From: an uncultured archaeon | GTDB taxonomy: Archaea; Asgardarchaeota; Lokiarchaeia; Sigyniarchaeales; SOKP01 | Assembly (NCBI GenBank): GCA_964486045.1 | Contig: CAZALK010000001.1 | Span: 1-64,000 of the forward strand | Length of the DNA: 64,000 nt | Direction of reading: 5' to 3' | Shown: piece by piece, positions 1 to 64,000 of the stretch | Position numbering within the stretch: position 1 is the first letter of the stretch | How the letters are laid out: each line of letters opens with the position of its first letter | Program-made: the position numbers and the translations under genes | Notes under the pieces: generated by a model | The model's input: only the letters and a program-made list of their open reading frames with translations | Databases searched by the model: none | Told to the model about the DNA's origin: nothing

Positions 1-128
1 AATGCCACGTAACGAGCTAAAATAAAAAAAATAAAGATTAGATTAAAAATATATGTTTTTTTTTCCTTTTATCAATTAATCCTTAAAAGTTAATCCTTAA
101 ATTCATTATATGACCAGAAGATGATATT

Positions 129-1484
129 ATGGTTTCAAATAAGTTAATAAAAACAGCTCTCCATTTAATTGACAGTTGGTTAGATTATCAAGTGTACCTT
201 AAGGAGATTCCCGGGCTTGCAGTGGGAATAGCCATAAATAATGAATTAATTTTTAAAAAGGAATACGGATATGCCAATTTGGAAAAGAAAAACAAGTTAA
301 CTGATCAAGATTTGTTTCGAATTGCGTCCCATTCTAAATTATTCACAGCTACTGCAATAATGATGCTGTATCACGAAGGAAAGTTATCTATTGACGATAA
401 AGTCTCGAAGTACATACCTTGGGTCCAATCAACAAAAGATAAACAACTGGAAAACATTAGAATTCAGCATTTATTAACACATTCAAGTGGAATAACTCGG
501 GATGGCAATACAGCTCATTGGTTCAACTATAAATTTCCCACACTCGAGGATATTAAATCACAATTCCAAGAAAAAATCACCTTTTATGAACCAAGTGAAA
601 CATTTAAATATTCAAATTTTGGATATATGCTCTTAGGACAAATTATTGAAATAGTGTCAGGACAGAGTTACCCCAATTTTATTCAAAAACGCATTCTTTC
701 ACCATTAGGAATGCAGAATACTGTTGTAGATGTAGATGAGACGAATTTGTCTAGACATGCGACAGGATATAAACGTTGGTTACCCAAACAAGAAAGAAAA
801 CCTTTTAACCATGTACCAACGAAAATTATGAATGCTGCTACGGGTTTAAGCAGTACCGTAGAAGATTTAATAAAATTTTATCAAGCTCATATGTTTGGTA
901 ATGATACATTAATCCCCGATTATATTAAGAGGGAAATGCAGAGAACTCAGTTTAAAAGAAATAAAGGGGAGTATGGATTGGGATTTATTTTGGAGAAAAT
1001 TGGAGGTACAACTCTCATTGGTCACAGTGGAGGCTTTCCTGGTTTTTTCACTCAATCCGGATTAATTCAAGATCAAAAAATCGTGATTGTGATTTTAAGC
1101 AATGCAGTTGATGGTCCCGCACGTGTTCTTCTAAATGGTATTGTTGGAATCCTCAACAAACTCAAAAAGAACAGAGAAAAATTCTCAATTAAAGAACAAG
1201 AAAAAAGACCGGATTTTTCTAGGATTATAGGATTTTATGCGAATGATTGGGGTACTACTCTTTATAGTCAAATTGGTTCTAAACTAGTAAAGATTTTACC
1301 TAATTTAGATAACCCGCTTGAATTTTTTGTAATCTTTAAGCATGATCAGAGTTTTAAGTTTATCATCCCAGAGGATTTCCCTTTTTCAGGACAATCTTTT
1401 GAATTTATAGATGATTCGAAGGGAGAAAAAATCTTAATTGATAGTCATCGAGGAAAATCATTCCGATTTGAATTCAAATACTAA
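129..1484 (+). CDS. Serine hydrolase, beta-lactamase/AmpC-PBP family
   Basis: SxxK (IASHSK), YxN (YSN) and HSG motifs; LLTHSSG. Confidence 0.9.
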   Translation: MVSNKLIKTALHLIDSWLDYQVYLKEIPGLAVGIAINNELIFKKEYGYANLEKKNKLTDQDLFRIASHSKLFTATAIMMLYHEGKLSIDDKVSKYIPWVQSTKDKQLENIRIQHLLTHSSGITRDGNTAHWFNYKFPTLEDIKSQFQEKITFYEPSETFKYSNFGYMLLGQIIEIVSGQSYPNFIQKRILSPLGMQNTVVDVDETNLSRHATGYKRWLPKQERKPFNHVPTKIMNAATGLSSTVEDLIKFYQAHMFGNDTLIPDYIKREMQRTQFKRNKGEYGLGFILEKIGGTTLIGHSGGFPGFFTQSGLIQDQKIVIVILSNAVDGPARVLLNGIVGILNKLKKNREKFSIKEQEKRPDFSRIIGFYANDWGTTLYSQIGSKLVKILPNLDNPLEFFVIFKHDQSFKFIIPEDFPFSGQSFEFIDDSKGEKILIDSHRGKSFRFEFKY

Positions 1485-1629
1485 TTTCTGAATTATCTGA
1501 TAAATTGAAAATCAATTGTAATATATCCCTTTAAATCTATGTGAAAGAATTTTGATTCTTAGATAATTTTTTATTTAAATACGTTCGGTTTATATGAAGG
1601 TAAATTAACAATTTTACAAGTGATTAAGA

Positions 1630-1956
1630 ATGAATTTCAAAGAATTTAAAAAATTGGCAATGGTAAAAAGCTTTGTTGAGTTGTATCAGCACTATTTTCA
1701 GTTATTTTTAATAGCTAAAGGATATTTCTCAAAAAACCTTTCTCATCACATGTTTCATGAGATTTGTGAAAGGTTTTGTGAAATAATTCACTTTCCCTCA
1801 GATGTTTTAGAAAGTTTACAAGCTAGAGAAATTGGTTTAGATACGATTGGTATAATTGACTGGCGGGTCGTAGAAATAATGGCTCAGATATCTGGAAGTG
1901 ATATAATTAGCGCTTTTTCTCAACTAGAAGCAATAAAAATATACAAAGAAAGATGA
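1630..1956 (+). CDS. Hypothetical protein
   Basis: 108-aa ORF, no recognised motif. Confidence 0.55.
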   Translation: MNFKEFKKLAMVKSFVELYQHYFQLFLIAKGYFSKNLSHHMFHEICERFCEIIHFPSDVLESLQAREIGLDTIGIIDWRVVEIMAQISGSDIISAFSQLEAIKIYKER

Positions 1957-2092
1957 AACATTTTATCCTAAGATTTTTGTCGTCCAGGAACATCCACTTT
2001 TAAAATAACGCTGATCATGGTAATCAACTTCGATCTTCATAGAAATAAGTATATCCTGCTCTGTTATTGTCTTTAATTTATAAGGAAAGATC

Positions 2093-2353
2093 TCAATAAA
2101 ACGCTGGACCTCTTAATACGGGAAGAAATAATATCGTAAATAATAGAATAATGCAAAAGAAGAGGCCCATTATGCCTAGGTTGTGCCCTATTTTGTCTAT
2201 TGAAGGATTTTTATCCATTTCCATACCTTTTTTCTCAAGATTAATTGCTACTAGGAAAAAGATAACTGTTCTGAGATAAAAAAAATTAAAGATGTTTCGG
2301 AATATGAAGAGTCTAGGATTAATAATTAGATCACTAAAAATAAAAAGGTGCAT
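2093..2353 (-). CDS. Possible small membrane protein or gene remnant
   Basis: Hydrophobic 86-aa ORF; coding status uncertain. Confidence 0.3.
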   Translation of the reverse strand: MHLFIFSDLIINPRLFIFRNIFNFFYLRTVIFFLVAINLEKKGMEMDKNPSIDKIGHNLGIMGLFFCIILLFTILFLPVLRGPAFY

Positions 2354-2418
2354 TGAATGAAGCTTTAAAAAAACAGTGATATAACATTTAATTACTCATT
2401 ATTGAACTCTTGTGAGAA

Positions 2419-2880
2419 ATGGCAGTTTTAGAAGTCGGAATTAACCTTTGTAAGGACCCACTACTAGGGATAAAGTATTATTCATCTTCGGATAATGTAT
2501 TGGATCCAAGGATACGAGCCCAATTTTTAACTGGATTAGAAAATTTCATCGATGAAGCTTTTGGTGATAAGATTAATGTAATATCCCTTTCAGAGTTCAA
2601 ATTTATATGTTATTTTAAAAAGGTTCAATTACAAGGGAAAGATATGAGTGATACTAAATTATTACTATCATTTGCTATCATTGAACAAGATACAAATCCG
2701 AGTTTTGTAAAAAAGCATTTAAAGAAAATAATATCAGAGTTTAGAAATCAATATGCTCTTAGCGACATTTTTTCTAAAGATCCCGAACACTTCCAGAAAT
2801 TTGAACCAAGGATCAATGAGATTCTTGGAGATTTAAGATTGAAAATAGATGATCGCCTAAGGTCTCTCTTTAGGGATTAA
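2419..2880 (+). CDS. Longin/roadblock-like domain protein (Asgard type)
   Basis: 'AQFLTGLENFIDEAFGDKI' helix, beta strands and 'LKKIISEFRNQY...FQKFEPRINEIL' match Asgard longin-like proteins. Confidence 0.65.
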   Translation: MAVLEVGINLCKDPLLGIKYYSSSDNVLDPRIRAQFLTGLENFIDEAFGDKINVISLSEFKFICYFKKVQLQGKDMSDTKLLLSFAIIEQDTNPSFVKKHLKKIISEFRNQYALSDIFSKDPEHFQKFEPRINEILGDLRLKIDDRLRSLFRD

Positions 2881-3205
2881 AATTGATCTAAATTTATCAA
2901 TTCTATCTTTATATTTAATAAAATTCTAATTAAATTAATTATAAGTCGAATCATAAAAAAAATTACTCGTTTGGGCAAAAAAAAATTAGGGGGACTTATA
3001 AAATCCTGTTTGATTCGGAAAGTAATACCCTAGAAATGATAGAAAATGCTGTTAATTATTTTGATATTATAGATTAACAAAAGAAGATCGCTTGAAAATT
3101 TTAGTTTTAAATGCAGCTAAATTATTAAACATTAAAATAAACCAACCCTTCTCAATGGGAGTAAAAAATCAACATTTAAATTAGTATTTGTCATATCATT
3201 TTAAT

Positions 3206-4009
3206 ATGAAGTTTATAGATTTATCCATCCCATTAATTAATCCAAATGAATTGATTTTTGATCCACCTCTATCTAGACCTAAAATTGAGTATAGTAATCA
3301 TTCTACCGGTGGGGAACAAATGGCTTTTGTTTTTCCGAAATTAAATCCCGAAGAACACTTACCAGATGGAAAAGGTTGGGCGGTTGAAACCATAACTATA
3401 TCCACTCATAATGGTACTCATATGGATGCGCCATGGCATTTTGCACCGATTCAAGATAGAGAAATAGGTGAGAAAAAAGCAAAGACAATTGATGAATTTC
3501 CGTTAGAATGGGGTATTGGACCACTTATTGTATTAGACACTACTGATTATGAAGATGGGTATGTAATGACTCCATATGATATTGACAAGAAATTAAAAGA
3601 TATTTCGCATAAATTGCAAGAAGGAGATATCCTTTGCATTAACACAAATGCTTCTAAATATTACGGGACTAAGGATTATATAAATTACGGCGTAGGAGTT
3701 GGAAAAGATGCCACATTACACATTATTAGGAAAGGTGTCCACGTTGTTGGAACGAATTCTTGGAGTTGGGATGCTCCATTTAGTATTACTGCTAATAAAT
3801 GGAAAGAATCTCTAAAAGCTAAAAAGCCGAAACCTTCTATTATTTGGGAGGGGCATTTTGCTGGCATTGAATTAGGATATTTTCAAATGGAAAAACTTGC
3901 AAATTTAGATAAAATACCTCCTGTTGGAGCAACAATCTATTGCTTTCCTATAAAGATTGCCAGAGCAAGCGCAGGATGGGTTCGGGCAGTTGCTACTATC
4001 CCAGAATAA
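3206..4009 (+). CDS. Cyclase/kynurenine formamidase-family metallohydrolase
   Basis: HNGTHMDAPWH motif, FIDLSIP N-terminus; ATG 3206 preferred over TTG 3188. Confidence 0.9.
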   Translation: MKFIDLSIPLINPNELIFDPPLSRPKIEYSNHSTGGEQMAFVFPKLNPEEHLPDGKGWAVETITISTHNGTHMDAPWHFAPIQDREIGEKKAKTIDEFPLEWGIGPLIVLDTTDYEDGYVMTPYDIDKKLKDISHKLQEGDILCINTNASKYYGTKDYINYGVGVGKDATLHIIRKGVHVVGTNSWSWDAPFSITANKWKESLKAKKPKPSIIWEGHFAGIELGYFQMEKLANLDKIPPVGATIYCFPIKIARASAGWVRAVATIPE

Positions 4010-4035
4010 AAGAAAATAAAAGTGTGAGTTTTTTT

Positions 4036-6246
4036 TTAATCTTCTTTAAAAATATCTTCCACTAGTTTATTATTATCTTCATCTTTAAAGTGAGCAAGGG
4101 CTCCACTCCAATCTTTTAATATATCCTTATATCTTTCTTCAAATTTTTCAACAAACTCTTTCAGTGGCGCTCGTACTTCAGAACTCTGAGCCCCTTTTAT
4201 AAATAGGGCTCCAAAAATTTTACTGCCATATTCTAGTAGTATAGTAATATCTCCATGGTCGATCTTTTTTAAAGTTTCAGCAGATTTAGTCATTTCTTTA
4301 ACAAAGGAGGTAATGGCAGAGAACATTCCTGATACTAAACCGGGATCTTGAATTGAATCGCTTCGAAATGCATAATTATATACCCCGCGCCCATCATCAT
4401 AAATTATATATAGGCCTTGTTTTTCAGCTTTTTGAAATGTATAACTGAGTTCTGGTTTCCAAATGTTGATCAATTTATTTTGGTAAAGATATCTAATTGT
4501 AAAATAAAATCGCTTTCTCTCATTTTCATCCTCTGGTTTTAAAACTTCTAATAATTTATCAATTGTTAAATTGTTAAGAATTTCTTTGATTTCTTCTCGT
4601 TCCCTTCCAATGGTTTCTGGTGGGATGTTTTTCTCGCTTGAAATTAAAAAAGAAAGATCTTCTTTATTGTAATCATCAAATGATAAAAAATCGGTTATTG
4701 TGGAATAAACTATCTTCTCGATGAATTCTTCACCGATTGGTGTATTTCTAGTCTTGAAGGATTTCTTAAAATAAAAAACTAACATTCCCCATATTACAAC
4801 ATTGAAAATATAACGCGTATACAGATACGGTATTGCTAATATATTCAAAAATCCAGGTAATGTTGCTTGTAGGCTTGCAGTTCTTAATGTATAAAAACCA
4901 AACCCAAAAATTTGAGTATAACTTGCTTTTCCTGTTAACCAATAATTTACAGGACTACTAATTAAAACCGAGAAGATTATAACAAAGGGGAGATAGGAGA
5001 AAACACCTAATCCTAAGCTTTTGGTGAACTTTAAACCATAAACAAGAAATAACGTTAATATTAAAGATGAAAGGATTTCTGTCACAAAAATACCATACAT
5101 AATAATCAAATCAAATTGCAAAGTACGATAAAAAGTAGGATCTGTTGTTGTGTATTCCCCTGTTCCATATATTAAACTCTCTTCTATAGATCCTGGTAAG
5201 CCAAATAAAGAAGAATAACCAACATTAGTTAATATCAGATTTAATAATAGGTATATAACAAGAGCTAAAGCACCTAGAATAAACATATAATAAAAGTTTG
5301 AGTAATCTACTTTCTTTTTCTTTCTGTTCCTTAGCCAATTTAGTAATTTAAGAAAGATATAGATAGAAACAGGTTCAAATATATCGAGAAATAAAATAAA
5401 TATTATTGAAGCCATAATAAAATACGCAAAGAAGTAAATTATTATTGTTATAGATGCCTGATATTGGATAATAAACAATATAATAGACAATATAGACATA
5501 GGTGCCCCAATCGTATACAATCCTTTATAAGTTTGTTTTCTTATTTTTTCACCAAAATATCTACCTCTAAGAGCAACTTGACTAGAAGAGAGGATTTCAA
5601 TACTGAATATAAATGTTGCTAAGTACACAAATAAGATCTCAAGAAACCATCCTAACGCGGTTTCTCCCATTGTGAGTGATTCATTTTGCATCTTAGAAAT
5701 TTCCAATATTACCTGCAATAGATATAGGGAAATTGGTAAAAGCACAATCATTAATTTTAATATTTCTTTCTCCCTTTTCCAATTGTTCCTTTGTAGTTCT
5801 CTTTTAGTTCTTTCAGTTGGGGATTCATTGATCTCATAGCTTATTTCTCCTAAATTAGATTTTAAGGATCCTTCTTCTTTTCTCAACTTGTTCAATGAAA
5901 TTAAAAATGCTATAAATGGAGCAACAAAAAAGATAAATGGTAGAGTTATTAAAGGATACGAGAAAAATAACGATATTAGTGAACCAAAATGCGCTCCTAT
6001 ATATGCAACACCATAAGCAATATTTCCCACTTCTGCTGGGGGTACAATGAGTTCATCAGGAGGAACTCCTACCTGATAGATTAATGGCAGGATCCAATAA
6101 ATCAAAAAAAATACAAGAATACATGCAACGATTCTAAAATATAATTTTCCTACTGTTTTTTTCCAAATAAAAAACAAGGGAATAATTAGAATAATTATTG
6201 GGACAGCATTTAATAAGATCGTATAAAAGATTTCTACGGCAGTCAT
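4036..6246 (-). CDS. Polytopic membrane protein with C-terminal longin/roadblock-like domain
   Basis: About 10-11 hydrophobic segments, then 'DPGLVSGMFSAITSFVKEM...IDHGDITILLEYG...FEERYKDILKDWSG'. Confidence 0.75.
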   Translation of the reverse strand: MTAVEIFYTILLNAVPIIILIIPLFFIWKKTVGKLYFRIVACILVFFLIYWILPLIYQVGVPPDELIVPPAEVGNIAYGVAYIGAHFGSLISLFFSYPLITLPFIFFVAPFIAFLISLNKLRKEEGSLKSNLGEISYEINESPTERTKRELQRNNWKREKEILKLMIVLLPISLYLLQVILEISKMQNESLTMGETALGWFLEILFVYLATFIFSIEILSSSQVALRGRYFGEKIRKQTYKGLYTIGAPMSILSIILFIIQYQASITIIIYFFAYFIMASIIFILFLDIFEPVSIYIFLKLLNWLRNRKKKKVDYSNFYYMFILGALALVIYLLLNLILTNVGYSSLFGLPGSIEESLIYGTGEYTTTDPTFYRTLQFDLIIMYGIFVTEILSSLILTLFLVYGLKFTKSLGLGVFSYLPFVIIFSVLISSPVNYWLTGKASYTQIFGFGFYTLRTASLQATLPGFLNILAIPYLYTRYIFNVVIWGMLVFYFKKSFKTRNTPIGEEFIEKIVYSTITDFLSFDDYNKEDLSFLISSEKNIPPETIGREREEIKEILNNLTIDKLLEVLKPEDENERKRFYFTIRYLYQNKLINIWKPELSYTFQKAEKQGLYIIYDDGRGVYNYAFRSDSIQDPGLVSGMFSAITSFVKEMTKSAETLKKIDHGDITILLEYGSKIFGALFIKGAQSSEVRAPLKEFVEKFEERYKDILKDWSGALAHFKDEDNNKLVEDIFKED

Positions 6247-6354
6247 AATTAGAAAAATTCTTACTTTTAAGAAAATTGAAGTTTATTTAAAATAAATGTA
6301 TGCAAATTTAATTATAATAATTTAGCTATTTTTGGAACATTTTTAAGTATTAAT

Positions 6355-7452
6355 ATGACAAAAAATAACAAAATAGGAATAATAGTTGATGAAGATTTTG
6401 CCTCTAAAAACACACCACAGTATCCCCATCCAATATTCCTTTCATATGAAACCCCCCTAAGGGTTAAATCAATCTTAAATTTTCTAGAAGAGAAGAAGGT
6501 TTTCATGAATGAGAGAGTTGTAAAAATGAAGCCTGTTTCGGTGGATGAATCCCTATTGAGTTTAGCTCATACAAAATACCATATAGATTCTGTTAGAAAT
6601 TTTTCTAACCGCGGATTTGGCTTATTAAGTGAGGAGGTTTTTATTACAGCGGACACTTATGAGCTAGCTAAGAAAGCTGTAGGAGGGACAATACAAGCAA
6701 TTAATAGCGTGTTAAATAATGATGTGGATCAGTCGTTTGCTCTTATCAGACCTCCTGGTCATCATGCATTGCGAGAAAAAGCTTCTGGGCTTTGTATTTT
6801 TAACAACATCGCAAATTCTATTATCCATTTGAGAGAGAACCACCAATACACTAAAAAAATTGCAATTATTGATATTGACGCCCACTTCGGTGATGGTTTG
6901 GTTCAATATTTCTATGATGATCCTAGTGTCCTCTATTTTTCTGTTCATGAGTTTGATTTTGTGGAGGGAGATATTGGGTTTATTGATGAACTGGGAGAGA
7001 ATGAGGGACTTGGAAAAAATATTAATTTTCCCATACCCTTAAACACTACAGATGTAGACTTTTTAGAATTCTTTGATATTTTAGAGCCAGTCTTAAACGA
7101 ATTCGCTCCTGATATGATTATTATAGCTGCAGGATTTGATCTACATTTCGCAGATCCTATAGGAAATGGCAATTTGACTAGTATTTCTTATTTTAGATTC
7201 GCCGAAAGAATTTTAAGAATAGCCAATAAAATTTGTGAAGGAAAACTAATTTTTATCCTCGAGGGTGGTTACAGTTTAATTGGGTTGCCTTATTGTGTTT
7301 TCGCTATTTTAAAAGCGTTATTAGGAGAGAAGTATGAACAACCAATTTTTGAAAAACTCAAATTTTTAATTGAATCTGATAAAGAAAATATTAATAAAAT
7401 AAAGACGGGATTGAAAAAATTGTTATCAGATTATTGGATTTCCTTAAAATGA
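6355..7452 (+). CDS. Histone deacetylase-family (Zn-dependent) deacetylase
   Basis: RPPGHHA, DIDAHFGDG, AGFDLH, LEGGY motifs. Confidence 0.93.
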   Translation: MTKNNKIGIIVDEDFASKNTPQYPHPIFLSYETPLRVKSILNFLEEKKVFMNERVVKMKPVSVDESLLSLAHTKYHIDSVRNFSNRGFGLLSEEVFITADTYELAKKAVGGTIQAINSVLNNDVDQSFALIRPPGHHALREKASGLCIFNNIANSIIHLRENHQYTKKIAIIDIDAHFGDGLVQYFYDDPSVLYFSVHEFDFVEGDIGFIDELGENEGLGKNINFPIPLNTTDVDFLEFFDILEPVLNEFAPDMIIIAAGFDLHFADPIGNGNLTSISYFRFAERILRIANKICEGKLIFILEGGYSLIGLPYCVFAILKALLGEKYEQPIFEKLKFLIESDKENINKIKTGLKKLLSDYWISLK

Positions 7453-7468
7453 TAAATATGTTAATGTG

Positions 7469-7870
7469 TTAAACTAGATCTAATAATTTTTTAGCGTATT
7501 CTTGAATAGTAAAAAGTGCATCACGTGGCCCTGCTCTAGGATTGATATAAGCAATTAATGCGCCGGTACCACCTACGGGGATCGGACAAATAATAACATG
7601 CCCCTTTCCAGTTATATTAGTACCAATTTTTCTTTCTTCAGTATTTTCTACAACCATAAATTTTATTCCTTGAATGGTAATGCTAGTAATTCCTTTCTCA
7701 CCAAGTTCCAATTTCTGACCTAAAACCTCGTTTATTATACTAATATCATTAGAGACGTCCCAATTTTCAGTTTGGGTAACTAATTGCCCATCTTTACTTA
7801 TTATCGCCACTCCAAATACGTTTTCTTCTTCGTTTAATAATCCATCAATTATACCTTCAATTTCAGACAT
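7469..7870 (-). CDS. Asgard (Loki-type) profilin
   Basis: 'TQTENWDVS...IQGIKFMVVENTEERKIGTNITGKGH...INPRAGPRD' closely resembles characterised Loki profilins; start 7870 or 7879. Confidence 0.92.
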   Translation of the reverse strand: MSEIEGIIDGLLNEEENVFGVAIISKDGQLVTQTENWDVSNDISIINEVLGQKLELGEKGITSITIQGIKFMVVENTEERKIGTNITGKGHVIICPIPVGGTGALIAYINPRAGPRDALFTIQEYAKKLLDLV

Positions 7871-7976
7871 TATGACCAAATATTATATTATTAAATTGCT
7901 ATAATAAAATAAATAAAACAAATCATAAATTTAAATATAATTTAAAAATTATCTCAAAATTTAACGGTGAAATTTA

Positions 7977-8522
7977 TTGGCTTTTAGAATGTGGAGAAAG
8001 GCGATTCTTCTATCTTTACGTGAAAAGAAAGTGTTTACAATATTTACACTCATTTATACCATTTTGATCTTTTTAACTAGTCTATTTTGGGATCTAGCAT
8101 TACCACCTAGTGAGTTGAGCGGAGCTGGGTTTTTCCTTCCAATCTTTTTTGTGACAAGTCTGTTTCTTTCCTTACTTTATGCTTGGATTTTAGTATCAAG
8201 AAAAAGACGTGTTTGGGCAACGTTCAAATGTATTGGCTATACAAATCGGAATATTATCTCCCTTGTTTCAGGAATGATATTGTTTACTACAATTATCGGT
8301 TTTGTAATTGTAATTGAAGTTTTATTTCACTATACAGCTGCTTTAACTTATTTACAATCCGCAGACTTTTTACTAATTATGCCTACAATATTAATCAGAT
8401 TATGGCCAGTTATCATTACTAGCGGACTATTCATTTTTGTTCAGATATTAGCATTTATTTTAGTGTATCGAAAAGTATTGAAGGTAAGACCTATAATTGC
8501 ATTAAAAAAAGTAGGTGAGTGA
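7977..8522 (+). CDS. FtsX/LolE-like ABC permease (minimal, 4 TM)
   Basis: 'RKRRVWATFKCIGYT' and 'KVRPIIALK' FtsX-like signatures; overlaps the ATPase gene. Confidence 0.8.
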   Translation: MAFRMWRKAILLSLREKKVFTIFTLIYTILIFLTSLFWDLALPPSELSGAGFFLPIFFVTSLFLSLLYAWILVSRKRRVWATFKCIGYTNRNIISLVSGMILFTTIIGFVIVIEVLFHYTAALTYLQSADFLLIMPTILIRLWPVIITSGLFIFVQILAFILVYRKVLKVRPIIALKKVGE

Positions 8523-9217
8523 GGAAAATGTCAGCAGATAAAGATGTTATGATTGAAGCGGTTGATGTTAATAAAGAATATAGAAGAGCGGGGGCCATAA
8601 TTAGAGCATTGGCAGAGGTCAATTTGAAAATTAGATCAGGGGAATTTGTTATAGTTTCAGGACCAACAGGTTGTGGTAAATCGACACTCCTCAATGTTCT
8701 TTCAGGATTAGATTTACCTGATTCAGGAAGAATAATATTCGATGGAGAAAATATAGCGAGAGCAACCGAAGATAGACTCAGTAGACTCCGACGGCAAAAG
8801 ATTGGATTTATTTTTCAAGATTTTAATTTAGTTAATACATTAACTGCTATTGAAAATGTAGAAGCTGTTTTATGGCCAACTGTGTTACGTCAAAAAGAAA
8901 TAGAAAATAGAGCAATTTCAGCTCTAAGAGACGTAGATTTGCTTGATCGCAAAGACCACTTCCCTGCTCAAATGTCTGGTGGTGAAAAACAAAGATGTGG
9001 TATTGCTCGAGCAGTTATTCATAGACCTCGAGTTATTTTGGCTGATGAGGCAACGGGTAATTTAGACCCCGAATCAGAAAAACAGGTTATGGATTTGCTA
9101 AAAAAAATAAATAATGAAATGGAAACAACTATTATTTTTGTTACACACAGAGACTTATCTAAATATGCTACAAAGACCATTAAAATGGATAAAGGTAGGA
9201 TTATTAAAGTGCAATAA
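8519..9217 (+). CDS. ABC transporter ATPase, LolD/MacB/FtsE type
   Basis: GPTGCGKS Walker A, MSGGE signature, ILADE Walker B. Confidence 0.93.
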   Translation: MRKMSADKDVMIEAVDVNKEYRRAGAIIRALAEVNLKIRSGEFVIVSGPTGCGKSTLLNVLSGLDLPDSGRIIFDGENIARATEDRLSRLRRQKIGFIFQDFNLVNTLTAIENVEAVLWPTVLRQKEIENRAISALRDVDLLDRKDHFPAQMSGGEKQRCGIARAVIHRPRVILADEATGNLDPESEKQVMDLLKKINNEMETTIIFVTHRDLSKYATKTIKMDKGRIIKVQ

Positions 9218-9410
9218 AATTAAGTTTATTTCTTTCTATTTTATCTCATTTTTTCTTTTGAAACCATATTTTATCTTATAGTAGCGTTTATATTTTTACG
9301 TAAAGCCTTTATAAATCTTAAAAACAAAAATATAAATATAAAGAATTTCTGAGTTAAGATCAAATTACTCGAGTTAAAAGAAAAAAAATTATGATTGCTG
9401 GAGGATATTA

Positions 9411-10166
9411 GTGGGATTCAAAAGAGTTTTCTGGAGTGGCGTTGCTGGGATGTTTTGTCTCATTCCTATGGCATACATCTCATTTAGGTTTCTAAATCTT
9501 GGTGAGGGAATCACAGGAGGTCTTATTCAGAATGTCGATGATGCTTTAGGCGCGATATCAAGTTTAGTAGGAGGTGCAGGTGGTGTTGCCATAGAGATAA
9601 TAGGAGGGGCATTAATTGGGGTCGCTCTGATATTTTTATTTCCTATCCATTGGAGTATTTTTTATCGTCCAGATGATATTGGGTTAATTCTTGCTGTAAC
9701 CCTACCATGGATTTTATGTTGTGTAATAACATCCGGGATCTTCGCACGTTCACCTAAACAAGCAGTCCATACTAGCCTTGCAATAGGAATTGGTTATTCG
9801 ATTATTTTGACTGTTATATATATAGTGTTAATATTTGCAATCCCTTTAGGTTCAATTATATTGGATGGCATAGTACTAGGTTTAACTGACTTGCCCTATC
9901 TCCTTGCAGTTCTCACAGCAGTTTTTGAAGGATGTCTGGTAGGAGCTGTTTTTGGGGGATTTGTGGGAAGTTTAAAATATAAACCCGAAGGCGCTAAAGG
10001 AAAAAAAGTTAAATCAAAAGGAAAAGTAGAAGTTTCTGTATTATCAGAGGAAAGTAGAGCAATAGAAAGTTCTATATTAGCTAAGGAAACTTCTTGTTCT
10101 AATTGTGGGGCTAAATTAACGATAGACGAATTATTTTGCACAAATTGTGGTGCTAAAAAACCATAA
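9411..10166 (+). CDS. Membrane protein with C-terminal zinc ribbon
   Basis: About 5 TM segments; CSNCG...FCTNCG. Confidence 0.8.
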   Translation: MGFKRVFWSGVAGMFCLIPMAYISFRFLNLGEGITGGLIQNVDDALGAISSLVGGAGGVAIEIIGGALIGVALIFLFPIHWSIFYRPDDIGLILAVTLPWILCCVITSGIFARSPKQAVHTSLAIGIGYSIILTVIYIVLIFAIPLGSIILDGIVLGLTDLPYLLAVLTAVFEGCLVGAVFGGFVGSLKYKPEGAKGKKVKSKGKVEVSVLSEESRAIESSILAKETSCSNCGAKLTIDELFCTNCGAKKP

Positions 10167-10220
10167 GTAGATTTATAATTGAGAAAATTTATTTAAAAGT
10201 TTAATGGAGAATAGGAAATA

Positions 10221-11198
10221 ATGCCAAAAGAAATTAAAGGCCTAATCGTTAGTCGGTTGGTAATAATACTTTCAATAGTTCTTGGTCCAATTGCTATGTT
10301 TTTAATTTTTAATTTAACTGACTTTGACTTATGGTTTTCTGATGACCCAGCTCTAACAACGGTAATAATAAAAATTCTCTGTCCAACAGTTTTCAGCATA
10401 TCTTGGTTATTTTTTTTGATTTTATTTGCGGATCGATTTGCGAATACATTAGATGATTTTGACAGCACTATTAGTGTTGTTCCTTCTAGATTAAAATTCT
10501 TTTATGGGATAAATGCAATATACATTCTCTTTATATTTGTATTCCCTTTGATTACTCCATTAATATCTGTTTTAAGTTTTGCATCTTTTGCATGGAGATT
10601 GACCACTTTCAAGAAGGAAAGATGGGAAGACGATACGCAGATAGCTGTTTTCACTTGGGTAATGATGGGAATCGCCGCGATACTCCCCTTATTCTGCTCT
10701 ATTGTTGTTTTACCAAGATATTTCATTTTAGCAGAGTTCCTTTGGAGTGACATTTGGCTCCCAAATCTTAAATATCTCTATATAATTTCATACTCTTTAT
10801 TCACTTCATTAGCAATTGGTTCCTTAATTATTCTGTTTTCTAATTCGGGCATTAGTGAATATGAACAAACAATTCTAGAGAGTCCTCAAAAAAATAAATT
10901 CTGGAATGTGAAAATATTAGAAGTATTTTTATTTGGATTCTTTGTAGTTCTTGATTTATATGACTTTTCTATCATAGAGTTTTTCTATTTTGCTGGATTC
11001 GTAATAATCTTATTTACTTCCGTAGTCAATTTTTTTAGAGGGAAATCGAAGTATAAGGATTTTAAAAGCCATTTTATCGGTTATTTAATCGCAGCTGTAT
11101 TTATTGGATCTAGTGGATTTTTAAGAATATGGAGTTTGGTAATCTCAGCGGTAGTGTATATTTTTGTGTTTTTCTATACATTTTTGAAGTTAGATTAA
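10221..11198 (+). CDS. Polytopic membrane protein, unknown function
   Basis: About 9 hydrophobic segments. Confidence 0.75.
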   Translation: MPKEIKGLIVSRLVIILSIVLGPIAMFLIFNLTDFDLWFSDDPALTTVIIKILCPTVFSISWLFFLILFADRFANTLDDFDSTISVVPSRLKFFYGINAIYILFIFVFPLITPLISVLSFASFAWRLTTFKKERWEDDTQIAVFTWVMMGIAAILPLFCSIVVLPRYFILAEFLWSDIWLPNLKYLYIISYSLFTSLAIGSLIILFSNSGISEYEQTILESPQKNKFWNVKILEVFLFGFFVVLDLYDFSIIEFFYFAGFVIILFTSVVNFFRGKSKYKDFKSHFIGYLIAAVFIGSSGFLRIWSLVISAVVYIFVFFYTFLKLD

Positions 11199-11430
11199 TG
11201 GGAATATTAATTCTTACTCAATATCTTTCTAAACTTAATCTCTTATAATAAAATATTTTTTAAAAGAATTTCTAAATCATAAAACAGAATTACACTTATC
11301 TAATTCAATATTCTTAAAGAAAAAAGAAAGAGATTAAAGATTCTATTCCATTAGAATATAAATTATTATATAACAATATTTTATTTATATCTTTAATATC
11401 AAAACCAAATAATTTAAACAAAAAAATTTT

Positions 11431-13536
11431 GTGTTGAATATGAAAAAGACTAATACCAAATCTTTAATGATTTTTACTATCCTTTTTGCATCTATTGTTT
11501 CAATGCCAATAGTAGTTAGTGGGCAACAGGGAACTCCAGATAATAATTTCAAGTTTGATCAAGTTGACGTCGGGATTATTAATGGTTTTAGAGGTGGATT
11601 CGGAGCTCTTTTTGGGCAACATTTAGGATACGGTGGTAAGATCTTAGAGTCAATATTTAATATGTTGTTCCTTCAAGGATTAAATCTTACTTCTCACGAA
11701 ATGTTAGATAATTCATTTGTTTTAAGTGCAAACCGTACCCTCCACATTACGGGCAATTATGATTTTGAGTCTGAGAATGATGATACTGAGATATACTATG
11801 CTCCTCATGAATATAATAACCTTATTCCTGTAATTACAGGTTTAAAACCTGGAGATCCGGGTTATGCATATTGTGTTGTTAAAAAACAAGGGAGTTATAC
11901 CTATGATTTAGAAATAGGAGCTGCTGTAACCTTGATTATCTGGGATAATGATCGCTCATTCATAACAGCAATCAATAGATTAATTAACTTCTTTAAAAAA
12001 CTAATAATTCAAACGGAGATTCATGGGCAAGAACTATCTACTGACATAATAAGAGAAGGAGTCTCTCTTCTTACTTGGTTTTTAATTCACATCAATGATA
12101 TATTCACTGGAGATGAATTATTTATATTAAATCCTATTACATGGCAGAAACTTGAGATCACCCCAAGTTTGGACTTCAATATTACTAAAACGTGGTATAC
12201 TACAGGAAATGAGCTAGGTGAATTGAATGTTAACCTATTATCAGATCCGAAGCTAAATTCTCTCCCAAATGGAAATTTAGTTTTAGATAGATGGAGAACA
12301 ATAGCTCAAAAAAGATCGGATGACTATATGAAATGGTTATTAACACCAACATTAGATGAGATCCCTGCTAAAACCGTTTGGACTCAATTTTCATTTGATC
12401 TAATTCAATTATGGATAAAAAATTTTGAGATACACATCGATGTTGGCCAAATCCTTAATGCCGTATCTGGTGCGGGACAGAGTAATACAAATGTTGCTAT
12501 TATAAATGCCTTTAATGGGGCTAATATAGAGTTTTACTTATTTACTCATCATTTAGCAGGTGCTTTCTTATATAATGATACAGACGGTAATGATGTGATC
12601 TCTGCTAACTACGCACCCATAACCGTTGATGGTGAAAGTGTAGAAGTGCCTTATAGTAGTGAACTTTCTCATAGATTAATGTTAGGAACAGTAGGTAGCT
12701 TTAACTTCATTAAACCCACAATTAATCCCAGTAATAAAAGCATTTCATGGGGATTAAATGTTTTGGATGCAAATATTACTGCAGTTCCGATAGGTGTTGA
12801 TTTAAATTCTTACGTTGATGCACCACAAGAAAATTTGGAATATTTGTACTTCGGTTTTACTTTTGAACCAAGTTTTGATAGAGAATTAGGTGCTGCTCAT
12901 GGTTTGCTTAAATTAGATCAGTTTTTTGCTCCTTGGAATGACCCTAACGCACCATATGCCAATTCACCAATAGCAGGATTAGACTTAGCAATCATATATG
13001 TATCCACAGTATTACACTTTGAGTTAAGTATCGCAACACAAGGTCAACTGCCTGATGATCCAACAACATTATTAAACCAAGACCATTACAAAAGCACAGA
13101 AAAAAAACTCAAGGTAGGTAATTATCTTAGTAGCAGTGCACAAAACGAACTTGAATTTATCGATATAGCTGGTCCTGATTATGAATATGGTAATAATTCT
13201 GCCAGACTAACTGCTCCAGCTAGCACGAGCATAATACCTGTTTTAATATGGCTATTGGAGCATAAGAGACATGATACTGTTGTGGCTGCTGGTGGTGGGG
13301 AAGTTGGTACTTATTCTAGCGATATTAGGGTACAAGCAGAACTAAATGTTATAGTATGGGCAGTTATTTATCCTCAATTTGAGAATGGGACTGGAATTTG
13401 GCATGATCCAACGTTCTCTGTTTATCTTGTTTTCGCTTCCGAAGAGTTCTGGGCATTAATCGTGTTGATTGCTGGCGTTGGACTAGTAGGTGTCGCTACA
13501 GTACTAATAAAGAGAAGAAAGGATAGAAGGTTTTAA
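11431..13536 (+). CDS. Secreted, C-terminally anchored cell-surface (glyco)protein
   Basis: N-terminal signal peptide, many NxS/T sequons, C-terminal TM followed by KRRKDRRF. Confidence 0.8.
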   Translation: MLNMKKTNTKSLMIFTILFASIVSMPIVVSGQQGTPDNNFKFDQVDVGIINGFRGGFGALFGQHLGYGGKILESIFNMLFLQGLNLTSHEMLDNSFVLSANRTLHITGNYDFESENDDTEIYYAPHEYNNLIPVITGLKPGDPGYAYCVVKKQGSYTYDLEIGAAVTLIIWDNDRSFITAINRLINFFKKLIIQTEIHGQELSTDIIREGVSLLTWFLIHINDIFTGDELFILNPITWQKLEITPSLDFNITKTWYTTGNELGELNVNLLSDPKLNSLPNGNLVLDRWRTIAQKRSDDYMKWLLTPTLDEIPAKTVWTQFSFDLIQLWIKNFEIHIDVGQILNAVSGAGQSNTNVAIINAFNGANIEFYLFTHHLAGAFLYNDTDGNDVISANYAPITVDGESVEVPYSSELSHRLMLGTVGSFNFIKPTINPSNKSISWGLNVLDANITAVPIGVDLNSYVDAPQENLEYLYFGFTFEPSFDRELGAAHGLLKLDQFFAPWNDPNAPYANSPIAGLDLAIIYVSTVLHFELSIATQGQLPDDPTTLLNQDHYKSTEKKLKVGNYLSSSAQNELEFIDIAGPDYEYGNNSARLTAPASTSIIPVLIWLLEHKRHDTVVAAGGGEVGTYSSDIRVQAELNVIVWAVIYPQFENGTGIWHDPTFSVYLVFASEEFWALIVLIAGVGLVGVATVLIKRRKDRRF

Positions 13537-13550
13537 AATCTAGAAATATA

Positions 13551-13580
13551 TTTCTTATTTTTTTTTTTCATTTTTTTTTA
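13551..13580 (+). terminator. Oligo-T archaeal terminator candidate
   Basis: Long T-tracts just after the stop codon at 13536. Confidence 0.55.
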
Positions 13581-13663
13581 ATTTATAACTTCATAAATTT
13601 TAAATTATGAGATAATTAAGTCACATAAAGACACAATAAATAAATATCTCAAGTGAATAAAGT

Positions 13664-15436
13664 ATGGAATTAGATGTTCCAAATCCTTATAATGTGGATG
13701 AAAATAAACGATGGTTTAGTAATTGGTGGCCTAAAGGCGTCCCAAATAATACTACATTTGAAGAAAAAACCTTAAATGAGTTTTTAGATGAACAAGTAGA
13801 GAAGTATAGTGACAGAAATTTTATTTGGTTCTTAGATACATGGATTACATATAAGCAATTTCAAGATTATGTGAAGTCATTTGCATCAGCATTAACAAAT
13901 TTGGGTATTCAAAAGGGAGATGTTGTGTCATTACATCTTCCCAATTGCGCGCAGTATATAGTTGGATATTACGCTATAACAAGAATTGGTGCAATTGCGA
14001 GTGGTATTAACCCCACATATCAACCAATTGAAATTCTGCATCAATTTGAAATAATTGAGCCAAAAATTTTGATCGTATTGGACTCTTTATATGAAAAATT
14101 CATAAAACCAATTATTAATGACACAAACATCGAAATAATTATTTATACTAATCTTACTGACCTCACTAACATTAAAGGAGTTAAAAAAGCTATTGGTAAA
14201 TTTGTGAAAAAAATTCCCTCTGGTAAAGTAGATTTTCCGGGTGCCCTTAAATTTAGTGATCTTATTAAAACAGAACCAGAAGAGACTTATTTAGATATTG
14301 ACGTTAAATTACATCCCGCCACATATATCATGACGGGTGGAACAACAGGCCTACCAAAAGCAGCAGTGTTAACACACTTTAATGTTGTATCTAACGCAAA
14401 ACAATGTCAACTATGGTTAGGGGGGGAAAAACCGGGAGTTGGGAATATAGGGATCCTTCCATTATTCCATAGTTTTGCTCATACAGTGATAATGAACACA
14501 TCCTTATCAATAGGAGGATGGATAATGCTTTTTCCAACACCTCCTTCTCAAGTTGAATTATGTGAAGTTATTGAGAGACTCCCATGCGAGAAGGGACTAA
14601 TTTATGCCGGAACTGAAATTTTATTCAAAAGGTTAGCAGAGCTAAAGAATCTTAAAAGACGTTATCCTGGAGTTATGGGAAAGCTAATTCTCTGTCTTTC
14701 AAGTGCAGGACCATTACATAAACCAGTTCGTGATGCTTTTATTAATAACACGGGAGGAAGAATTGTTGAAGGTTACGGATTATCAGAAGCTAGTCCGGCT
14801 GTAAGTGCTGGTAATTTATTCGGTGAAAGTCCTATTGGTAGCATAGGAATGCCATTTCCGGGAACAACATGGGGAATATGGCCTGTTGACGATTTTTCAA
14901 AAGGACCTATTAGTTTGGGTAATCCGGAAGATAAAAATTTTGGTATAGAACATAGTGGGGAGATTTGTATCTCAGGCCCACAGGTTATGAAAGAGTATCT
15001 AAATGTTCCAGATGAAACCAGTATGAGTCTTAAAAAGTTTGACAATAAGATTTGGCTTTTAACAGGAGATATAGGTTTTATGAGTGAGGATGGAACGATA
15101 GAAATCCGCGATCGAAAGAAACAAATTATAAAATGTAAGGGGTATTCTGTATTCCCTAAAGAAGTTGAAGAACTCCTTATGAAACATCCAGATATTTCAG
15201 AAGCCGCTGTTGCAGGATTACCTCATGAGGAATATGGAGAAATTATTAAAGCATGGGTATCAATCAGGGAAGATTGTAATTGTTCTCCCCAATCTATCAA
15301 AGAGTGGGCAGCAAAAAATATGGCAAGCTATAAGTGTCCTCATTCTATAGCACTGATTGGAGAGTTACCTAAAAATTATATAGGGAAGGTCCAAAGACGT
15401 GTTTTACAAGAAGCAGATCCATTGTATAAAAAATAA
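13664..15436 (+). CDS. Long-chain fatty acid--CoA ligase (FadD-like)
   Basis: MTGGTTGLPK, EGYGLSE, TGDIG motifs and the GKV A10 lysine. Confidence 0.92.
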   Translation: MELDVPNPYNVDENKRWFSNWWPKGVPNNTTFEEKTLNEFLDEQVEKYSDRNFIWFLDTWITYKQFQDYVKSFASALTNLGIQKGDVVSLHLPNCAQYIVGYYAITRIGAIASGINPTYQPIEILHQFEIIEPKILIVLDSLYEKFIKPIINDTNIEIIIYTNLTDLTNIKGVKKAIGKFVKKIPSGKVDFPGALKFSDLIKTEPEETYLDIDVKLHPATYIMTGGTTGLPKAAVLTHFNVVSNAKQCQLWLGGEKPGVGNIGILPLFHSFAHTVIMNTSLSIGGWIMLFPTPPSQVELCEVIERLPCEKGLIYAGTEILFKRLAELKNLKRRYPGVMGKLILCLSSAGPLHKPVRDAFINNTGGRIVEGYGLSEASPAVSAGNLFGESPIGSIGMPFPGTTWGIWPVDDFSKGPISLGNPEDKNFGIEHSGEICISGPQVMKEYLNVPDETSMSLKKFDNKIWLLTGDIGFMSEDGTIEIRDRKKQIIKCKGYSVFPKEVEELLMKHPDISEAAVAGLPHEEYGEIIKAWVSIREDCNCSPQSIKEWAAKNMASYKCPHSIALIGELPKNYIGKVQRRVLQEADPLYKK

Positions 15437-15667
15437 TGTTTTTTATACAGTTCTATTGTTATTTAATATTATCGTGCTTAGCAATCTAAAGAAATAAATT
15501 AGGTCATAACATCGTTATAATTCATAACATTCATAATTATCATCAAAACCAAAAAAAAAAGCAAGTTCTAATATGGACGAACATAAATTATTATTAAGAA
15601 GTGTTATTTTTTTTAATATATTGATCAAAAAGTAAAAAAAAAAATAAAATTTTGAGAAAAGATAAAT

Positions 15668-16606
15668 TTGTCTGAAAATTCTAAAATAAAAGATTTTAAT
15701 ATAGAAAGTCGTCAGTTTGAGAGTATTCAGATAAAAGGTTCTGAACTTTCAATAATAGATGAAGTAATTCAAGATTTTTCACCTGAAATAGCATATATAT
15801 ACCACATTAGAGAAGATGAATCAGAAGAACAACAGATCAAAACCGGTAGGCTTCATGAAAATAGAATTTTAGGGATAGTTTTAAAATTTCATCTAGAAGG
15901 GAAAAATAAGATCACAACTGGGGAAGTGGAACATGAATATAAAAAATATTTTAAGGAGATTGCCCGTTCTACGATTTCGACCTATTTAAATATGCTAAAA
16001 AAAGAGTCCACCCTTTATAAAGAAAGGGATGGTCGATTAGTTTATTACATTTTTTATGAAGATCCTCCGAGAGAGATAAAACCATTTTGGTTTACAAGAA
16101 TTTTTTGTATTGTCCCTGCCTATTTTGAAAGAGCATTGTACTATGCTGATTTATACTTAACAGCAGAAAAGTATGTTGATCAATATATTAAGAAATTCCA
16201 CAGTGGAGAAAAAAAAATTTTATTGCGGAATTTTAAATTTCTGATCGGTATAATTATAATAAATATTTTTAAAAATCGAAGTTCTAAATGTGTTCTTTGC
16301 CAGTTCAGCAAACGAGAAATGTATAATAAGTTAGAAGAAATGATAGACATAGCAGTTAAAGATAGAAGTGATGTGTTATCTGAAGAATTGCTGGAGGCCT
16401 TAGTAGGGAAATATAGTGAAATACCTATGTTTAATGGAATCTACATAAAAGGTGAAAAGAGAGAGGAAAACGTAGTTGAAAAAATCTTAAAATTCGCAGA
16501 TGATTATAAAAAAGATTTAGAATTTCAAATAATGGTTTCTAGCAGAAGAAGATCTTTAAGATTAAAGCAAAAAGAAGTTTTAGAAAAAGAAAATATAGAT
16601 GTATAA
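15668..16606 (+). CDS. Winged-HTH-containing hypothetical protein, possible regulator
   Basis: 'ITTGEVEHEY...IARSTISTYLNMLKKESTLYKERDGRLVYY'. Confidence 0.65.
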   Translation: MSENSKIKDFNIESRQFESIQIKGSELSIIDEVIQDFSPEIAYIYHIREDESEEQQIKTGRLHENRILGIVLKFHLEGKNKITTGEVEHEYKKYFKEIARSTISTYLNMLKKESTLYKERDGRLVYYIFYEDPPREIKPFWFTRIFCIVPAYFERALYYADLYLTAEKYVDQYIKKFHSGEKKILLRNFKFLIGIIIINIFKNRSSKCVLCQFSKREMYNKLEEMIDIAVKDRSDVLSEELLEALVGKYSEIPMFNGIYIKGEKREENVVEKILKFADDYKKDLEFQIMVSSRRRSLRLKQKEVLEKENIDV

Positions 16607-16668
16607 TTAGAATTCCTACTAAATCTCTAGAGTGTTTATTTTTCCTAGAAAACTAAACTCAATTTTTA

Positions 16669-17217
16669 TTAAATTAATTTTGATCGTTGCATCATTATAC
16701 TCGTGAGAGCATCAAAGGTGTTTTCAACATTCTCCCCCGTTTTTGAGCTGCATTCTATAAATCCGTCTACACCCCTTGATTTTGCAATATTGATCCCCTC
16801 ATCTCCAGTAACTTCCCGATCATCTAAAAGATCTGCTTTTCCTCCGACAACTATAATGGGAAATGTATCTGGCTCTGATTTAATTTCTTTCCTCACAACT
16901 AATAACCAATCATCAATATGGGCTAATGAGGAGTAATTTGTAACATCATACATAAATAGAGCTCCATTAGCACCTCGAACATAAGTAGGTAATAAAAATC
17001 TAAATCTTTCTTCTCCCCCAAAATCCCAAATTTGAAGTTTAACCTTTTTTCCATTAGCCTCCAAGCTCTTCACCTCAAAATCCACTCCGATGGTCATTTT
17101 TGTATCAGATTTGAACAGGTTAGTGAGAAATCTTTGAGTCAATGTGGTTTTACCACATCCCGCATCTCCGAAGATTACCACCTTATATGTAGCGTCGTAA
17201 ATTGTTAATCTCCTCAA
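16669..17217 (-). CDS. Rab-like small GTPase
   Basis: GDAGCGKT, TIGVDF, WDFGGEE, GGKAD, CSSK; real start may be ATT at 17202. Confidence 0.95.
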   Translation of the reverse strand: MRRLTIYDATYKVVIFGDAGCGKTTLTQRFLTNLFKSDTKMTIGVDFEVKSLEANGKKVKLQIWDFGGEERFRFLLPTYVRGANGALFMYDVTNYSSLAHIDDWLLVVRKEIKSEPDTFPIIVVGGKADLLDDREVTGDEGINIAKSRGVDGFIECSSKTGENVENTFDALTSIMMQRSKLI

Positions 17218-17687
17218 CCATTTTTGGATGTTACTTAGACGAGTATCCTTATTTAAATCAAGCTTATGGATTTTTATTATGATGATTTAATTATTTTGTT
17301 AATTGGTACTTTATAAATCTTGTAGAAATCAACCTTAATAAATATTTTATGATATTTAAGTATTAAATTTGGTTTCTATAATAAATATATGGTTAATAAA
17401 ATAAATAAATGTGGATAAGCTCTTTGTAATGAAATTGGTATTCCTTTCTTTCAACATCATTTAGAAATTTGGTCTTGGAATTGCTGGCTTTAAGAACTTT
17501 TATTTTTCAAGGGAATAATAAGAAGCCTAAATTGAACAAGCTGAAAAAGAATTACTTCCCGGAACTCAAAAATTTTCGGATAATTGAATGAAAAAATAAT
17601 TTTTAATCTTTCCAAAAGAATATACTTTATTTTTGATAACTTATTTTTCTACCCAAAAATAGGATTTTCTATAATCGTTCTTAAATT

Positions 17688-18359
17688 ATGCTACGAGATC
17701 AAAACCTTACTGAAGAAATTAGAAAGTATTGTAAAAATATCGGAGTCGATGTAGTAGGATTTGCCGATCCATCTCTATTTGAACGATATTCAGAAGTAAA
17801 TCGTCCCCAAGCCTACATTGAAGATTCTAAAACCGTAATAGTTATCGGGTTCTATTTATATGATATTGTTCTTGATGCCTGGAGCCATAATAAAGGTGAA
17901 AAGATATGGAAACGTCAGTTTGCCGATGCTGTAGTTGAACAGTTTTGTAACAGGATTCGTCGATTTTTACTGAAAAAAGGTTTTAATTCGCGTGTTATTC
18001 CTTATAGCCCAGGTTTATTTTTAAAGGAAGCAGCAGCACTAGCTGGAATTGGACCAATTGGAAAAAATAATTTATTAATCACTGATGAATTTGGCTCACA
18101 AGTGAGGTTAAGAGCCTTAGCTACAAACGTACCACTTACATGTGGAGAACCTATAGCTAAGAGTGAATATTGTAATGGATGTAACATATGTATCGACTCA
18201 TGCCCGTCAAAAGCTCTTTCTAATGGTAAATATTCAAAGGAAAAGTGTCATGAATATCTAATCCATCATAGGCGAAAACTTTCAGAATATGTTTTTATTG
18301 ATTGTAATATATGCATTGAATGCTGTCCTGTTGGAAAAATTAAAAATTTAAAAGTTTAA
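17688..18359 (+). CDS. QueG/reductive dehalogenase-like cobalamin 4Fe-4S protein
   Basis: AALAGIGPIGKNNLL..FGSQVRL; CNGCNICIDSCP and CNICIECCP. Confidence 0.85.
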   Translation: MLRDQNLTEEIRKYCKNIGVDVVGFADPSLFERYSEVNRPQAYIEDSKTVIVIGFYLYDIVLDAWSHNKGEKIWKRQFADAVVEQFCNRIRRFLLKKGFNSRVIPYSPGLFLKEAAALAGIGPIGKNNLLITDEFGSQVRLRALATNVPLTCGEPIAKSEYCNGCNICIDSCPSKALSNGKYSKEKCHEYLIHHRRKLSEYVFIDCNICIECCPVGKIKNLKV

Positions 18360-18412
18360 AACCTTAAAATTATCTTATTTCTATGTATTTCGTTTCAAGT
18401 AATTTTAGGTAC

Positions 18413-18790
18413 TTAATTATCTGAAACAGAAACGGTTACAGCTGCATTACATACAATTATCTGATCTGAAGTATCGTCTAATTCCTTAATCATTATTCCT
18501 TTAGCAGTTAATCCCCCTTGAACAACCTCAATGGATTTTTCACCAAACGGAATAGCTTTCAATACCTCCTTTTCGTCAAGTTTTTCAGGATAAGGAGCAC
18601 CTATCTTAACATGTACTTTCATCCGAGATATATCTTTAGGCTCTTTCAAGCCACAAATTTCTGATAAACCAGTTAAACAGTTGTTAGATATTGCATTCTT
18701 AATTGCCTTGATTGCTGCATTAGTACAATCATTATTATGACCGTGCTGGTCTGTACCCATCGCGAGCTGCGTAATAAAACGATTATTCAT
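18413..18790 (-). CDS. Lin0512-family protein
   Basis: 'MGTDQHG...TNAAIKAIKNAI...GGL...NAAVTV'. Confidence 0.8.
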   Translation of the reverse strand: MNNRFITQLAMGTDQHGHNNDCTNAAIKAIKNAISNNCLTGLSEICGLKEPKDISRMKVHVKIGAPYPEKLDEKEVLKAIPFGEKSIEVVQGGLTAKGIMIKELDDTSDQIIVCNAAVTVSVSDN

Positions 18791-18910
18791 TTAAGATACC
18801 AAATTGAATTATTTTTTAGATCATTATCAAAATCTTATATTACTTTCATCAAAAACTTTTATTTTTTGATATAATAATATAATGCAAACGAAAAGATTGA
18901 GAAAGTAGAA

Positions 18911-20005
18911 ATGTATGAAATTGACAGATCAGTTTATCAACGGTTCGAGCAGAAAAACAATATGATTTTAAGACGTCTATGGGATAAGTCTTTAACGACA
19001 TATAGTAAAATGTTTGAATTCAATATAGAAAAGCATATAAATTCAAATAAGGAAGGATATTCGAGAGAAGATTTTGCTTTCGTTGCTGCTGGTTGGACAG
19101 TTTATGAGAAATTTCCCTATGCTTTTACTTGGGAAAGAGGAGATTTGATGGATATAGGCTATGGGGTAAATTGGATGAAAAATAAATATTCAATCAATGA
19201 TAATAAAAAATTTACAACAAGAGTAAAAAAAGCAGCAAAGCTTTATGGTGCTTCTTTAGTTGGAATTTCAGATATTAATAAAAAGTGGATTTATAAGAAT
19301 GGATTTGTAAGACCACCAAACACAAGCGAATCAGATTCAAAAAAGGATGTCAGAAAAGGTAAAACTTTGGGTTCTATATTAGAAACTCCTATTAATTTAC
19401 CAAAGGGGATAAACAAAGCAATTATGATAGCAATTGAAATGGATAAAGATGCAATTTCTACTGCACCAGCTCAACCAGCAGCAGCAACAGCAGCAATAAC
19501 TTACTCTAAAATGAGCTTTGTGATATCTTGTTTAGGGGAATTTATAAGAAATTTAGGATACAGGGCTATTCAATGTGGTAATGACACGGCATTAAGTATT
19601 CCATTAGCAATTGATGCAGGACTCGGAGCTTTAGGTAGACATGGTCTACTAATTACACCAGAGTATGGTCCAAGAGTAAGAATTTGTAAAGTATTTACAG
19701 ATTTACCTATAATTGCAGATAAACCAAATCTGGAATTCCTTAATAAAATAGAAAGATATTGTAAAGTCTGCTACAAATGTTCTGACGCTTGTGAAACTAA
19801 AGCAATATCAATTGAGGAAAATCCAAGTTTTCACGGAAAAAATATTTCCAATAATCCAGGAGTGAAAAAATATTATACCGATGGAGAAAAATGTTTTAAA
19901 TTCTGGATAGAAAACAGCAGTGATTGTGGAGCCTGTATTGCTGCATGTCCCTTTTCAAAAATTAAGAGATTTTTATCTCCACGTGAGTTTTGGGAAAAAA
20001 TTTAA
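18911..20005 (+). CDS. Reductive dehalogenase (RdhA-like, no TAT signal)
   Basis: SIPLAIDAGLGALGRHGLLITPEYGPRVR; CKVCYKCSDAC and CFKFW..DCGACIAACP. Confidence 0.88.
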   Translation: MYEIDRSVYQRFEQKNNMILRRLWDKSLTTYSKMFEFNIEKHINSNKEGYSREDFAFVAAGWTVYEKFPYAFTWERGDLMDIGYGVNWMKNKYSINDNKKFTTRVKKAAKLYGASLVGISDINKKWIYKNGFVRPPNTSESDSKKDVRKGKTLGSILETPINLPKGINKAIMIAIEMDKDAISTAPAQPAAATAAITYSKMSFVISCLGEFIRNLGYRAIQCGNDTALSIPLAIDAGLGALGRHGLLITPEYGPRVRICKVFTDLPIIADKPNLEFLNKIERYCKVCYKCSDACETKAISIEENPSFHGKNISNNPGVKKYYTDGEKCFKFWIENSSDCGACIAACPFSKIKRFLSPREFWEKI

Positions 20006-20074
20006 TAATTTGAACTATGAAAATAGAATTAGAAGAAATGAATTATTAAATTTGATTTATTTTATTTCAATATC

Positions 20075-21958
20075 CTAAAATTGGTATTTTCCTTCTAATA
20101 TTCCATGATAAATTTCTTTTGTTATGGGAACATACTCATCACTGTTTGGTAATAGTACATATGATGTATTATTTATCTCGTTGATATTATATCCCTCTTT
20201 TTTCAATTTTACTTTCTGTATCTTATGAGTTGCAGTGAAGTCAAATCCATCAATAAATCGGATAAACTTTGGGATAGCATAATATGGCAAATATTTTTTG
20301 AGATAATTGGCAAAACCTTTGAAATCGAAATTTTGATCTGATTTTTGATGAACAGAAACCATTCCCGCACGACCTTCAGTTTGTGGAATTAATACTCCAT
20401 AAACAGAACACATATCAATTTCTTCAAAACTGTTAACAACTGATTCAACTTCCTCTGTAGAAACATTTTCACCTTTCCACCTGAAAGTATCACCTAAGCG
20501 GTCTACAAATTGGACGTGGCCATAACCAATATCCCTTAATAAATCTCCGGTGTTGATATACATATCCCCCTTTTTAAGTGCATCACGGAAAACTTTTCTT
20601 TCGGTGGCTTCTTCGTCTTTATACATATAAAAATTGTCAGGATCTGTTATTTGCCCAAGCAATAGACCAACTTCACCTGTTTTTACTTTTTTCATGCGTC
20701 CTCTCTCATTTCTGAAAGGTATATCGTTTTCAAAATCATATTTTACAATAGCGTAGGGTGTTAAACAAACTCCACAGGTTTTATCGAGATTATGCATATT
20801 GGCAAAATTGGAAACAAAATCTTCTGTAGCGCCATAAAACTCTCTAACTTCCTGGATATCAAACCTTTTTTTGAAATCTAACCAAATATCTAACCTAAGT
20901 CCATTCCCAACTATTTTTACTATTGGATTGTCTGCATCGTCTGGTTTTGGGGGCTGATTATACAAATATCTGCATATTTCTCCTACATAATTGAAGCAAG
21001 TTGCATTAAACTTCCGAGTTTCATCCCAAAATTTACTAGCGCTGAATTTTCTAGCGATTGCCATTGCCGATCCTTTATTAAGTGCAGCAGCAAAGGCTAC
21101 TTTAATCCCATGACTATGAAATAACGGGGTTGTGATATATATAATATCCTCAGTTTTCATCCCAACGACCATATCCCACCATCCCATCGCAGTTATTATT
21201 GAACGATTTTTCATAATTGCAGCTTTTGGAAGCCCCATAGTACCAGATGTAAAAATGTAGACAAAAGGATCTTTCATTAGAATCTCTGAAGTAGTAGGGG
21301 GATTCGTGATGACTGAATCTTTAATTTGTTCTTTAAGATTGATATATCCCTTAGGTGTGTCTAGTTCTCCTTTATCAAGCAAATAAAAGATGTTTTGTTT
21401 TTGTTCATTGGATAACTCTAGTCTGGATTTAACAGCTTCAAACACTTGAAGAAGTTCTTCTCCAATGATATATAAAATCCCGGGAGTATGTGTCATACTG
21501 TGAATGAGTGGATTTTCGCGTAGATTTGTATTAATTAATGAGGAAACAACACCTAATTTACCCAAAGCTAAAATTGTAAACAGGTATTCTGAACGATTTT
21601 CCACAAAAACAACAGCAACATCCCCTTTTTTTAGACCTAATTTAAGAAAGTAATTAGCATAACGATTAATCCACGAATTAAACTCTTTATGAGTATATTT
21701 TTCATCCTCATATAATAGAGCTAATTGGTTAGGATAATTTACAGTATTTTCTTCAATTCGAAGTCCCACAGAATACTTTGTTTCAGGAGTAAGTTCAGCC
21801 ATCCTTGCTGCACCTTCCATTATCAATGGGGTTTTTTTCGCCCAAGAAGGTTGAATTATGTTTTTATATTCTTCTTGAGATATTATATATGGTTGAGTTT
21901 TTTCCTTGTTTTGTGATGAATTGTGAGATTGTGATGTTTTTAAATTTTGATCATTCAT
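20075..21958 (-). CDS. Very-long-chain acyl-CoA synthetase (FATP/FadD6-like)
   Basis: YIFTSGTMGLPK, FYGATE, DRLGDTFRWKGENVST. Confidence 0.93.
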   Translation of the reverse strand: MNDQNLKTSQSHNSSQNKEKTQPYIISQEEYKNIIQPSWAKKTPLIMEGAARMAELTPETKYSVGLRIEENTVNYPNQLALLYEDEKYTHKEFNSWINRYANYFLKLGLKKGDVAVVFVENRSEYLFTILALGKLGVVSSLINTNLRENPLIHSMTHTPGILYIIGEELLQVFEAVKSRLELSNEQKQNIFYLLDKGELDTPKGYINLKEQIKDSVITNPPTTSEILMKDPFVYIFTSGTMGLPKAAIMKNRSIITAMGWWDMVVGMKTEDIIYITTPLFHSHGIKVAFAAALNKGSAMAIARKFSASKFWDETRKFNATCFNYVGEICRYLYNQPPKPDDADNPIVKIVGNGLRLDIWLDFKKRFDIQEVREFYGATEDFVSNFANMHNLDKTCGVCLTPYAIVKYDFENDIPFRNERGRMKKVKTGEVGLLLGQITDPDNFYMYKDEEATERKVFRDALKKGDMYINTGDLLRDIGYGHVQFVDRLGDTFRWKGENVSTEEVESVVNSFEEIDMCSVYGVLIPQTEGRAGMVSVHQKSDQNFDFKGFANYLKKYLPYYAIPKFIRFIDGFDFTATHKIQKVKLKKEGYNINEINNTSYVLLPNSDEYVPITKEIYHGILEGKYQF

Positions 21959-22169
21959 GATTTTGCATTATTGTTCGTAAAATTTAATATTTTTGACATA
22001 AAAAATAAGGAACTATTTTACAATAATGGAAAACTCATTACAAATTAGGGTAATAATCGAAATCTTCAACAAAAGGGAATTCACTGATACCATTCAAGAA
22101 ACAATATCTACCTAGTTTAAATAGTGAATAAAATAAAACAGGAAATAGGTACATGCTATAAAGTTGAAT

Positions 22170-22517
22170 TTAATATTCTTTATATTCGCCCTTATACCAA
22201 ATCCTCTGAGATTTCTTGAGATTATCGGGCATATCTTCATATGGTGATACAGATTCATCTAGCTTACACTCGATTCCATATCTTACATTAGTTTGTGGAT
22301 GAATATAACCCGTTTTTGATATCCCATTGGCTGCTCTAAGAGCAGTTCTCCTCGAAATCAAGGAGGCTCCTTTAATGTAGAAATATTTCCACATTTCATC
22401 TTCTTCAATCAATTCTAAGAAAATTCCCTCAAGCATATCAGATTCAGATTCTATCGGTCGAAACTGGCCACTATCGTCAACCCATTTTAACATAATTTTT
22501 TCTTGTTTATCAGTCAT
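22170..22517 (-). CDS. Hypothetical protein, possible single gelsolin-like domain
   Basis: 'IFLEL...WKYFYIKGASLISRRTALRAANGI' strand-strand-helix pattern recalls gelsolin-like domains. Confidence 0.4.
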   Translation of the reverse strand: MTDKQEKIMLKWVDDSGQFRPIESESDMLEGIFLELIEEDEMWKYFYIKGASLISRRTALRAANGISKTGYIHPQTNVRYGIECKLDESVSPYEDMPDNLKKSQRIWYKGEYKEY

Positions 22518-22861
22518 GATACCACCGAAAATTCAACTATTAATAGATAAGAAAATTAATTCAATTATCACGTTAATAATTTTAATGTTATTTGATCATA
22601 CTTATAATAATAATAGTATTTTAATCTTATTTTAAACATAAATTAAATCCCATATCGAATCTAATTTATATTTTGACACGAGGGAGTATGTCATGAGGAA
22701 ATTTGTTCTTCATATCTTGTTTAAATGATGTAATTTATTTAATCAGTTGAAAGAATTGTTATGAAAAATTTTATGGGCAATTAGAAGCATATTTTACAAA
22801 ATTGATAAAAGTTTTAATCTTTTTCATCATAAAAATTGTTAAATAAGAAGAAATATGAAAA

Positions 22862-24577
22862 ATGAAAATTATTGATAAACTAACCATCGCAGAGTACTTA
22901 GTTAAGCACATTCATAGTCTCACTTTAGAAGAGATTGGGAGTATTATCGAAATCCCTCCCCCAGATATAAATTTTTCGTATGCATTCCCGGTATATCGTT
23001 TAAGTAAGATTGAGAAGCAGAATCCAGAAGAGATAGCTAATGAACTAGCAAGTAGTTTGTTACCACCTGATTATATAGAAAAAATTGAAGCCATTGGGCC
23101 CTATTTGAATTTAAGACTTAAACCTTCGTTTGTTTTGAAAAATATTTTTGAGTTACAACAAGATTATGGAAGGATTTATGAAAGACTAAGAAAAAATGAA
23201 AAAAAATCATTAAGAATTGTAATAGAATATCCTGCACCCAATACTAACAAGCCACTTCATTTCGGACACGTACGTAATATGTTAATTGGCAGTTCTATCT
23301 CAAATCTACTAAGATATAAGGGTAATTTAGTATTCGAAGTAAATATGAACAATGATAGGGGAGTTCACATATGCCAATCGATGTTAGCTTATAAAAAATG
23401 GGGGAATAATCAAGAGCCAAATAAGAAATCGGACCATTTTGTCGGAGATTTTTATGTTAAATTTAACGAAATGGCAAAAAATAGCGATGAATTGAGGGAA
23501 GAAGTTCGCGATCAGCTAAAGTTATGGGAAGCAGGAGAACCTGAAACTAGAGAAATATGGGCCAAAATGAATAAATGGGCTTTGGATGGTTTTAAAGAAA
23601 CCTACAAAAAATTAGGAATCAGTTTTGATAAAGAATATTTTGAATCTGACTATTATAAGAAGGGTAGAGCAATAATACTGGAGAACTTTGAAAAAGGTAT
23701 TTTTAGCAAAACTGAAGATGGTGCAATTTTTGCTGACTTAAAAGAAGAATATGGAATCCCGGATAAGATTCTCTTGAGAAGAGATGGAACCTCAGTCTAT
23801 ATTACACAAGACATGTATCTGGCATCTCTTAAAAAACAAGATTTTGATTATGATATCTCAATTTATGTTGTCGGTAACCCTCAAATTCTCTATTTTAAGC
23901 AGTTGTTTACTGTTTTGGATATGATAGGGATTACCGAAAAAAAATATCACCTCTCATACGGGATGGTAAATCTTCCGGAGGGGAAAATGAAGAGTCGAGA
24001 AGGAATTACTGTTGAAGCCGATGATATAATTAGCGAAGTATTGGAGCTCGCTTATACTGAGGTAAATAAGAGGTATCCTGAGATTGATCAAGAAGAAAAA
24101 TTATATAGGGCGAATCTTATTGGGATTGGTGCTCTTAAATTTTTTATACTGAAATTCAATCATAAATCAGAATTTGTTTTTAATCCTAAACAAAGTATCT
24201 CGTTTGAGGGAGAAACTGGGCCTTATATCCAATACTGTTATGCCAGAATCGAATCGATAATTTCTAAATCAAGTGAAAATATAGATTTAGACGTCAAATG
24301 GGAGTTGTTAAATCATAAATCTGAGGAAAATCTAATTAAGCAATTGAATTACTTCCCTGAAATTATTGATCAAGCGGCACAGAAATATAACATTCATTTA
24401 ATCCCTCAGTATCTTTTGACATTATGTCAGATTTTTAATTCTTTTTATAGTGTATGCCCTGTTATTTCTAATAATAAAAAATTGGAAAAAGTAAGACTTT
24501 TATTGATAAAATGTGTGCAGATAAATATTAAAATTGGATTAAAAATCTTAGGAATTGATACTTTGGATAGAATGTGA
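22862..24577 (+). CDS. argS: Arginine--tRNA ligase
   Basis: PNTNKPLHFGH, KMKSREG, GPYIQYCYARI. Confidence 0.97.
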   Translation: MKIIDKLTIAEYLVKHIHSLTLEEIGSIIEIPPPDINFSYAFPVYRLSKIEKQNPEEIANELASSLLPPDYIEKIEAIGPYLNLRLKPSFVLKNIFELQQDYGRIYERLRKNEKKSLRIVIEYPAPNTNKPLHFGHVRNMLIGSSISNLLRYKGNLVFEVNMNNDRGVHICQSMLAYKKWGNNQEPNKKSDHFVGDFYVKFNEMAKNSDELREEVRDQLKLWEAGEPETREIWAKMNKWALDGFKETYKKLGISFDKEYFESDYYKKGRAIILENFEKGIFSKTEDGAIFADLKEEYGIPDKILLRRDGTSVYITQDMYLASLKKQDFDYDISIYVVGNPQILYFKQLFTVLDMIGITEKKYHLSYGMVNLPEGKMKSREGITVEADDIISEVLELAYTEVNKRYPEIDQEEKLYRANLIGIGALKFFILKFNHKSEFVFNPKQSISFEGETGPYIQYCYARIESIISKSSENIDLDVKWELLNHKSEENLIKQLNYFPEIIDQAAQKYNIHLIPQYLLTLCQIFNSFYSVCPVISNNKKLEKVRLLLIKCVQINIKIGLKILGIDTLDRM

Positions 24578-24587
24578 GACTTGCAAA

Positions 24588-25490
24588 ATGAGGTTTTTTA
24601 ATTTTAGAGAAGATGTAAGTGATGATATTCGCTTTGTAATTTATGGTATACCTTGGGATTACTTAACTTCTACAGATCGGGCAAATTCTTCAGTAGCTCC
24701 TGAGACTATTAGAAATATAACGGATGATATTGGATATACAACTGAATTGGGATTCCAAATTCCAAACTTTAAAGCTGCAGATGTAGGAGATGTTGAAATT
24801 GAAGTTACGAATACTGAACTAAATCTTCATAGTATAGACAATTTTCTTAAAGAGCTTTATAAACAAAATGATAATATTATCCCTGTTATGATTGGTGGGG
24901 ATCACTTTTGTACATTTCCTGTAATTAAAGCTGTTGGTGATCAAATGGAAAAAAAGGAAGAATTTGGTGTTTTAATTTTTGATGCGCATTTAGATTTTTA
25001 TCAGGAATGGGATAAAGGAGTTTATTCTCATGCAACTATTTCTCATAGGATTTATGACTTAGAATTTGTATGTAATAAAAATCTGTTAATAGTTGGACCT
25101 AGAGATATTGATATTGAAGAATTTAACTTAGCAAAGTCTGAAAAAATTAAGTATCTTAATGCTTATCACATAATTGATGGCCTAAATTATTATATAGATA
25201 ATATTAAAGAATTTTTTAACAAAGCAAAAGTCAAAAATTTATATGTTTCAATCGATATTGATGCTTTGGATCCTTCAATAGCTCCAGGTACAGGGTATGC
25301 GATGCCGGGTGGTTTTTCATATCGTGATATCTGGAAAATTCTTAAAGAAATAGCTTCATATTTTAATGTAGTTGGTTTTGATTTGGTTGAAGTTGCCCCT
25401 AATTTGGATTTACAAAATAAGATAACATCAATTTTAGCGGCTAAATTGATAACAGAATTTATGTACTTCATTAGAAGCAGAATATCATGA
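24588..25490 (+). CDS. speB: Agmatinase (ureohydrolase family)
   Basis: GGDH, DAHLD, SIDIDALDPSIAPGTG, DLVEVAP; ATG 24588 chosen as start. Confidence 0.88.
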   Translation: MRFFNFREDVSDDIRFVIYGIPWDYLTSTDRANSSVAPETIRNITDDIGYTTELGFQIPNFKAADVGDVEIEVTNTELNLHSIDNFLKELYKQNDNIIPVMIGGDHFCTFPVIKAVGDQMEKKEEFGVLIFDAHLDFYQEWDKGVYSHATISHRIYDLEFVCNKNLLIVGPRDIDIEEFNLAKSEKIKYLNAYHIIDGLNYYIDNIKEFFNKAKVKNLYVSIDIDALDPSIAPGTGYAMPGGFSYRDIWKILKEIASYFNVVGFDLVEVAPNLDLQNKITSILAAKLITEFMYFIRSRIS

Positions 25491-25497
25491 GGTTAAA

Positions 25498-26445
25498 ATG
25501 AAAAAAAAAAATTTTGAAGATATATTGAAAGAAGTAAATCAATTGAAAATTACGAATGAAACCGATATTATCGATCTTATTTATTCCTTAAAAAATTCCG
25601 GTTTTAACGCAAAACGTTTAGCGTTAGCCTGTGAAATTTATAATGATATGGTAAACGACAAGGATTGTGTTAAATTTTTTGGTTTAGCAGGAGCTCTTGT
25701 TCCAGCAGGCATGCAAAGAATTTTGCATGATTTCATAATGGAAGGATTTATTGACATTTTAGTAACTACTGGGGCAAATCTAACTCATGACTTAGCAGAA
25801 GCTCTAGGGTATCACCATTTACAAGGAGATCATATTAGTGCTAACGAATTTAATGATTCTGAATTGCATGAAGCGAAATTGAATCGTATTTATGATGTTA
25901 TTATGCCTAATAAAGTATATGAAGGAATTGAAGATTTCATTTCGATTTTAAATGTACCCGATTATGAGATGCCTGTAAGCTCATTTTTAAACTTCCTCGG
26001 TAAACAATTACCAAAAGATTCTCAATCCATTCTAAGAATTTGTGCAGAAAAAGAGATCCCAATTTTCTGCCCAGCTTTTACAGATTCAGGTTTAGCATTA
26101 CAGTTGGGATTTCACCATCAACAAATAAACTTGAATCATTTTAAAGATATGTTAAAAATGGTAGATTTAGCATGGGACGCAAAAAAGGCAGGTATCTGCA
26201 TTATTGGAGGTGGTGTACCTAAGAATTTTATTATGCAATCGTTACAATTTTGCCCAACATCTGCGACGTATGCGATTCAAATCACCATGGATCGACCAGA
26301 ACCAGGAGGATTAAGTGGGGCTACGTTGAGAGAAGCCATGTCTTGGGGGAAAATAGACGTAAAAGCTAAATATTCCACAGTTATTTCAGATGCAACAATC
26401 GCTTTACCATTATTATTTTGGTTTCTGAAAAAATCACAAAAATAG
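25498..26445 (+). CDS. dys: Deoxyhypusine synthase
   Basis: TTGANLTHD, GGGVPKN, GGLSGATLREAMSWGK (active-site Lys). Confidence 0.93.
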   Translation: MKKKNFEDILKEVNQLKITNETDIIDLIYSLKNSGFNAKRLALACEIYNDMVNDKDCVKFFGLAGALVPAGMQRILHDFIMEGFIDILVTTGANLTHDLAEALGYHHLQGDHISANEFNDSELHEAKLNRIYDVIMPNKVYEGIEDFISILNVPDYEMPVSSFLNFLGKQLPKDSQSILRICAEKEIPIFCPAFTDSGLALQLGFHHQQINLNHFKDMLKMVDLAWDAKKAGICIIGGGVPKNFIMQSLQFCPTSATYAIQITMDRPEPGGLSGATLREAMSWGKIDVKAKYSTVISDATIALPLLFWFLKKSQK

Positions 26446-26467
26446 ATTAACAGGTTTCTTCTAAAAA

Positions 26468-27007
26468 TTATTTGTTATTTTCCTTTTTCTTGTTTTCTTT
26501 TTCCTTTTTCTTTGTTTCTATTTTCTTTTTCTTCTTTTTTTCCTCTGTAAATATCCCTTTTAATTTTTGATCAATTGTTTGTGTATCGGTTCCGTAAATT
26601 TTATCCAGGATTTCTTTAAATCCCCTAAATTGAGAAACTTCAGATAAATTTTTTCCACTATTTAATCTTAAAAACTCATCGACCACTTCTTTTAATAGAG
26701 GTAAAATTACCTTTTTCATATATTTTTCCATCCTTTTCTCTTTATCTAAAATTACGTATGATAATAAAGTTTCAAGTTCTATACCGTCATCTGACATAAT
26801 TTCAGCATCAGTAAATGCTATAGTGAATTTTTTTCCTTCAAAATATTCAACAGAACCCGTAGTAAATGCGGTTTCTGCAAAACTTTTAATGGCAGTAAGG
26901 AGACCACTTCTCAAATCTGAGTCAATTTTCCCTTTCGTGCTTTTATGATAACTCCTCTTTACTAAATTGAAACCTCTAAAAATTAACCCGGCTTCTCGAA
27001 CGACCAT
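26468..27007 (-). CDS. Longin/roadblock-like protein with Lys-rich tail
   Basis: 'IDSDLRSGLLTAIKSFAETAF...VEYF'. Confidence 0.65.
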   Translation of the reverse strand: MVVREAGLIFRGFNLVKRSYHKSTKGKIDSDLRSGLLTAIKSFAETAFTTGSVEYFEGKKFTIAFTDAEIMSDDGIELETLLSYVILDKEKRMEKYMKKVILPLLKEVVDEFLRLNSGKNLSEVSQFRGFKEILDKIYGTDTQTIDQKLKGIFTEEKKKKKKIETKKKEKENKKKENNK

Positions 27008-27198
27008 TCTGAATTATATTTATTTTTGATTTTGTAAGGGCTAACAAGAATTTAATTCCCACTTTATTTTAAATAAAACCACTAATTTTAATAAACTCTT
27101 TGCCAACAAACTTAAGTTTTTGCTTATTGTTTCTGACTTTTGAATCAAAATATATTCAAATGAAAAGAGTTTTTATTATTGTTTTCTTGTTATAACTC

Positions 27199-28383
27199 AT
27201 GGTTGATAAGGAAAAGATCAAATTATGCGCTGAAAATATCGCTAATAGCATAAGCATGAAAAAAGAGGGGGAATTTATCCTTATAAAAGGAGGATTTTAT
27301 GCTCATCAATTATTAGAGGAAATAGGATTGAGTATTCTTAGAAAAGGAGGAATTCCACATATAACGTCAACAAGTGATTATTATGATAAAACGATTTTCC
27401 AGGATGAATTAATAAACCCGAAAATTATTGAAAAAACACCTATGCACTACTTAAAGCTAATAGAAAAAATAGATGCATATATTGTAATTGAACCACTTGA
27501 AGATCCTTCAATTCGCAATAATGCACCAAGAGAAAAATTGGATGCATATACTAAATCTGTTGCTCCATTTAGAGATGTTCTATATGGATTTAAAGAGGAA
27601 TATGCTCCAGGAAAGAAATGGTGTTATGCTGCTTGGCCTTCAAAAAAAGCTGCTGAATACTATAATATTGATTATGAACTCTTTGAAAAATTTATTGTGG
27701 AAGGAATGAGCATTCCCACGGAGAAAATCACTAATATCGTCAAAAATTTAGGAGAAGAGTTTAATAATGCTAAGAAAATTAGTGTAAGTGACAATAACGG
27801 TACAGATTTTTGGATATCAGTTGAAAATAGAGCAAGGATTCTTGATAATGGAGTTCTTTCAGATGAACAAATTGCTTTAGGTGATTTAGGTGGTAATTTG
27901 CCTTCGGGTGAGGTTTTCTTCCCGCCTATTGAAACCCAAGGAGAAGGGAAGATACTCGTTCCTTTAACTAAAGAACGAACCACCCAAAAAATTTTAAAAA
28001 ATGTGGAGATTTTTTTTAAGGATGGAAAATTAGAACTTGATAAAATTACTGCAGATTCAAACTTAGACTTTTTAATAAAAGCTTTCAAACAGAGTGAAAA
28101 ATTAGACAGAGCGAGCAATTTATCAGATCTTCGAACTTACAATGTAGGGGAACTTGGTATAGGGTGTAATCCTGTAATAACACAAGCAATCGGATACATT
28201 CTCACAGATGAAAAAATCAATGGGAGTGTCCACGTCGCCTTTGGATTCAATAAATCTTTCGGAGGAACCTCAACCTCACAAATGCATTGGGATTTTGTTA
28301 CAGCTCCAATAGCAAATATCAGTGTAGAATATATGGATAATTCCAGTAGGATTATAATGGAAAATGGAAAATTAGTAGAATGA
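27199..28383 (+). CDS. Aminopeptidase, M29 family
   Basis: GNLPSGEVF, GELGIG, DEKINGSVHVAFG, HWD. Confidence 0.9.
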   Translation: MVDKEKIKLCAENIANSISMKKEGEFILIKGGFYAHQLLEEIGLSILRKGGIPHITSTSDYYDKTIFQDELINPKIIEKTPMHYLKLIEKIDAYIVIEPLEDPSIRNNAPREKLDAYTKSVAPFRDVLYGFKEEYAPGKKWCYAAWPSKKAAEYYNIDYELFEKFIVEGMSIPTEKITNIVKNLGEEFNNAKKISVSDNNGTDFWISVENRARILDNGVLSDEQIALGDLGGNLPSGEVFFPPIETQGEGKILVPLTKERTTQKILKNVEIFFKDGKLELDKITADSNLDFLIKAFKQSEKLDRASNLSDLRTYNVGELGIGCNPVITQAIGYILTDEKINGSVHVAFGFNKSFGGTSTSQMHWDFVTAPIANISVEYMDNSSRIIMENGKLVE

Positions 28384-28420
28384 AATGGTAAATTAATCTT
28401 ATTTAGTGTTTTAATTTATA

Positions 28421-28894
28421 TTACTTAATCTGTTCCAGATAATCTATAATTTTCTCCAAAACCATTTTCTTAAAATCTATCCTGTTAGCGCTAAAAAGAA
28501 ATCTTTTAACTTCAGTTTCACTTTCTATTGAGAAACCAATAAAAACTGTTCCAACAGGTTTTTCTGGAGTGCCACCTGTTGGTCCGGCAATACCACTAAC
28601 ACCAATACCTATTTCAACATTGGAAAGCTTCTTTATATTTTTTGCAAGCTGTTTTACAACCTTTTCAGATACAGCTCCATGAATTTCTATGGATTTAGGT
28701 TTTACTTTCAACAAATCTATTTTTGCTTGATTACTATAGCATACTATTCCTCTTTCAAATACATTTGAAGCTCCAGAAATATTAGTTATCATATGTGAAA
28801 CATAGCCTCCTGTACAAGACTCTGCGATTGCAATCTTTAGATTTTTTATAGTGAAATTTTCAATAATTTTCTCTAATCTTTCTAGTTCATCCAT
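28421..28894 (-). CDS. pncC: CinA C-terminal domain / NMN deamidase
   Basis: AESCTGG, GAVS, SGIAGPTGG..KPVGTV. Confidence 0.9.
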   Translation of the reverse strand: MDELERLEKIIENFTIKNLKIAIAESCTGGYVSHMITNISGASNVFERGIVCYSNQAKIDLLKVKPKSIEIHGAVSEKVVKQLAKNIKKLSNVEIGIGVSGIAGPTGGTPEKPVGTVFIGFSIESETEVKRFLFSANRIDFKKMVLEKIIDYLEQIK

Positions 28895-28902
28895 ATTTTC
28901 AA

Positions 28903-29346
28903 TTACCTTTGAATTTCAAAATTTTTACCGCAAGAATTACAAAACATTGCTTGTTCATTGACATTGTTACCGCAATAAGGACAATGCCATTTATGAGACT
29001 TTTTTTGTAGATCTATAAGCTTATAAACTTCTGGTTCTTTTTCACCAAATGGTTTAAAATCCAAATTTTTCTCACTAACTATTTGATAACATCTAGGACA
29101 GTTTTGCTTCTGTTTAGCGATGTAAAATAGAAGATAAGGGTTAAGACACATAAAACCCCACATAAAAAAAATCAGTAAAAAAAGCTCAGTAAAAATTGAA
29201 AGAAATGTTATCGTTATAATAATTAATGTTGCTAGCAAACTAAATGCAAAAACGCCAAATATTTTATTATTGAATTCTGACCGAGTAGGAAACACATTCA
29301 TCAAACAATTCTTACAAAACTGCATATCATCTAAATTTTGAGGCAT
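28903..29346 (-). CDS. LITAF-like Zn-binding membrane-hairpin protein with a C-terminal zinc ribbon
   Basis: CKNC-hydrophobic hairpin-CPRC, then CPYCG...FCNSCG. Confidence 0.65.
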   Translation of the reverse strand: MPQNLDDMQFCKNCLMNVFPTRSEFNNKIFGVFAFSLLATLIIITITFLSIFTELFLLIFFMWGFMCLNPYLLFYIAKQKQNCPRCYQIVSEKNLDFKPFGEKEPEVYKLIDLQKKSHKWHCPYCGNNVNEQAMFCNSCGKNFEIQR

Positions 29347-29497
29347 TTATCCTAATCTAAATATTTAAAACGAGTTATAATTATTAATATAAATTAATAA
29401 CAAATAAAAACAAATAAAAAAATTATATCCTAAAGGGTTAGAATTTAATACACAAATAACCTAATTATTCTTAATAAAGTACAATAAAGTGAAATAT

Positions 29498-30064
29498 ATG
29501 GGAAAAGATAATGTTTCTAAAGGATTTGTCTTTAAGATCACTGTCCTCGATAATTAATCGATAACGATCATAGTCATCGGTGATGGAGCCGTTGGGAAGA
29601 CAAGTCTAATTAAAAAATATACCAAAGGAAGTTTTGAAAAAGATTATATTAAAACAATTGGGGCGCAGTTTAGCAAGTACGATGAGGATATTGAAGGAGA
29701 TAATTGTAAGTTGTTTTTTTGGGATATAGCAGGTCAACGCGAATTTGATTTCATGCGACCTACGTTTTATAAAGGTTCTAAAGCTGCAATTATTGTTTTC
29801 AGTCATACCGATGAAGAAAGCTTTAATCAAATCCCTGAATGGCATGAAGATATTAAAAAACATGTAGGAGATCTTCCGATTGTTCTGTTTGGTAATAAAA
29901 TAGACTTAGTAGATGAGAATTCCAAGAAGGAAAAAATTCAAGAGATTATGAAGGAAAAGGGATTTCTGGGGTATTTTAAAACTTCAGCAAAAACAGGATC
30001 AGGGGTATATGAAGCATTTCAAGCAATAATAAAGAATTTATATAACAAATACAAAGAAGCTTAA
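29498..30064 (+). CDS. Rab-like small GTPase interrupted by a 30-nt insert carrying an in-frame TAA (candidate intron; otherwise pseudogene or assembly artefact)
   Basis: ATG 29498 MGKDNVSKGFVFKITV-[LDN*SITIIV]-IGDGAVGKT...TIG...WDIAGQ...GNKID...TSAK; removing 30 nt gives an intact 178-aa GTPase. Confidence 0.85.
29542..29571 (+). other. Candidate archaeal BHB/BHL-type mRNA intron
   Basis: GATC/GATC 4-bp helix, 3-nt bulge ACT, in-register intron hairpin; excision restores K-I-T-V-I-G-D. Confidence 0.55.
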
Positions 30065-30066
30065 AA

Positions 30067-30366
30067 ATGTATGATGCTGTTGACCAGAGCTATCCGAAAA
30101 TCTTGTTTTTCTCATCTACTCACTGTGCACCATGTGCCCCTGTAGCAGAAATGCTAAAAAGAATAAACATCTCTATGTTTGGTAAAAAATTGCGAATAGA
30201 AAAAATATCAATCGATCTTGAAGAAAATCACCACTATACTCAAGAATATCGGATCACTTCAGTTCCAACATTGATAATAGCAGATAAAAGGATATCAGTA
30301 AACATCGCAGAAGAAGAAATTATTGATGCGATCTTATACGCATTTATTACATCAGTAAAAGTATGA
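30067..30366 (+). CDS. Thioredoxin-fold protein
   Basis: CAPC motif and cis-Pro motif SVPTL. Confidence 0.85.
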   Translation: MYDAVDQSYPKILFFSSTHCAPCAPVAEMLKRINISMFGKKLRIEKISIDLEENHHYTQEYRITSVPTLIIADKRISVNIAEEEIIDAILYAFITSVKV

Positions 30367-30455
30367 AAAATAAAGGATGAATAATAAATTTAAAATAAAA
30401 TAAGGATAATAATTACGAAGTAAAGTTTAACAAGAAAGAGGGAAGGTGATAAATT

Positions 30456-30938
30456 ATAGACAGACAATTACTTTCTAAAATTTTAGCTCAAATGAGAAAA
30501 AATTTAAAAGATGGTAAATCTATTGGAGATATGAAGGTTGGAGCTTTACTGGCCTTAGGTCATCAACTTGAAGCCATTTTTTACTACTTGGGGCACGAAC
30601 TTGGAAGTACTTTAAAAATAAAGCAAGTTAAGGATATATTGCTAATTCCTGGTGAGTTAAAAGAAATAATTTCTCAGTTCAACCTTGGTGAAGTTGAAAT
30701 TACGGAAGCAACCACAGAGGTCATTCAACTTAAAATGAAGGGCCATTCATCCATTAAAGATTTAATTAAAAAAGGAATTAAAGCAACAGGAAGTTTTTGT
30801 TCATTTGAGGCAGGTTTACTGGCAGGAATCGTGGAGAAATTAAGTGATCAGCATTGTTTTGCTCAAGAGGTTGGGTGTAGTCTACAAACAGGAAAAGATC
30901 ATTGTGAACTTATGGTGGTATTAACGCAGAAGGATTGA
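30456..30938 (+). CDS. V4R-domain (Bet3/TRAPP-related fold) protein
   Basis: FYYLGHELG, FCSFEAGLLAG, EVGC....CE; probable ATA start at 30456 behind SD GGTGA (first ATG is 30492). Confidence 0.85.
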   Translation: MDRQLLSKILAQMRKNLKDGKSIGDMKVGALLALGHQLEAIFYYLGHELGSTLKIKQVKDILLIPGELKEIISQFNLGEVEITEATTEVIQLKMKGHSSIKDLIKKGIKATGSFCSFEAGLLAGIVEKLSDQHCFAQEVGCSLQTGKDHCELMVVLTQKD

Positions 30939-31066
30939 TTTTACCGAAATTTACTTTTTTCTAATGAGAATAAACTCATAGAATTGAATTGGAAAATTAT
31001 TAATAAGTGTACACTATATTTTGAATATAAAATAAAATATTAAGTTTCTATACTACGTGATGGATT

Positions 31067-31597
31067 ATGTCCGAAGAACCTAAGTTTATTATAAAAATAA
31101 CGCTTTTAGGTGATAAAAACGTTGGAAAAACATCTCTGGTATATAGGTATATTGAGAACAAATTCAGAACAAGTTACAAAGCAACTTTAGGCGTCAATCT
31201 TTTAAAGAAGGATATGGAAGTCGATGGTAATGGTGTATCTGCTCAAATTTGGGATTTGGGAGGCCAAGACTCATTTAAGTCTCTTAGAAAACTGTACTTA
31301 GAAGGATCGAATGGAGCATTGGTAATGTTTGATTTGACCAACAGAGAATCATTTGAAAGACTAAATGAGTGGATTGAGAGTTTCAGAGAATCTAGAGGAG
31401 ACCAACCAATTATACTAATAGGAAACAAATCTGACCTAGAAAACCAGAGAAAATTGACTGACGCCGAGGCAAGAGATTACGCTAAAGATAATAAAATGGA
31501 ATTAGTGTTAACTTCTGCTAAAACTGGTCAAAATGTTGAAGAAGCATTCATTAAACTAACAAAACGAATTTTGGATAATATATCAAATCTTTCTTAA
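31067..31597 (+). CDS. Rab-like small GTPase
   Basis: GDKNVGKT, WDLGGQ, GNKSD, TSAK. Confidence 0.95.
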   Translation: MSEEPKFIIKITLLGDKNVGKTSLVYRYIENKFRTSYKATLGVNLLKKDMEVDGNGVSAQIWDLGGQDSFKSLRKLYLEGSNGALVMFDLTNRESFERLNEWIESFRESRGDQPIILIGNKSDLENQRKLTDAEARDYAKDNKMELVLTSAKTGQNVEEAFIKLTKRILDNISNLS

Positions 31598-31731
31598 AGT
31601 CTTAATAATAAAATAACTATATTCTTAAGCTATATTAGAGTTTATCAAATTATATCTAAAATTGTATTTAATTTATATACAATTGACATAATAGTTAATT
31701 TTTGGTACAATGATTTGAAAAGACATTAGAT

Positions 31732-32196
31732 TTAAAAATAATCATCTTCTTGACACCGATAAAATGGGTCTGCGTGCGGGTCTTCCGATATATCCTTATA
31801 GATGCTTTCATAAAAAGTCGATTCGTAGCATTTCAGACAAAACCACTTCTTGTAATAAGGAATCCATACCATATCGAGGTCAGTAGGGCGGTCTTTAGGG
31901 TTAAATCCGTGCTTTACCGCCTCTTCAAGGGAATCACATTGTGTTCCCGATGAACACTGGATGATGGATTTCTGAAGAGTAAACATTAAATTTTCACTTT
32001 CCCTTGAGTATTTAGTAAATTCTCTATCTTCTTCTTCCGTCATTGGTCCTCCTCCTAAATAGCTTCTTGCTATTTTATTTTGTCTCCTAAATTCATCTTT
32101 TACAGCTAATTTTATGATGTCCCTTAAATTCTTCCGTATCCGCCTTAATTTTGGGTCTTTTAGCTTAATAATCCGAACTTTTTTTGATTTCATCAT
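31732..32196 (-). CDS. Hypothetical protein with putative Zn-binding motif (island cargo)
   Basis: C-x5-C ... WFCLKCY; basic N-terminus. Confidence 0.7.
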   Translation of the reverse strand: MMKSKKVRIIKLKDPKLRRIRKNLRDIIKLAVKDEFRRQNKIARSYLGGGPMTEEEDREFTKYSRESENLMFTLQKSIIQCSSGTQCDSLEEAVKHGFNPKDRPTDLDMVWIPYYKKWFCLKCYESTFYESIYKDISEDPHADPFYRCQEDDYF

Positions 32197-32259
32197 GATC
32201 TACTACGAATGTGGTTATTTAAATTTAATTAGAGATAAAAAAAATATTAATTTTTTAAA

Positions 32260-32445
32260 TTACGGATATCGATTTTCATCTATATATACATTGAGGAACC
32301 AATCCCAGAATTCAGGTCTTTTACAACTTGGATTTTTACTTAAGAAAGCTCTGAAGTCTTCGATTTCAGGTAGATATCTGTGATTATACCACTCACGGTA
32401 ATACTCATTGAGGAAAAGATCTTCACCTAAAAATTGAGCCCCTTG
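32260..32445 (-). pseudogene. 5'-truncated ORF fragment abutting the right direct repeat
   Basis: 61 open codons QGAQFLGEDLF...FWDWFLNVYIDENRYP*, no start codon; frame closes by TGA just inside the repeat. Confidence 0.55.
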
Positions 32446-32518
32446 AACTGGTCAAAATGTTGAAGAAGCATTCATTAAACTAACAAAACGAATTTTAGAT
32501 ATTATTTCAAATCAATAG
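32446..32518 (+). repeat. Displaced second copy of the GTPase 3' end (att-like)
   Basis: Translates TGQNVEEAFIKLTKRILDIISNQ*, versus ...ILDNISNLS* in the gene. Confidence 0.9.
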
Positions 32519-32728
32519 TAAATTGATTAGAAGTTTTAATCCTTTTCTTCATAATATACAAAAAAATTTTAATTACCCTTTAAATTAGGGGATTTTAGCA
32601 TAAGTCTTTTATAAATCTACCACCTTTATAAAGGAAGATTTATTTAAATACAAATAACAAAGGAACCATGCAAAAAAGAACATTTTAGGTTTCTGAATTT
32701 TCAAATCACAAATCACGTTAAAATTATT

Positions 32729-33394
32729 ATGTCAAAAGAAAAAGATTTAAAAGATGAAATGGAAAACGAGGATGTAGAACTAGAAGGTGAAAATGTCTCT
32801 GAAACAGACTTAGATTACAAAATAGAAAACGTAGTGGCTACTGTTGTCGTAGAAATAACTGAAAAAATCGATCTTAATCAAATAGCAAGACGCCATGCTG
32901 ATGTTGAATATAACCCAGAAAGGTTTCCTGGCTTAGTAATGCGAATAGAAAAGCCTCGAGCAACTATCTTGATTTTTTCAACTGGAAAAATGGTAGTTAC
33001 AGGATTAAGAAAAGCAACAGAAGCTAATAGAGTTGTTGATAAAGTTGTAAAGAATATCAGAAAAGCAGGAATAAAAGTATCAAATCCCGAAATTACTATT
33101 CAGAATATCGTCGCATCTGGAGATTTACACACCAATATTGATTTAAACATGGCGGCCATCGTGATGGAGTATGCGATGTATGAACCAGAGGTTTTCCCCG
33201 GACTTATATATAGAATGCAAGAACCTAAGACCGTATTTTTAATATTTAGCACAGGACGTATAGTCTGTACGGGAGCTAAAAAAAAAGAAATCGTAAGGGA
33301 AGCAGTTTTAAAGTTAAATCAGCAAGTTAGAGAACTAGGAGTAGCAAAAAAAGACATCGCAGATTCTGAGTATCAAGATATAACTTTCGTTTAA
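32729..33394 (+). CDS. tbp: TATA-box-binding protein
   Basis: Two TBP repeats (NVVA/NIVA, YNPERFPGL/YEPEVFPGL, IFSTG). Confidence 0.98.
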   Translation: MSKEKDLKDEMENEDVELEGENVSETDLDYKIENVVATVVVEITEKIDLNQIARRHADVEYNPERFPGLVMRIEKPRATILIFSTGKMVVTGLRKATEANRVVDKVVKNIRKAGIKVSNPEITIQNIVASGDLHTNIDLNMAAIVMEYAMYEPEVFPGLIYRMQEPKTVFLIFSTGRIVCTGAKKKEIVREAVLKLNQQVRELGVAKKDIADSEYQDITFV

Positions 33395-33498
33395 TTTTTT
33401 TTAATTTTATTACGGTACTCCTTATAGCTGAATAGAAAGTATTGTTTGTTGAATTTTCTTCCCAATAAGAAATATTTGGGGTAGTAAAAAGTTAAAAA

Positions 33499-33837
33499 CT
33501 AGATTCTAATCTTACTGTTAATAGCAGTAATTGAATTAAGATACTCATTATATAGTGCGTTTAGCAATTTGAACTCTTTAGCTTTATTAAACGCTAGTAA
33601 AAATAATTTATTTAATGTTTTTTGATTATTAGTCTCATATACATTATCGTCAAGCTCTAGCTGGTCACTGTGTTGATCAAGGAAATTGCAGAGAATATAT
33701 CTATTTTCAATTCTCATATTAACTTTATTCAATGCCCCATACATCCGTAATATTAAGGGACTTTGAAATTTTATCTTGTTTTGATGTAAGGTTTGGAATT
33801 CCTTAAAAAACGTTTTTCTCTTTAAATATGCCGACAT
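33499..33837 (-). CDS. Hypothetical protein
   Basis: 112-aa ORF, no motif recognised. Confidence 0.6.
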   Translation of the reverse strand: MSAYLKRKTFFKEFQTLHQNKIKFQSPLILRMYGALNKVNMRIENRYILCNFLDQHSDQLELDDNVYETNNQKTLNKLFLLAFNKAKEFKLLNALYNEYLNSITAINSKIRI

Positions 33838-33925
33838 AAATAATTAATTTGTAACATCATTATAGAAAAGAAGTATTATTTAGATAATATAAAAAAGTTA
33901 GAATTAAAGGTTTTAATAAGTAAAT

Positions 33926-34573
33926 TTAAAACTGTATATAATAGACATCCTGATTCGAGCTATATCCAACAATTTTATTTTTAACTAATGTTTTAAGTAC
34001 AGTGTTTAACCATTTTTTACTGGTATTGACTTTACTTTTAATTTCATCAAAACTAAGTGCGTCATTTATGGCTAACAAAAATAATATCTTGCTTTTTACT
34101 GGTAAATGATTCGATTTTGCTATTGCTCCAAATTTTACTTCATAATCATATTCTTTCGTTCTTAATTGGGCAACTTCATTACTAAGTTTTGACATAACTG
34201 CTTCTGTAGTTCGATAAGCATCTAAACTACTATTAAACAAAGTCTCTAACCTACTTTTTAATTTTTCTTCATTCATATCTTTGTCTAATTCTTTGTTGAA
34301 TTCCTCAAGAAGTGATGAATTGGGGGGTATGAAATCGTTCCCCATGTCATATCTACCTAACGCTAAAACAAGAATCATCTCTTTATTATCATTATAATAC
34401 GAAACAGAGTTCCATTCCTTCTCTTCAGAAATAATGTATGATTCAGTAAAATTATGGGAGATAGTTATCTGTTGCACAATTGGATCCGGAATTTCTAAGG
34501 TTTCTGGGAATCTCATGTAAATAGTTCCACCAATTACCTCATCCCACTTGATTAAAAAGATACCCGTTGGCAT
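33926..34573 (-). CDS. uDENN/longin-like N-terminal domain plus coiled coil plus winged HTH
   Basis: 'GIFLIKWDEVIGGTIYMRFPE' N-terminus; C-terminal 'LSFDEIKSKVNTSKKWLNTVLKTLVKNKIVGY'. Confidence 0.6.
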   Translation of the reverse strand: MPTGIFLIKWDEVIGGTIYMRFPETLEIPDPIVQQITISHNFTESYIISEEKEWNSVSYYNDNKEMILVLALGRYDMGNDFIPPNSSLLEEFNKELDKDMNEEKLKSRLETLFNSSLDAYRTTEAVMSKLSNEVAQLRTKEYDYEVKFGAIAKSNHLPVKSKILFLLAINDALSFDEIKSKVNTSKKWLNTVLKTLVKNKIVGYSSNQDVYYIQF

Positions 34574-34777
34574 TATTTTTATATTCTTGTTATTATCGGA
34601 TTGGGTACTGTACCAGAAAAAATGACCTTATTAATAAAATAATATCGTTGACCAATAAAAATTTAGTTGTTCTTAGCTTAAGTAATCCATTATAATCATG
34701 TTTTATTATTTCTAAATTTGAACCGTTATAATTAAAATCCGATCAATATGAATAACAAAAAAAATAAATAAAACAAG

Positions 34778-35077
34778 ATGGATCTATCACTTAGTGAGAA
34801 ATATTTGAGTGTCTTTTACGTTTATATTTTCGAAAAAACCTCGAAGAATGGAGAAAAGAGATATTATACAGGATATACCAATAATCTCTATAGAAGAAGG
34901 AAAGAACATCGAAGTGGGAAGGGTGCAAAATTCTTTCTAGGAAAAAAATACCTTGATTTGAAATATTTTGAGACATACACAACGAGAAAGGAAGCAATTA
35001 ATCGAGAATTAGAAATTAAAACTTTTTCAAGAAAACAAAAAAGAGAGTTAATAAAAAGTTCTATATTTAATGATTAA
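34778..35077 (+). CDS. GIY-YIG nuclease (UPF0213-like)
   Basis: YVYI...YYTGYTNNLYRR..EH, 'AINRELEIK'. Confidence 0.88.
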   Translation: MDLSLSEKYLSVFYVYIFEKTSKNGEKRYYTGYTNNLYRRRKEHRSGKGAKFFLGKKYLDLKYFETYTTRKEAINRELEIKTFSRKQKRELIKSSIFND

Positions 35078-35089
35078 CTGAGATTAACG

Positions 35090-35902
35090 TTGGGAAACAA
35101 AAACTTTTTAATTTGTTTAACAGGACTACCAGCATCAGGAAAAACTACTTTTGCTAATAGGCTTAAACTTATATTACAAAATAGATTCGTAAATATTACT
35201 ACTATAATTGTAGATCCAGATGTAATCCGCCAAACAATAGCACCGAATAAATTTAATTATAAACTTGAACCTGTTGTTAGAAAACAAAATTTAACAGAAG
35301 TAGAAAAGGAATTAACAAAAGGTAATGTGGTTATTAGCGATGATTTGAATTATTATTCAAGTATGAGACACGATTTAAAGAACATTGCTGATGATCTTAA
35401 CGTTACTTTTTACATTATTCATATTTCTACTCCTTTAAAAACTTGTTTGGGTTGGAATAAAAAGAGAAGAACACCTATTCCAAGAAAAATTATTGAAAGG
35501 ATTCATAAGAAATTCGATGATTTTGGAAAATACAAGTGGGATTATCCGATTGGGAAATTTGATATCTCTCAAATTAAAGATCTAGATAAAGAAATGGAAT
35601 ATTTAGTGAATGAATTGACAAAAGAAGTAAGTGTATCAAAAGTGATATTTGAAGAAAAAAAAGATTTAAGATATTCACAAAATTGGGATAATCAAAACTT
35701 AGACAAAATAACGAGAATTTATGTGGGAAAACTTTTAGGAAACCCTAAGCTTACTCCGTTGAAAAAAAAAATTATAAAAACAAGGAAGCTATTTGTAAAA
35801 GTTTATAAAAACAAAGCTCAAAAGGAACTTGAAATTGCCACGTCTTTCAAAGACTATCTAGAAAAGAGCCTAAACATTAAAATCTCTGATGAGTTCCTGT
35901 AA
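35090..35902 (+). CDS. pstK: L-seryl-tRNA(Sec) kinase (PSTK/KTI12 family)
   Basis: GLPASGKT, DDLNYYSSMRHDL, KFDDFGKYKWDYP. Confidence 0.8.
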   Translation: MGNKNFLICLTGLPASGKTTFANRLKLILQNRFVNITTIIVDPDVIRQTIAPNKFNYKLEPVVRKQNLTEVEKELTKGNVVISDDLNYYSSMRHDLKNIADDLNVTFYIIHISTPLKTCLGWNKKRRTPIPRKIIERIHKKFDDFGKYKWDYPIGKFDISQIKDLDKEMEYLVNELTKEVSVSKVIFEEKKDLRYSQNWDNQNLDKITRIYVGKLLGNPKLTPLKKKIIKTRKLFVKVYKNKAQKELEIATSFKDYLEKSLNIKISDEFL

Positions 35903-35976
35903 AAATATATTATAAAAATTAAAGCAAAAGAAAATAAAGCATAATTAATTTAAATAGTAGTGTTTAGATATTTTAA

Positions 35977-38277
<2,301 letters not shown>

Positions 38278-38366
38278 TTAAGAATTAAGTTAACTCTTTA
38301 CGTTTCTATTTTTTTGATTATCCAAACTCTATTATTCAGTTTTAATATTCATTAGAAGTATTATTT

Positions 38367-38879
38367 TTATAAATTACAATAACTCATTTTTGTTTCGTCA
38401 TTGAATTCAAATGCTGAACTATTTTTATCAATAATAAATCCAAATTTTTTAAATGGTAAAAAAGATATGTTTTCAAAAGGTTTATTCCCTGAAGGTTTTA
38501 AAGAAATCCCAACTTCTATGCGATTATAACCGTTATCATTACAAAAATCTATTAGTTGTTTTATCATTAATGTAGCAATGCCTTTATTTCGATAGTCCTT
38601 TAGAATAAGAAGACACCCAATTATTATTGTTGTTTCAAATCTCTCATTTGATTTACAAGTTGGAATACATATTTTTTTGGCGTATTTTTTCGGTAAAAAT
38701 ACTAATTGTCCGATTAAAATGTTTCCTTCATATGCAAGAAATCCAATTTCACGGACTTCATCATAAATATCTAACCACATATTGCATTTAAAAACTCTAT
38801 TTTTAACATCAAACATGCAGCACGCTACTGGTTTTTCTAATCCCTCCGCAATTTGGTTTCTAGAAATTATCTCAATCAT
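38367..38879 (-). CDS. GNAT acetyltransferase
   Basis: YRNKGIAT acetyl-CoA-binding motif. Confidence 0.85.
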   Translation of the reverse strand: MIEIISRNQIAEGLEKPVACCMFDVKNRVFKCNMWLDIYDEVREIGFLAYEGNILIGQLVFLPKKYAKKICIPTCKSNERFETTIIIGCLLILKDYRNKGIATLMIKQLIDFCNDNGYNRIEVGISLKPSGNKPFENISFLPFKKFGFIIDKNSSAFEFNDETKMSYCNL

Positions 38880-38880
38880 T

Positions 38881-39204
38881 TTAGCACGTTTTTAATTCCG
38901 ATAATATTTGTTTTTCAATATTTTCAATATGCTTTGGCCAACTATTAAGGGGTATCCTTTCTCCATTAACAAATACATTACTATATACGCTACATGCCCT
39001 TTTGTAGCTTCTCCATTCTTTTATAAGAATTGCAATATACTCTGGCAAATTATCAGTATCATCATCAATTTCCCACAAATTATATGTATCAAGAGATAGG
39101 TTATACTTATTACATACATCACTTAGGATCCTAAAATCTCTATCACATAAACAAAAGGGATTTATCAATAATTCAATCTTTATTTCGTTTCTTTTAATAC
39201 TCAA
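38881..39204 (-). CDS. Small thioredoxin-like/YoaP-like protein paired with the GNAT
   Basis: NPFCLC at the N-terminus, 'VFVNGERI'. Confidence 0.5.
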   Translation of the reverse strand: MSIKRNEIKIELLINPFCLCDRDFRILSDVCNKYNLSLDTYNLWEIDDDTDNLPEYIAILIKEWRSYKRACSVYSNVFVNGERIPLNSWPKHIENIEKQILSELKTC

Positions 39205-39245
39205 CTCAACTTTACTTTACTTTGATTTTTTTTTTTGTATTAATC

Positions 39246-39583
39246 CTATTTTGGGAGTAGAAATTCGGATATCTCTTTTCCAATCAAAGTTATTGCTTTC
39301 TTACTAGTGACTGAAGCTGCTATTTCGAATTTATATCCATCTATTGCATCAGCATATAATGTCAAACGTCTTGCAAAATAGTTGATTCCTTCTTCAAAGT
39401 TATCTTCTTCTACTTCGAATATGCCTGCACCTTTTAATCCATATTTAGTTGCCCAAGTTTCCCAGGGTGTTACTGGTTTTATTATTGGGGGGAAAGGAAA
39501 CACTTTCTCAACCTCTAGAAATCTTTACCAACTTCATCACTTTTCTCGACAGGATACCATACATTTATAAAAATTTTTATCAT
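39246..39583 (-). pseudogene. Frameshifted small hypothetical protein
   Basis: ATG 39583 gives MIKIFINVWYPVEKSDEVGK then TAG; adding one A near 39523 joins it to FLEVEKVFPFPP... (ORF 39246-39503). Confidence 0.6.
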
Positions 39584-39626
39584 TTTACAAACCTATTTTT
39601 TACTTAGGGATTTTTTAATATTTAAC

Positions 39627-40778
39627 TTATATATTTTTAACGAATTTCTCAATTCGATCCATAGCTTCCTCAAGTTTCCTCAATTCAGTAGCATAGGAGA
39701 TTCTAATCATGTCATCTGAAAAGGATCCAAAAATTGAACCAGGCACAATGGCTACAGCATATTCCTTCATAATATTCTGTGAAAATTTTGTACCATTTAT
39801 ATTAAACTTCTTGGTTGATGGCATGATATAAAAAGCCCCAAGAGGCTTAACAACATCAAATCCAATTTCTCGTAATCTATTATAAACGAATAAACGTCGC
39901 GTATTAAAGCTTTCCCATATCTTATTGAAAAATTCTATATCCATTTTCAAAGCTTCAATGAATCCATACTGAGCAGCGTGATTCGTTCCTGCGACAGTAT
40001 ATTGGTGATATTTTTCCATTAATTCAATAATTTGTTTTGAGGCAACAACATAACCTAATCGAAATCCTGTGGCGGAGAATAGTTTCGACATTGCATTAAC
40101 AGTTATTGTTCGTTCAAACATTCCATTTAGGGAAGCTGGACTTGTATGCCTTAATCCTTCAAATATATAGTTTTCATAAACTTCATCAGTAATTAAGTAT
40201 AAATCGTGTTCGTTTACGATATCTACGATTTCCTTTAATTCCTTCATTTTTAAGGCATAACCGGTAGGATTATTAGGGGAATTTATAAGTATTGCTTTTG
40301 TTTTATCTGTTATTGAGTTCTTTATCACTTCGATATTAGGTGAAAAATCTTCCATCCTTTTTACTTCAATAACTCTTACACCAAAAAAAAGTCCACAGTA
40401 AAAATAAGACACAAAATTGGGAGAAGAAATGATAATTTCATCTCCAGGATTAAATATTGAAGCGTAAGCCAGGGTGATTGCCTGACTACCCCCATTTGTG
40501 AGCATAATATTTTCATCCCATTTAGCTTGAATATTATTTGATTTTCTAAGTTTATTTTCTATTAGTTTTAATAATTCGGGCACCCCTCTTGTAGGGGCAT
40601 ATTTTGTAATCTTTTTATTCAAAGCTTTGATATTCCCTTGTATAATTATGTCAGGAGTTTGAAAATCTGGTTGCCCAATCCCTAAACTAATAACATCTGA
40701 GCGTCCTGAGGCTAGATCAAATAGCTCTCTAATACCGGATTTTGGGACTTTAGAAATTGTATGAGAAATATCTTTCAT
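39627..40778 (-). CDS. PLP-dependent aminotransferase class I/II
   Basis: NSPNNPTG, DEVY, SKLFSATGFRLG. Confidence 0.93.
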   Translation of the reverse strand: MKDISHTISKVPKSGIRELFDLASGRSDVISLGIGQPDFQTPDIIIQGNIKALNKKITKYAPTRGVPELLKLIENKLRKSNNIQAKWDENIMLTNGGSQAITLAYASIFNPGDEIIISSPNFVSYFYCGLFFGVRVIEVKRMEDFSPNIEVIKNSITDKTKAILINSPNNPTGYALKMKELKEIVDIVNEHDLYLITDEVYENYIFEGLRHTSPASLNGMFERTITVNAMSKLFSATGFRLGYVVASKQIIELMEKYHQYTVAGTNHAAQYGFIEALKMDIEFFNKIWESFNTRRLFVYNRLREIGFDVVKPLGAFYIMPSTKKFNINGTKFSQNIMKEYAVAIVPGSIFGSFSDDMIRISYATELRKLEEAMDRIEKFVKNI

Positions 40779-40863
40779 ATCACTATCTCTTTAAAGGAAT
40801 TTCTGAATAAGTTACGATCGAAATAAGATACAAAAAAGAGTTTTTTCAAAGTATTAAAATTTG

Positions 40864-41430
40864 TTAAAGATTCACACCATGATTTCTTAAGATTTGTCGC
40901 ACTAGAAGCAGAAAAGCTTCTTCTATGTTTTCTCCCAATTTTGCACTAGTTTCAATAAAATGACTAGCTTGAATATCATCAGCTAAATCTTTTCCTTTTT
41001 CAGTAGGAACTACCCGTTGATCACTTAAATCAGTTTTGTTTCCTATCAGGATATATACACCTTCTTTTCTAATGTATTTTTTGAAATCTCTCAACCATTT
41101 AGATTTTATGCTGTCAAAAGTATTATAGCGCGTAACGTCATAAACAAGTAGTGCACCTTCACACCCTTGAAAATACATTGATCGAATGACACTATATTTT
41201 TCTTGTCCTGCTAAATCCCACATAATCAATCTGATTTTCGTATTAACATCTTCTCCATCAATATCAACGTCTTTTCTTATGATATTTGCCCCCAGTGTAG
41301 GCTTGTAGTCGTCTAAAAATTGTCCTTCATAGAACTGATTAATTAAAGAGGTCTTACCAACCGCAGCATTGCCCAGAATAACAATTTTAAATACAAATTC
41401 TCGCAATTCCTTAGCTTCTTCAACTGTCAT
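40864..41430 (-). CDS. Rab-like small GTPase
   Basis: GNAAVGKT, WDLAGQE, GNKTD, ETSAK. Confidence 0.95.
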   Translation of the reverse strand: MTVEEAKELREFVFKIVILGNAAVGKTSLINQFYEGQFLDDYKPTLGANIIRKDVDIDGEDVNTKIRLIMWDLAGQEKYSVIRSMYFQGCEGALLVYDVTRYNTFDSIKSKWLRDFKKYIRKEGVYILIGNKTDLSDQRVVPTEKGKDLADDIQASHFIETSAKLGENIEEAFLLLVRQILRNHGVNL

Positions 41431-41644
41431 TTTGTATTATACAATTTTTCGCTTTAGTATTTAAGGTGTCAATTTTAATAATTTAACTAATTTGTAATTT
41501 GACTTTTATCTTTATAAGATTTTCTTCAATCTGCAATTTTCGATTTAAGAATCTTAATAAATTTTGATTTTTACTCAATTCCAAATTATAAACTGAGATT
41601 TCTTCTATCGATCTAATGCAATTTATATATTGTTGTTTGTCTAT

Positions 41645-42208
41645 TTAATACTTTTTTTCAATTTTCAATTTTAGAATAAAAGTATTATGATCAGGATGAT
41701 CGACATTTTCTTTTTCTCCGTAATGTGAAACCTTAAAATCTGATGGTAATGCTTTTTCTAAAGAATTTACTAAAAATCCTTTGAACATGTCGCATGGAAC
41801 TCCAATCTCAGAACAGAATATGCACTTTTGTATTGAGATCGTAATTAGATCTTTGGAATTCTCTTTAATTTCAACTTTCCAATCTGTGATTATCGTAGAG
41901 TTAATCTCATGAATAATCTCTTCAAAATTTTTCCCATATGGGAACAAATAAAATGAAAATTTCTTCCCAATTTCAAAAAGGAGCATCGAGGAATCAAATA
42001 ATAAACAATTCTGTGCAGAAATGATTTTTTTGAAAGAGAATAAATCTAAAGATTGATCTTGATCTTCTTCTCTAATATTTTTGATATGAAGCATTTCAGC
42101 TTCTCTTAAAATAGATTTCATTCCATCAAAATCAAGAACATCGTGATATGCTTGAAGAAGTGCAGTAATAACCTTAAACTTCACTTCTCCTTTATATTCG
42201 CCAATCAT
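41645..42208 (-). CDS. V4R-like domain protein
   Basis: LFEIGKKF, CIFC....PCDMFKGFL. Confidence 0.7.
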   Translation of the reverse strand: MIGEYKGEVKFKVITALLQAYHDVLDFDGMKSILREAEMLHIKNIREEDQDQSLDLFSFKKIISAQNCLLFDSSMLLFEIGKKFSFYLFPYGKNFEEIIHEINSTIITDWKVEIKENSKDLITISIQKCIFCSEIGVPCDMFKGFLVNSLEKALPSDFKVSHYGEKENVDHPDHNTFILKLKIEKKY

Positions 42209-42342
42209 TTCTTCCTTTTTCTTTTGAAATACTTTGTAGTGATAATTTTTAAAAATATAACTTGCTGTTATTTATCATCAAAAACCTAGTACCGCAATTT
42301 TCAATCCATATGATTTTTTATTCATCAAAGCCCACTCATTAT

Positions 42343-42771
42343 TTATAGGTTTAATAACGGTAAATCGAATTTAAGATCGGTTTTGCGATTCAATTTTTGG
42401 TCGATTTCAAATATAAAAACTTCTCCTGTAATAGAAATTATCGCAGGTTGGAGTAGGTGACCTCCCATAAGTGAAAATTCACTATTCCCGATGGTAATAT
42501 GAAGGTGAATTATTGCCTCATCATTTTTAAATGCGATATTCCCCGTGCATGAAACTAATTCAATGTACTCTTCAAACATCTTACTTTCATAAACTTTAGT
42601 GTCAATATTAAAATACCCAATTGTAAATTTTTTCAGAGCTCCAATACAATTAATAAACCCAGATTGAATCTTATGATTTTTAACCATTGTAATTATAGCT
42701 TCTATTAAATCCTCATTAGGTTCAACTTTCCCCACTATAACACGTCCTATTTTGGCTTCAATACTTCTCAA
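42343..42771 (-). CDS. PPC/DUF296 domain protein
   Basis: ELVSCTGNI, HLH, GGHL. Confidence 0.9.
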   Translation of the reverse strand: MRSIEAKIGRVIVGKVEPNEDLIEAIITMVKNHKIQSGFINCIGALKKFTIGYFNIDTKVYESKMFEEYIELVSCTGNIAFKNDEAIIHLHITIGNSEFSLMGGHLLQPAIISITGEVFIFEIDQKLNRKTDLKFDLPLLNL

Positions 42772-42800
42772 TTTTTTAACCTTTATTTCTTTCTTTTAGA

Positions 42801-43361
42801 TTATTTTATCGGACCATTAATAATATGATTGTTAATTAACACTTGGATGACTAATTTCTTAAAAGCGTTTTCTACATTATCCCCATTTTTAGCACTTGTC
42901 TCAATAAAATCAATCGCACTTATTTTCCCTGCCACTTCTTTTCCCTTTTCTGTCGATACAACTTTCGAGAGTCCTAAATCCTTTTTATTCCCGATAAGAA
43001 CATAAGCTGGATTTTTCTCGGTAAATTCTTTAAAATCCTTCAACCACTTAATTTCGATACTCTTGAGTGTGGATTGTCTAGTTATGTCATATATAAACAA
43101 CGCACCCATACACCCTTGAAAAAACATTCTACGGGATAGATCATATTTGTCTTGTCCGGCAATATCCCACAGAACTAACCGTATGTTAGCATTTACATCA
43201 TCTAAGATTATATCTTTGGTAAGTATATTAACTCCTAAGGTTGGTTGATAATCGGCTTTAAACCGATGCTGGATGTATTGAGTAATAAGGGAAGTCTTAC
43301 CTACAGCTGGATCTCCTAGTAGAGCTAGCTTTAAAACGAAGTTCTGATGTTTTCCTGACAT
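42801..43361 (-). CDS. Rab-like small GTPase
   Basis: GDPAVGKT, WDIAGQD, GNKKD, ETSAK. Confidence 0.95.
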   Translation of the reverse strand: MSGKHQNFVLKLALLGDPAVGKTSLITQYIQHRFKADYQPTLGVNILTKDIILDDVNANIRLVLWDIAGQDKYDLSRRMFFQGCMGALFIYDITRQSTLKSIEIKWLKDFKEFTEKNPAYVLIGNKKDLGLSKVVSTEKGKEVAGKISAIDFIETSAKNGDNVENAFKKLVIQVLINNHIINGPIK

Positions 43362-43559
43362 TTTTAATAAACCTTTAATTTATGTTAATTTTTTAATCCT
43401 TTTTCTTTAGTTCCTAATTAATTGATTATACATGCATGATAGATTCAGATTTTTTATATTTGAGCAAAAATAAAACGGCTATTTTTTAGCAGAAAACAAC
43501 CGTAATGGAAATACCATCACATTTTTAAAATTAATTATCCTTAATTATAATATTAACCT

Positions 43560-43710
43560 GGATGTGGATGTTGTGAATGTGTATACTAATTTCTTAAAAT
43601 CAATACAAAAAATATTTACTGTCTCATCTGCAATTATTATTAATTAAATTAATTTCTTTATGAAGTGAATTTTCACAACATTACTCCGCATCCCGCTTCA
43701 TAAATAAAGA
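43560..43710 (+). promoter_or_regulatory. Structured ileS 5' leader with alternative pairings (candidate attenuator)
   Basis: 11-bp stem 43657-43667/43694-43704; its loop (43672-43693) is complementary to 43560-43577. Confidence 0.65.
43564..43647 (+). CDS. Putative ileS leader peptide (MDVVNVYTNFLKSIQKIFTVSSAIIIN*)
   Basis: GTG starts at 43564/43573/43579; ATT-ATT-ATT at 43633-43641; directly upstream of ileS. Confidence 0.5.
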   Translation: MDVVNVYTNFLKSIQKIFTVSSAIIIN

Positions 43711-43801
43711 TATTGGTGATTTAAAACCAAAAATTGCGAATAAATATTTGTTTTTATTAATTAGTTAAATGAATGAAAATGCTACAATTATGGTGTAATC
43801 T

Positions 43802-46657
43802 ATGTCGTATAATGAAAAAGAAATAGAACTCATCCAATTTTGGAAAAACAATCATATATTTGAAAAAAGTGTTGAGGAAAGACCTAAGAAACTACCATAT
43901 ATTTTCTATGACGGTCCACCTTTTGCAACAGGATTACCTCATTACGGTCATATATTAAGTTTTGTTACCAAAGATGTGTTTCCAAGATATTGGACGATGA
44001 AAGGGTATCGTTGTGAGAGAAGGTGGGGTTGGGATTGTCATGGTCTCCCAATAGAAAGCATTTGTGAAAAAGCTCTAAATTTAAAACAAAAAAATGAAAT
44101 CTTCGAGATGGGTTTATCAAATTTCAATGAATATTGTCGATCAAGGGTATTATGGTATACTAATGAATGGAAAAATACTGTTGAACGAATGGGTAAATGG
44201 ATAGATTTTGATAATTCCTATAAAACTATGGATAACACTTATATGGAAACTGTGTGGTATATTTTCAAAAAAATCTATGAGGAAGGATTTGTATATAAGG
44301 GAAGAAAAGTATTATTTTATTGTCCTCGGTGTGAAACTCCACTTTCTAACTCAGAGATTTCTATGGATAATAGCTATAAAGACATTATTGAGGAATCTAT
44401 AACAGCAAAATTTGAGTTGAAAGAAGAACCAAGAACTTTTCTTCTAGCTTGGACTACAACACCCTGGACTTTAATAGGAAATGTAGCTTTAGCCATAAAT
44501 AGCGAACTCATGTATGTTAAAATTAAAATTGATGAAGAATTTTTAATTTTAATAAAAAACAAATTGGATATTATCAAAGATGAATATCAAATCATTGAGG
44601 AATTTAAGGGAAAAGAACTGCTAAATAAAAAATATTACTCCTTATACCAAACTTCCACTAATCACAATGGAAATGGTCATATTGTTATTGATGGTGGTGA
44701 AGATGTACTATCCGATGAAGGAACAGGAATTATACACATTGCTATTTACGGAGAATTTGATTATGAGATGATAAAAAAGTATAATTTACCAATAATTCAG
44801 CATATTAATGAACATGGTGAGTTGATAAGTGGTCCGAAAGATTGGATTGGAATATGGTTTAAAGATGTAGATAAAAAAGTCTTGAAGGACTTGAAACAGA
44901 GGAATCTTTTATTCAATTCGGAAGATTACACGCATTCTTATCCTTTTTGTTATAGATGTGATACTCCATTATTTTATAATGCTCTAGATGCCTGGTTTAT
45001 AAATATTCAACAAATAAAACCGCGTCTTTTGGAAACAAATGAAAAAATAAAGTGGTATCCTAAAGAGATTTCTAAACGATATCAAAACATAGTTGAAACT
45101 GCTCCTGACTGGTGCATTTCTAGAAATCGGTTTTGGGCTACGGCTATGCCGATCTGGATGTGTGAGGACTGTAACGAAACCAAAGTTATTGGTTCTATTA
45201 AGGAATTACAAGAGAATGCGATGGAGGAAGTTCCCGACAATCTGGATCTACACAGACATATAGTTGATGAGATACATCTTTGGTGCGCAGGATGTAACAA
45301 GGTCATGAATCGTATCCCAGAAGTATTTGATTGTTGGTTGGAATCAGGTTCAATGCCATATGCTGCAAAACATTACCCATTTGAAAACGTGGAATGGTTT
45401 GAAACCAATTTTCCTAGCGATTTTGTTTCGGAATATATCGGACAGGTTAGAGCGTGGTTTTACTATATGCATGTAGTATCAGTTCTTTTGGTTGATAATA
45501 TCCCATTTAGAAATGTCGTTGTAAATGGTAATATCCTTGCAGAAGATGGAACTAAGATGTCGAAGTCAAAGAGAAATTTCCCAGATCCTAATAAAATTGT
45601 TGAAAAATATGGAGCGGACGCTTTAAGGATCTATCTTTTATCTTCGCCTTTAATGAGAGCTAAGGACTTAAACTTTAAAGAGGAGATAGTTAAACAAGTT
45701 TATCGAAGATTTAATTTATTGCTAATTAATGTTCTAAAATTCTATTCAATGATTGAAATCAACGATTTAGCCGTAGATCTAACCAAATCAGATAATATTA
45801 TGGATAAGTGGATTATTAGTATGCTTAATGTCTTAATTCGTGAGGTTACTCAACGAATGGATGACTACGACACTGCAGAAACAAGTAAGTTATTCTTTAA
45901 TTTTGTCGAAGATCTCTCTACTTGGTTTGTTAAAAATAGCAGAGATCGATTTAAAAGTGAAATTGAAAGTATAAAAATATCTACGATGAACACACTTTCG
46001 TATGTACTTTCTAATCTATCAAAACTCTTAGCTCCTCTTACTCCGTTCATTTCAGAGGTGATTTACCAAAAATTGAAGGAAAAGGGAATAGTTAATTTAA
46101 ATTCTGTCCATTTGGAACCTTGGCCCATTTTTAATGAAAAATTAATCGATCTTAAGATGCATGAGAATATGATACTAACAAAAGATATAGTGACGAGATC
46201 ATTAGAATTAAGAGAAAATTCTAAGATACTAATTAGGCAAGTATTACAGAAAATAACAATAAGGGGGGTAAGTCTTAAAACTGAGTATTTAGATATCATT
46301 GCGGGAGCTATAAATGTGAGAAATGTAATAATTGAAAACGGTGAAAAAAAAGAACTTTTAATTGATTTAGATACAGAAATTACACCAGAATTAAGGCTTG
46401 AAGGTATTTCAAGAAATCTAATTAGGTATCTGAATAATTATAGAAAAAAATTGAATCTATCAACGAAAAATAGAATTAATCTCTATTTAGTAACAAATAA
46501 TGAAGACATTTTGAAAGCACTTGAAATATATGAAGAAAAAATTAAAAAATTTATACAAGCAGATAACATTATTAAAAATATCGAAGATCAGATGGATACT
46601 AAGAAATTCAAAATAGATAATAGCATTATTGAAGCATATATAGAGGTTAAAAATTAA
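43802..46657 (+). CDS. ileS: Isoleucine--tRNA ligase (IleRS2/eukaryote-like type)
   Basis: FYDGPPFATGLPHYGH, GWDCHGLP, WTTTPWTL, WCISRNRFW, KMSKS. Confidence 0.97.
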   Translation: MSYNEKEIELIQFWKNNHIFEKSVEERPKKLPYIFYDGPPFATGLPHYGHILSFVTKDVFPRYWTMKGYRCERRWGWDCHGLPIESICEKALNLKQKNEIFEMGLSNFNEYCRSRVLWYTNEWKNTVERMGKWIDFDNSYKTMDNTYMETVWYIFKKIYEEGFVYKGRKVLFYCPRCETPLSNSEISMDNSYKDIIEESITAKFELKEEPRTFLLAWTTTPWTLIGNVALAINSELMYVKIKIDEEFLILIKNKLDIIKDEYQIIEEFKGKELLNKKYYSLYQTSTNHNGNGHIVIDGGEDVLSDEGTGIIHIAIYGEFDYEMIKKYNLPIIQHINEHGELISGPKDWIGIWFKDVDKKVLKDLKQRNLLFNSEDYTHSYPFCYRCDTPLFYNALDAWFINIQQIKPRLLETNEKIKWYPKEISKRYQNIVETAPDWCISRNRFWATAMPIWMCEDCNETKVIGSIKELQENAMEEVPDNLDLHRHIVDEIHLWCAGCNKVMNRIPEVFDCWLESGSMPYAAKHYPFENVEWFETNFPSDFVSEYIGQVRAWFYYMHVVSVLLVDNIPFRNVVVNGNILAEDGTKMSKSKRNFPDPNKIVEKYGADALRIYLLSSPLMRAKDLNFKEEIVKQVYRRFNLLLINVLKFYSMIEINDLAVDLTKSDNIMDKWIISMLNVLIREVTQRMDDYDTAETSKLFFNFVEDLSTWFVKNSRDRFKSEIESIKISTMNTLSYVLSNLSKLLAPLTPFISEVIYQKLKEKGIVNLNSVHLEPWPIFNEKLIDLKMHENMILTKDIVTRSLELRENSKILIRQVLQKITIRGVSLKTEYLDIIAGAINVRNVIIENGEKKELLIDLDTEITPELRLEGISRNLIRYLNNYRKKLNLSTKNRINLYLVTNNEDILKALEIYEEKIKKFIQADNIIKNIEDQMDTKKFKIDNSIIEAYIEVKN

Positions 46658-46717
46658 TTTCTCTATTTTTCAATATCAAAATTAATTTAAAACTCCGTAA
46701 AATTATTATGGTTTTTT

Positions 46718-48157
46718 ATGCTTTTCTTTGTTATGCTCAAAATCTATAACACAATGACAAGAGAGAAGGGAATTTTTACACCGCTCGAAAAAGGTCATGT
46801 GAAGATCTACACATGCGGTCAAACAGTTTATGATGATGTACATATTGGTAATGCAAGAACATATAGTTCTTGGGATGTAGTAGTTCGATATTTACGTTAT
46901 AAAGGATACATTGTATTTCATGTTCAGAATTTTACAGATGTTGGTCATCTAACTGATGATGCTGACCAAGGAGAAGATAAAATAGAAAAAAGAGCACGAG
47001 AGCAAAAAGTTAATCCCTGGGAGTTGGTTGATAAACAGATCCAAGAATATTGGTATGTAATTGATAATCTAAATATAGATAGGCCAAATATTACACCAAG
47101 AGCAACGTCACTCATTCCTGAAATGATTGAACTTGTTGAAATACTTTTGGAAAAGGGGTATGCCTATGAAGTACAAGGAAATGTTTATTATGATATTTCG
47201 AAATTCAGTGATTATACAAAACTTTCTAGGTTAAAACTTGATGAAGAACAAGCAAAAGCCCGAGTTAAACAAGATCCCCTTAAAAGGAGCTATTTTGATT
47301 TTGCACTATGGCTAAATGCTCAAAAAGGTGATAAAAAACATATAATGAGATGGAGATCTCCATGGGGAGAAGGATACCCTGGATGGCATCTTGAATGTTC
47401 TATTATGGCGATGAAATATTTAGGGGAGACAATTGATATTCATGGTGGAGGAATCGATCATATCCCCACTCACCATCCAAATGAAATCGCTCAAGCGGAA
47501 GCTGCAACAGGAAATCAGTTTGTTCGCTGTTGGATGCATGCTAAGTTTATAACATTAAATGGTAAAAAGATGAGTAAAAGCCTTGGAAATTATGTAACTG
47601 CCCGTGAACTAATTGATAAGCATGGAGGATTAGTAGTAAGAATGGGTTTAGTATCTGGACACTATAGATCTGCTGTTGATTGGAATCCAGATGTTATTGA
47701 AAATGCTAAGAAGAATATTTCAAGAATTCAAAACTGTTTAAGTTTAATAAAGGATTCCATCGGTGGGACAAACGAAAACCTAAATCAAGCTATGGAAGAT
47801 GTAAAAAATTCCTTTGAAGAAGCTATGGATGATGATTTTAATTCCCCTAAAGCACTCTCTGCGATTCATGAATTTATTACAAAAATAAATTCATCGCTGA
47901 ATAACAAGAAGGATTTACTTATTGGAGCAAGAGACACACTACTAGAGTTACTTGGTGTTTTTGGTCTTGATTTCACAAAAAAGAAGGGAATAGATGATGA
48001 TAAAATAAATGAGTTAATGGATCTCATATTTAACATTAGGGAAATTGCTAGAAATGAAAAGAATTATGAATTAAGTGATCAAATAAGGGAAAAACTACGA
48101 ACTGTAGGGATTCAAATTGAAGATACAGAAAACGGTCCACGGTGGAGAATGACTTAA
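46718..48157 (+). CDS. cysS: Cysteine--tRNA ligase
   Basis: CGQTVYD..HIGNAR, PGWHLECS, KMSKSLGN; start likely ATG 46733. Confidence 0.97.
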   Translation: MLFFVMLKIYNTMTREKGIFTPLEKGHVKIYTCGQTVYDDVHIGNARTYSSWDVVVRYLRYKGYIVFHVQNFTDVGHLTDDADQGEDKIEKRAREQKVNPWELVDKQIQEYWYVIDNLNIDRPNITPRATSLIPEMIELVEILLEKGYAYEVQGNVYYDISKFSDYTKLSRLKLDEEQAKARVKQDPLKRSYFDFALWLNAQKGDKKHIMRWRSPWGEGYPGWHLECSIMAMKYLGETIDIHGGGIDHIPTHHPNEIAQAEAATGNQFVRCWMHAKFITLNGKKMSKSLGNYVTARELIDKHGGLVVRMGLVSGHYRSAVDWNPDVIENAKKNISRIQNCLSLIKDSIGGTNENLNQAMEDVKNSFEEAMDDDFNSPKALSAIHEFITKINSSLNNKKDLLIGARDTLLELLGVFGLDFTKKKGIDDDKINELMDLIFNIREIARNEKNYELSDQIREKLRTVGIQIEDTENGPRWRMT

Positions 48158-48270
48158 ACTAAGCAAATTGGTAAGAATCAAGTTATTTTATTAAATTATT
48201 CTTAAATTTAAATCATTAAAATTATTATTCATAATATCGAAAATTAATATCTAAGAGGGAGGTGTGTCTA

Positions 48271-48369
48271 TTGGGATTAAGTTCTTTGACTATTTGTATA
48301 ACAGGTGCCGCAAGTGGTATTGGACATGCCATAAGTTTAATAATATCGTTTATTTCAAGTTTTCAATAA
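48271..48369 (+). pseudogene. N-terminal fragment of a short-chain dehydrogenase (SDR)
   Basis: SD GGAGGTG then TTG; MGLSSLTICITGAASGIGHAIS (TGxxxGIG Rossmann motif); stops after 32 aa. Confidence 0.7.
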
Positions 48370-48638
48370 AAATTTTCCTCAAGATTTTAAGGATAAAGTA
48401 CTTTCAAATAAGGATTATCGAAGATTATCCAACTTCCTAGAAATTTCGCAATAGGTGCGCCCATCTCAAACTACGTAGCTAAGCGCTGGGGCTCTAGTAT
48501 CAGAAAATGGGTAATTTTGTTCAATTCTTAAAGGGGCTTCTTCTTGAAAGAGGAAATCAATGATCACAACAACAGTACGAATTTAAATATTATAATATTC
48601 TTTATTTTTTTGAAGTTAATCATTAATAAAATTTTAGA

Positions 48639-49105
48639 GTGAGTATGTTAGAATGCATGCACAGATTATGTGATGAAATAGGTAAGGCTCTAACTAATAA
48701 TAGGGAAGATCTAATAAAGAGGCTTGAACCGGAAGTTGAACATTTGAAGAATGAAAAAGAGTTTCGAGATTATATTAGAGAAACATTGAGGGATAAAAGC
48801 TTCCATGATAATTCTTACCCTGATATTTACCTTTACACTTATAAAAATTCCCTTTTATTATCATTGTTTACTTAGGTTATATTGGAGTACCTCCTGAGGA
48901 AAATTTCATAGTACAAGATATTGTTGAAATAATAACTATCGAGGATAAAATTTTCATTGAATATCTAATAAAGGAGCATTTACTTCAATTTTTCCCACAG
49001 GGTTTTAAAGATAAGGTACTTTCAGATAAGGATTATCGAATATTATATAATTTAACTTATGGCTATGAAGAATCAACTACTAACTGGGAAAGAAAATTAA
49101 ATTAA
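48639..49105 (+). pseudogene. Hypothetical protein split by a frameshift in an A-run
   Basis: ORF 48639-48875; one extra A in 48843-48847 continues it as KFPFIIIVYLGYIGVPPEE...WERKLN* to 49105. Confidence 0.6.
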
Positions 49106-49134
49106 AAAAAATTTAATATAATAAGAGAAAAAAA

Positions 49135-50874
49135 TTACTCTTGCATTTTTTGTAAAAGTTCCTCGATTTCCGCTTGGATAATTTCGGGATTTTTAGCAGT
49201 TTCACCTGCTATCGCGAGCTTTCTCTCTATAACAGGTCTATGAAGCGTATTCATCGCACAAAAGGGAACTTCACGAACTTTAGTAGGATCGTCTGGATCG
49301 ATTACTCCATAATGTACGAGGCACCTACATACTCTGTCGAGGTCAAAATTGTATGCATCTTGGAAGTGCATGCTGCTTATCATTATATTGCGTGTATGCA
49401 AAAAATTAGCAGCGGAATTAAAGTTTGGATTCATTACCAATCGAGCAAAACTTTGATACGTTTTACTAGTAAGAATTTTGCCAGGATTTTTAATGTAGCG
49501 CGCTGATCCCGCGAAGTAGTAGGCTTTTATGATTTGGCGATATCCAAGATCGGTCATGTCGTCAACAAAATCACCAATTTTTGAAAAGATTTTTCCGAAG
49601 CTATCTAAATTGATACCTTTTAGAAGGCCAGTTGGCTTTGGAATCTCCCTATTTTGGACCATATCCCATACTTTGTTTGACCACCTTACCATACCTTCAA
49701 TGTCAAAATATTCTTCAATAGCCTCCCACTCATTATTGTTATTAACGATACATATAGTACAGAAGCCGCAGTCGTTGTGCGATGTCATACTGAAGGTAGG
49801 CATCTCGTCAAACCACGCAAGTAATCGAGTCATTTTCGCAGTTGTAGCGATAGGATAAAATTGTCCAATTGCTCCATTAGTATGTTTATTTATCGCTTCT
49901 TTTAGATCGGATGTAGTATATCTGATATCCATTAATTCTTCAAAACTGATACGACCAGTTAACGAAACGGGTTGGAAAATAACTCCTGAAACGACGTCAG
50001 TATTATCTTTAGCATAATCTAAGATGTTCCCAATTTGATTATCATTTACCCCTTTAGCGACAGTTGGGACTAATACAACCCCCTGAAATCCAATTTTCCG
50101 ACAATTCTCGATGACCTTCTTTTTAAGTGGCCATAAATTAACGCCTCTTATCTTTTTCCATACTTCAGGAGCATCAGTAGCATCAAATTGTAAATAGACA
50201 GCATTCATCCCCGCATCCCAACATTTTTTTATGAGTTCTGGGGACTTAGCGAATTTAACACCATTAGTTGTTACCATAAGTTCAGTAAAACCTAGTTCTT
50301 TTCCTTTTCGAATGATCTCAGGGAGGTCATCTCTCATAGTCGGTTCTCCACCGGAGAGTTGAAGTAAAACAGCAGGAATAGGTTTCATTGACCTGAAATG
50401 TTTCATGATTTGCACTATTTGATCAAATGTAGGCTCTACAATATATCCTTTAGCACTGGCATTGGCAAAACAAATTGGGCAAGTGAGATTGCATCGATTA
50501 GTTACATCTATTAGGCAGATATTCGGAGCGCTCTTGTGATTATTACAGAGACCGCAGTCGTAAGGGCATCCTTTTTTTACTTCTTTGATTCCCGAGGAGA
50601 CAGATTCAGGTTTAGTGGAATTATTTGTAGTAGAGCCGATATCTGTGGTAAAAGTCTGCTGCCATTTGTAATCTTCTGAATTGCTTGACAATTTATCTTT
50701 GAATTCTCCATGATCCTCACAAGTTTTCCGCATCATAACCCAATTTGTCTCGGGATCTACATAAATTTCAGCCTGAATATGTTTAACACAATCAGGACAG
50801 ATGCTTGTGGTTGTTCGGATGATTTCTAAACCATCTTTCGTAGTTCGAGTAATTCCTTCAGTCATAATAATCAA
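49135..50874 (-). CDS. tes: Tetraether lipid synthase-like radical SAM enzyme (Tes/GDGT-MAS, MJ0619 family)
   Basis: N-terminal CPDC...CEDHG, GCPYDCGLC..H, CNLTCPIC, C-terminal CRCLVHY...PFCAMN. Confidence 0.85.
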   Translation of the reverse strand: MIIMTEGITRTTKDGLEIIRTTTSICPDCVKHIQAEIYVDPETNWVMMRKTCEDHGEFKDKLSSNSEDYKWQQTFTTDIGSTTNNSTKPESVSSGIKEVKKGCPYDCGLCNNHKSAPNICLIDVTNRCNLTCPICFANASAKGYIVEPTFDQIVQIMKHFRSMKPIPAVLLQLSGGEPTMRDDLPEIIRKGKELGFTELMVTTNGVKFAKSPELIKKCWDAGMNAVYLQFDATDAPEVWKKIRGVNLWPLKKKVIENCRKIGFQGVVLVPTVAKGVNDNQIGNILDYAKDNTDVVSGVIFQPVSLTGRISFEELMDIRYTTSDLKEAINKHTNGAIGQFYPIATTAKMTRLLAWFDEMPTFSMTSHNDCGFCTICIVNNNNEWEAIEEYFDIEGMVRWSNKVWDMVQNREIPKPTGLLKGINLDSFGKIFSKIGDFVDDMTDLGYRQIIKAYYFAGSARYIKNPGKILTSKTYQSFARLVMNPNFNSAANFLHTRNIMISSMHFQDAYNFDLDRVCRCLVHYGVIDPDDPTKVREVPFCAMNTLHRPVIERKLAIAGETAKNPEIIQAEIEELLQKMQE

Positions 50875-51219
50875 TATACTTTTTATATTTTAGTTAAATT
50901 AAGTATGTTTTAATTAAACTAGTATTTTAATAAACATGGAAATGATTTAAATATTTTATATATTGTAATATTCGTATCGATATTATTAAAAAAGGTCTAA
51001 ATTTTTAATAAAACTGAAAATTTGATTTCTTTTTTTAGTGTTCTTCCTGTATTGGCATCATATTTTAACTATTCAAGCATAAATGTTTAAATTACAGGTA
51101 GTTTCAAATCATCCGAGATTTTAAATCTTCAACTGCTAATGAGATATTAGGAAAACAGTTTAACTAAAATAAAGTATTTTTTGCTCTTTGATTTTCCTAT
51201 TTCTATTGAAGAAAAGAGA

Positions 51220-51336
51220 GCCTCCTGCCAACGGACGCAATAATGCGTCAAAAATACTATAGGGGGAGGAGGGCGAAATCAGAGTGTAAAAATTTACACT
51301 ACCAAAAGACAAAAATCCAGGGTGTAGGCAGGAGGC
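51220..51336. ncRNA. Putative structured non-coding RNA (117 nt), strand unresolved
   Basis: 10-bp perfect terminal stem GCCTCCTGCC/GGCAGGAGGC, two internal hairpins, GC-rich in an AT-rich spacer, T-tract immediately 3' on +. Confidence 0.65.
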
Positions 51337-51591
51337 ATGTTTTTGTTTTTTTTGATGAATTTAATTCATTAATTGTTTTTACATTTTAAATATTAATGTA
51401 TTAAATTTTCATCTTAAGGATTATATATGATTAAAGGCTTATAAATTAATTTTAGAAAGAGTGTAATTAATTAATATAAATAATTATTATCACTACCTAA
51501 GTAGAGCTAATGGAAGAAATGTGATTTTAAATAAGCTCATTTTGGATATACATATCTGAAATCAAAAAAGTTTGAATAATTAATTTTTTCA

Positions 51592-52050
51592 GTGTTAAAG
51601 TTATATAATTATTTATTTCAATTATTTAAAAATAAAAAGCTTATGTACCCCATGGCAAGTAATAAAAAAGAGCAAACAGTAGGAAGACCAGAACCAGAAT
51701 TTAGCTTTGGAATAGGAACTGTCATTTGGAGTGCTATAGGATTTGTAATATCATGGGGAAATATGCTAATTATCCTTAACTCTATGCAAATTTGGTCGTA
51801 TTTGACAATAATATTTACTACGATAATCCCTGGTGTGATTATTGGATTAAAAGATAGATACTGGGGTTATGGCTATATGGGTGGTTTTGCGATCGCGGGT
51901 ATCCCATTCTCATTCTTAAATCCTCCATATGGTGACCTTTTCATTGGATGGTATACATTTGCCACTGCTCTCTTCATTTTTGTAATAATCCTACTAATTT
52001 TTTGGACCGGTTGGAGAGCAATTTCAGCAATCAAACGAGTAGATCAGTAA
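51592..52050 (+). CDS. Small 4-TM membrane protein
   Basis: Four hydrophobic segments; start probably ATG 51643 or 51652. Confidence 0.75.
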   Translation: MLKLYNYLFQLFKNKKLMYPMASNKKEQTVGRPEPEFSFGIGTVIWSAIGFVISWGNMLIILNSMQIWSYLTIIFTTIIPGVIIGLKDRYWGYGYMGGFAIAGIPFSFLNPPYGDLFIGWYTFATALFIFVIILLIFWTGWRAISAIKRVDQ

Positions 52051-52073
52051 ATAAAATTTTAAATTATTGGTTG

Positions 52074-52280
52074 TTACAACATAATCAATTTTTTACATTT
52101 TATGCAAAGTTTTGCCTCGATTTTTGCATTTTGAGCGCATTTCAAACAATATATTGTTTTGCATGATGGACATGTGTACGTATCACCTTCAATAGTTCCT
52201 TTATGCAGAAGACAGAAATTTTCTTTAACATTAAACGATGGAGGGAGAACAGGAGGTAGAGGAGTTTTTTTATTATTCAT
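52074..52280 (-). CDS. Stand-alone RING-like Zn-finger protein
   Basis: CLLH...CPSC...YCLKC...CIKC (8 ligands). Confidence 0.65.
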   Translation of the reverse strand: MNNKKTPLPPVLPPSFNVKENFCLLHKGTIEGDTYTCPSCKTIYCLKCAQNAKIEAKLCIKCKKLIML

Positions 52281-52366
52281 GAAACCACATGGTTATGCTT
52301 TGGAGAGTAATAACTTTTTGTAGATTTTTAATTTAGTTTTAATTTCCTATTAAGTAAGCAATATAA

Positions 52367-52837
52367 TTAGGATAATGAGGGTACTTCTTCGATCTGAACA
52401 TCTATTACGTTTGCTACACCCATAAATTTTTCTTTTATAATATCAAGAGATAATTCCCCAGAATCAATAACATCCCCTACTAAATAAGTTTCGTAGTAAC
52501 ACCGCTCCATTTCATAACACAAACCCGTTGTATGTAAGATTTCCTTGCTCAGGTTCATTTCATTTAACACGTTAGATATCCCTTTCACAAGATCGGGAGA
52601 GAATTCTTTTAATTTTATAAGAATTTTTTTTATGTTATTATTCTTTGTAGGGAAGCAACTTATTTTAACAACATCTTCTCTTGAGATGAAAATGAGCAAA
52701 TAATAAGGAGAATCCATAATTTCTTCTTTTATTTCAGATGGGAAAATAGGATTATTGTCTAAATCCTTGCTAGTAATAATTTGTCCTATAGAAATTTTAT
52801 TTTTTTGGGCTCCATTGTCAGTTTCCATAATAATCAA
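52367..52837 (-). CDS. ACT-like domain protein
   Basis: 'PDLVKGISNVL...ILHTTGLC...CYYETYL'. Confidence 0.6.
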   Translation of the reverse strand: MIIMETDNGAQKNKISIGQIITSKDLDNNPIFPSEIKEEIMDSPYYLLIFISREDVVKISCFPTKNNNIKKILIKLKEFSPDLVKGISNVLNEMNLSKEILHTTGLCYEMERCYYETYLVGDVIDSGELSLDIIKEKFMGVANVIDVQIEEVPSLS

Positions 52838-53028
52838 AAACTTTAGGGTAATTAATGGTAATAGTTCAGTGAAACTATATAAATTTTTATTATTTATTAT
52901 TTTTTTCAGATTCTAAATGTAATACTAAGATAATATTTGTATTTTTTATTTTTATCAGTTTTTAGTTATTTGACACTTTATTTTGAGAAAATGCAATATA
53001 TTGAGAAATTTTGGTTTAGGATGTCATA

Positions 53029-53517
53029 ATGTCTTTCTATAATAGAACAAATAGAGATTACGGATTTAGTTTGGAAAAAATTAATTCTCAAGAAAGTTTC
53101 TTTCATGCGATTTATTTTTTAGATTTTGAAACTGGATCTTTATTTGTAAGTAAAAGATTTTCTGATAATTTGAGCTTTTTAAGAGACGATTTAATTTGTA
53201 GCTTTTTAAACGCAATCAACCACTTTATTAATGAATTAAAAGAAGGAGGAAATGAAGAACTCCAAGAAATTAACTTTAAAGATACAAGAATTTTATACGA
53301 GAGGGAGGGGAGATTATTAGTTATTGCGGTTACAAGAAAAAATGATATTCAAATAGAACGCGGGATTGTCAGAGAAATATTAGAGGATTTTTATTTTCGC
53401 TTCAAGAGTTATATAAATACGTTTAATGGCGCTGTTGCTCCAGAAATTGCTAACTATAAAAAAAGACTCGAATCTATGAATTTGAATAACGTGTTTAAAT
53501 ATAATACAAGTTTTTAA
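53029..53517 (+). CDS. Longin-like domain protein
   Basis: 'DLICSFLNAINHFINEL...LQEINF..RILYE...ILEDFYFRF...FNG'. Confidence 0.7.
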   Translation: MSFYNRTNRDYGFSLEKINSQESFFHAIYFLDFETGSLFVSKRFSDNLSFLRDDLICSFLNAINHFINELKEGGNEELQEINFKDTRILYEREGRLLVIAVTRKNDIQIERGIVREILEDFYFRFKSYINTFNGAVAPEIANYKKRLESMNLNNVFKYNTSF

Positions 53518-53533
53518 CTTTTATCATTAAAGC

Positions 53534-54901
53534 TTAAGTTTCCTCATCATCTTTTTTAAGCTTTTCAACGTCAGATTCGAATTTATCCATGATAGTTTTT
53601 GTATCAGATCTTATTTCAATTCGATGATCATCAATTTTCTTCTGATCTTCTATTTTTTCAGCTTGTTTTTCGATAATTCCTCTGATCTTGTCTCCAGCAC
53701 TTTCCATATCTGTATGAATCCCCGAACGTTGTTCATCTATTTCACGTTGTTTTTCAAGTCTGAAAGCTTTCTCTCCGATCGAGTTCTCAATCTTTTCCCC
53801 TACACCATTAAAATCAGGATGGATACCAACACGCTGTTCATCTATTTCTCGTTGTTTTTCAATTCTAAAAGCTTTCTCACCAATTAAACTCTCAATTTTT
53901 TCTCCAGCACTTTTCATATCTGGATGAACTCTAACACGTTGTTCATCCATTTTCCGTTGCTTTTCTATTCGATACGCCTTCTCCCCAATTGAACTCTCGA
54001 TTTTTTCCCCCGTATCCTGAAGATCTGGGTGAGTACCGGCAAGTTGCTCATCTTTTTCACGAAGTTTCTCAAATCGGAAAGCTTTCTCTCCGATCGAGCT
54101 TTCAATCTTTTTTCCTGCACCTTTAAGGTCTGGATGGATACTAGCACGTTTTTCATCCAATTCACGTTGTTTTTCAAAACGAAAAGCTTTCTCTCCAATC
54201 GAACTCTCAATTTTTTCACTTGGTCCTTTAAGATCTGGATGGACACTAGCGCGTTGATGATCTGATTCACGTTGTTTTTCAATTCGGAATGCTTTCTCCC
54301 CGACCGATCTCTCGATTTTTTCCCCTGTATCCCTAAGATCTGGGTGGATACCAGTAAGTTGCTCATCAGTTTCACGTAGTTTTTCAATTCGGAAAGCTTT
54401 CTCTCCAATCGAACCCTCAATTTTTTCTCCTACACTTTTAAAATCCGGGTGGATACCAGAACGTTTTTCATCTAATTCACGCTGCTTCTCAATTCTAAAA
54501 GCTTTCTCTCCAATCGAATTCCCTATTTTTTCGGCTATCCCCGTAATATCAGGTCGAAGTTCTTTAAGTTGAGATTCACTTTCTTTCTGGCGATCAATAA
54601 AAAATGCTTTTTCTTCGATGATCGGTTCTATTTTTTCTGCGGTCCCAGCAATGTCTGGTTTTAAATCTTTCAATTGAGCTTTCGTTTCTTTTTGACGATC
54701 AATCATAAAAGCTTTTTCATCAATTAAATCCGAAATAAGATCTTTTCCCTCCTCAAAAGATTTTTTTCTTTCTGCTTCAATTCCTTTTAAGTAATTTTCT
54801 CTTTCTTCCTTTTCTTTTTTATATAAGTCATCTACAAGTTTTTTTTGTTCTTCAATTTCTTCTTTTGTAGGAGGTTTTTCATTTTCACCCATTATTTTCA
54901 C
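53534..54901 (-). CDS. Charged tandem-repeat protein (about 11 x 35 aa)
   Basis: Repeat consensus SIGEKAFRIEKQRExDEQRxGIHPDLKxxGEKIEx. Confidence 0.9.
   Translation of the reverse strand: MKIMGENEKPPTKEEIEEQKKLVDDLYKKEKEERENYLKGIEAERKKSFEEGKDLISDLIDEKAFMIDRQKETKAQLKDLKPDIAGTAEKIEPIIEEKAFFIDRQKESESQLKELRPDITGIAEKIGNSIGEKAFRIEKQRELDEKRSGIHPDFKSVGEKIEGSIGEKAFRIEKLRETDEQLTGIHPDLRDTGEKIERSVGEKAFRIEKQRESDHQRASVHPDLKGPSEKIESSIGEKAFRFEKQRELDEKRASIHPDLKGAGKKIESSIGEKAFRFEKLREKDEQLAGTHPDLQDTGEKIESSIGEKAYRIEKQRKMDEQRVRVHPDMKSAGEKIESLIGEKAFRIEKQREIDEQRVGIHPDFNGVGEKIENSIGEKAFRLEKQREIDEQRSGIHTDMESAGDKIRGIIEKQAEKIEDQKKIDDHRIEIRSDTKTIMDKFESDVEKLKKDDEET
53573..54727 (-). repeat. 105-bp coding tandem repeat array
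   Basis: Recurrent 'gctttctctcc(a/g)atcga' about every 105 bp. Confidence 0.9.
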
Positions 54902-55033
54902 TTCTCAAAGTCATAAATGTATTTCTAAAATAATAGTAAAATTGGTATTTATTTCTTTTTAGATTTAAGATGGAATAAGTTTTAAATTTTTATAAAACAA
55001 TGAAATGAGTATAGATTTATCTTTCGATTATCA

Positions 55034-55783
55034 TTATTTAATAGGAATTGGTTCAATTGAATCATCAGAAATCTGATCCATCAAGCTTAACATCGTTAAT
55101 TTTAGATTTAGCATTTCCCTAGCTTCCAGATTCAATTTCTTGGATTCGTTTGAAGTCATTGGGATTGTATACTTTGAAAATAATCTATCTAACTCTTTCA
55201 ATAACCTTGTTGTAAGTTCTTCTTGACTTTCTAAGTTTAAATCTTGTGTTTTTAGCCAATAATCTATTTCCGTTTTGACTTGAAATTCAGAATCATGTAT
55301 TATATTATATGAAACCTTAATTTCTTCAGTACGTTTTAAGCTATTGAGGTATTCATGATCTCTATACATTGGTTTAATTAATATTCCTAGATTCATAATA
55401 AGTGGTTGAGTATCCAGTTTTTCTAATGAATCTGCTAAATATTTCAACACTTGATCTTTTTGGTTTATATTTGAATAATTAATATATTCCTGAATAAAGT
55501 GCATAATTGCGTTTTTGGTTAATAAATCTTCGAAATCATAAATAGAATCGGCTTTAATTTCAAGAGTATTGGTTATGCATTTATAAAGTGAACCCATAAA
55601 TGGCTTAATATCTTGAAACATCGAAAATTTGTTTACAAAATTTAAGATATCGCCAACAATTTCCAATTTATTCTCATCTGATTCTGCATTAAAATAGTGG
55701 TTAATAGATTTTTCCAATTCGAAGTTTTGGTCCGAGACTGATAGAAGTTGTTTTATTTCAGAATAAACAGAACTTAAGTTCAC
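55034..55783 (-). CDS. Hypothetical alpha-helical protein
   Basis: 249-aa ORF, no motif recognised. Confidence 0.65.
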   Translation of the reverse strand: MNLSSVYSEIKQLLSVSDQNFELEKSINHYFNAESDENKLEIVGDILNFVNKFSMFQDIKPFMGSLYKCITNTLEIKADSIYDFEDLLTKNAIMHFIQEYINYSNINQKDQVLKYLADSLEKLDTQPLIMNLGILIKPMYRDHEYLNSLKRTEEIKVSYNIIHDSEFQVKTEIDYWLKTQDLNLESQEELTTRLLKELDRLFSKYTIPMTSNESKKLNLEAREMLNLKLTMLSLMDQISDDSIEPIPIK

Positions 55784-55992
55784 AATAATTTTATTTGTTA
55801 ATTATCTTTATTAATATTTTTTCTTTTGTTGTTGACCTATGATTGCGGAATATTTTTTTTTTTTTTAAAAAACTAAATTTATTGGAAAATTTTTTTATGT
55901 TTCAATTTGAAAAAAATTATTAATAAAGCTATATTCGATTGATTATCATATTTCATTTTGCATAAAATTATTCCAAGAGGTATAACTATAAT

Positions 55993-56538
55993 TTGTGGCC
56001 TAAAGAATTCAAATTCTTTCAAGAATTTTTCGACGACTTCAGATTAATATTTATATTTAATACGATAAAAGATTTTCAAAATGGGCTTACTTATTATGAT
56101 TTAAAGAAATACGGGAACATTCCACATTCCAAGATATACCGAATTATGAAAACCTTAGAAGAAGACGGATTCTTAAGCATGAAAAAAGAAGAATTAAGAA
56201 ATGAATGTGGAAGACCAAAGCATTTATATTTTCTCTCAGAAAAAGGGGAAGAAAAATTATCTGAATTACGATTTAAACTCGCGAAAATATTTGAATTCAT
56301 AAAACTTAGGTTCCCAAAAAGCAATTCAGATATGGATTATGAAAAATTTCTCAATGAAGCTACATTTAAAGTGTGGTCAAACCCGGTTGATTATATTTTA
56401 AGCCAGGATATTCCAGTTGAAGAAAAATTTTCTGTACTATCAGGAATGGAATCAGATATTTTAATTATTTTAGAAAAGGTTCGAAAAGAAAAGAAAAAAA
56501 TTGAAAAAACAATAGGTTTACAAATTGAGATGAGTTAG
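55993..56538 (+). CDS. PadR-like winged-HTH regulator
   Basis: 'IYRIMKTLEEDGFL...GRPKHLYFLSEKG'; heads the ABC exporter operon. Confidence 0.85.
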   Translation: MWPKEFKFFQEFFDDFRLIFIFNTIKDFQNGLTYYDLKKYGNIPHSKIYRIMKTLEEDGFLSMKKEELRNECGRPKHLYFLSEKGEEKLSELRFKLAKIFEFIKLRFPKSNSDMDYEKFLNEATFKVWSNPVDYILSQDIPVEEKFSVLSGMESDILIILEKVRKEKKKIEKTIGLQIEMS

Positions 56539-56542
56539 AGAT

Positions 56543-58321
56543 ATGGGTTCGTTTCGTATGATAATGAGTTATTGGTTAAGATCGAAAAAAGATTTTATAT
56601 TACAATTTACTTGGATGTTGATTTCTACAATTTTCTATGTTGTCACCCCAATATTTATTGGAAGAATGGTGGGGAGCCTCCTCAACAGTGAACAACTGTT
56701 AGTAACTAGAGTAATCGAAATGATAATCTATTTTGTACTCATTCTGTTTTTTGCCTTACTAAGATACGTGCTTAACAGAGCTGCAAGATTACGAGGGGCT
56801 GAAGTATCTGCGAGAGCGGTTTACTATTTAAGATCAGATATTAGTAATGCAATTTACCGTCAATCTTTCTCATATTTTGATAAAACTGAAACGGGACAAT
56901 TAATCTCTCGAGCTACGAGTGATATTGAAGAAACGCAAATGGTTTTCAGTATGGGTTTAACTTTAAGCTTGCAATCTTTTCTTCAAATAGGAGGTGTTAT
57001 TTTCGGTTTTTACCTTTTTAGTCCTGTAATTACGATTATGTTAATTATTGTTATTATTTCTTCCCTTGGATTTTCTTTTTATATTGCGAAGAAACTTAGG
57101 CCAATTTTTTTAGAAACCAGAGAAAGTTTTGGAGATTTAACCAATACAATCAGAGAAAATATAATCGGGGCTCAGGTTGTACGCATGTTTAGTACTCAAA
57201 AAAAGGAGCAGCAAAAGTTCATGGAAAACAACCAAAGATTTTATAATGCAAGCGTGAAATCAGTAAAATATAATTCCACTTTTATACCCGTTATTATTAT
57301 AGTAACCGGGTTTATGTCGGTCTTTACTTTATTTTATGGAGGTCTAAGCGTAATTAACGGAAGTATGATAGGGGGGATAAATGCATTGATTACTTTACAA
57401 TCATATGTTATAGCTATTAGTTTTCCTTTAATGATGCTAGGACAAATAATGCTTATGTATATTCAAGCTGATGCTGCTCTAATACGTGTAAGAGAAGTTA
57501 TAGACTCAACTCCCGATGTACAAGATTTGCCTGATGCCATTCCAGGGAATTTAATTATGGGAGATATTGAATTTGAGAATGTATCCTTTGGATATACCCC
57601 TGATCATAGAATATTAAAAAATGTGTCATTTAGTGTACAAGCGGGAAAAAAACTGGCGATTTTAGGGACGACAGGATCAGGAAAATCAACGATAATAAGC
57701 TTAATTCCACGTTTCTATGATGTTAATGAAGGAGTTATTAAAATTGATAAGAAAGAAATACAGAAATATATTATAAAAGATTTACGCAGCAATATTGGAA
57801 TTGTCTCTCAAGAAACTTTTCTTTTTGATAAATCAATCGCTGATAATATTGCTTATGGGAAGGAAAGCGCCACAGAAGATGAAATAATTCAAGCTGCTAA
57901 AATAGCAAATTTGCATGATTTCATAATTTCCTTACCAAAAGGCTACAAGAGCTTAGTTGGAGAAAGAGGTACAAGATTATCTGGTGGACAAAAGCAAAGA
58001 CTAACTATAGCTAGAGCTCTCATTATTAAACCTAAAATCCTAATTTTCGATGATTCTACAAGTTCAGTTGACGTGGAAACGGAATATAAAATTCAAAACG
58101 CATTGGCTGAAATAATGAAAGATACAACTACAATAATCATAACTCAGAGAATATCGTCTATTAGGGATGCAGACTCAATCTTAATTTTAGATAGAGGTAG
58201 GGTGGTTGGATTTGGAACTCATGATGAATTAATTAATCAAAATGTTTTATATTCACAGATTTATGAAACCCTTTATCAAAAACAAAAATTAAAAGTAAAA
58301 ATTGAAGAAATTAATAATTAG
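56543..58321 (+). CDS. ABC exporter (MsbA/TM287-like), degenerate-site half
   Basis: TMD plus NBD; GTTGSGKS, LSGGQ, FDDSTS, ITQR (degenerate Walker B and H-switch). Confidence 0.93.
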   Translation: MGSFRMIMSYWLRSKKDFILQFTWMLISTIFYVVTPIFIGRMVGSLLNSEQLLVTRVIEMIIYFVLILFFALLRYVLNRAARLRGAEVSARAVYYLRSDISNAIYRQSFSYFDKTETGQLISRATSDIEETQMVFSMGLTLSLQSFLQIGGVIFGFYLFSPVITIMLIIVIISSLGFSFYIAKKLRPIFLETRESFGDLTNTIRENIIGAQVVRMFSTQKKEQQKFMENNQRFYNASVKSVKYNSTFIPVIIIVTGFMSVFTLFYGGLSVINGSMIGGINALITLQSYVIAISFPLMMLGQIMLMYIQADAALIRVREVIDSTPDVQDLPDAIPGNLIMGDIEFENVSFGYTPDHRILKNVSFSVQAGKKLAILGTTGSGKSTIISLIPRFYDVNEGVIKIDKKEIQKYIIKDLRSNIGIVSQETFLFDKSIADNIAYGKESATEDEIIQAAKIANLHDFIISLPKGYKSLVGERGTRLSGGQKQRLTIARALIIKPKILIFDDSTSSVDVETEYKIQNALAEIMKDTTTIIITQRISSIRDADSILILDRGRVVGFGTHDELINQNVLYSQIYETLYQKQKLKVKIEEINN

Positions 58322-58332
58322 AGGTAAGAAAA

Positions 58333-60888
58333 TTGTCAAACGATCAAGAAATTGAAGAAGAAGAAGAGAAAGAAATAATTCAACCTACCGTAGGCTTTGG
58401 TCATAAATTCATGATGGATGATGAAAAAGCAAAATTAGACAATCCCAGAAAGAAATTATGGGGATGGTTATTGTCATTCATGAGCCCATTTAAGGGTAAA
58501 TTTATATTTTTTTTACTTTTATTGTTGCTAGGAACTGTCATTCAATCGATTATTCCTTTATTTTCTGCTAGTATAATAGATATTGGGATCTTAAATAATA
58601 ATAGTTCCTACATCATCAACATGAGCGTGTTTTTATTATCAATTTTAATTTTAATGGCAGTTACAAGTTACATTGCTCAATACGGAATGGGAAAAATATC
58701 TCAAAAGGTTACGTATGAGATTAGGAATGATCTTTTCTTAAAATTACAGGACATGTCATTAAATTATTTTGATCAAAGACCCTCTGGGGATATCATGTCG
58801 ATCATGACAAATGATGTTACTCAGCTTAATCAACTGGTAGGAGGTCAATTTGTTCAAATAATAACGAGTATAGTATCATTAGCCTTAACTGTGGTAATCA
58901 TGTTCATTTTAAATCCATTTTTAGCTCTAATAAGCATGGTAGTTTTTCCAATATTTCTGTCTGTGTCTCATTATTTTAAAAAAGTAGCAATGGGTCTATT
59001 TAAAGCTTCGAGAAAATCAATAGGGAAAGTAACCTCATCAATACAAGAGAATATTGCAGGTGCAAAAGTAGTTCAAGCTTATGGCCAAGAAACTCGGGCA
59101 GCTTCAGAATTTGACAAAGCAAATAAGGCTAATTATACTGCATCGCTTAGAATACGTAAATACATGGCAACTATATTTCCCCTAATCACGTTAATCACTA
59201 CTACCATTACTGCGGGAGTTTTATTAGCTGGTGGATTTACGGTGTTAGGAAACGTGTCCATTTTTGGCATAGCAGTTTCTGTTGGAGTACTTACTGCCTA
59301 TATCGGCATTTTAGGACAATTTTTCAGACCTTTCATGATGTTAATGCAAATACAACAAATAATCGAAGCTGCAATGGCAGCAACTGATCGAATATATTCA
59401 TTGTTGGAAGAAAAAGTTGAAATCCCAGATGATGATAAACCATTATTATTTGAATCAGTAGAAGGAAATATTGAGTTCGAGAGCGTAAGTTTTGGATATG
59501 TTCTTAACGAAAATGGGAGTAAAGAAAATATAACAAAAGCTAATCCTCAAACCAGTATGATGGGAAGTCACCCCACTGGATTAACGGGTGGACCTCCAGC
59601 AGGAATGATGCAAAACCCGATGTTTAAAAAAGCAATTGAGACAATTAAATCATTTCCGGAACCTTATTCTTCATTTATAATGAAGAATATGATGCATATG
59701 TCCCCAGATATCATGCGTAATTTAATGATGAATTTGATGGGAACAAATCCTACTGATGTGCCCGAGAAAATCGATCAGATCTTAGCCGAAATTCAACATG
59801 CTGTACCAGGAACGAACATGGCCCAAAATCATCCAGATTATAAAACCACATTCATAATAGAACGTGATCAACAAAAAGAAGCTCAAAGTAAAGAAACGCC
59901 GTTTCAAAACATGATGCCTCCAGAAACTCTATTGATGATGGTAAAATTCTTAGAAAGATCTTTAAAATCTAGTTCAAAATTTCAAACTGGGGGTAGTGGA
60001 ATGGGAGGAGAAGGTGGGGGGATGATGGGTGGAGGAATGCCACAAATGTCCCCAACATCCATGATAAATATGCTTGCTAGGATGCCTATATCTCCAGAAA
60101 TTTATGATAAGTTCCCAAATCTTGTGAAGGAAGCTATAGTAGAACAGAAACGAATCATACAACATGAAGAATCAACGGGATACGTGTTGAAAGATTTTAA
60201 TTTAAAAATCCCAGCGGGGATAACAATTGCAATTGTTGGGGAAACTGGAGCAGGTAAGACAACTTTAATTAAATTAATTGGACGATTTTATGATATTAAT
60301 AATGGAAAGATTTTAGTTGACGATGTTGATATAAAAAAGGTTCGTAAAAAAGATTTAAGAAATGTAATAGGATTAGTTCCTCAAGATGCGTTTCTCTTTA
60401 CTGGCACGATCAGAGAAAATCTTTTATATGCCTTCGAAACCCCGACCCCCGAAAACGAGAAAAGAATGTTTGAAGTTTCAAAGTTTTTAGGACTACATAA
60501 TTTTATTGAAACGCTTCATAAAAAATATGAGACTAAGTTAAAAGAAAATGGAAGTAATATTTCAATAGGACAACGACAACTAATTGCTTTTGCTAGAGCA
60601 TTAATAACTGATCCTAAAATTTTAATATTAGATGAAGCAACATCATCAGTAGATCCCTATACAGAAACTTTAATTCAGGATGCTCTGAACAAGGCACGTA
60701 AAGGGAGAACCACAATAATTATAGCACATCGTCTTTCTACTATAAAAAATGCAGATCTCATTGTAGTTTTAGGTGAGGACCGTAAAGGTATAATAGAGCA
60801 AGGAGATCACAATACACTGCTCTCTTTGAATGGAAAATATAAACGGCTCTTAGAAATGCAATATCGAGATGTCTCAGCTAATGAATAA
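58333..60888 (+). CDS. ABC exporter (TM288-like) with a 228-aa Met-rich insertion in the NBD
   Basis: TMD plus GETGAGKT, ISIGQ, LDEATS, IAHR; insertion between FESVSFGY and VLKDFNL. Confidence 0.9.
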   Translation: MSNDQEIEEEEEKEIIQPTVGFGHKFMMDDEKAKLDNPRKKLWGWLLSFMSPFKGKFIFFLLLLLLGTVIQSIIPLFSASIIDIGILNNNSSYIINMSVFLLSILILMAVTSYIAQYGMGKISQKVTYEIRNDLFLKLQDMSLNYFDQRPSGDIMSIMTNDVTQLNQLVGGQFVQIITSIVSLALTVVIMFILNPFLALISMVVFPIFLSVSHYFKKVAMGLFKASRKSIGKVTSSIQENIAGAKVVQAYGQETRAASEFDKANKANYTASLRIRKYMATIFPLITLITTTITAGVLLAGGFTVLGNVSIFGIAVSVGVLTAYIGILGQFFRPFMMLMQIQQIIEAAMAATDRIYSLLEEKVEIPDDDKPLLFESVEGNIEFESVSFGYVLNENGSKENITKANPQTSMMGSHPTGLTGGPPAGMMQNPMFKKAIETIKSFPEPYSSFIMKNMMHMSPDIMRNLMMNLMGTNPTDVPEKIDQILAEIQHAVPGTNMAQNHPDYKTTFIIERDQQKEAQSKETPFQNMMPPETLLMMVKFLERSLKSSSKFQTGGSGMGGEGGGMMGGGMPQMSPTSMINMLARMPISPEIYDKFPNLVKEAIVEQKRIIQHEESTGYVLKDFNLKIPAGITIAIVGETGAGKTTLIKLIGRFYDINNGKILVDDVDIKKVRKKDLRNVIGLVPQDAFLFTGTIRENLLYAFETPTPENEKRMFEVSKFLGLHNFIETLHKKYETKLKENGSNISIGQRQLIAFARALITDPKILILDEATSSVDPYTETLIQDALNKARKGRTTIIIAHRLSTIKNADLIVVLGEDRKGIIEQGDHNTLLSLNGKYKRLLEMQYRDVSANE

Positions 60889-60994
60889 ATTTACCAATCA
60901 AAAAGTTTTTTTTATTCCATCAATGAATTTATAAAAACCTAAATTTAAAAATAACTTTATTTCCATAATCGATATTTCTTATAGGTGTCTATTA

Positions 60995-61726
60995 ATTCCA
61001 TATTTTGACTATTCAGGAAAGAAGATATTTTACCAAGTTAAGAATAGCAATTCTCAAGATGCTCTTATTTTTATCCATGGATCAGGGGGAAATTCAAATA
61101 TTTGGAAGGATCAATTAAAGTTGAAAATAAAATATAATATTTATGCTCTTGATTTGCCTTCTCATAATAATTCTGATGCCTTTCAAGAACTCTCCTTAGA
61201 TTTATATACTAATGTCCTTAGAACGTTTATTGACTATTTAAAAGTTGAAAAGGTTATTTTAGCAGGCCATTCCTTAGGAGGAGCAGTTATTCAAGATTAC
61301 TTCTTTAAATACCCTAATGATGTTTCTGCTTTATTTTTAATCGGGACTGGGGGCAGGTTGCGAGTTCTGCCTTCAATCTTGGAAACTGTGAAAAATAACT
61401 TTCAATTGTTTATAAAGGATATGAGGGATGATCTTAAAAAGGAATATTTGAAAACAGCCCCGAACGTTATATATGATGATTTTAAAATTTGTGATGGATT
61501 TGATACACTTGATAAAACTAACTTAATCAATATCCCTTGTTTAATATTGGTTGGTAGAGAAGATATTATGACTCCTGTTAAATATTCCGAATTTTTTCAT
61601 AAAAAGCTTAACAATTCTAAACTTGTAATAATTGAGAAGGCAGGACATTTAGCAATGTTAGAACAATCGAAAATAATGAATCAGGCAATAGAGAATTTTA
61701 TTAATAGTAAATTAAAATGCGATTAA
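60995..61726 (+). CDS. Alpha/beta hydrolase (probable ATT start)
   Basis: GHSLGG nucleophile, GH catalytic His; the oxyanion motif FIHGSGG lies in frame upstream of the first canonical start (TTG 61121). Confidence 0.85.
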   Translation: MPYFDYSGKKIFYQVKNSNSQDALIFIHGSGGNSNIWKDQLKLKIKYNIYALDLPSHNNSDAFQELSLDLYTNVLRTFIDYLKVEKVILAGHSLGGAVIQDYFFKYPNDVSALFLIGTGGRLRVLPSILETVKNNFQLFIKDMRDDLKKEYLKTAPNVIYDDFKICDGFDTLDKTNLINIPCLILVGREDIMTPVKYSEFFHKKLNNSKLVIIEKAGHLAMLEQSKIMNQAIENFINSKLKCD

Positions 61727-61794
61727 TCAGACTAAAAGAATGAAAAAAACAATTGGGATAAAATTGGAGTATCTAATTACTAAAAATTTATGTT

Positions 61795-62592
61795 ATGCGT
61801 GATTATACTTATGGACCTCTTCAATCAAGACGATTAGGTCTCTCTTTAGGAATTAATGTTTTACCAAATTATAAAGTTTGCACTTTTAACTGTACATATT
61901 GCGAGTTAGGTAGTACTGATAGCGAACATTTAGTATCTTCAAGTTTTAGAATCAAAATTCTTCCAACTGCCAAGTATAGAAAAGAATTAGTTTCAATATT
62001 ATCACTGTTTCCTCATTTGAAATCAATTACTTTTGGTTATAATGGAGAACCAACCCTAAATGAAAATTTATTAGATTTTCTAAAAATTACGCTTGAGGTT
62101 AGGGAGAGTATAGAGTGGAATCAACAAAAACCAATCATTACTCTCTTTACTAACTCAAGCACTCTTTATTTTGAAGAGATAAGGGAAAGAGTTAAGCAAT
62201 TTGAATTGATTTTGGCTAAACTAGATGTAGCTACAGATAAAGATCTCAGAAAAACTAATCGACCCCTTAATAAATCACCAACTATTGAAACAATAATAGA
62301 ATCATTAGTGAATCTTAGAGAAGAAAAACCAACAGAGCATAAATTGGTTATTCAAAGTTTATTCTACAATTCTTATAGCAAAGATTTTGAATCTAATAAT
62401 AACAAATCAAACTTAGATAAATTAGGACAGGCTTTAAAAAGGATTAAACCCGATTTAGTGCAAATATACACAACCGCAAGGATTCCTGCTGAATATTATG
62501 TATATAGCATCGATGATACAAGAAAAAAAGAAATTGTAAAATTCTTGGAAGACTCAATTCAAAATAAAAGTATTAAAGTCAAATTTTATTGA
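61795..62592 (+). CDS. Radical SAM protein (COG0731-like)
   Basis: YGPLQSRRLGLSLGIN, CTFNCTYC, GEPTL. Confidence 0.88.
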   Translation: MRDYTYGPLQSRRLGLSLGINVLPNYKVCTFNCTYCELGSTDSEHLVSSSFRIKILPTAKYRKELVSILSLFPHLKSITFGYNGEPTLNENLLDFLKITLEVRESIEWNQQKPIITLFTNSSTLYFEEIRERVKQFELILAKLDVATDKDLRKTNRPLNKSPTIETIIESLVNLREEKPTEHKLVIQSLFYNSYSKDFESNNNKSNLDKLGQALKRIKPDLVQIYTTARIPAEYYVYSIDDTRKKEIVKFLEDSIQNKSIKVKFY

Positions 62593-62696
62593 ATCAAATA
62601 TAAGTTCTCAACTTTTTACATATAGTTTAATATTGATTTAAAGGAAAAATATTATTGATTAAGATTATTTAATCAGATAACTGTAAATTAATTTGG

Positions 62697-63710
62697 GTGA
62701 AAAATATAGGAGAAAGATATATTGCCGGTGTTGATATCGGTGGTACTTGGACTAGAGCTGCGATATGCACAATAGATTTGAATGAAGTAAATTTTAGAAA
62801 AAAATCAACTAGAACCTTAAAGGAGAATAGATTCTCAATCAGTTCTTCAATATGTGAGATTATTTCAGAATTGTTAAAGGAAAATCACATTGAAAAAGAT
62901 GAATTGTTAGCTATAGGTATTGCTTCTGCTGGTCCTTTAAATACTGACACAGGGGTCGTTTTCAACAATGCAAATTTAGGATTTCGTATCATCCCATTAA
63001 GAGAACCAATTGAAAATCAATTTCCAGGGATTCCTATATACTTTATTAATGACGGTAGTGGAGCTGTTTTAGGTATTCATTTTTTTGAAGCAGGAGAAAT
63101 TGAAAAAAATAATATAGCATATATAACTATGTCAACTGGAATTGGAGGAGGTATTATTTGCAATGGTCATTTATTATTAGGAAAAGAAGGAAATGCTGCT
63201 GAAATTGGACATGGATTAGTTAACCCCAAAAGTAAAATAAAGTGTAATTGTGGAGCTTATGGGTGTTGGGAAGCATACAGTTCTGGAACGGGAGTAAAAC
63301 TAAGAACTTTAGAAGGAATAAAGGAAGGACAGCTAAATGCGAATATACTTTTAGAAATTGTAGAGAATGACACAACTAAAATCACTGCTAAGGAAGTCTT
63401 CCAAGCTGCAAGAGAGGGAGATATTTTATCATGCAAAATCGTAAATGATTGTATATTCTTTTCAAAAGTAGGAATTGGACTGGTTAACAATTTTTTTGAT
63501 TGCACATCTATTTATTTTGGAGGTGCGATGATGAAAGATAAGGAACAAATTCTTCCACCATTGATTGAACAATTCAAAAAAGATCCAATAAAATTTACTA
63601 TTAATCATACCCCTAGATTAAAAGCAACGAAATTTAAGGACGAAATAGGATTAATAGGTGCATTAACTCTTGTTAAATACAAACAGGAGAATCATAAAAT
63701 TCTCTTATAA
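62697..63710 (+). CDS. ROK-family sugar kinase (glucokinase-like)
   Basis: DIGGT, STGIGGG, EIGH, CNCG..GCWE. Confidence 0.92.
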   Translation: MKNIGERYIAGVDIGGTWTRAAICTIDLNEVNFRKKSTRTLKENRFSISSSICEIISELLKENHIEKDELLAIGIASAGPLNTDTGVVFNNANLGFRIIPLREPIENQFPGIPIYFINDGSGAVLGIHFFEAGEIEKNNIAYITMSTGIGGGIICNGHLLLGKEGNAAEIGHGLVNPKSKIKCNCGAYGCWEAYSSGTGVKLRTLEGIKEGQLNANILLEIVENDTTKITAKEVFQAAREGDILSCKIVNDCIFFSKVGIGLVNNFFDCTSIYFGGAMMKDKEQILPPLIEQFKKDPIKFTINHTPRLKATKFKDEIGLIGALTLVKYKQENHKILL

Positions 63711-63730
63711 AAGAATTAGGAAATTTAACA

Positions 63731-64000
63731 ATGAAAGAAGAAAATTTACTCTTTACTCCAAGTGGAATTCGAGGTAGAGTTGGAAGAGACTTTAATCCCA
63801 AGATTGTTAAGAAAATTGCAATAGCATTTGGTTTATGGTTTAATGGCAAAGATAAAAGAATTATAATTGGTAGAGATACTCGACCAAGTGGGAAAGAATT
63901 TGAAAAAGTAGTTATTGATGGATTAATTGAATCTGGATTTAAAATAATTAATGCAGGAATTTGTCCAACTCCTGTTATAATTCATGCTAAAAATAGACTT
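63731..64000 (+). CDS. Phosphohexomutase (PMM/PGM/GlmM family), truncated by the window end
   Basis: LFTPSGIRG...IIIGRDTRPSG...GICPTP. Confidence 0.88.
   Translation, partial: MKEENLLFTPSGIRGRVGRDFNPKIVKKIAIAFGLWFNGKDKRIIIGRDTRPSGKEFEKVVIDGLIESGFKIINAGICPTPVIIHAKNRL

What the first reader, a model, noticed from the sequence alone, without database searches (positions are those of the whole stretch)
29498..30064. Candidate tRNA-endonuclease-type (BHB/BHL) mRNA intron in an Asgard Rab-like GTPase gene
Seen: the gene reads FVFKITV-[LDN*SITIIV]-IGDGAVGKT, so 30 extra nt with an in-frame TAA (29555-29557) sit just before the P-loop, and the rest of the gene is intact. GATC 29536-39 pairs with GATC 29566-69 (4-bp helix). 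After a 3-nt bulge (ACT, 29540-42) an in-register hairpin follows: G43-C65, T44-A64, a 2x2 mismatch, TCGAT/ATCGA and a 5-nt loop. Cutting after the 2nd nt of each bulge (ACT and ATA 29570-72), as the archaeal splicing endonuclease EndA does, removes exactly 29542-29571. The result is ttt aag atc ACA gtc atc ggt gat = FKITVIGD, a full 178-aa GTPase. Known: EndA/RtcB splice BHB introns in tRNA, rRNA and crenarchaeal cbf5 mRNA, and some EndA types accept relaxed BHL motifs. Inference: splicing may gate expression of a eukaryote-like GTPase, conceptually similar to non-spliceosomal HAC1/XBP1 splicing. Caveats: the exon-side stem is poor (relaxed motif only), and the insert also resembles a degenerate 30-bp tandem duplication, which could be a read-merging artefact.
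Basis: partly seen in the sequence, partly recalled or inferred. Interest (0 to 1): 0.9.

Follow-up and report, generated by a model that had tools for sequence, protein, structure and literature searches.

The report
tRNA-type mini-intron in Asgard GTPase mRNA
A 30-base insert with a stop codon interrupts a Rab-like GTPase gene of a Lokiarchaeial (Promethearchaeota) archaeon; comparison with relatives shows it is very probably an intron cut from the messenger RNA by the tRNA-splicing enzyme, a kind of splicing published for only one other archaeal coding gene.

Summary
Window 29498-30064 encodes a small GTPase whose frame is broken by a 30-nt insert (29542-29571) carrying TAA 29555-57.

The insert is not an artefact or a decaying gene. 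The single-copy ortholog carries an insert at this spot in 18 distinct sequences: 13 with 30 nt (class I) and 5 with an unrelated 29-nt, frame-shifting insert whose junction lies 2 nt downstream (class II).

- Cutting after the second nucleotide of each 3-nt bulge, the EndA rule, restores K-I-T-V-I-G-D-G in all 18, as in about 70 intronless orthologs.
- In class I the 4-bp central helix is paired in every sequence, and 7 of 9 hairpin pairs show compensatory changes.
- RNAalifold predicts the same fold independently.
- Exon 1 changes only synonymously, and exon 2 has dN/dS of 0.03-0.1.
- The genome encodes an (alpha-beta)2 EndA with the broad-specificity loop lysine, and RtcB.
- At least seven other genes here, including the single-copy RNA polymerase A' gene, carry 30-nt inserts of the same architecture.

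A regulatory "gating" role is untested.

This scan has reported similar mRNA introns on other DNA; the searched literature has only cbf5 and one Haloferax 5' UTR case.

The parts
29489..29492 (+). Shine-Dalgarno-like GTGA 6 nt upstream of the ATG
   Evidence: GTGA (or GGTG in one sequence) is conserved 5-6 nt upstream of the ATG in nearly all orthologs, intron-bearing ones included. No such element precedes the putative internal start.
29498..29541 (+). Exon 1: MGKDNVSKGFVFKI plus the first two bases (AC) of the Thr codon
   Evidence: The KGFVFKIT codons vary only at synonymous third positions across the 13 class I sequences.
29536..29539 (+). Central helix, 5' strand H(a), GAUC (exon)
   Evidence: Pairs with 29566-69 and is paired in 13/13 class I sequences, with G-C to G-U and C-G to U-G changes. 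The Lys and Ile third positions are AAG-AUY in 13/13 class I genes against 12/63 intronless genes.
29540..29542 (+). 5' bulge ACU; predicted cut between 29541 and 29542
   Evidence: Invariant ACU in 13 sequences and left unpaired by RNAalifold.
29542..29571 (+). Intron, 30 nt
   Evidence: Absent from about 70 orthologs. Its removal gives a 178-aa GTPase with KITVIGDGAVGKT.
29543..29565 (+). Intron hairpin h': 9 stacked positions with a 2x2 internal loop and the 5-nt loop AAUUA
   Evidence: 7 of 9 pairs show compensatory double changes. 0/500 shuffles reach the observed percentage paired, covariation score or count of doubly changed cells (12/500 for the count of pairs with a double change), and slid controls score far lower. 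RNAalifold predicts it independently.
29555..29557 (+). In-frame TAA at the 3' edge of the hairpin loop
   Evidence: A stop (TAA or TAG) sits at the same codon in all 13 class I sequences.
29566..29569 (+). Central helix, 3' strand H(b), GAUC (intron)
29570..29572 (+). 3' splice-site triplet AUA; predicted cut between 29571 and 29572. It is not closed by an exon-exon helix (relaxed HBh' form).
   Evidence: The first A is invariant and the other two positions vary (AUA, AUU, AGA, AAA). No outer helix appears.
29572..30064 (+). Exon 2: third base of the Thr codon, then VIGDGAVGKT... to the stop codon. Ras/Roc/Arf-type G domain.
   Evidence: Pfam Ras, Roc and Arf are precomputed for the orthologs. 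dN/dS is 0.03-0.1 between intron-bearing orthologs.

Best explanation
The 30 nt at 29542-29571 are an archaeal splicing-endonuclease (EndA) intron of the relaxed bulge-helix-loop (HBh') type in the pre-mRNA of a Rab-like small GTPase. In the transcript, exon bases GAUC (29536-39) pair with intron bases GAUC (29566-69) to form the 4-bp central helix. The 5' splice site lies in the 3-nt bulge ACU, which is closed by the intron hairpin. The 3' splice site lies in the triplet AUA next to the helix. The heterotetrameric (alpha-beta)2 EndA cuts after the second nucleotide of each triplet. RtcB then joins ...AAG AUC AC to A GUC AUC GGU..., giving the Thr codon ACA and the complete beta1-strand/P-loop sequence KITVIGDGAVGKT of a 178-aa GTPase. 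The excised 30-mer is probably circularised. Unspliced mRNA would yield only a 19-aa peptide. Shown here: the sequence anatomy, conservation and covariation of the fold, selection on both exons, exact restoration of the ortholog sequence, and presence of the enzymes. Inferred: the cleavage and ligation themselves, and that removal is constitutive.
For: (1) The ortholog is single-copy in all 54 genomes of the genus. An insert occurs at this site in 18 distinct sequences, counting the window. There are 13 class I inserts of 30 nt and 5 class II inserts of 29 nt. All other orthologs read KITVIGDG directly. (2) Class II shifts the frame, has an unrelated hairpin (perfect 9 bp in one genome), and uses helix UCAC/GUGG or UCAC/GUGA with bulges AGA and ACU or AUU. 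The same rule, cutting after the second bulge nucleotide, gives ACA G|UU AUU GG = KITVIG exactly. Only RNA-level excision at BHB positions explains both classes. (3) Covariation in class I: the central helix is 100% paired and 7 of 9 hairpin pairs have double compensatory changes. 0/500 shuffles reach the observed pairing, covariation score or count of doubly changed cells, and slid controls collapse. RNAalifold predicts the same helix, bulge and hairpin. (4) Selection: exon 2 dN/dS is 0.04 between G000 and G013 at dS of about 1, and 0.03-0.1 for the other intron-bearing pairs. Exon 1 KGFVFKIT shows only synonymous changes, with the ATG and SD retained. Synonymous exon positions that form the helix are fixed in the way the model needs. 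(5) Enzymes: two EndA genes are present. The alpha subunit is most similar to the Aeropyrum pernix catalytic subunit and has KPR aligned to the specific-loop Lys44. The beta subunit has Ser where the aligned M. jannaschii enzyme has its His. RtcB is present. Kaneta 2018 (PMC5829648) reports that Asgard archaea have (alpha-beta)2 EndA with this L1 loop and that the loop allows cleavage of relaxed motifs. (6) Same-architecture 30-nt inserts break other genes of this genome. One is the only RNA polymerase A' gene, at GHFGH|IELARP, so the organism must remove such inserts. (7) Presence is patchy among close relatives: intron-bearing G049 is sister to intronless G019 at 94% nt identity. This fits precise intron loss or gain.
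Against: Class I lacks the outer exon-exon helix, so its 3' site is not in a closed bulge. Single-sequence folding prefers other structures in 12 of 13 class I sequences, with the BHB fold up to about 4.6 kcal/mol above the MFE (one sequence gave an inconsistent value). The G000 fold is no more stable than shuffles. In some species a TTG follows the stop, and public annotations call an N-terminally truncated MTIIVIGDG... protein, so internal initiation is not formally excluded there as an extra route.
Confidence: 0.85

Rival explanations
1. Two ORFs. The stop ends a 19-aa upstream peptide, and the GTPase is made from an internal or near-cognate start (ATA 29561-63 here, TTG in some relatives) as an N-terminally truncated MTIIVIGDG... 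protein.
For: Gene callers annotate such truncated proteins in relatives. The 3' part of the insert plus exon 2 mimics a beta1 strand (T-I-I-V-I-G).
Against: G000 and G020 have only ATA at that codon, G069 and L033 have a stop (TAG) there, and class II has no start at all and a stop 3 codons before the P-loop frame. No SD precedes it. Exon 1 keeps its ATG, SD and KGFVFKIT under purely synonymous change. The 'I' of T-I-I varies to R and K, as an unpaired bulge base would. This reading does not explain the hairpin covariation.
Confidence: 0.05
2. Programmed translational bypassing, as in phage T4 gene 60. The ribosome takes off at Val GUC 29543-45 and lands on GUC 29573-75, skipping 27 nt.
For: In G000 and most class I sequences matching Val codons sit 30 nt apart, a hairpin with a stop lies between them, and the product would be the same KITVIGDG.
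Against: The take-off and landing codons do not match in G020, L034 and G069 (GUU against GUA). In class II no matched codon pair gives the P-loop frame, and the required Val codon GUU exists only after ligation. The stop lies 3 codons after the take-off site rather than next to it. Exon-intron helix covariation and the 3-nt bulge geometry are not needed for bypassing.
Confidence: 0.03
3. Pseudogene. A small insertion or degenerate tandem duplication inactivated the gene, which is now decaying.
For: An in-frame stop 19 codons into the gene, and 18/30 identity between the insert and the following 30 nt.
Against: It is the only ortholog in each genome. There are no other defects in 163 codons. 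dN/dS is 0.03-0.1 at dS up to saturation among intron-bearing lineages. The insert has persisted and covaried in 18 distinct sequences. Essential genes in the same genome carry inserts of the same type.
Confidence: 0.03
4. Assembly or read-merging artefact.
Against: Diverged versions of the insert occur in many independent assemblies and sample sources. TRF finds no tandem repeat.
Confidence: 0.01

Closest known systems
BHB/BHL intron of the cbf5 (pseudouridine synthase) pre-mRNA in Crenarchaeota (Watanabe 2002; Yokobori 2009, PMC2738675)
   Same: A short intron in a protein-coding mRNA, often with a relaxed motif, predicted to be cut between the 2nd and 3rd bulge residues. The host has a hetero-oligomeric EndA. 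The distribution is patchy, with gains and losses among relatives.
   Different: A different gene (small GTPase) and a different phylum (Promethearchaeota/Lokiarchaeia). The intron has a uniform 30-nt architecture (4-bp helix strand, 23-nt hairpin, bulges). Two unrelated introns occupy sites 2 nt apart in orthologs. The cbf5 intron has cDNA and in vitro proof; this one has none.
[quoted passage not shown]
   Same: The same recognition geometry and the same presumed enzymes. The host lineage is rich in non-canonical introns; aragorn finds only 31 tRNA genes here, 20 of them with predicted introns.
   Different: The intron lies in a coding sequence, so the splice must be exact to the nucleotide to keep the frame. 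There is no tRNA body to assist recognition.
BHB intron in the 5' UTR of Haloferax volcanii HVO_1309 (Schwarz 2020, PMC7714728)
   Same: EndA substrate in an mRNA.
   Different: That intron lies in the untranslated leader, not in the coding sequence, and has a canonical BHB cut by a homodimeric EndA.
HAC1/XBP1 unconventional cytoplasmic splicing (IRE1 cleavage; ligation by RtcB in metazoa, per PMC8718801; yeast Trl1 from general knowledge)
   Same: Works alike in outline: endonuclease cuts at small stem-loop signals in an mRNA, tRNA-ligase-type joining follows, and the reading frame changes after removal.
   Different: The nuclease is different (IRE1, not EndA) and is stress-regulated. No evidence here for regulation. 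This is not a family member.
Phage T4 gene 60 translational bypass
   Same: A short stop-containing hairpin gap inside a coding sequence.
   Different: The defining matched take-off/landing codons are lacking in class II and in 3 class I sequences. See the rival explanations.

Membership tests
Archaeal EndA-dependent BHB/BHL intron | 4-bp central helix between the two splice sites | tested here: met
   GAUC/GAUC is 100% paired in 13 class I sequences with wobble substitutions. UCAC/GUGG or UCAC/GUGA in class II.
Archaeal EndA-dependent BHB/BHL intron | 3-nt bulge at the 5' splice site, closed by an intron helix h' | tested here: met
   ACU bulge followed by a covarying 23-nt hairpin. AGA plus a 22-nt hairpin with 9 stacked positions in class II.
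Archaeal EndA-dependent BHB/BHL intron | 3-nt bulge at the 3' splice site, closed by an outer exon-exon helix h (strict hBHBh') | tested here: not met
   Class I, including this window, has no outer helix, so it is the relaxed HBh'/BHL form. Class II has 5 of 6 outer pairs. The relaxed form is an accepted subclass for (alpha-beta)2 EndA with the L1 loop (PMC5829648).
Archaeal EndA-dependent BHB/BHL intron | Cutting after the 2nd nucleotide of each bulge yields the functional product | tested here: met
   All 18 sequences give KITVIGDG, identical to about 70 intronless orthologs, and this includes the 29-nt frame-shifting class.
Archaeal EndA-dependent BHB/BHL intron | Host encodes an EndA able to cut relaxed motifs, and an RtcB ligase | tested here: met
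   Alpha subunit with the Pfam catalytic domain and KPR aligned to A. pernix K44. Beta subunit with Ser where the aligned M. jannaschii enzyme has His. RtcB. This rests on homology only; activity was not tested.
Archaeal EndA-dependent BHB/BHL intron | Spliced RNA and excised (circular) intron observed | not testable with these tools
The spliced-junction pattern was not found in JGI contigs, which is uninformative.
Ras-superfamily small GTPase (Rab-like) | G1 GxxxxGK[ST], G3 DxxGQ, G4 NKxD and G5 SAK motifs in order | tested here: met
   GDGAVGKT, WDIAGQ, GNKID and TSAK appear in the spliced translation. Pfam Ras/Roc/Arf on orthologs.
T4 gene 60-type translational bypass | Matched take-off and landing codons flanking the gap, with a stop right after take-off | tested here: not met
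   GUU against GUA in 3 class I sequences. No usable pair in class II. The stop lies 3 codons downstream.

The most novel reading that the evidence does not exclude
This intron is one member of a genome-wide population of uniform ~30-nt EndA-type mini-introns in protein-coding genes of this Promethearchaeota lineage. They include essential genes (RNA polymerase A', an EF-2-like GTPase) and at least three small GTPases. If so, exact mRNA splicing by the tRNA-splicing machinery is routine in close prokaryotic relatives of eukaryotes, and introns are still being gained and precisely lost between sister species. A further, less likely layer is that splicing is conditional and gates GTPase production.
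Probability: 0.55. Interest if true: 0.9.

Novelty: new member of a known kind. Interest (0 to 1): 0.8.

Why it matters
In the searched literature, splicing of an archaeal coding sequence by the tRNA endonuclease is established for one gene only (cbf5), plus one 5' UTR case (PMC7714728, PMC2738675). Here a eukaryote-like small GTPase of an Asgard archaeon needs such splicing, and so apparently do other genes of the same genome, the RNA polymerase A' gene among them.

This has three consequences.
- Current annotations of these genes are wrong: public records call truncated proteins starting MTIIVIG... or MGDGAVGK....
- Interrupted genes in Asgard genomes should not be scored as pseudogenes.
- Mature mRNAs of these genes would require an enzymatic splicing step in the lineage closest to eukaryotes. 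That bears on how intron-containing genes and RtcB-type mRNA ligation could predate the spliceosome.

It also gives concrete substrates for biochemistry: a relaxed (class I) and a near-canonical (class II) intron in the same gene.

Tried and rejected
- **Spliced junction search:** an exact-pattern scan of JGI metagenome contigs for AAGATCACAGTCATYGGYGATGG found nothing. This is uninformative.
- **Single-sequence thermodynamics:** the MFE of G000 is not the BHB and has z = -0.40. Only 1 of 13 class I sequences has the BHB as its MFE. One sequence gave a constrained energy below its MFE, which is an inconsistency of my script, so those energies are rough.
- **ORF-only genome-wide intron scans:** motifs whose removal fuses open frames were no more frequent than frame-shifted controls, because closely spaced gene boundaries swamp the signal.
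- **Stop-island scan:** only modest enrichment (L=30: 42 against 27.8 expected).
- **Motif-length histogram against shuffled sequence:** a weak bump at 28-31 nt (ratio 1.29-1.44 against about 1.2).
- **Consequence for intron counts:** I do not claim a number of introns, only individually checked cases.
- **My first strict scanner missed the second GTPase intron** because it required the two closing hairpin pairs. The intron was found by hand.
- **Rfam:** no family matches 29300-30200.
- **Intron as a repeat:** blastn-short of the intron against the genome shows it is not a repeated element.
- **Class I and class II introns** show no detectable sequence homology to each other.
- **The sigma-70 promoter/terminator scan** is not meaningful for an archaeon.

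Full report
**What is there.** The + strand of window 29498-30064 carries a small-GTPase gene. Its frame reads MGKDNVSKGFVFKITV, then LDN*SITIIV, then IGDGAVGKT..., and stays open to the stop at 30062-64. The in-frame TAA is at 29555-57.
- GATC 29536-39 and GATC 29566-69 can pair.
- ACT 29540-42 and ATA 29570-72 follow the two strands.
- Between them lies a 23-nt hairpin: G-C, U-A, a 2x2 mismatch, five pairs, and the loop AAUUA.
- Deleting 29542-29571 gives a 178-aa protein with FKITVIGDGAVGKT.

The genome (G000) has 5.18 Mb in 45 contigs and about 73 small-GTPase hits. Relatives are labelled Promethearchaeota/Lokiarchaeota MAGs. Close paralogs all read F(K/R)FK(I/V)xV(I/V)GD(G/S)xVGKT without any insert.

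**Is it more than chance?** Taken alone, no. A loose helix-bulge-hairpin scan gives about 22 hits in 120 nt of this AT-rich sequence. The MFE of the region is a different fold with an ordinary energy (z = -0.40). TRF sees no tandem repeat. The case rests on comparison.

**Orthologs.** All 54 genomes of the genus have exactly one ortholog at 78-93% identity. Most read KITVIGDGAVGKT directly. Nine genomes, and further metagenome contigs, carry an insert at this spot. I collected 18 distinct sequences.
- Class I, 13 sequences, has a 30-nt insert like the window's, always with a stop at the same codon.
- Class II, 5 sequences, has a 29-nt insert with an unrelated hairpin, for example UCUACUGAA-AAAG-UUCAGUAGA with a perfect 9 bp. 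Its helix is UCAC/GUGG or UCAC/GUGA and its bulges are AGA and ACU or AUU.

Class II shifts the frame, so exon 1 and the P-loop lie in different frames. No start codon precedes the P-loop, and a stop sits three codons upstream of it. Cutting after the second nucleotide of each bulge gives ACA G|UU AUU GG, which reads K-I-T-V-I-G and matches the intronless orthologs. The Val codon GUU exists only after ligation. Two unrelated inserts with junctions 2 nt apart are therefore both resolved to the same protein by one rule, the EndA rule. Among 80 species representatives searched by the search for related loci, the only insert sizes seen were +30 (5) and +29 (4), and 71 had none.

**RNA structure.** Results on the 13 class I sequences:
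- The central helix is paired in 100% of cells, with G-C to G-U and C-G to U-G changes.
- 7 of 9 hairpin positions show compensatory double changes.
- Overall 86% of cells are paired.
- No shuffle out of 500 reaches the observed pairing, covariation score or number of doubly changed cells. For the count of pairs with a double change, 12 of 500 shuffles do.
- Sliding the partners by 1-3 columns drops pairing to 15-69%.

RNAalifold, given no model, predicts the same structure: helix 30-33/60-63, a 3-nt bulge, and a hairpin with an internal loop and a 5-nt loop. The bulge ACU is invariant. The 3' triplet is A followed by two variable bases (AUA, AUU, AGA, AAA). In class I no exon-exon helix closes the 3' site, so this is the relaxed HBh' form. 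In class II five of six outer pairs form.

**Selection.**
- Exon 2 has dN/dS = 0.04 between G000 and G013 at dS of about 1, and 0.03-0.1 for other intron-bearing pairs.
- In exon 1 the codons for KGFVFKIT vary only at synonymous third positions, and the ATG and the GTGA (SD-like) element are kept.
- Synonymous exon positions that belong to the central helix are fixed as the model requires. AAG-AUY occurs in 13/13 class I genes against 12/63 intronless genes. AUC occurs in 5/5 class II genes against 5/63 intronless genes. These sequences are related, so this is not an independent statistic.
- By contrast the insert 'codons' are highly variable and hold one or two stops.

The gene is therefore functional, both exons are translated in the ortholog frame, and the insert is not translated.

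**Enzymes.** G000 has two EndA genes of about 200 aa.
- One is most similar to the catalytic subunit of the Aeropyrum pernix heterotetramer. In the printed alignment KPR matches A. pernix residues 44-46, so it includes the specific-loop Lys44.
- The other is most similar to the M. jannaschii enzyme but has Ser where that enzyme has a His in the aligned segment. From memory, this is the catalytic His.

This is the (alpha-beta)2 architecture. Kaneta et al. 2018 (PMC5829648) report that Asgard archaea have (alpha-beta)2 EndA with the L1 loop, and that the loop lysine confers cleavage of relaxed HBh'/BHL motifs. RtcB is present. Yokobori 2009 (PMC2738675) describes the same pairing of relaxed motif and hetero-oligomeric EndA for cbf5.

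**Context in the same genome.** Notes of other first-stage readers claimed many ~30-nt BHB inserts in this genome. I checked some of them myself.
- The only RNA polymerase A' gene has a 30-nt insert with a TAA at C13:44101-44130. It has helix GGAC/GUCU and a 9-bp, 5-nt-loop hairpin, and its removal restores GHFGH|IELARP.
- A second GTPase has one at C17:96895-96924, restoring FK|IIVIGD.
- A third has one at C1:354340-354369, restoring WDFAGE|KKFRLL.
- A thiolase has one at C3:186175-186204.
- An EF-2-like gene has a TAA inside its GTP_EFTU match.
- Three further inserts of this type turned up in the same scan; they are listed under Noticed in passing.

All the resolved inserts share one architecture: 1 bulge base, a 23-nt hairpin, a 4-nt helix strand and 2 bulge bases, 30 nt in total. 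An essential single-copy gene cannot be a pseudogene, so the organism must remove such inserts. My attempts at a genome-wide count were inconclusive.

**Evolution.** On a gene tree of 27 orthologs, intron presence needs at least 7 changes. Intron-bearing G049 is sister to intronless G019 at 94% nt identity, and intronless G062 sits with G000 and G013. Class I hairpins are strongly diverged between clades. An old intron with repeated precise loss is therefore the simplest reading, but gains are not excluded.

**Rivals.** The four alternatives are weighed under Rival explanations.
- Internal initiation fails in class II and in four class I sequences, and it leaves exon 1 conservation unexplained.
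- Gene-60-type bypass fails where the Val codons do not match and has no usable codon pair in class II.
- Pseudogene decay is contradicted by the selection data above.
- An assembly artefact is contradicted by the independent assemblies.

**What is not shown.** No RNA or read data could be examined. The junction was not found in JGI contigs. Cleavage of the relaxed class I 3' site is inferred from enzyme type only.

**Novelty.** Full-text searches found no report of BHB introns in Asgard protein-coding genes. Schwarz 2020 names the cbf5 mRNA intron as the only other such example reported in archaea besides their own 5' UTR intron. A 2026 preprint on Asgard tRNA introns does not treat mRNAs. 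This scan has already reported similar mRNA introns on other DNA and in other windows of this genome.

Noticed in passing
L040:1714-1743 (G000 C13:44101-44130, + strand): The only RNA polymerase A' gene of the genome has a 30-nt insert with an in-frame TAA. It has helix GGAC/GUCU, bulges AUU and AAA, and a 9-bp/5-nt-loop hairpin. Removal restores GHFGH|IELARP.
   Followed up: partly
G000 C1:354340-354369 (+), outside the window: A second small GTPase (C1:354181-354681) has a 30-nt insert with TGA and TAA in switch II. It has helix GGAG/CUCU and bulges AAU and AAA. Removal gives WDFAGE|KKFRLL with the spacing seen in paralogs.
   Followed up: partly
G000 C17:96895-96924 (- strand): A third Rab-like GTPase has a canonical 30-nt BHB insert (helix UUUC/GAAA, bulges AAG and ACA, 4/4 outer pairs) 6 nt upstream of the equivalent site. 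Removal restores FK|IIVIGDPAVGKS.
   Followed up: partly
G000 C3:186175-186204 (+); C13:92030-92743 (+); C7:186723-186752 (-); C5:195271-195300 (+); C1:759271-759300 (+): A thiolase (TGA inside its Pfam match), an EF-2-like GTPase (TAA inside its GTP_EFTU match), an AMP/thymidine-phosphorylase-like gene and two AIR-synthase-like genes carry stop-containing inserts. The inserts are of the same 30-nt architecture, except that the EF-2-like insert's geometry was not resolved. The last three gene names are from motifs read by eye.
   Followed up: partly
whole genome G000: aragorn finds only 31 tRNA genes. 20 have predicted introns and several are mistyped (Pyl, Stop). This fits the heavily interrupted tRNA genes described for some Asgard lineages.
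   Followed up: no
P0001, P0005, P0008, P0019, P0021, P0052, P0073 (public orthologs): Public annotations of intron-bearing orthologs call N-terminally truncated proteins (MTIIVIGDG..., MIVIGDG..., MGDGAVGK...) from fortuitous TTG, GTG or ATG codons. Exon 1 is missed.
   Followed up: yes
window 28421-30938 and loci L031-L039: Conserved neighbourhood: CinA and a Zn-ribbon membrane protein upstream on the opposite strand; a 99-aa thioredoxin-like gene and a DUF2507/V4R gene directly downstream of the GTPase.
   Followed up: no
G000 C2:161068-161433 (-) and C6:93952-94416 (+): Two further GTPase-like frames have a single in-frame stop (TGA; TAA). The first also lacks its N-terminal half and looks like a fragment. 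No BHB geometry was examined.
   Followed up: no
whole genome G000: Counts of helix/bulge/hairpin motifs by length show a weak excess over block-shuffled sequence at 28-31 nt (ratio 1.29-1.44 against about 1.2 elsewhere). This hints at many more mini-introns but proves nothing.
   Followed up: partly

Follow-up and report, generated by a model that had tools for sequence, protein, structure and literature searches.

A candidate leader-peptide attenuator responsive to charged isoleucine tRNA upstream of a second isoleucyl-tRNA synthetase gene in a Lokiarchaeia archaeon

Does a short, isoleucine-rich reading frame upstream of an isoleucyl-tRNA synthetase (IleRS) gene in an uncultured Lokiarchaeia archaeon serve as a sensor through which ribosomes control that gene? 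The question arises in the window, by which we mean the whole 64,000-nt stretch of DNA analysed (contig CAZALK010000001.1, positions 1 to 64,000). The original prediction described an Ile-rich uORF, an 11-bp stem downstream of it and a complementarity between the loop of that stem and the uORF start region, and it proposed that charged tRNA-Ile levels control ileS. A check of the sequence recovered every one of these elements at its predicted position. The features needed for the argument, all on the plus strand, are as follows.

43510..43530, plus: putative promoter, a BRE-like stretch and TATA box (TTTTAAAA at 43523-30), assigned from base conservation
43555, plus: predicted transcription start, ~25 nt past the TATA box (A in 55/60 orthologues; archaeal promoter spacing)
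43560..43568, plus: region A, the leader Shine-Dalgarno (SD) sequence and common 5' arm of helices P1 and Palt (conservation, 16S complementarity)
43573..43647, plus: leader uORF, 24 codons, GTG start, TAA at 43645-47 (open-frame selection)
43621..43632, plus: region A', 3' arm of P1, consensus register 43621-29, codons I-I-S (pairing, RNAalifold consensus)
43633..43641, plus: sensor ATT ATT ATT, invariant in 60/60
43657..43667, plus: region B, 5' arm of stem P3 (pairing and two-sided changes)
43668..43693, plus: U/C-rich P3 loop ending in region C (43685-93), the anti-SD partner of A in Palt (pairing)
43694..43704, plus: region D, 3' arm of stem P3 (pairing, RNAalifold consensus, changes on the tree)
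43747..43755, plus: downstream U-tract TTTGTTTTT, a second candidate termination site or an internal TATA box (T-run enrichment)
43790..43801, plus: ileS2 ribosome-binding site, GGTG at 43792-95 (GGTG-like motif conserved)
43802..46657, plus: ileS2, second IleRS, 951 aa, HYGH and KMSKS motifs intact (TIGR00392, 813 bits, above cut-off)
46718..48157, plus: cysS (TIGR00435, above cut-off)

The second IleRS gene and its neighbours

Judged from sequence, the gene behind the leader is a second, patchily distributed IleRS copy, ileS2, and not the housekeeping ileS named in the original prediction. The native enzyme (1049 aa, encoded from G000:C1:894469 onward) is only 30% identical to it, and no cognate leader was seen in the upstream region of the native gene. 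The ileS2 gene was found in 13 of 24 genomes of the same genus and not in any of the 16 that represent other families of the order; in three genomes it is the sole IleRS copy found, perhaps because the assemblies are incomplete. In a quick IleRS tree built from the N-terminal 300 residues and lacking a firm root, the ileS2 copies formed a single clade (SH-aLRT 100) within a group of DPANN-like enzymes (99), distant from the native copies. The simplest reading of this placement is that ileS2 was acquired horizontally from DPANN. Upstream of the DPANN-like relatives, the sister pair L068/L072 included, no such leader was found, and we rejected on that ground the idea that it was inherited from the donor group.

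The gene cysS adjoins ileS2 in many orthologous loci and is present in 35 of the 60 as fetched. On the minus strand, two Rab-like GTPase genes enclose a PPC-like gene and one for a 187-aa product that matches no NCBIfam family (40864-43361); the same strand carries a gene for the tetraether lipid synthase Tes, above its NCBIfam cut-off (49135-50874). The synthetase itself varies among orthologues. Residues 47-50, the HIGH motif, are changed in 17/60 (to HYGN, QHGN or HYGQ; L003, L007, L011, L013, L014, L044 and others), a hint of changed catalysis or of relaxed selection. In about 25/60, ATT, ATA, GTT or TTA stands in place of the ATG start (L004, L006-L008, L010-L014 and others) at an unchanged distance from the GGTG motif, the alternative start being an in-frame GTG within the SD sequence; ATH codons are mildly enriched 3' of SD motifs across the genome. 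We found no match to ilvC, the only gene of its pathway tested, in the 99%-complete host genome, and its absence may mean that isoleucine supply limits growth.

Conservation of the leader and its helices

We compared 60 non-redundant leaders (<97% identity) with enough upstream sequence, and the TATA box, the SD sequence, the uORF, the three ATT codons and P3 were found in all 60 of these ileS2 orthologues. Within the same genus, the leader occurs in 13/13 genomes with ileS2 and in 0/11 without it, and this linkage is strict despite differing upstream neighbours. The pattern was found in 29/53 and 9/42 genomes of two genera that belong to one family, two further matches looking like chance. 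No additional copy of the element was found elsewhere in the host genome, which has a GC content of 31% and belongs, judged by its nearest relatives, to the Promethearchaeota (Lokiarchaeia). Upstream of the SD sequence, T is found at −37 to −34 in 56-59 of the 60 orthologues and A at −31 in 53; the TATA-like TTTTTAAAA of the window was confirmed at 43522-30, and the predicted start at 43555 follows the TATA-box-to-start spacing generally known for archaeal promoters. On the minus strand, an 11-bp hairpin with a T tail (43475-43503) lies between two divergent promoters and is not evident in relatives.

The SD sequence reads GGATGTGG in all leaders except two, which have AGATGTGG. It is complementary to the 3' end of the host 16S rRNA (GATCACCTCC), and its spacing to the uORF start coincides with the SD peak of the genome. 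Because related sequences are not independent, changes were counted on a tree built from the coding sequence; region A showed 0.12 changes per column, compared with 7.6 in uORF codons 2-16. Three in-frame GTG codons (43564, 43573 and 43579), all running to the TAA at 43645-47, had been offered as starts. Only 43573 is conserved, as ATG in 58/60 leaders, ATT in one and GTG in the window, with the ATG exactly 5 nt past GGATGTGG in 58/60; 43564 and 43579, not conserved across orthologues, were rejected. A four-codon Met-Trp reading frame at 43562-43576, the stop codon of which overlaps the leader start, is present in 56/60 orthologues and is probably a by-product of the SD sequence.

In length the uORF ranges from 20 to 25 codons (60-75 nt), always a multiple of 3, and differs among leaders by whole codons only. 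Internal stops are absent from its frame in all 60, while the other two frames are blocked in 60/60 and 59/60; its variable part holds no stop among 138 distinct codons, against about 14 expected under neutrality. These patterns indicate that the reading frame is under selection. Each leader carries 5-10 Ile codons (five within the final 14 codons in the window), and the peptide is variable apart from the Ile run and one Ser, the codon of which is part of a helix arm. The triplet ATT ATT ATT underwent no change on the tree, whereas third positions of codons 2-16 changed 4-14 times. Taken together, the leader is, in our judgement, very probably a translated isoleucine sensor.

The RNA of 43555-43704 is predicted to fold more stably than any of 200 shuffles (z = −3.4), and the stem region is likewise stable (z = −2.9; 1/200). 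Among 48 SD-led uORFs with an amino-acid run, collected in a genome-wide screen, pairing of the SD region with downstream RNA was strongest for this leader (−22.3 kcal/mol; next, −18.1). Three helices deserve attention. The first is P3 (43657-67 with 43694-704), which begins 9 nt after the stop codon and not ten as reported, and which consists of ten Watson-Crick pairs and one G-U in the window. Across the alignment 95.9% of its cells are paired and five pairs show two-sided changes; pair 43666/43695 underwent 16 state changes on the tree and never lost pairing. The second is Palt, in which the SD region pairs over 8-9 bp with 43685-93 (98.7% of cells paired; in the window, seven pairs and one G-U between 43560-67 and 43686-93). 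This part of the proposed 18-bp complementarity held up well, but its extension (43568-77 with 43672-81), 10 bp in the window, is paired in only 70.7% of cells. The third, P1, was missing from the original prediction; it joins the SD region to 43621-29, immediately 5' of the Ile run, and is paired in 95.6% of cells. The window's own best P1 fold shifts to 43563-70 with 43625-32, and P1 is weaker there than in most relatives.

The RNAalifold consensus is P1 plus P3. P1 and Palt are near-invariant, and their covariation support comes from few events; in L061 and L144, the first G of region A and its partners in A' and C have all changed together, in a single event. Palt and P3 had been proposed to exclude each other. 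They have no nucleotide in common in the window, where exclusivity is topological (pseudoknot-like), but they overlap directly or through the extension in 38/60 leaders. The uORF, its Ile codons and the pairings, on whose conservation in relatives the original prediction was to be judged, are conserved in the 60 orthologues with compensatory changes.

Ribosome position, polarity and output

Which of the two states, P1 plus P3 or Palt, would correspond to isoleucine shortage depends on what a ribosome covers. The elongating ribosome of Haloferax protects 27 nt, beginning 12 nt upstream of the P site (PMC7261190). We adopted this footprint for the Asgard leader, although it may not be that of the host. 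P1 and P3 are separated by 27 nt, one such footprint with the stop codon in the A site, in 40/60 leaders; in 55/60 the distance falls within 26-29 nt. In the window, a ribosome at the stop codon would cover 43630-56 and leave A' and B both free. It had been argued that such a ribosome would mask the left arm of the stem; with the Haloferax footprint, the protected region ends at 43656 and the arm begins at 43657. A ribosome stalled on Ile, because the P1-P3 gap equals one footprint, would break P1 and favour Palt over P3 (0.91 and 0.05, respectively, in the folding model). With P1 pre-formed, the modelled probability of P3 is 0.78, and in transcripts ending 12 nt past the stop codon, that of P1 is 0.85-0.88. 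At equilibrium, Palt reaches 0.64 in naked RNA and 0.75 in the stop state; since Palt wins even there, the OFF state would need a kinetic trap in which P1 forms first.

We, therefore, propose the following sequence of events. Transcription would begin near 43555, and a ribosome would bind the SD sequence and translate the leader, a step that conservation strongly supports. When isoleucine is plentiful, the model has the ribosome at the stop codon uncovering A' and B, so that P1 could re-form before C is made, locking the SD away, and P3 could form with its U/C-rich loop single-stranded. When isoleucine is scarce, the ribosome would stall on the three ATT codons and cover A', and the free SD region would capture the emerging region C as Palt, partly masking the U/C loop and preventing P3. 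The modelled loop is unpaired at 0.81 in the OFF state and 0.57 in the ON state. In the last and weakest step, the P1 plus P3 state would lead to an early end of transcription, most likely with aCPSF1/FttA acting on the exposed U/C tract or on the U-tract 43 nt downstream, while the Palt state would allow read-through into ileS2. According to the folding models, then, ileS2 is most likely turned on when charged isoleucine tRNA is short, and the 11-bp stem more probably belongs to the isoleucine-plentiful (OFF) state, the reverse of the polarity first suggested, which had been drawn without P1. As a whole, the mechanism, ribosome-dependent attenuation of the second IleRS gene in response to charged tRNA-Ile(GAU), appears to us reasonably likely. 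Control by charged tRNA-Ile, as originally envisaged, thus remains the best reading of the leader, applied to the second gene copy.

One alternative, to which we assign a small but appreciable likelihood, keeps the sensor and inverts the polarity. Queued ribosomes would hold the SD region during starvation, P3 would protect the transcript, and after their release Palt would be the OFF state and would also shut down re-initiation at the leader. The folding model gives this some footing, in that P3 rises to 0.91 when a second ribosome occupies the SD behind one stalled on the first Ile codon, and Palt is favoured in naked RNA at equilibrium. The polarity that we have chosen, therefore, is well ahead of its reverse and not certain. 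Inverted polarity, however, leaves P1 without a role and is at odds with a consensus of P1 plus P3; the 27-nt footprint at the stop codon does not reach B, and the hairpins of the leuS sister leaders (see below) begin at the stop codon, which would place their outer arm under a ribosome stalled on Leu.

The output of the switch is probably premature termination at the U/C-rich loop, a best guess reached by elimination. No hairpin-plus-U terminator was found on the plus strand; P3 is followed by A-rich RNA, in agreement with the original observation that no U-tract directly follows the stem. The host genome encodes aCPSF1, and archaea, to our knowledge, have no Rho. No hairpin is needed for aCPSF1, the Loki orthologue included, to recognise a U-tract (PMC8716108). 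In a promoter/terminator word model that separates the two classes only weakly (means −0.09 and 0.02, sd ~0.2), the P3 loop of the main clade is terminator-like, lying at the 95th percentile of promoter-side and the 87th percentile of terminator-side windows. In 47 sequences, and not in 13, the loop is terminator-like and its exposure is greater in the OFF state; a 13-member subclade lacks the pyrimidine loop and largely lacks the downstream U-tract. A T-run of at least 5 is found 35-68 nt past P3 in 72% of orthologues compared with 25% of intergenic windows, a count in which kin are not independent. The accessibility of this downstream tract did not differ between switch states in the folding model.

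An equally modest share of our belief goes to the possibility that the isoleucine sensor acts after transcription, on ileS2 translation initiation or on mRNA cleavage or decay. The lack of a classical terminator would fit such an output, as would the non-ATG codon at the start position in about 25/60 orthologues and the match of the anti-SD region C to an ATGTGG before the start in part of one subclade. We rejected sequestration of the ileS2 ribosome-binding site for most orthologues. For region C and the C-D segment, pairing with the cognate site does not exceed that with control sites (median percentiles, 0.64 and 0.59), the pairing energy is −6.9 kcal/mol for cognate and non-cognate sites alike, the accessibility of the site stays at 0.41-0.44 in every modelled state, and no pairing is conserved among orthologues beyond P3.

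Ribosome occupancy alone is an improbable explanation. A stalled ribosome would shield the U/C tract from aCPSF1 or remain coupled to the polymerase, in the manner of tnaC-type Rho control, and the helices would do no more than determine pausing and how often the leader is initiated. It has been proposed that aCPSF1 and the ribosome exclude each other on Spt4/5 (PMC8116511; PMC11616081), and the region after the stop codon is terminator-like in both subclades. Against it, three arm-sharing helices are conserved with compensation, beyond what occupancy needs, and the loop lies 25-50 nt past the stalled footprint.

Still less probable is a separate small-protein or small-RNA gene in place of a leader uORF, with ileS2 transcribed from a promoter of its own at the T-tract near 43747-60. 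This tract is TATA-like and lies about 50 nt before the ileS2 start; the word model, uninformative for both TATA-like tracts, neither singles out the putative promoter nor separates promoter from terminator at the T-tract. An independent gene would not account for a peptide that varies freely save for the Ile run and the Ser of the helix arm, for three ATT codons without any synonymous change, for the strict linkage to ileS2 across different upstream neighbours or for the match between the amino acid sensed and the gene downstream. Finally, bacterial ileS genes are T-box targets (PMC1262725) and the four-codon M-W-x-x frame (ATG TGG at 43562) overlaps the leader start in 56/60, but a T-box riboswitch or a Trp-sensing micro-ORF is highly improbable given that the region and genome have no match to Rfam RF00230 (nothing near the leader came close to a gathering score), that there is no UGGU to pair with the ACCA of tRNA-Ile, that ATGTGG is accounted for by three simultaneous pairing constraints and that the target gene is unrelated to Trp.

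Sister leaders and comparison with known systems

A scan of the host genome identified leaders with matching codons before leuS, trpD and trpB2, and a Cys-rich leader before a probable cysteine synthase was also observed. The sister leader loci L192, L194 and L193 are at G000 C17:41750, C1:~674420 and C25:~32150, respectively; the leuS leader (L191; relatives L198-L202) is at G000:C21:37452-37772. Six genomes have the leuS leader in conserved form, and the U/C tract behind it is looped out or, alternatively, paired. The trpD and trpB2 leaders, both Trp-rich, have WQWPWR in common. The Ile and Leu sensors are one trinucleotide repeat in different frames (ATT and TTA), with no synonymous change in either. 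Host leuS is only ~42% identical to the copies in four relatives, and the remnant of an older leuS 5' end sits between leader and gene, which suggests that leuS was replaced in place. In Nanoarchaeia (L182, L153), unrelated Ile-rich uORFs of 10-11 codons lie ~135 nt before ileS; after them comes a U/C tract whose pairing partner is a purine tract further downstream.

We offer, tentatively, a broader scheme of attenuation of transcription in Asgard archaea. A ribosome that stalls would use an SD-based antiterminator to keep aCPSF1 (the CPSF73 homologue) from a U/C tract, and the ileS2 leader, one of a genome-wide set (Ile, Leu, Trp, Cys), would have become attached to a DPANN-derived synthetase after its transfer. 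Being compact and well conserved, the leader lends itself to testing whether transcription-translation coupling in archaea has a regulatory use, whether aCPSF1 can be conditionally switched within a 5' leader, and by what means Asgard archaea sense their amino-acid supply. A route by which a horizontally acquired synthetase came under control is suggested as well.

The classical leader-peptide attenuators are trpL, hisL, thrL and ilvL of E. coli and pheM before pheST. The ileS2 leader resembles them in that its uORF is short, carries tandem codons for one amino acid towards its 3' end and precedes a gene serving this amino acid; in our model, it also has a default two-hairpin state opposed by a competing helix, with the choice made by ribosome position. 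It differs in its archaeal host, in a competing helix that joins the leader SD to the loop of the second hairpin instead of forming a 2:3 helix, and in a second hairpin that has a 26-nt loop, no U-run directly after it and no intrinsic terminator. The leader would thus work like a leader-peptide attenuator without two of its defining features, the 2:3 antiterminator and the intrinsic terminator. Attenuators have also been predicted before synthetase genes (trpS and leuS) in Streptomyces (PMC1262725).

Also comparable are the Rho-dependent tnaC and the mycobacterial poly-Cys leaders, which likewise combine a cognate-codon sensor and a pyrimidine-rich tract after the uORF with the lack of a classical terminator (PMC1262725; bioRxiv 10.1101/834739). 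Unlike these, the ileS2 leader has an SD sequence and conserved helices, and its candidate factor is the nuclease aCPSF1/FttA. A study of 2021 stated that no mechanism of transcription attenuation or antitermination was known in archaea (PMC8448881), and a literature search that covered few subscription journals returned no later published example. The signal that we propose, U-rich single-stranded RNA, is that of archaeal aCPSF1/U-tract termination, which needs no hairpin and for which premature termination near promoters has been proposed (PMC8716108, PMC11616081, PMC8448881); conditional, ribosome-switched use of aCPSF1 was not found in the searchable literature.

With respect to the regulated gene, ileS2 has the canonical HYGH and not the GXHH motif of hyper-resistance to mupirocin (10.1101/2023.01.31.526100). 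A parallel is Priestia megaterium, which has two IleRS genes, the second of which is inducible through a leader that responds to tRNA-Ile charging by means of a T-box together with CodY (bioRxiv 10.1101/2022.02.09.479832). In both cases a second IleRS would stand behind a leader that senses tRNA-Ile charging; in the archaeon, the sensor would be a translated uORF in place of the T-box and CodY.

Follow-up and report, generated by a model that had tools for sequence, protein, structure and literature searches.

What is a GC-rich, folded element doing in an AT-rich spacer of a Lokiarchaeial genome, and, if it encodes an RNA, from which strand is that RNA read and does it act in cis or in trans? 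The window analysed here, that is, the whole stretch under study, comprises 64,000 nt of contig CAZALK010000001.1 from an uncultured Lokiarchaeia archaeon (Sigyniarchaeales; SOKP01) whose genome is 99% complete. The element (51220-51336) has a G+C content of approximately 40% and lies in a 770-nt spacer of 14-26% G+C. An earlier note on this DNA had described it as an orphan structured element upstream of the tetraether lipid synthase gene tes, and had offered a novel small RNA, a cis-regulator of tes or a MITE-like unit as readings. We find that it belongs to an uncatalogued, strongly covarying and multicopy RNA family, the U-box RNAs, that is near-universal in one Lokiarchaeial family. More tentatively, and with a confidence that falls a little short of balanced, we read 51220-51336 as the structured core of a gene for a small non-coding RNA, family-specific and multicopy, which would be transcribed from the minus strand and act in trans bound to protein.

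Structure of the element

Read on the plus strand, the element is closed by a perfect 10-bp stem, P1, in which GCCTCCTGCC (51220-51229) pairs with GGCAGGAGGC (51327-51336). Enclosed within P1 are two hairpins, P2 (GACGCA-ataa-TGCGTC, 51234-51249) and P3 (AGTGTAA-aaat-TTACACT, 51283-51300), a purine tract (51261-51273) and an A-rich single strand (51301-51324); T-runs follow from 51340. The stem, the two hairpins and the purine tract had all been pointed out in the earlier note, and each was recovered at the same position. Their fold scores about -5 to -6 against shuffled sequence: the MFE is -41.9 kcal/mol on the plus strand (z = -5.1) and -42.0 kcal/mol on the minus strand (z = -5.9), and on neither strand did any of 200 dinucleotide shuffles do as well.

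In the minus-strand orientation the order of features is a promoter-like block, an A-rich spacer, the 5′ arm of P1, the U-box CCCUGGAUUUUUGUCUUUUGGU, P3, the tract CUGAUUUCGCCCUCCUCCCCCUAU (51282-51258), a U-rich linker, P2, the 3′ arm of P1 and a tail. The promoter-like block (51402-51450, minus strand; AATTTATAAG-CCTTTAATCATATATAATCC-TTAAGATGAAAATTTA) contains two TATA-like boxes at 51438-51445 and 51420-51428. Between it and P1 lies the A-rich spacer or leader (51337-51410, minus strand), which is T-rich on the plus strand and would be transcribed. Over approximately 60 nt to the right of P1 this region is composed of 0.50-0.58 T and 0.23-0.29 A as read on the plus strand (95 copies); the region measures 60-150 nt in different orthologues, and its sequence is poorly conserved. 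The 5′ arm of P1 (GCCUCCUGCC, 51327-51336, minus strand) leads into the U-box (UACACCCUGGAUUUUUGUCUUUUGGU, 51301-51326, minus strand), a near-invariant single strand containing the Sm-site-like AUUUUUG and a second U4 run. P3 (51283-51300, minus strand) consists of 7 bp and a variable 4-nt loop, and is succeeded by the conserved pyrimidine tract (CUGAUUUCGCCCUCCUCCCCCUAUA, 51258-51282, minus strand), which contains CCUCCU and is unpaired in the minus-strand MFE structure. P2 (GACGCA/UGCGUC, 51234-51249, minus strand) and the 3′ arm of P1 (GGCAGGAGGC, 51220-51229, minus strand) complete the fold. The 3′ tail (51208-51219, minus strand) is a pyrimidine run, here UCUCUUUUCUUC, with the family consensus (A/U)CC(C)UUU(U); it marks the left limit of conservation and is a putative termination site. 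As read on the plus strand, a conserved AAAGG(G)TG is found immediately left of P1 in nearly all members.

The RNA would thus adopt a three-way junction in which P1 encloses P3 and P2. Two conserved single strands would be displayed by this junction, namely the U-rich box CCCUGGAUUUUUGUCUUUUGGU and the pyrimidine tract, which often reads CCCUCCUCCCCCUAU.

Comparison with known RNA families

A search of the whole window against Rfam 15 at gathering thresholds returned no match. In a permissive scan of 51000-51600 (E ≤ 10) the best match scored 17.4 bits against a threshold of 55 bits, which is chance level, and the snoRNA matches in that scan fell outside the element, also with chance scores. 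ARAGORN identified no tRNA or tmRNA, and a literature search found no paper describing the U-box element. The Rfam and ARAGORN results bear out the earlier note's impression of a structured RNA outside the known families, one that did not look like tRNA, 5S rRNA or SRP RNA.

Membership of several classes was also assessed by their diagnostic features. For C/D box guide sRNAs, reading by eye found no RUGAUGA on either strand, and CUGA occurs once, after P3, without a partner for G·A pairing. The 3′ flank of P1 is (A/U)CC(C)UUU and not the ACA of an H/ACA guide sRNA. The TROVE/Ro60 domain (PF05731), sought with Y RNAs in mind, is absent from the element's own 99%-complete genome, whilst the control searches of Deinococcus and Bacteroides gave matches.

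Copy number and distribution

A BLAST search of the element's own genome returned 8 long matches and approximately 10 apparent fragments, the latter being full members of a third, more diverged subfamily. With a covariance model built from 30 members, 18 copies were found in this genome. Across the window's own family (f1), 98 of 101 genomes from 12 genera gave a match, with 1-18 copies each, although copy numbers from draft genomes are lower bounds because copies lie at draft contig ends. The same model found a match in 3 of 14 genomes of the sister family f2, one strong (1.2e-20) and two weak, and in none of the 5 genomes of families f3 and f4. Altogether this survey gave roughly 320 matches. 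Moreover, an invariant 29-mer was found on at least 120 metagenome contigs, which going by their record names come from marine and estuarine sediments. With 18 copies at home and hundreds in its relatives, the element is not the orphan that it had been taken for. The covariance model allows hundreds of unannotated loci to be annotated, and the family explains the recurrent GC-rich islands in the AT-rich spacers of these genomes.

Some copies are found close to one another. Those at G000:C22:64479-64618 and 66609-66748 are 2.13 kb apart within a direct repeat, which in addition includes a 329-aa ORF without a clear Pfam family, and G000:C14:149079-149507 and 3365-3794 each hold a pair of copies, approximately 290 nt apart within the pair. 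In draft genomes of relatives, several contigs start or end inside a copy (G012:C80:1-119, G012:C65:1-144, G014:C146:1-100, G007:C243:8-100 and G028:C140:1-61), and the family probably breaks short-read assemblies. Four contigs in IMG/VR contain the core motif, with copies that are weak or partial. One of them, a 224.8-kb contig classed as viral (IMGVR_UViG_3300029288_000001), holds a weak member lacking P2 (L269:30-147, 35.9 bits); the other three have the core motif only. These contigs may be host DNA or a mobile element carrying a copy.

Covariation and conservation

The element is under selection as a folded RNA. Copy number (18 in its own genome; 98 of 101 f1 genomes), synteny with tes (at least 8 genera) and covariation (all 23 modelled pairs) were the comparisons to which the earlier note had looked, and each gave a positive answer. 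Covariation was assessed on a model-fitted alignment of 105 members, with 500 shuffles and with controls in which pairing partners were slid by 1-3 columns. In every one of the 23 modelled pairs both partners have changed. Standard pairs occupy 92.9% of cells, compared with 69.3% in shuffles, and the covariation score is 0.618 against 0.208 in shuffles, with 0 of 500 shuffles reaching 0.618. Sliding the partners by 1-3 columns reduced pairing to 31-42%.

Each helix contributes to this signal. All 10 pairs of P1 change on both sides, with 93.4% of cells paired, and its forms include GACUCCUGCC, GGUCCCUACU, GCCCCGUGC and GAUUUCCCC, each with a matching partner. In P3 all 7 pairs covary (94.3% of cells paired); the variants of its stem include AGTGTAA/TTACACT, GTGTGT/ACACAC and TAGTGTAG/CTACACTA, and the loop varies too. 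All 5 pairs of P2 covary (97.5% of cells paired in the minus reading). P2 is variable in sequence and length, being longer or absent in some genera, and is absent in L214 and L221.

The single strands behave differently. In a set of 104 diverse members, enriched for divergent genera, 96 have the U-box AUUUUUGUCUUUUGG unchanged. The box is also invariant in a genus-level set derived by BLAST and not selected by the motif, and it is unpaired in the MFE structures of both strands. At the level of the locus, the tes-linked copy is approximately 90% identical within the genus, compared with 70-77% for the flanking coding sequences, and the spacer to its left is unalignable.

Two further pairings were considered. 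One, in which the pyrimidine tract would pair with the 3′ arm of P1 and so be masked as part of a conserved switch, can form in many copies but was rejected: it has no covariation, self-duplexes averaging -7.9 kcal/mol and cross-duplexes -7.8 kcal/mol, 54 of 102 being better. In the other, the A-rich leader would pair with the U-box, slightly better than in shuffles (mean z -0.9), a shift that homopolymer runs could explain.

Probable strand of transcription

Several features of the sequence suggest that the RNA is probably transcribed from the window's minus strand, and the C-rich minus-strand reading of the purine tract, which the earlier note had raised, is the likelier one. The first feature is the kind of wobble pair that the helices tolerate. 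When a transition strikes a Watson-Crick pair, the product is G·U if one strand is read and A·C if the other is, and mutation can take either route equally well. We aligned the same loci to plus-strand and minus-strand models for P1, and parsed P2 and P3 sequence by sequence. Over the same 100 loci the minus reading of P1 has 62 G·U cells and 68 non-pairs, whilst the plus reading has 26 G·U cells and 102 non-pairs; because the sequences are related to one another, these counts overstate the significance. When P1 of divergent genera is read on the plus strand, A·C outnumbers G·U by 44 to 15, and the internal wobbles of P2 are A·C on the plus strand (G·U on the minus) in 11 cases against 0. Pairs that are A·C on the plus strand are retained throughout whole paralogue sets, among them those of G125, of G090 and of subfamily C in the element's own genome. 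Among near relatives the wobbles in P1 are roughly balanced, at approximately 8 versus 12 events by our own tally. Given this balance and the shared ancestry of the sequences, the wobble counts are supportive and not decisive.

The second feature is the extent of homology. Orthologue alignments begin 7-12 nt left of P1 (51208-51213) and extend 115-150 nt to its right, and the paralogues of subfamily B have approximately 245 nt in common, made up of the element and approximately 100 nt to its right, with almost nothing to its left. A duplicated gene must carry its promoter; since homology continues only to the right, the promoter would be found only on that side. A minus-strand block with two TATA-like boxes (ATTTATAAAC...GATATATTAAA...TAAGATAAAAATTTA) is common to all 23 of the 23 syntenic orthologues, 60-150 nt from P1. 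Moreover, a purine-rich run followed by TTTAWAW, the order of a BRE and then a TATA box, is found in 33 of 95 right flanks facing the element, in 3 of 95 facing away from it and in 6 of 95 left flanks, counts that composition may inflate. The tRNA genes yielded no promoter consensus, as the 12 tRNAs found have no consistent box; this genome relies heavily on splicing of the tRNA type. Of 93 copies, 68 fold to a lower MFE on the minus strand, which is weak evidence because the U and G content of that strand allows more wobble pairs. Transcription of the minus strand would start at the BRE/TATA-like promoter 60-150 nt right of the stem (approximately 51420-51450 here), and the RNA would end in the short pyrimidine or U run just left of the stem (approximately 51210).

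The opposite reading is of an RNA from the plus strand that would open with a short AAAGGGUG leader, fold into the three-way junction and stop at a strong oligo-U terminator, serving as an SD decoy; its SD-like purine tract (GGGGGAGGAGGG) and the leader GGGUGA could pair with the 3′ end of 16S rRNA or with pyrimidine-rich RNAs. The downstream sequence speaks for it, since a run of at least four Ts lies within 30 nt after the stem in 91 of 95 copies on the plus strand, well above the 58% baseline at gene 3′ ends, compared with 66 of 95 on the minus strand, which is near that baseline; runs of at least six number 34 and 14, respectively. The plus-strand fold also has a strong z-score and A-rich unpaired junctions of the sort typical of folded RNAs, and AAAGG(G)UG is conserved across genera directly 5′ of P1. 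However, the helices have an excess of A·C over G·U when read on this strand, and homology among orthologues and paralogues ends 7-12 nt left of P1. No conserved promoter is found on the left, where the BRE/TATA-like pattern occurs in only 6 of 95 flanks, and the TATA-like AAAG/TTAAAA is too near P1 for a start site before the stem. We therefore regard transcription from the plus strand as unlikely. The T-tract that the earlier note had seen on the plus strand is present; rather than a terminator, it is more likely the A-rich leader or upstream region of a minus-strand RNA.

Relationship to tes and neighbouring genes

The copy linked to tes is syntenic in approximately 25 species of the genus, and the arrangement of the element, a spacer of 260-640 nt and then tes on the same side is found in at least 8 genera. 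The start codon of tes is apparently ATG 50866 (minus strand), whilst the ORF lister had placed it at TTG 50874. A TATA-like AAATATAAAAAG lies approximately 16-27 nt upstream of this ATG and no SD sequence is present; this suggests that the tes mRNA is leaderless. Approximately 170 nt upstream of tes form a conserved stretch of their own, with a TATA-like box approximately 26 nt ahead of the ATG, and conservation is absent from the spacer that links this stretch to the element. On its right the element is flanked by a poorly conserved gene for a 152-aa membrane protein (51592-52050, plus strand), which could be detected in a few loci, at 47-63% identity; the putative start codon, ATG 51644, is approximately 190 nt from the nearest TATA-like box.

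Elsewhere in the same genome the surroundings of the element differ, with 17 of the 18 copies at loci other than tes. A co-directional ORF lies downstream of 12 of the 18 copies and the other 6 face a convergent ORF, the next ORF being 44-1142 nt away. The genes downstream of copies include tes and genes for TPR proteins, a solute-binding protein and a Schlafen/AlbA_2 protein, and have no common function. Among the neighbours of the copies we found neither a common gene nor a transposase.

These data bear on whether the element could be a cis-acting leader on the minus strand, akin to a riboswitch or attenuator, that controls read-through into tes or another downstream gene. On the minus reading it does lie upstream of tes and co-oriented with it in at least 8 genera, the 12 of 18 copies with a co-directional ORF fit such a role, and the P1-closed junction, with its invariant unpaired bases and the short U-run after it, recalls an aptamer followed by a terminator. 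However, a leader would be hard to reconcile with distances of 44-1142 nt to the next ORF, with 6 of 18 copies facing a convergent ORF and with downstream genes that are functionally unrelated. Moreover, the separately conserved 170 nt before tes, with a TATA-like box of their own, suggest a separate leaderless tes transcript, and the spacer joining the element to them is not conserved. A cis-acting leader is thus quite improbable, and the regulation of tes in cis put forward in the earlier note is not upheld, since 17 of 18 copies are elsewhere and tes has its own TATA-like box.

The least credible reading, and a highly improbable one, would make the element a repeat, selfish or acting at the level of DNA (a MITE, a transposon end or a site of single-stranded-DNA recombination), and not a functional RNA. 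It would be suited by 18 copies per genome including tandem and paired ones, copies at draft contig ends, the motif on four IMG/VR contigs and a closing stem that forms an inverted repeat. However, P1 covaries at all 10 pairs and the stems stay paired while their sequence changes, the opposite of what conserved terminal repeats would do. The asymmetry in G·U pairs favours a single RNA strand, neither a transposase nor a consistent neighbour nor a duplicated target site flanking the copies was seen, and the copies on the IMG/VR contigs are weak or incomplete. The copy linked to tes is fixed in place in at least 8 genera and more conserved than the neighbouring genes. The MITE-like unit of the earlier note is discounted for the same covariation, synteny and want of a duplication.

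The U-box and its candidate partners

On these sequence comparisons the chance that the element acts in trans as a ribonucleoprotein (RNP) appears to us evenly balanced. A strand of approximately 20 nt that stays constant over 12 genera, amid helices that drift by compensatory change, is best understood as a binding site, and such constancy implies a partner that is itself essential and conserved. The U-box would accordingly be the docking site for that partner. No complement to the U-box was found in the element's own genome outside the family, and the absence of a complementary site makes a protein partner likelier than an RNA.

The leading candidate would be an LSm/SmAP ring. The eukaryotic Sm site is PuAU4-6GPu, and U-rich strands are bound by the Sm-like proteins of archaea. 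The corresponding minus-strand sequence here, GAUUUUUGU, separates P1 from P3 and is unchanged in 96 of 104 members; its last position is U and not a purine. The AUUUUUG core, the binding of U-rich strands by archaeal Sm-like proteins and the three LSM-domain genes in the genome, at C1:304685-304879, C21:4462-4674 and C10:115738-115932, together single out the Sm-like ring; as an actual identification of the partner, this prediction is possible but rather on the unlikely side.

The likeness to Sm-class snRNAs and to archaeal sRNAs bound by SmAP/LSm proteins lies in the single-stranded AUUUUUG between helices, which equals the core of an Sm site. Like the snRNAs, the element is small and folded, ends in a short U-run and exists as several paralogues, in a genome with LSM-domain genes. 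It differs from them in matching no Rfam snRNA model, in having U rather than a purine after the G, and in placing the box near the 5′ side of the fold and not the 3′ side. No spliceosome is known in these organisms. The full proposal, that U-box RNAs are the RNA subunits of an Sm/LSm-type RNP in Asgard archaea assembled via the AUUUUUG site, is a speculative one that we consider improbable. Were it true, the family would offer a prokaryotic model for the origin of Sm-class snRNPs before the spliceosome, and an Sm-like ring as partner would in itself make the family relevant to snRNP origin.

Other RNAs share features of the overall design. Y RNAs and stem-bulge RNAs are likewise approximately 100-120 nt long, with a long terminal stem formed by the 5′ and 3′ ends around a pyrimidine-rich interior, a 3′ U-run and several paralogues per genome. 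Y RNAs differ in that the element's own genome lacks Ro60/TROVE, that Rfam gave no Y_RNA match and that the bulged helix motif bound by Ro was not seen, and a Y RNA is not a supported reading. Riboswitch aptamers resemble the element in having several helices joined at a junction that P1 closes, stems that covary and unpaired nucleotides that do not vary; the element differs in its inconsistent downstream genes, its long and variable distances to them, its sometimes convergent neighbours and the lack of an Rfam family.

The pyrimidine tract

The tract of approximately half of the members could pair with G-rich or SD sequences. The 3′ end of the genome's own 16S rRNA is GGAUCACCUCCU, the terminal six bases of which, CCUCCU, are identical to the CCUCCU of the tract, and SD motifs in this genome peak at -16 to -10 before ORFs. 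However, the anti-SD-like pentamer is kept in only 55 of 104 diverse members, and no extended complementary targets of the tract were found in the element's own genome. The SD targeting that the earlier note had suggested is possible for members with the pentamer and is not general to the family; pairing of the tract with SD sequences is, as a prediction, doubtful. If the tract did target ribosome-binding sites, the RNA would regulate translation generally, a role of a type not so far demonstrated in archaea.

The closest parallels for such an activity are the bacterial C-rich sRNAs that occlude SD sequences (RsaE/RoxS and the loops of RNAIII), in which, as here, a folded small RNA displays an unpaired CCUCC, a potential partner for the G-rich ribosome-binding sites that many mRNAs carry. 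Unlike these, the U-box RNAs have no Rfam match and no extended targets, and the C-rich motif is present in approximately half of the members, their universal feature being the U-box.

Two members depart from the usual form of the tract. In the tes-linked orthologue L034:1509-1654 (G002:C12), an insertion of approximately 30 nt with its own hairpin, GGCA-TGGGAG-TGCC, lies in the middle of the tract, which therefore tolerates interruption. In L246 (G055:C1:3151859-3151996), a distant homologue from a 6.0-Mb single-contig genome of the sister family, P1, P2 and P3 are kept, the U-box is degenerate, and a CCCCG/CGGGG hairpin stands in place of the tract.
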